In this document: positions 1-16,635 of the stretch, one piece after another
Position numbering within the stretch: the first letter of the stretch is position 1
How the letters are laid out: each line of letters starts with the position of its first letter
Assembly (NCBI GenBank): GCA_964220215.1
Contig: CAXPTH010000029.1
Span: 1 to 16,635 of the forward strand
Reading direction: 5' to 3'
DNA from: Alteromonas sp.
Lineage (GTDB): Bacteria; Margulisbacteria; Marinamargulisbacteria; UBA6595
Length of the DNA: 16,635 nucleotides
Translations under genes and position numbers: made by a program
Notes under the pieces: generated by a model
Database searches by the model: none
What the model saw: the letters and a program-made list of their open reading frames with translations, nothing else
What the model was told of the DNA's origin: nothing

Positions 1-13
1 GGAGTTTAGAAAC

Positions 14-42
14 TGGCCAAAACGGGCATTGGTTGGTATACT
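14..42 (+). promoter_or_regulatory. Putative sigma70 promoter antisense to peptide ORF 1
   Basis: TGGCCA (14-19), 17-bp spacer, TATACT (37-42) with extended -10 TG at 34-35. The -10 is conserved in unit 2. Confidence 0.65.
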
Positions 43-48
43 GAGTGC

Positions 49-245
49 AGTACCTGCCCAATGGGAGACAGGATTTTGGTTAGAAGAAACTGGCAGTTTT
101 CTCAAAAATCAATGCCAGTTCTTCTAAAATATTAAACATTAATTTCAATATTAATAATACTAAGAATAGATACTTAATAATCTTTTCTAACATTGACATC
201 ACCTCCTAAAACATGGATATGTTGTTGAGGTGTGGCGAAAGCCAG
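49..245 (+). ncRNA. Candidate antisense (antitoxin-like) RNA 1; ends approximate
   Basis: Lies downstream of the 14-42 promoter and is complementary to the whole peptide ORF and its SD. Hairpins at 53-72, 80-127 and 200-232, plus TGGC-GAAA-GCCA (GNRA tetraloop) at 233-244. Confidence 0.5.
80..193 (-). CDS. 37-aa hydrophobic peptide MLEKIIKYLFLVLLILKLMFNILEELALIFEKTASFF, type I toxin-like
   Basis: Manual translation. SD AGGAGGT (207-201) lies 7 nt before ATG 193, with TAA at 82-80. Length and frame are conserved in the paralog at 533-646. Confidence 0.8.
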   Translation of the reverse strand: MLEKIIKYLFLVLLILKLMFNILEELALIFEKTASFF

Positions 246-247
246 AA

Positions 248-388
248 CTAGGCCCCTAAATCCCCTAAAGGGGACTTTTGTGCATTTGGTTTGTTGAAAT
301 TATTTTATTTAAACTTGACCCAATGCTATGGTGTTGTCTAAACGTCACGCTCAACCACAAGTCCCCTTTAGGGGATTTAGGGGCCTAG
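248..388. mobile_element. 141-bp MITE/REPIN-like element, copy A
   Basis: Perfect 30-bp terminal inverted repeats ctaggcccctaaatcccctaaaggggactt (248-277 / 359-388). The 81-bp interior is homologous to the reverse complement of the copy C interior. Confidence 0.85.
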
Positions 389-454
389 GGAATAAGTGTC
401 TAGGTGTATTTAGGGGCCTAGGGAATAAGTGCCTAGGTGTATTTAGGTGCCTAG
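375..454. repeat. 33-bp tandem repeat (about 2.4 copies) derived from the element terminus
   Basis: atttaggggcctagggaataagtg(t/c)ctaggtgt at 375-407 and 408-440, then partial atttaggtgcctag at 441-454. Confidence 0.9.
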
Positions 455-467
455 TGAGTTTAGAAAC

Positions 468-496
468 TGGCCCAAACGGGCATTGGTTGGTATACT
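468..496 (+). promoter_or_regulatory. Putative sigma70 promoter antisense to peptide ORF 2
   Basis: TGGCCC (468-473), 17 bp, TATACT (491-496) with extended TG at 488-489. Confidence 0.6.
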
Positions 497-502
497 AAAT
501 AC

Positions 503-698
503 AGTACCTGCCCAATGGGAGACAGGGTTTTTTTAGAAGAGACTGGTCAAGGCCGCTATAACCGTTGCCAGCTCTTCTAGGATTTTAAACACTAATTTCA
601 ATATTAATAATACTGAGAATAGATACTTAATAATCTTTTCTAGCATGGTCATCACCTCCTAAAACATGGATATGTTGTTGAGGTGTGGCGAAAGCCAG
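503..698 (+). ncRNA. Candidate antisense (antitoxin-like) RNA 2; ends approximate
   Basis: Same hairpins as RNA 1, including a compensatory A-T to G-C change in the 534-579 stem and the terminal GAAA tetraloop hairpin. Confidence 0.5.
533..646 (-). CDS. 37-aa hydrophobic peptide MLEKIIKYLFSVLLILKLVFKILEELATVIAALTSLF, type I toxin-like
   Basis: Manual translation. SD AGGAGGT (660-654) lies 7 nt before ATG 646, with TAA at 535-533. 26/37 residues are identical to the 80-193 peptide, with 4 synonymous codon changes. Confidence 0.8.
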   Translation of the reverse strand: MLEKIIKYLFSVLLILKLVFKILEELATVIAALTSLF

Positions 699-731
699 CC
701 CATTGTCGTCAGCCGGTGCTGACTAAACCAA

Positions 732-760
732 AGTATATCAAAGCGCCCTTGCTTAGACAA
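732..760 (-). promoter_or_regulatory. Putative sigma70 promoter for the peptide mRNA
   Basis: Minus strand TTGTCT (760-755), 17 bp, TATACT (737-732) with extended TG. The predicted start near 725 is followed directly by a 6-bp hairpin (708-723). Confidence 0.65.
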
Positions 761-918
761 ACAAAAATTCGGTTTAATATAATTTTTTATTTTTATTACG
801 TTAAATACAAACGGCTGTTCATCTGGCAAAATCCGTGGCTTATGCCGTCATTAATGTTACACTAATACGTATCAGTTTCGAATGAAGAATAAAACAGCGC
901 AGTGCAGGAGTTGGGCGT

Positions 919-2100
919 ATGAAGCTTTGGACTAAAATCTTGATAGGATTGTTTGCAGGGGCTCTATTTGGCCTATGGCTCCCATCGCTTGCCCCCTATA
1001 CCAAGCCCATCGGGGATGGGTTTATCCAGTTAATTAATATGCTAATCGTGCCGTTAATTTTTTCATCCCTGTTGGTGGGTGTCACCAGCATCGATGATAC
1101 CAAAAAAATGGGGCGCATTGGCTTAAAAACATTGCTGTTGTATTTGGGCAGTACTGCGTTTGCCATTACCATTGGGCTCCTGGTGTCCGCCAGTTTGCAA
1201 CCCGGTGTTGGTGTTGATTTGGGGACCGCATCGACCGGATTGAATTCGCCCGCACAATCCTGGGCCGACACGCTGGTCTCCCTCATTCCCCGAAACCCAG
1301 TCGCCGCCATGGCCAACGGTCACATACTACAAATTATTATTTTCGCAATCCTGCTGGGCATTGCCCTAAACCTAACCGGATCCAAAGCAAAGCCAGTGAT
1401 TGCGTTTTTTGATGGGCTCGCCGAAGGCATGTACAAATTAACCGGTATGGTGATGGCGCTGGCCCCCTATGGGGTGTTTTGTCTAATAGGCTATGTGGCC
1501 AGCCAGTATGGCCTAGCGGTGTTGTTGCCACTCGGAAAGGTGGTCCTTGGGGTGTATCTGGGTTGTGTCATTCACGCTGTTGTGATCCTGGGGGGTGCCC
1601 TGTTTGTCTTTGGGCGATTCAACCCCATTCGGTTTTTTAAGGGCATTGTCGATGCCATCGCCGTTGCGTACAGCACCGCCAGCAGTTCAGGAACGCTGCC
1701 CGTATCCATCCGGTGCGTACGAAAAAATTTGGGCGTATCGGATAGCATTTCCAGCTTCGTGTTGCCCATGGGGGCAACGATTAATATGGATGGCACCGCC
1801 ATTTATCAAGGGGTATGTGCCATATTTATTGCACAAGCCTATGGCATCGAGCTGACCCTCGGGCACTATGCAACCCTTGTCTTAACGTCAACCTTTGCCT
1901 CCATTGGATCCGCAGGCGTTCCTGGTGCCGGTCTGATTATGCTCACCCTGGTGCTGAACTCGGTGGGGCTGCCGCTGGAAGGCATCGCCATTATTGCGGG
2001 TATTGATCGAATCCTCGACATGGCCCGCACAACCGTTAACGTGGTGGGCGACTGTGCCGTCACCGTCCTAGTGGCTCAGGGTGAAAATGAGCTAAATTAA
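919..2100 (+). CDS. Dicarboxylate/amino acid:cation symporter (DAACS/SDF, GltP/GltT-like)
   Basis: Multi-TM protein with the family motifs SSSGTLP, GATINMDGTA and DRILDMARTTVNVVGD. SD AGGAG upstream. Confidence 0.95.
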   Translation: MKLWTKILIGLFAGALFGLWLPSLAPYTKPIGDGFIQLINMLIVPLIFSSLLVGVTSIDDTKKMGRIGLKTLLLYLGSTAFAITIGLLVSASLQPGVGVDLGTASTGLNSPAQSWADTLVSLIPRNPVAAMANGHILQIIIFAILLGIALNLTGSKAKPVIAFFDGLAEGMYKLTGMVMALAPYGVFCLIGYVASQYGLAVLLPLGKVVLGVYLGCVIHAVVILGGALFVFGRFNPIRFFKGIVDAIAVAYSTASSSGTLPVSIRCVRKNLGVSDSISSFVLPMGATINMDGTAIYQGVCAIFIAQAYGIELTLGHYATLVLTSTFASIGSAGVPGAGLIMLTLVLNSVGLPLEGIAIIAGIDRILDMARTTVNVVGDCAVTVLVAQGENELN

Positions 2101-2134
2101 TAAGGTGTGGTATCATACTATTCAATTGGCTTAA

Positions 2135-3442
<1,308 letters not shown>

Positions 3443-3754
3443 ATGGCCCGAATCGCCATCGGTATTTTGGGCGTATGCCTGGTGGGATATTTGATGGTCG
3501 AAACGATTCACAATGTGTATCGGTATACGGCGTATCGGATCCAAGCCAACAAAAATCATGAAAAAATGATCGAGATGGAGTCCAAATTAGCTGTTATGAC
3601 AGAAGAATTGGAAAGCATGAACAATCTTGATTTTGTTGACACATTGATTCGAAAACGGTTAAATTACGTTAGTAAAGACGATGTTGTATATCAAATTAGG
3701 AGACAGTCATCACAGAATCAAATAACCCAAGTCCCACAGAAGTCCAGGCGCTGA
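3443..3754 (+). CDS. ftsB: Septum formation initiator, FtsB/DivIC family
   Basis: N-terminal TM, coiled coil and C-terminal RKRLNYVSKDDVVYQI resembling the AR..LG.V..GE..Y pattern. Abuts the eno stop codon, and eno-ftsB is a common gene order. Confidence 0.75.
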   Translation: MARIAIGILGVCLVGYLMVETIHNVYRYTAYRIQANKNHEKMIEMESKLAVMTEELESMNNLDFVDTLIRKRLNYVSKDDVVYQIRRQSSQNQITQVPQKSRR

Positions 3755-4146
3755 CTCCCGGATCTGTGTATACCGCAACCGTCACCAGCGTGGTGTCGTT
3801 TGGGGCGTTTGTGCGTCTGGAAACGGGGGAGGATGGCATGGTCCACATTTCGGAAGTGTCGGAAAACTATGTGACCAATATTACCGATATTTTATCGGTT
3901 GGCGATGAAGTTCAGGTAAAATTTTTGCGCCAAAACGATAAGTCTCAGTTGGAATTTTCCATTCGTCAGGTTCAATCTGAGGGGCCACGTGTGCCGCGCA
4001 GTCCGGCGGTTGCCAACGAAGCATTTGAAGAAAAAATGAACCAGTTTATGAAACAGGCGGACTCGGTATTGATCGATGTTCGACGCAATTTAAAAGTTAA
4101 GCAAGGCCTTGTTAGAAAAAAAAGAACCAGTCGAAAGAAGGGGTAA
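3709..4146 (+). CDS. S1-domain RNA-binding protein (YabR/YugI-like); start proposed at ATC 3709 rather than the track's GTG 3766
   Basis: S1 motif LTPGSVYTATVTSVVSFGAFVRL...GMVHISEVS and YabR-like tail FEEKMNQFMK. divIC-yabR synteny is known from Firmicutes. The start position is inferred. Confidence 0.85.
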   Translation: MTESNNPSPTEVQALTPGSVYTATVTSVVSFGAFVRLETGEDGMVHISEVSENYVTNITDILSVGDEVQVKFLRQNDKSQLEFSIRQVQSEGPRVPRSPAVANEAFEEKMNQFMKQADSVLIDVRRNLKVKQGLVRKKRTSRKKG

Positions 4147-5269
4147 GTCCGTACCGGTTGATCGTGTTGCGGTAACAACAGCGCATTTGGATTGGTATCG
4201 AGCCCAAGGGGGCGCCCTGCCAACGGGTGTGCTGCCCTTGCAAGATTATGACTATGATGGGGTGGAATTTACCTATTATTATGGGGATGATGGGGTGGAT
4301 GCCAATCGGCCCGTGACCAGTTCGGATCGGGCGGCAATTCAGGCGGCATTGCCACCGATCTTAGCGTGGTTTCAGGCAGCTGGCCACCCTATTCAATGGC
4401 TGAGCCTATCGGACGTTCATTGGGGTGTGGATGGCCACCTGTACATTGCACCACGCTTTGTGCCCATTCCTCGGTTGGATAACCTGCTCCGGGCCCGTGT
4501 GAAACGGTCGCTCTGGCGGTGGGTGCTGTGGACGTGCGTGAGTGTTGGCTTGGCGTTCCTGGTGTTGCTTTTTGCCTATACACGGCCGTCCGGAGATACC
4601 CATAGGGTGACGGTGCCCAATGTTGTGGGGATGGGCGTGGCAGACGCAGGAGAGATTTTGGCAAATACCCAGTTTCAATTGAGTTATCAGTATAATGTTC
4701 AGGTTCCGTCTGGGTCAGTTATTGCAACGGTTCCGCCAGCCGGGCGAATGATGAAAGCGTCGCGTCCGTTGCGTGTTATGGTCTCCAAAGGGTTGCCCAT
4801 GCTAACGGTTCCCAATGGCTTGGGCAAACCGTTGGAACAAGTTCGTGTACTAGCGACGGAGAATGGATTTGACTTGGCGGTAGCATCCGGCAATTACAGT
4901 ATGTTCGAGCCTGTGGGCATTATTCTTGCGCAAGTGCCCACGCCCAATGCAACGGTTACCGACAATACCCTAAGCGTCGTGCCCAGTTTGGGCTTGCCCT
5001 TAATCCGACACGTTACGCCCAATATGGACTTGTCTGCGCTCACCCAACAAGCGGTGGTCGATGTGGTTGTGTCTGGCTGGGTTCCCTCGGACTGGGCAAC
5101 CCAATCGGTGCGTATTGAGGCCCAAGAGACGGATGTTGTGACGGTGTATACAGGGATACACCCACCGGGGGATGTGTTTGATGTGGCGGTGCCGGTTGTG
5201 TCGGGGACAAAAATTCGAATCTATTACAACGAATCGGTGTTGGTGTATGACCGAGTGTATGCACCATGA
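4109..5269 (+). CDS. Membrane-anchored PASTA-domain protein with degenerate Ser/Thr kinase-like N-terminus; start uncertain
   Basis: TM segment (WVLWTCVSVGLAFLVLLFAY) followed by two PASTA-like repeats (VTVPNVVGM...VIATVPPAG...VSKG; TVPNGLGK...ILAQVPTPN). Confidence 0.8.
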   Translation: MLEKKEPVERRGKSVPVDRVAVTTAHLDWYRAQGGALPTGVLPLQDYDYDGVEFTYYYGDDGVDANRPVTSSDRAAIQAALPPILAWFQAAGHPIQWLSLSDVHWGVDGHLYIAPRFVPIPRLDNLLRARVKRSLWRWVLWTCVSVGLAFLVLLFAYTRPSGDTHRVTVPNVVGMGVADAGEILANTQFQLSYQYNVQVPSGSVIATVPPAGRMMKASRPLRVMVSKGLPMLTVPNGLGKPLEQVRVLATENGFDLAVASGNYSMFEPVGIILAQVPTPNATVTDNTLSVVPSLGLPLIRHVTPNMDLSALTQQAVVDVVVSGWVPSDWATQSVRIEAQETDVVTVYTGIHPPGDVFDVAVPVVSGTKIRIYYNESVLVYDRVYAP

Positions 5270-6327
5270 CCTGGCGCGATCCCATAGCCGTGATGCGGGC
5301 GTTAATTCAAAAAGCCCATCCCTATCGGGGGCTAGGGGCACCCAACCCCGTGGTTGCCGCCGCAGTCATCCGAGATGGCCAGTGGGTGGCCGATGGCGTG
5401 CATGTGCGGGCGGGGTGTGCGCATGCGGAGGTGCTGGCCTTGGATCAAGCGGGGGATTTGGCTCAGGGGGCGACCTTGTATGTTACGTTGGAGCCGTGTA
5501 CTCATTGGGGCAAAACGCCGCCGTGTTGTGACGCAATTATTTCGGCTGGCATTGCCCATGTCGTGTGGGCGGTGGATGACCCCAGTCCGCACGTTCGCCG
5601 GTTGCCGGCCCAGTCCGTATTGGAATCGGCGGGCATTGGTGTCACGGGGGGGGTATTGGCTGACCATGCGCGGTTCTTAAACCCAGCGTTTCATCGGCCC
5701 AAGTCGGATGCGCCTTTCATCACTTTAAAATTGGCGCAAAGTTTGGATGGCAAGCTGGCCTTGGATAATGGCGATAGTGCGTACTTAACCAGTGTATCGG
5801 CGCGTCGGTATGTTCACCAAATTCGCAACGCTGTGGATGCGATTGTGGTGGGTGCGCAAACCGTTTGGATGGATGATCCAGAATTAACCATTCGGCATGG
5901 GGTTGAGCATGCGCAGGCACCGGCTGTCATTGTGGCTTCCCGAGACCCCAATACCCCCAAGCGATTGTGCAACACGCGTTTATTTGCTGTGGATCGGCCC
6001 GTGTACACGACAACGCTATCCACTGCAGGGATTACCCATGTTCAGCGGCTCAACGCCAACGGGACCCTTGGCCCATCGGAACCCATAAGTGCCGTGTGGG
6101 GATCCCCTTATTTACTCGTGGAAGGGGGTGGAATTGTCGCCAATCAGTTGCTCCAAGCGGGGGTTGTGGATGAGCTGATGGTGATGATTGCCCCGTGTAT
6201 TTTGGGTGGCTCACGGGGGTGGGGCGGCAACAGCCCAGACGCATTGGACCGGTGTTTGCGTTATTCGCATACCCATGTGCACCAATTTGATGATACGGTC
6301 ATGATCCAAGGGCTTACGGGTGTGTAA
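5266..6327 (+). CDS. ribD: Bifunctional riboflavin deaminase/reductase
   Basis: HAE and YVTLEPCTHWGKTPPC zinc motifs; reductase motifs KLAQSLDG, DDPELT and LLVEGGG. ATGA overlap with the upstream gene. Confidence 0.97.
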   Translation: MTWRDPIAVMRALIQKAHPYRGLGAPNPVVAAAVIRDGQWVADGVHVRAGCAHAEVLALDQAGDLAQGATLYVTLEPCTHWGKTPPCCDAIISAGIAHVVWAVDDPSPHVRRLPAQSVLESAGIGVTGGVLADHARFLNPAFHRPKSDAPFITLKLAQSLDGKLALDNGDSAYLTSVSARRYVHQIRNAVDAIVVGAQTVWMDDPELTIRHGVEHAQAPAVIVASRDPNTPKRLCNTRLFAVDRPVYTTTLSTAGITHVQRLNANGTLGPSEPISAVWGSPYLLVEGGGIVANQLLQAGVVDELMVMIAPCILGGSRGWGGNSPDALDRCLRYSHTHVHQFDDTVMIQGLTGV

Positions 6328-6363
6328 GCCCTTGGTTGGCGATTGCTGTGTGGGCATGGTAGC

Positions 6364-8928
6364 ATGAGCGAGTATATGGGACTCAAGATTCAACGATGGC
6401 GAATCGGACTGCTGGGGCTTGGGTTCATGGTTTGGGGGCTGGTTGGCAGTGGGGTGCTGTGCGCCGAATCGCAGCAGCATGCCTATCAATTGGATAATGG
6501 CGCTTATGTGTATATTGTGGCGGATCCTGAAGCGGCGGTGGCCAGTGTGCGTGTGGTGGTCAAAGCGGGCGGACTGACCGAGTCACCATGGGCGGGCTCG
6601 GGCATTTCACATTACTTAGAACATGTGGTTGCGGGCGGGTCAACGACGCATCGCTCGGAGCAGATGTATTCAGAAAAAATAGACTACTTGGGCGGGGCGT
6701 TTAATGCGTATACAACCGATGACCATACGGGTTATTTTATTAATACGGGGCCGGAGTCGGTGACGGCAGCCATTGAAATTATGGGGGAATGGTTGTTTGC
6801 GTGTGCGTTTGACCCCCAAGAAGTTGAGCGGGAGCGTGGGGTTATTCAACAAGAAATGCAACGAGCCTGGGCGGATCCCAACCGGTTGGTGTATCGGTAT
6901 TCACAAGAAAATTTTTATGCCGGCACGGTCGCCGAGCATCCCATTTTGGGGCGTCTGGGGCGGTTTAATGCGTTGCAGCCGGCGGATTTGCAAGCCTACT
7001 ATCAGCGTCAGTATGTTCCCGAGAATATGATTGTCTTGGTTGGGGGTGCGGTGGATGTAGCGGCCGTGAAGGCCAGTATAGCGGCAGCGTTTGGTCAGCA
7101 AGCGCATGCCACGGCTCCGGCGATGCCCATGGTTCAACCCAAGCCGGTGATGATGCCCCGGGAGTTGGTGGTGGAAGGCCCCACAGCGGTTGAGCGTGTA
7201 TCCATTCGCTTTCCGACGGTTGACTTGGCGCATCCGGATTTATATCCGTTGGATTTATTGGCCTATATCTTGGGCCATGGGCGTGAGTCGTTGTTGCACC
7301 AACAGTTGGTCATTAAGCAAGGGGTGGCCAATGCCGTATCCGTGCATTCAGTCACCCCGGTGGGCGTGACGGGTTATTTTGACATTCAGCTGTCGGTGGA
7401 TCCCAATCAGCGCGAGGCCGCCATTCAAGCGGTGTATGAAACGCTGAATACGGTGACATTTAAACGCGCAGCCATTCGGCGAGCCAAAAAACAAAAATTA
7501 GCGGCGGATGCCCTGCTCAGTCAAGCGTTACCGGATCGATTGGATCGATTGGCCCAATCGCATTTGGCCACTGGAGGGCCTGGGTTTTATGGGTACTATG
7601 CCCGTCAATTTGCGTCGGTGACAGCGGCTGATTTAACGCGCGTTTGGCAGGCGTATATTCACCAGCGCATGCCCATGACAACACGGCTTGTTCCCTGGAC
7701 TGAGGCCAAAAGCACCGCCGGGGATACCGGGGAGTATCGCCGTGCAACCCTAAACAACGGGGTGCCCGTATTCAGTCAGCCCGATGCATCCGACCCTGCC
7801 GTACGGGTTGTGTTTCGATTCTTGCATGGGTCGGCGCCTGAACCCCCGGGTGCCGGCGCCCTAGCCAGTCAATTATTTGGCTTGGGGGCCAATCGGTTAA
7901 GCCAGTATGCCGAATCGGTGGGGGCGCAGGTGGGCTTGTCCATGGGGCATGATGAATCCGTCATTGAGTTGACAGCGTCACCGGGCGTTATCCACACGCT
8001 GATTCAACACGTGCATACAGCCCTATATGATCCGGTGGTTGATCCGGATGATGTGGCTGTTGAGCAACGGTTGTTGCTGGACCGCATTCGCAAACGGCGG
8101 GATCACTGGGCCAGCGATGCCTTTGCCCAAGTTCGGGCACATTTTTTTCAGGGGCATCCCTATGCCATTCCCCTGGATGGCGAGGAATCGGATGTGGCCG
8201 CATTAACCCCAGACAGCCTGCGGTCGGTATATCGGGCCTTGCAGCAAGCGCCGTTGGTGATTAGCGTGAGTGGGGATTTTAATCCCGCTCGCATGCAAAG
8301 CCAAATGCAGGATTTATTTGGACATGGCGTTAAAAGCCCCCCAAGGCCTCAAATCGCCATGGCGCCCAAACGCGTTCAGGATAGCCATACCAAGACACTC
8401 AAACAGCCGGTGGCTGCCGTTATTTTGGCTGTGGATGCTGCGGCTATGGATGATCCGGATGCCCAGATGGATTGGCAGATGCTGGATACGGTTTTGGCCG
8501 GCATGCAGTATCCGGGTGGTCGCCTACATCCCCTGTTGCGGGGGCAAGAGCTGGTGTATGTGGTGCACGGGGTGCCTCAGTTTTATCGGGATCACGGGAT
8601 TTTTTATATTTACGCACTTACAAGCCCCGAATCCGTTGCAACCGTTCAGCAGCAACTGGTGGATACGGTTGAGCTTTTAAAAACAGCCGGTCTAGACCCT
8701 AAGGAGCGCGAACGGGCCCAGGCCCAGATACGCTATGCCTATCAGCAAGCGCACGACCCGCCATCCGCACGGGTGCATCAAGCGGCCCGGTACCAATTAT
8801 GGGGGCTACCCCTGGATACGCATGAGACCCAATTAACCCGGTTGTCTACCTATACAGATGCCGATGTTCAGGCCATGGCTCAGCAAGCATTTCAGGCCTG
8901 GCAGCTGTATGTATTTTTGCCAGAATAA
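6364..8928 (+). CDS. M16 family (pitrilysin/insulinase-like) zinc peptidase, probably exported
   Basis: Inverted zinc motif HYLEH, NAYTTDDHTGY, duplicated M16 domains and an N-terminal signal-like hydrophobic stretch. First in-frame ATG used (the track starts at TTG 6343). Confidence 0.93.
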   Translation: MSEYMGLKIQRWRIGLLGLGFMVWGLVGSGVLCAESQQHAYQLDNGAYVYIVADPEAAVASVRVVVKAGGLTESPWAGSGISHYLEHVVAGGSTTHRSEQMYSEKIDYLGGAFNAYTTDDHTGYFINTGPESVTAAIEIMGEWLFACAFDPQEVERERGVIQQEMQRAWADPNRLVYRYSQENFYAGTVAEHPILGRLGRFNALQPADLQAYYQRQYVPENMIVLVGGAVDVAAVKASIAAAFGQQAHATAPAMPMVQPKPVMMPRELVVEGPTAVERVSIRFPTVDLAHPDLYPLDLLAYILGHGRESLLHQQLVIKQGVANAVSVHSVTPVGVTGYFDIQLSVDPNQREAAIQAVYETLNTVTFKRAAIRRAKKQKLAADALLSQALPDRLDRLAQSHLATGGPGFYGYYARQFASVTAADLTRVWQAYIHQRMPMTTRLVPWTEAKSTAGDTGEYRRATLNNGVPVFSQPDASDPAVRVVFRFLHGSAPEPPGAGALASQLFGLGANRLSQYAESVGAQVGLSMGHDESVIELTASPGVIHTLIQHVHTALYDPVVDPDDVAVEQRLLLDRIRKRRDHWASDAFAQVRAHFFQGHPYAIPLDGEESDVAALTPDSLRSVYRALQQAPLVISVSGDFNPARMQSQMQDLFGHGVKSPPRPQIAMAPKRVQDSHTKTLKQPVAAVILAVDAAAMDDPDAQMDWQMLDTVLAGMQYPGGRLHPLLRGQELVYVVHGVPQFYRDHGIFYIYALTSPESVATVQQQLVDTVELLKTAGLDPKERERAQAQIRYAYQQAHDPPSARVHQAARYQLWGLPLDTHETQLTRLSTYTDADVQAMAQQAFQAWQLYVFLPE

Positions 8929-8935
8929 AAAACAC

Positions 8936-8964
8936 TTGCATATATTGAATAGAGTTGCTATACT
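8936..8964 (+). promoter_or_regulatory. Putative strong sigma70 promoter with no convincing downstream CDS
   Basis: TTGCAT (8936-8941), 17 bp, TATACT (8959-8964) with extended TG at 8956-8957. Confidence 0.75.
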
Positions 8965-8970
8965 ATAGAT

Positions 8971-9060
8971 ACCCCTCAAGCTGGCGGGGCTTTGAGCTTG
9001 AATGGTTTTTATAACCGTTGCTTGGCTCCGCCAGCACCCAAATCAAAAATTGTTTTTTTT
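8971..9060 (+). ncRNA. Candidate structured small RNA, family not recognised
   Basis: Long hairpin 8980-9035 (gctggcggggc / gctccgccagc; ttgagc / gcttgg; aatggtt / aaccgtt, with G-U pairs that work on the + strand), then T8 at 9053-9060. Confidence 0.55.
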
Positions 9061-9084
9061 GTGTTCAGAGCGCCCAGCGAGTCG

Positions 9085-10476
9085 TTAGAAATCAGACAAT
9101 CCGCCGTAGCTCAGTTCGATGTCTTCCAAATGCACGGTTTTTTCGCCATCGCTGCTGTGGCGACCCACGCCTCGGTAGCTGAATCCATGATCGTGCATGG
9201 CGCGCACTTCGTAAACGTTGCGGGCATCCACAAAGTTTTTTTCACGGACGGCATCGGCGAGTTTTTGAAGATCCAGCAACCGGAATTGATTCCATTCGGT
9301 CATTAATACAATGGCATTGGCATCGTTGGCGGCATGATAGGGGTCTTTGGCGTATTGAATGCGCGCGCCGATTTCGGCTTGGGTGTTGGGCATGGCCACG
9401 GGGTCGTAGGCGGAAATGCTGCACCCTTCTTGGAGCAACAGTTCGATCAAGGCCAAGGCTGGGGCGTTGCGAATATCGTCTGTTTCGGGTTTAAACGAGA
9501 GGCCCAATAAGCCAATGTGTTTGCCGGTCAAATCGCCCACCAAGCTCCGAATTTTTTCAACGATAATGCTAACCTGGTTGTTGTTAATCTCAATAGCAGC
9601 GTTCACAATTTTGAGATCCACACCGTTTTCTTTGCCAATGAAGGCCAATGCCTGAGTGTCTTTGGGGAAACAGGCGCCGCCGTAACCCGGTCCAGGATGC
9701 AAGAAGTATCGGCCGATTCGATTGTCTGCGCCAATGCCTTTGGTGACCTGGGATACATCAATGTTCAAGGTATCGCACAAATTGGCAATTTCATTCACAA
9801 ACGATATTTTAGTTGCCAGAAACGCATTGGCGGCATATTTGGTTAATTCAGCGGCTTCAATGCTGGTTAACATAATGGGGTTTCGCGAGCGATACAACGA
9901 GCGATAAATGGATTGGACCCGTTTCACAGACTCGGTGTCATTGCCGCCAATGATGATCCGATCGGGATGGAAAAAATCATGGACCGCAGACCCTTCACGC
10001 AAAAATTCTGGGTTGGATACAATTGAAAATTCAGATAGATACACGCCGTTTTCCAGTAAAAACAACTCGGCTTTTTTTCCAGTACCAACCGGCACGGTGC
10101 TTTTGTTGACAATAATTTTTCGGCTAACGGGTCGTGTGTCTTTGATAAAATCCGCAATGGCTTTCAAAACGCTAAAATAATCGGCCATATCGGCGCTGCC
10201 GTCGTCATCCATGGGGGTTCCAACGCACACAATAACAATGTCATGCGAAATCAAGGCTTTGGCTAAATTTGTGCTAAACAGTAGGCGTTTCTCAGCAATG
10301 TTTTTTTGAATATGGGTATTTAAGTTGGGTTCGTAGATGGGGGCGATGCCTTGGTTGAGCTGTTCAATTTTTTCTTTGTCCAAATCAATGCAGGTGACGT
10401 GGTTGCCCAATTCAGCCAAACAGGTTCCGGTGACTAAGCCAACATATCCAACACCAATAATTGCAATTTTTTCCAT
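9085..10476 (-). CDS. ugd: UDP-glucose 6-dehydrogenase (UDP-glucose/GDP-mannose dehydrogenase family)
   Basis: IAIIGVGYVG Rossmann motif, KSTVPVGT, NPEFLREG, GYGGACFPKD and FKPETDDIR. Start moved to ATG 10476, which has SD AAGGAGA. Confidence 0.96.
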   Translation of the reverse strand: MEKIAIIGVGYVGLVTGTCLAELGNHVTCIDLDKEKIEQLNQGIAPIYEPNLNTHIQKNIAEKRLLFSTNLAKALISHDIVIVCVGTPMDDDGSADMADYFSVLKAIADFIKDTRPVSRKIIVNKSTVPVGTGKKAELFLLENGVYLSEFSIVSNPEFLREGSAVHDFFHPDRIIIGGNDTESVKRVQSIYRSLYRSRNPIMLTSIEAAELTKYAANAFLATKISFVNEIANLCDTLNIDVSQVTKGIGADNRIGRYFLHPGPGYGGACFPKDTQALAFIGKENGVDLKIVNAAIEINNNQVSIIVEKIRSLVGDLTGKHIGLLGLSFKPETDDIRNAPALALIELLLQEGCSISAYDPVAMPNTQAEIGARIQYAKDPYHAANDANAIVLMTEWNQFRLLDLQKLADAVREKNFVDARNVYEVRAMHDHGFSYRGVGRHSSDGEKTVHLEDIELSYGGLSDF

Positions 10477-10648
10477 ACGATCTCCTTGCTTAAGTACCGT
10501 GCTGAGGGTGCGAGCAGGGTACAGAACTTGCGACAATGTGTGCTACGCTATATAGTGCATACATGGTAAACAGTATACTGAATTTATGCGTGCAATATCA
10601 AGAAAACAGGGTTTATCCTCGCTCACGGGTAGTGCTTGGGATGGCGGT

Positions 10649-11470
10649 GTGACACACTTGGACACGTTTTTGGCCTATTTGCGTATTGAAAAAGGTTTGG
10701 CGCCGATGACAATAGCCGCGTATGAATCGGATATTACCGCTATTTTGGCTCACTGCAATGGCTGTGAGGACCTCGCTGGAGTCGCTGATTACTTGGGCAG
10801 CCGGGGGTATGCCAAAGCAACGGTTCGGCGCAAGTGGGCGGCCATTCGATTGTATCGCCAGTTTTTGGGGCTTGAAACGGGATCAACCGGTGCAATGCCG
10901 ACCTTGCCGCGTCGGTTGCCCACGGTATTGTCCCAAGCGCAAGCGCAAGCCTTTTTAACCCAACCCATACACTCCCGAACCCCCAAGCGGGATGCCCTGA
11001 TGCTGGCGCTTTTGTATGCGTGTGGGATGCGGGTGTCTGAGGTGGCGCAGTTGCGGCGCGAGCACGTGGATTGGGCCGATGGCATTATTCGTGTCATTGG
11101 CAAGGGCCAGGTGCATCGCTTGGTTCCGTTTAATGCCTGGGTACGCACGTGCTTGGAGGCGTATGAGTCCGAACGTCCCGACGGCAATTCGCCCTATATG
11201 ATGGTAACCATGCAGGGAAAGCCGGTTACCCGCCAAATTATTTATCAAGTGGTGATTCGGCAAGCTCGGTGTGTGGGCGTGTCGCTGTCTCCGCATACCT
11301 TGCGGCATTCATTTGCGACACATTTATTGGAAAATGGGGCCCATTTGCGGGGGATTCAGGCGTTGTTGGGCCATCGGTCCATTCAAACCACTCAGATTTA
11401 TACGCATTTGGACACGAAACAATTAAAAGCGGCCTATCAGCAGGCGTGGGAGGATACCAATGACACTTAG
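10649..11470 (+). CDS. xerD: Tyrosine recombinase, XerD-like; start at GTG 10649 or ATG 10586
   Basis: YLRIEKGLAPMTIAAY N-terminus, LYACGMRVSE (R), GKG (K), HTLRHSFATH, LLGH and TQIYTH (Y). Confidence 0.85.
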   Translation: MTHLDTFLAYLRIEKGLAPMTIAAYESDITAILAHCNGCEDLAGVADYLGSRGYAKATVRRKWAAIRLYRQFLGLETGSTGAMPTLPRRLPTVLSQAQAQAFLTQPIHSRTPKRDALMLALLYACGMRVSEVAQLRREHVDWADGIIRVIGKGQVHRLVPFNAWVRTCLEAYESERPDGNSPYMMVTMQGKPVTRQIIYQVVIRQARCVGVSLSPHTLRHSFATHLLENGAHLRGIQALLGHRSIQTTQIYTHLDTKQLKAAYQQAWEDTNDT

Positions 11471-12071
11471 TTTGGGTTTAATTTTATTGGTTTCGGTGAT
11501 TGTGCACGAGGTTGCGCACGGCTATGCGGCGGATTATCTGGGGGACTCTACCCCACGGGCCATGGGTCGTTTGTCGTTAAATCCCCTGGTTCATATGGAC
11601 TGGTTGGGCTCGGTTTTGTTGCCCATGTTGATGATGGTGACTGGGGCATCGGTCTGGTTGGGTTGGGCAAAGCCGGTGCCGGTCAATCCCCGAAATTTTG
11701 CCAATCCCAGCCGAGACATGATGCTCGTTGCATTGGCCGGTCCGGTGAGCAATTTGGTTTTGGCCTGGTTGGCTAGTCTGGGGCTCAAAATCATTCCCCT
11801 GTGGGCGGGTGTGGGCGATGTTACCACGGCCATTGTGATTTGCCAGCAAGCCATTGTGATTAACAGTGGTTTGATGGTGTTTAATTTGATCCCGATTCCC
11901 CCGTTGGATGGCTCAAAAATTCTGATGCATTGGGCTTCACCGTCCATCCGAGAAACGTTGTATCGCATCGAGCCCTACGGCTTTGCTTTGATTTTCATGT
12001 TGGCCTATTTGGGTGTGTTGATGCCGATTATTCGGGTCTTTATGATTCCCTTGGTTCGTATGTTGCTCTAA
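11460..12071 (+). CDS. Site-2 protease family (M50) intramembrane zinc metalloprotease
   Basis: HEVAH, GWAKPVPVN, VALAGPVSN and FNLIPIPPLDG. Confidence 0.95.
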   Translation: MTLSLGLILLVSVIVHEVAHGYAADYLGDSTPRAMGRLSLNPLVHMDWLGSVLLPMLMMVTGASVWLGWAKPVPVNPRNFANPSRDMMLVALAGPVSNLVLAWLASLGLKIIPLWAGVGDVTTAIVICQQAIVINSGLMVFNLIPIPPLDGSKILMHWASPSIRETLYRIEPYGFALIFMLAYLGVLMPIIRVFMIPLVRMLL

Positions 12072-12074
12072 CCC

Positions 12075-12518
12075 ATGCAGTATTGGCTGGATGCATACAA
12101 CATCATTGGGGCCATGCCAAAGTTAGCCCTATCCGATGCCGATAAAGAAAGGCAATTTATTGCGTATATAAACGCTAAGGGGTCAGCCGCCCATTATTGG
12201 ATTGTGTTTGATGGCCATGATTGGGATGTTTCGCATGAGCGCCAGCGCAAGTACACCGTCGTTTTTACGTCAGCGGACCAGTCTGCAGATGAGTACATTA
12301 TTGAAAAAACCGCCCAGTGCGCGCATCCAGATGCTCAGATTGTGGTCACCGATGACCGTGCCTTAGCCCGAGTGGTTCGACGGCAGGGGTGTCCGGTGCA
12401 CGGATGCACGGAGTTTCTCAACCAGCTCAATACCCATAACGCTGCTACAGCCGAAAAGCCTCAAGCGCCGTGGGATTCGGAGGTCGACTGGTTGTGTGAT
12501 CGGTGGGGGGAGGACTAG
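12075..12518 (+). CDS. NYN-domain (YacP/Rae1-like) PIN-fold nuclease
   Basis: LDAYNII, IVFDG, SADEYI and VVTDDRAL acidic motifs. Confidence 0.85.
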   Translation: MQYWLDAYNIIGAMPKLALSDADKERQFIAYINAKGSAAHYWIVFDGHDWDVSHERQRKYTVVFTSADQSADEYIIEKTAQCAHPDAQIVVTDDRALARVVRRQGCPVHGCTEFLNQLNTHNAATAEKPQAPWDSEVDWLCDRWGED

Positions 12519-13741
12519 CTACCTGCGGCGGCCTCAACGGCTTTAGCGACCTGATACGAGACATCTTTGTCCAACACCGATGGGATCACAGCCTCGGGGG
12601 TAATATCGCGCACAGACTGAGCCAAGGCTTTGGCTGCAGCCACCTTCATTTTGGGGGTAATGGTTGCGGATCGGGCATTGATGGCGCCTCGGAAGATCCC
12701 TGGGAAAATTAACACGTTGTTAATTTGGTTGTTAAAATCGCTTCGGCCAGTGCCAACCACGGCGGCACCCGCTGCTTTGGCCTCATCGGGCATGATTTCA
12801 GGAATAGGGTTGGCCATGGCAAAGATGAATGGGTCGGGATTCATGGTTCGGACCATGGCTTGGGTTACACAGTTGGCGCTGCTCACGCCCACAAATACAT
12901 CGGCGCCCACGAGGGCATCGGCCAAGGATCCATTTTTGCAACCGGGGTTGGTTAATGTTGCTAAGGATCGTTTGGCCGGCAGGGTGCTGATATCGGGTCG
13001 ATCTGGGGATAAGATACCCGTTCGGTCACAAATGAATACTTGCTTGACGGCTTCTGTATCGGGGTATCCATGGCCCAACAGGAGTTCGGCGATGGCGGTG
13101 CCGGCAGCCCCAGCGCCGTTAATCACGACGGTTAGGTCGGATAGGCGTTTGCCGGTTAGCTTTGCAGCGTTCATTAGAGCGGCGAGTAGGGTGATGGATG
13201 TCCCGTGTTGGTCATCGTGAAAGACGGGGATGCCGAGGTCTTGCAAGGCGGTTTCGATTTCAAAACATCGAGGGGCGGCAATGTCTTCGAGGTTAATGCC
13301 GCCAAAAACGGGGGCAATCCGCCGGACGGTTTCGATGATTTCTTGGGTATCTTGGGTGGTTAGACAAATGGGAAATGCATCAATTTTGGCATATTCTCGA
13401 AAGAGCATGCATTTGCCTTCCATAACGGGCAGGGCGGCTTCGGGGCCAATGTTGCCCAGGCCGAGGACGGCGGATCCGTCAGTGACAACGGCGACGGTAT
13501 TATTTTTAATGGTGAGGTCGTAGACACTGGCGGGATCTTGAGCGATGGTTTCACAGATGCGTGCGACACCGGGGGTGTAGGCCAGGGCGAGGTCGTGGCG
13601 GGTGTTGATTTCCAACTTGCTTCGAACGCGCAACTTGCCTTTTAGGTTTTTGTGCATAATCAACGATTCTTCGAAAATATCGACGGTTGATTTGGTTTCG
13701 GATGATTCTGTTTTGTTTTGTGTTTGCTCTTTGTTTATCAT
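12515..13741 (-). CDS. NAD(P)-dependent malic enzyme (short bacterial type)
   Basis: LALAYTPGVA, VTDGSAVLGLGNIG, FGGINLEDI, FHDDQHGT, GAGAAG and NQINNVLIFPG. Confidence 0.96.
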   Translation of the reverse strand: MINKEQTQNKTESSETKSTVDIFEESLIMHKNLKGKLRVRSKLEINTRHDLALAYTPGVARICETIAQDPASVYDLTIKNNTVAVVTDGSAVLGLGNIGPEAALPVMEGKCMLFREYAKIDAFPICLTTQDTQEIIETVRRIAPVFGGINLEDIAAPRCFEIETALQDLGIPVFHDDQHGTSITLLAALMNAAKLTGKRLSDLTVVINGAGAAGTAIAELLLGHGYPDTEAVKQVFICDRTGILSPDRPDISTLPAKRSLATLTNPGCKNGSLADALVGADVFVGVSSANCVTQAMVRTMNPDPFIFAMANPIPEIMPDEAKAAGAAVVGTGRSDFNNQINNVLIFPGIFRGAINARSATITPKMKVAAAKALAQSVRDITPEAVIPSVLDKDVSYQVAKAVEAAAGS

Positions 13742-13853
13742 AGTTACTAGTTTAGCATAGATGGGGGGTCTACTATAAGGGTCTCCGGCCTGGTCTTTAG
13801 TTCTTGAATAGCTAAGTTGGTGGGTGCACTTTTTCTTAACTGGGGGCAGTTTG

Positions 13854-13901
13854 CCTGGGCCCCTAAATCCCTAGGCCCCTAAGTCCCTAGGCCCCTAAAT
13901 C
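13854..13901. repeat. 3 x 16-bp tandem repeat of the element terminus
   Basis: cctgggcccctaaatc / cctaggcccctaagtc / cctaggcccctaaatc. Confidence 0.9.
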
Positions 13902-13994
13902 CCCTAAAGGGGACTTTTATGCTTTTGGATTGTTAACAACTACTGTATATTGAGATTGTATTACAAGTCCCCTTTAGGGGATTTAGGGGCCTAG
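13887..13994. mobile_element. 108-bp MITE/REPIN-like element, copy B (shorter interior)
   Basis: Same perfect 30-bp TIRs (13887-13916 / 13965-13994). The 48-bp interior starts ttatgcttttggattgttaaca, in the same orientation as copy A. Confidence 0.85.
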
Positions 13995-14017
13995 GGGAGT
14001 TTGTGCTCTTCAGCAGC

Positions 14018-14245
14018 TCAAGCAACTGCGTTAAATTCATCCAATAAGTTACGGACAAGTCCGTGTTCTATTGGGGTGGGATTAGGGTCTCCAGTGCCGC
14101 TAGGTTCTCTTGTTGATGCGTTAGAATATCCATCATACCAAGAAGCTGTTTGAACGGTGCTTTCTGTTGATGCGCTTCGTCGGGGGCTTGCTTGTGGCGG
14201 TGTTTGGGTCCTTTGTGTGTGTTGTGTTGATAATCTTGGAGTCAT
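14018..14245 (-). CDS. Small hypothetical low-complexity ORF, possibly the frameshifted C-terminus of 14250-14933
   Basis: Fills the gap up to element B. Its frame is open back to 14296, overlapping the upstream ORF end, and it has only a weak SD. Confidence 0.4.
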   Translation of the reverse strand: MTPRLSTQHTQRTQTPPQASPRRSASTESTVQTASWYDGYSNASTREPSGTGDPNPTPIEHGLVRNLLDEFNAVA

Positions 14246-14249
14246 AGGA

Positions 14250-14933
14250 TCACCGGCGCGGGAGCGGTTGGAATCGATTAACGGTATGCAGACGATCTAT
14301 TTGTTGTCTAACGGATCGAATTATTGGTTCTATAGCTTCCATTCGATCATCAATACTCATTCTTGTGTTTTCTTGAGGATATAGAGTCTCAATGCGTTGA
14401 TTCACGTTATTCAGTACAATCCGTTGGTCTGTAAAATTAGATATTCCGCTCATTACTTCAAATTCGTCGGTGGTGGCAAGTTCGTTATATATTTGATTTA
14501 AATGCTGGTAAGCTGAACTAAGCGTTCGTATAATTTCACGCACATCATTAATTATATACTCGACAAGCTCTAAATTATTTCTTATTGAAATTAAAATATC
14601 TTTATTGTCTAAAAACGACTCTATTTTATTTTGGACTAAACCGTTTAAGGGAATTTTTTTTGACGCCAATAAATTTATGTAAGTACAAAAAATAAAATTT
14701 ATACGTTTTTCTTCATTTAATTTTTGATTTTCATGCTCACTCAATCTTGTCGCTATTATACTCACTGTACTTCTTAAATCCTCTAAATTTGTAAATATTG
14801 TAGCAATATCGCGCCCTTTTTGGCGACTTTTATCTCTTATAGGTGCTCCGGGGGCGGCAACAGAACTACGGGTTCTATCTAATCTACGTGGTGTTACAGG
14901 TGGTGTTACAGGTGGTGTTACATAAGTGCTCAT
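14250..14933 (-). CDS. Hypothetical AT-rich helical/coiled-coil protein with Pro-rich N-terminus
   Basis: 227-aa ORF with SD GAGGAG just upstream of ATG 14933 and its own promoter. No recognisable family. Confidence 0.8.
   Translation of the reverse strand: MSTYVTPPVTPPVTPRRLDRTRSSVAAPGAPIRDKSRQKGRDIATIFTNLEDLRSTVSIIATRLSEHENQKLNEEKRINFIFCTYINLLASKKIPLNGLVQNKIESFLDNKDILISIRNNLELVEYIINDVREIIRTLSSAYQHLNQIYNELATTDEFEVMSGISNFTDQRIVLNNVNQRIETLYPQENTRMSIDDRMEAIEPIIRSVRQQIDRLHTVNRFQPLPRR
14888..14922. repeat. 3 x 12-bp coding tandem repeat (VTPP units)
   Basis: gtggtgttaca(g) at 14888, 14900 and 14912, encoding VTPPVTPPVTP. Confidence 0.9.
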
Positions 14934-14987
14934 TTTTTCTCCTCTAGTTTTATGCTCTTCATCAATTTGTTTAATAATATAAAAATA

Positions 14988-15016
14988 ACTATATCAAAAT
15001 AAATATAAAATATCAA
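14988..15016 (-). promoter_or_regulatory. Putative sigma70 promoter for 14250-14933
   Basis: Minus strand TTGATA (15016-15011), 17 bp, TATAGT (14993-14988) with extended TG. The AT-rich context lowers specificity. Confidence 0.55.
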
Positions 15017-15092
15017 CTGTAAATACTCTTTTTATTTAAAAATAAATTATGATTTTTAAATAATATTTGTGGCTATTGCTGAGATTTTAGAT

Positions 15093-15218
15093 CATGAAAT
15101 ACCTCTAATTCAGTCAAGAAAAAAAAGAGCGTTTTTCAGTCTTTTTAGCTGGGGTCAGTGTATCTAGGCCCCTATACCTAGGCCCCTAAATCCCCTAAAG
15201 GGGACTTGTGGTTGGGCG
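15093..15218. repeat. Direct repeat (85-bp leader plus start of element), paired with 16511-16635
   Basis: Identical to 16511-16635 except A8 versus A7 in one run. Confidence 0.95.
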
Positions 15219-15318
15219 AGGCGTTTAGGCGGCACCATAGCAATGGGTTAAGTTTAGATGCAGTTGTGTTAACAACCCAAAAGCATAAAAGTCCCCGTTA
15301 GGGGATTTAGGGGCCTGG
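15178..15318. mobile_element. 141-bp MITE/REPIN-like element, copy C (interior inverted relative to A)
   Basis: TIRs 15178-15207 / 15289-15318, with 2 mismatches in the right arm. The interior reverse complement aligns ungapped to the copy A interior at roughly three-quarters identity. Confidence 0.85.
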
Positions 15319-15391
15319 GGTGACTAGGGTCGCCAACAACATAGTGGTAGTAATTGCTGAAGGATTTTGGCTAGTGTCTGAATGGTTTTTT

Positions 15392-16263
15392 TCAATTTTT
15401 GTGTTGCAAAGAGATTTTATTTTGGCTGGTAAGGATAAGGTTGAGAATAGTGTCTAATTGTTGCTGAAGATCATCTGATATATCGATGTTAGAATCGCTG
15501 ATAAGGTCTAAAATAGTGTCTAATTGTGATATAGGATTTTCTTTGGTATCAGTGTCAGCAGAACAGATGGTATGATAGAGAATCAGGTTTAATTTTTGCT
15601 GAAGATCATCTGATATATTGGTGTTAGAACTGATGGGATGTTTGAAAATAGCGTCTAATTGTGACTCAAGATTCTTCAAACGGTCCAAATACTTTTCATT
15701 GTTAGCACAACTTGTATTTTCTTGAGCAATTATGTTCTTCATGGATTCGATAGCGGCGCTACATTCATTAAGGATATCCCAGTCGAAATAATTATTGTTG
15801 TCGACTACTGCACTTATAATGTCACAAGCTGTGCTAAGATGTTCGTCCGAATTATAATCTTCATTTTTGAGGCAAAGGTAGAGTGCGATCATTAACGCAT
15901 AGTTAAGTTGCTTCTCATCAATGTAATCAATCGCCACACGCTTAAATTTTTCTAAATTGTCATCAGCATTCAAATTTTCTTCTAATTTTTTTTCAAGAAT
16001 TTCTTGGAGATTTTCGATGTTTTGTCCATCATGTTCAGATGTTTTAGAATCATTATTATCACTACAATCAGAAGGAGTTTTTGGTGGTGAAGCGGGGCGG
16101 GGAGATTGGTTCAAAATAATTATGAGGGGTATAGCAGGTGATAGTGGTTTTATCGTTGGGGGGGGTCCACATTGATTTGGCCATCGAGCCCTGTGGTATT
16201 GTAGAGATCCGTACAACAACTGCCAAGTAAGCAATTAGCCGCAGCTTGGATTGTACTAAGCAT
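15392..16263 (-). pseudogene. Hypothetical acidic protein interrupted by a frameshift at a C8 tract (phase-variable, pseudogene or sequencing error)
   Basis: SD GAGGAGGAG plus ATG 16263 gives a 37-aa ORF ending just after C8 (+ strand G 16158-16165). One more C joins it to the long frame ending at 15392, giving 290 aa. Confidence 0.75.
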
Positions 16264-16351
16264 TGCTTTTACTCCTCCTCTTATTTTTTAAGCAAATTTA
16301 TTTTGTGTAGTAAAATAAATAATTTTTTTATTAAAAAATAAAGTTAATACA

Positions 16352-16380
16352 ATTATAAACTCCCCATATTTTTTTGTCAA
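16352..16380 (-). promoter_or_regulatory. Perfect consensus sigma70 promoter
   Basis: Minus strand TTGACA (16380-16375), 17 bp, TATAAT (16357-16352). Confidence 0.85.
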
Positions 16381-16510
16381 CTTTTTAATCAAAACAACGT
16401 ATTTTGATTGGCTGTTGATGCGATTCAATGCGTACGTTCGATGCCCATCGCATAAATTTGGTACACTTAAACAACGATGACATCATTATTAATTGTTGAC
16501 GGGTTTTTGC

Positions 16511-16635
16511 CATGAAATACCTCTAATTCAGTCAAGAAAAAAAGAGCGTTTTTCAGTCTTTTTAGCTGGGGTCAGTGTATCTAGGCCCCTATACCTAGGC
16601 CCCTAAATCCCCTAAAGGGGACTTGTGGTTGGGCG
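16511..16635. repeat. Direct repeat paired with 15093-15218, truncated by the window end
   Basis: See 15093-15218. Confidence 0.95.
16595..16635. mobile_element. MITE/REPIN-like element, copy D (partial)
   Basis: Left TIR 16595-16624 followed by gtggttgggcg, as in copy C. Confidence 0.8.

Follow-up and report, generated by a model that had tools for sequence, protein, structure and literature searches.

The full copies of a small duplicated module at the start of the window are probably chromosomal type I toxin–antitoxin (TA) loci, of an unnamed family set apart from the named families with which we compared them. The window is the whole 16,635-nucleotide stretch of DNA analysed here, and comprises all of contig C29 of a 1.19-Mb genome that is 82% complete. 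An S1-domain protein encoded nearby has its closest named relatives among Margulisbacteria records. A type I interpretation had been put forward in a preliminary description of this DNA, and it is supported by every hallmark that can be tested computationally: the peptide, the Shine–Dalgarno (SD) sequence, the RNA fold, the convergent promoter and the duplication. Class features given in the available parts of PMC8594479 and PMC2887945 served as membership criteria. Of these features, the module has a protein of 20–60 aa with a membrane-spanning stretch (37 aa and under selection), an SD that the primary mRNA is predicted to hide by pairing with an anti-SD, an mRNA of 150–400 nt with a 5' stem-loop and a 5'–3' interaction (about 230 nt predicted), and tandem or dispersed lineage-specific duplication, which is common in the class and not defining. 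Toxicity, action at the membrane, the antisense RNA and its length, and the role of the truncated copies are inferred.

Unit 1 (positions 2–245) and unit 2 (456–698) are 87.7% identical over 244 nt, which agrees with the two paralogous units of about 244 bp described earlier. Their earlier designation as tandem modules stands for unit 2, which is full, and fails for unit 1. This duplicate is truncated at its 5' end, where the sense promoter and 5' hairpin are missing along with the 5' arm of the long-range helix; its ORF, SD hairpin and antisense promoter are retained. Position 1 is both the start of the window and a contig end, so the array is interrupted there and may extend further. A third copy, 79% identical, lies between housekeeping genes on contig C15, giving three copies in the window genome (G000). 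The two units are separated by a repeat that we take to be REPIN-like; its core occurs in 21 exact copies genome-wide, and the repeat is found on at least nine contigs, as against two for the module. No promoter is visible upstream of unit 1, as had been noted before, because the REPIN-like element has replaced its 5' end. Read-through from unit 2 into unit 1 is only one option; another is that unit 1 is a silent toxin copy that still makes a putative antisense RNA.

One exact-pattern scan of metagenomes returned nine loci on seven contigs. The five of these contigs that extend into the flanking transporter and enolase genes belong to the same species, being ~99% identical to the window there. 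At the window locus these conspecific contigs carry from one to five copies (one in L011, at least three in L009, five in L013), and their arrays alternate full copies, with promoter and 5' hairpin, with copies that start directly after a REP arm, unit 1 being among the latter. Beyond the array, L013 4300–6873 and the left flank of L011 diverge after a short common stretch; such strain-specific DNA indicates that the array borders a variable region. The neighbourhood is not conserved, the copies on C15 and in two further genomes described below (G005 and G015) lying amid unrelated genes.

In the window, the copies and a dicarboxylate symporter gene (919–2100) are oriented head to head. The 11/12 promoter of that gene (754–783, plus strand) overlaps the sense promoter of unit 2 back to back (window 732–783). 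The best relatives of the symporter are found in other phyla (~60%, versus 33–35% in congeners), a hint of transfer. More REP/REPIN-like copies occur in the window at 13851–13996, 15120–15320 and 16537–16635. They bracket two AT-rich orphan ORFs (14250–14933 and 15392–16234) with no Pfam match above cut-off, and the same region contains exact repeats of 99 nt and 33 nt, 1417 nt apart.

Table 1. Coordinates of the array features in the window.
Feature	Position	Strand	Remarks
Antisense promoter, unit 1	14–42	+	TGGCCA-17-TG-TATACT; p 0.002; putative start near 49
Two 3' hairpins, unit 1 (53–72, 38–53)	38–72	−	Unit 2 counterpart 492–526
ORF of unit 1, 37-aa paralogue	80–193	−	Sequence, selection
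Stop hairpin, unit 1	80–127	−	Fold prediction
Anti-SD/SD hairpin, unit 1	200–232	−	Fold prediction
REP/REPIN-like repeat (presumed class)	246–455		Inverted arms 248–280 and 356–388, plus 33-nt tandem tail
Antisense promoter, unit 2	468–496	+	Weak -35, extended -10; 9 points, p 0.078; putative start near 503
Long-range helix, 3' arm, unit 2	513–519	−	Compensatory G-C to A-U in C15
ORF of unit 2, 37-aa amphipathic hydrophobic peptide, putative toxin	533–646	−	Sequence, hydropathy, selection
Hairpin over codons 23–37 and stop, unit 2	534–579	−	12 bp; loop formed by codons 28–34
Anti-SD/SD hairpin, unit 2	653–685	−	Fold prediction
Small invariant 4-bp hairpin	686–697	−	Just 5' of anti-SD; unit 1 counterpart 233–244
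Long-range helix, 5' arm	699–705	−	Unit 2 only; lost in unit 1
5' terminal mRNA hairpin	708–723	−	Fold prediction; C15 retains it, with G-U in place of A-U
Sense (toxin mRNA) sigma-70-like promoter	732–760	−	TTGTCT-17-TG-TATACT, extended -10; p 0.045 versus shuffles

The two ORFs are real, selected genes for small membrane peptides. Both are hydrophobic, 37 codons long and on the minus strand (193..80 and 646..533), with 26 of 37 residues identical; the codon differences comprise the 4 synonymous changes already described and 11 non-synonymous ones. The 23 complete copies read (15 distinct once overlapping loci are removed; one further copy is cut by a contig end) comprise seven different ORF alleles, every one of 37 codons, whereas indels occur in the flanks. 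Codons 2–27 are under purifying selection (pN/pS 0.17–0.29), with values of 0.049/0.231 between units 1 and 2, 0.123/0.422 between unit 1 and C15, and 0.068/0.41 between unit 2 and C15, so that synonymous changes exceed non-synonymous ones 3–6 fold per site. Codons 28–34, which form the loop of an RNA hairpin, are hypervariable.

The best 19-residue hydropathy of the peptides is 2.0–2.4, and their polar residues cluster on one helical face (p 0.007–0.015; TisB 0.038). Among 51 short ORFs (15–70 aa) behind GGAGG+ATG in the genome, only units 1 and 2 and their counterpart on C15 combine a GRAVY above 1.3 with an upstream anti-SD. The preliminary description had regarded a lack of ORF conservation, or a match to a known non-toxin family, as evidence against a toxin; the ORF is conserved, and Pfam and NCBIfam gave no such match. 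In one database entry for the C15 peptide (P0019) a TGA stop is read as W, giving 67 aa, a read-through that is probably a gene-calling artefact.

The mRNA, predicted to start near 724 and to be about 230 nt long, has a fold z of -5.3, with 0 of 200 shuffles as stable; the opposite strand also folds better than its shuffles (z -3.3). The predicted fold contains the 5' hairpin reported earlier and the AGGAGGT SD held in a CACCTC/GAGGTG hairpin in both units, together with a 7-bp 5'–3' long-range helix (699–705/513–519) that had been missed and whose 3' arm overlaps an alternative hairpin (507–526). The 6-bp anti-SD/SD helix is predicted to be invariant in five of five aligned copies. Opening the SD is predicted to cost 8–10 kcal/mol in all 5' and 3' truncations tried (12 variants of unit 2), none of which frees it.

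Across five full copies, 99% of 195 cells of this structure are paired, compared with 37–54% in slid controls. Both partners have changed in two pairs, of which one belongs to the long-range helix and the other to the stop hairpin, where unit 2 differs from unit 1 by one compensatory change. A shuffle control for this covariation is not clearly beaten, the observed values being attained in 32 of 500 shuffles, as there are only five sequences and these are related. The sense strand is favoured by G-U changes in the 5', stop and 3' hairpins. Under the alignment register used, two elements break in C15: the inner helix of the SD loop (sense strand) and the last 3' hairpin.

The minus-strand promoter claimed for unit 2 was recovered (760–732), and in C15 the sense promoter matches at only 8 of 12 positions (p 0.66). 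Of the convergent plus-strand promoters claimed earlier, that of unit 1 was recovered, and that of unit 2 has a weaker -35 and is not listed by a stock scan. All five modules of the window peptide type have an antisense promoter 36–49 nt past the stop (p 0.002, 0.078, 0.031, 0.018 and 0.032). Over all 11 modules described here, the antisense direction outscores the same stretch read forwards in ten and ties in one; in the six modules of a second peptide type the matches are individually not significant (p 0.05–0.5). A scan for mRNA terminators gave only a weak site at 526–507, and no clear terminator of the antisense RNA was found in the full modules.

Part of positions 1–900 is listed for 24 sequencing runs, 22 of them RNA libraries and two of unknown kind. 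Setting aside 18 RNA runs and the two of unknown kind, which have small shares, we examined four RNA runs from four studies as contigs, which give neither strand nor level, and one or both modules are covered in all four studies (X1, 38–245; X2, 39–279; X3, 54–203 and 627–708; X4, 456–859). These contigs may derive from DNA, since one spans 456–859 across both promoters. In two studies the contig starts at 38 and at 39, respectively, where the last hairpin of the sense strand has its foot, which weakly hints at an mRNA 3' end near 38 in unit 1. In X3, two ends, one near 56 and the other at 708, are bordered by letters that we take to be adapter; they are oppositely oriented, and each falls 3 nt beyond the long-range helix. 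These ends hint at RNA from both strands if the library is stranded, and otherwise at one piece of ~200 nt. We rejected the X2 contig end at 279 as a terminator, as REP copies diverge there and a branch in the assembly graph is the simpler explanation, and likewise did not accept the read depth of contigs as an expression measure.

Database searches gave no name to the peptide. Pfam returned no family for either window peptide, and NCBIfam nothing beyond one match at E 0.13 in 2 of 11 members. Protein databases hold nine clusters, 70–100% identical and unnamed or labelled 'hypothetical', the same nine being returned twice by word-index searches; HMMER against 1.84 billion representative proteins recovered only the species' own two clusters. 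The suggestion that the peptide family might be new is thereby strengthened, as it also shows no match to TisB, DinQ, Ibs, Ldr, ShoB or ZorO. Outside the species, blastn found the module in 0 of 60 related genomes, the peptide profile gave no credible match in 145 genomes (a single partial match, E 0.009), and a back-translated profile none among 112 candidates. Exact patterns had no match in the genome contig collection; in viral contigs they gave none, and then one chance match inside a coding gene. The module is absent from the two congeneric genomes searched (77% and 89% complete). A closer relative, G146 (S1-domain protein 94% identical), has no module and is uninformative, since the start of the flanking transporter is missing there as well. 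Searches with the transporter and with enolase yielded nothing that bears on the module. Rfam gave sub-threshold chance matches only. The available content of eight supplementary files of PMC2887945 had no match to three family-specific words of 5–6 residues. Among literature titles and the opening parts of abstracts we found no type I system for Margulisbacteria or Marinamargulisbacteria; the literature searched tied no type I system to REPINs, and the literature on DinQ-like homologues and cyanobacterial type I systems does not describe the module.

Relatives emerged from the RNA anatomy. The SD-hairpin pattern matched in 13 of 55 genomes of the class, and reading all 18 loci yielded a hydrophobic ORF of 32 aa in G005 and two paralogous modules in G015, genomes that represent two other families of the class. 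G005 has a second copy, 83% identical, and both copies have TTGACA-17-TAGTAT facing back 47–49 nt past the stop. G005 retains the SD at the same spacing, and the amphipathic pattern persists from family to family. In total, G005 holds two modules plus one of a second type and G015 five, which with the window genome makes 11. The second type encodes peptides of 29–31 aa (G005 C330, L148, and the five G015 loci L108, L117, L214, L215 and L216) and has the same SD and stop hairpins, with an apparent ATC, GTC or GTG at the expected start; its profile retrieved a single database protein, which is an extended gene call for one of the six modules. The G005 C330 module adjoins a tRNA gene.

Covariance models link these modules in both directions, which points to a small family at the level of the class. 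A model from the two G005 copies had window-family modules on the sense strand as its top four matches in 34 kb, the best at 20.8 bits end to end against a best background of 12.6; the other four modules scored 7.8–9.9, within background. A model built from the window family alone had as its top four in 36 kb G005 C269 (38 bits), G005 C330, G015 C4 and G005 C78, with background at or below 12 and G015 C1 not listed. When aligned, the long-range helix still pairs across families with largely different arms. In filtered whole-genome searches neither model crossed over between G000 and G005, and the protein likeness between them is weak (hhalign probability 18.5; shuffle p 0.0007–0.066), so that homology is likely and not certain.

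Searches that scored few candidates per genome found modules in three of the 55 genomes of the class and in none of the phylum's other 91. A looser SD-hairpin pattern over 146 genomes stayed at background level, 3 of 43 loci read having a short hydrophobic ORF. Loci G120:C7, G120:C16 and G125:C186 (L197–L199), from another class, proved to be a different double-hairpin REP-like repeat before housekeeping genes and not a TA module, and matches of model R1 in G033, G029 and G047 contained no module. An isolated 3' part of a G005 module, with a long-range helix arm and an antisense promoter, lies at G005:C269:2378–2451 (L124), ~700 nt upstream of a full module, with a PIN-like gene on one side and a pair of small genes on the other, as labelled from their translations.

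The module fits the general definition of type I systems, including duplication, SD locking, orientation and narrow distribution (PMC8594479, PMC2887945, PMC6733600, PMC8167048, PMC5367252). The available text of PMC2887945 covers tandem duplication in type I loci, that of PMC6733600 SD locking and long-distance pairing in type I mRNAs, and that of PMC8167048 the orientations of toxin and antitoxin genes. The module resembles ibs/sib in layout and TisB, DinQ and ZorO in peptide shape, and is a member of none of these families.

Of the layouts named earlier, ibs/sib is the closest, rather than ldr/rdl or aapA/isoA. As in ibs/sib, the antisense promoter lies beyond the stop and reads across the toxin ORF (sibA, 512–655, covers ibsA, 550–609), and tandem copies share one intergenic region; for type I mRNAs, PMC6733600 also cites 5'–3' long-distance pairing, with Han et al. 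2010 among the sources. In contrast, Ibs peptides have 18–19 aa and are uniformly hydrophobic, whereas the window peptide has 37 aa and is amphipathic, with no sequence likeness (p 0.18–0.63). SIB_RNA (RF00113) had no match in the module, although the control matched. The SD of the module is predicted to be hidden by a local upstream anti-SD, with the long-range helix excluding the SD. With neither an 18–19-aa peptide nor RF00113, the module falls outside Ibs/Sib.

With TisB, DinQ, ZorO and ShoB the window peptides share a single amphipathic helix with a narrow charged face, and TisB and DinQ are the nearest named clusters in the ESM Atlas (0.77–0.80, at lead level only). Pairwise likeness to these four is not significant (p 0.05–0.69), whereas TisB, DinQ and ZorO reach p ~0.01 or less among themselves; hhalign against TisB and DinQ gave a probability of about 2. 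The antitoxins of these systems are encoded beside the gene, whereas the promoter of the module reads across it. TisB/IstR was rejected, as PF13939 matched the TisB positive control and not the window peptides and the layout differs from that of the divergent, trans-acting IstR. DinQ/AgrB was rejected because there is no DinQ likeness and the Agr RNAs lie upstream; for DinQ only the pairwise tests apply, since the Pfam copy gave no family for DinQ itself. ZorO/OrzO and ShoB/OhsC were rejected because the window peptides show no likeness and those antitoxins are encoded apart from the ORF. The G005 peptides gave p 0.013–0.027 against ZorO and ShoB in three of six comparisons (uncorrected), a likeness at the level of shape.

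Ldr/Rdl and Fst show no peptide likeness, and Rdl lies over the 5' leader. With aapA/IsoA and hok/Sok, as described in the available part of PMC6733600, the module shares in its predicted fold an inert primary mRNA, an upstream anti-SD hairpin and a 5'–3' interaction. In those systems, as the same text describes, long-distance pairing hides the SD and 3' trimming activates the mRNA, whereas the predicted SD access of the module is unchanged by trimming. IsoA also lies over the 5' leader, and AapA and Hok, compared through Pfam and NCBIfam scans only, gave no match. A convergent antisense promoter downstream of the toxin ORF is shared with txpA/RatA, Fst/RNAII and SprA1, as set out in the accessible part of PMC8167048; the module differs in having no Pfam, NCBIfam or Rfam match and no likeness to LdrA, a homologue of Fst. 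If the antisense RNA ended at the stop-codon hairpin (~75 nt), the layout would be of the 3'-overlap kind of txpA, Fst and SprA1.

What is observed is regulation plus a membrane helix, from which toxicity is a further step. A regulated, non-toxic small membrane protein, such as a modulator of a transporter or complex, controlled by the mRNA fold and a cis-antisense RNA, would share both properties; the head-to-head symporter gene would suit it, and the multicopy candidate YhzE-2 proved non-toxic (available part of PMC2887945). We nevertheless consider such a modulator unlikely, since the neighbours are unconserved (the C15, G005 and G015 copies lie among unrelated genes) and layered silencing with dispersed and tandem duplication fits a toxin better (PMC2887945, PMC6733600). 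The far-above-shuffle folding of both strands (z -5.3 and -3.3) could also mean that what functions here is a structured non-coding RNA, read from one strand or the other, with the ORF a by-product of RNA constraint. Watson–Crick covariation is identical on either strand, the variable codons track the RNA loop, and one run suggests an abundant piece of ~200 nt. This reading is very improbable in view of the 3–6-fold synonymous excess per site in codons 2–27, the frame and length kept in all alleles, the SD and spacing kept in G005 and the amphipathic pattern across families.

The variation from one to five copies, their alternation with the repeat and the existence of truncated copies raise the further question of whether the module is a passenger of the REPIN-like repeat, mobile or decaying, with an incidental ORF and no current function. 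The modules of C15, G005 and G015 have no such repeat in the stretches read, the repeat occurs on at least nine contigs and the module on two, and selection and covariation both argue for function; we regard the passenger reading as barely credible overall, largely refuted for full modules, and one that may still hold for truncated copies alone.

Taking the full modules as type I TA loci, we propose that the minus-strand promoter would make an mRNA of roughly 230 nt that folds, as modelled and in part supported by covariation, into a 5' hairpin, a 7-bp helix between leader and post-stop region, an SD-hiding hairpin and an ORF-end hairpin. Because of this fold the mRNA would be poorly translated. 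The product, 37 aa long and forming a single amphipathic helix that is charged on one face, would enter the inner membrane and, by likeness of shape and not homology, may depolarise it as TisB, DinQ and ZorO do. From the conserved promoter ~37 nt past the stop, transcription would run back over the gene in the manner of sib over ibs, giving an antisense RNA that would neutralise the mRNA by pairing. Unit 1 is a duplicate whose 5' end was replaced by the REPIN-like repeat, and recombination among repeats may vary the array between one and five copies in different strains. More tentatively, and with considerable doubt, one RNA scaffold might serve at least two unrelated-looking peptide families class-wide, one with ATC, GTC or GTG starts; and in this species, duplication through REPINs might produce an accordion of full and truncated copies, with the truncated ones as antitoxin-only donors and copy number setting the toxin-to-antitoxin dose of each strain.

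Margulisbacteria are an uncultured sister group of Cyanobacteria, and the family looks undescribed, from a marine lineage of this group. Known families of membrane type I toxins are each confined to one phylum, and the available part of PMC5367252 asks whether this is real or a discovery bias. That this family surfaced through its RNA anatomy, having escaped HMM searches of 1.84 billion proteins, speaks for a discovery bias. The 11 modules offer a cheap test of toxicity, and the full and truncated copies, at one to five per strain, form a natural series for studying how such loci duplicate.
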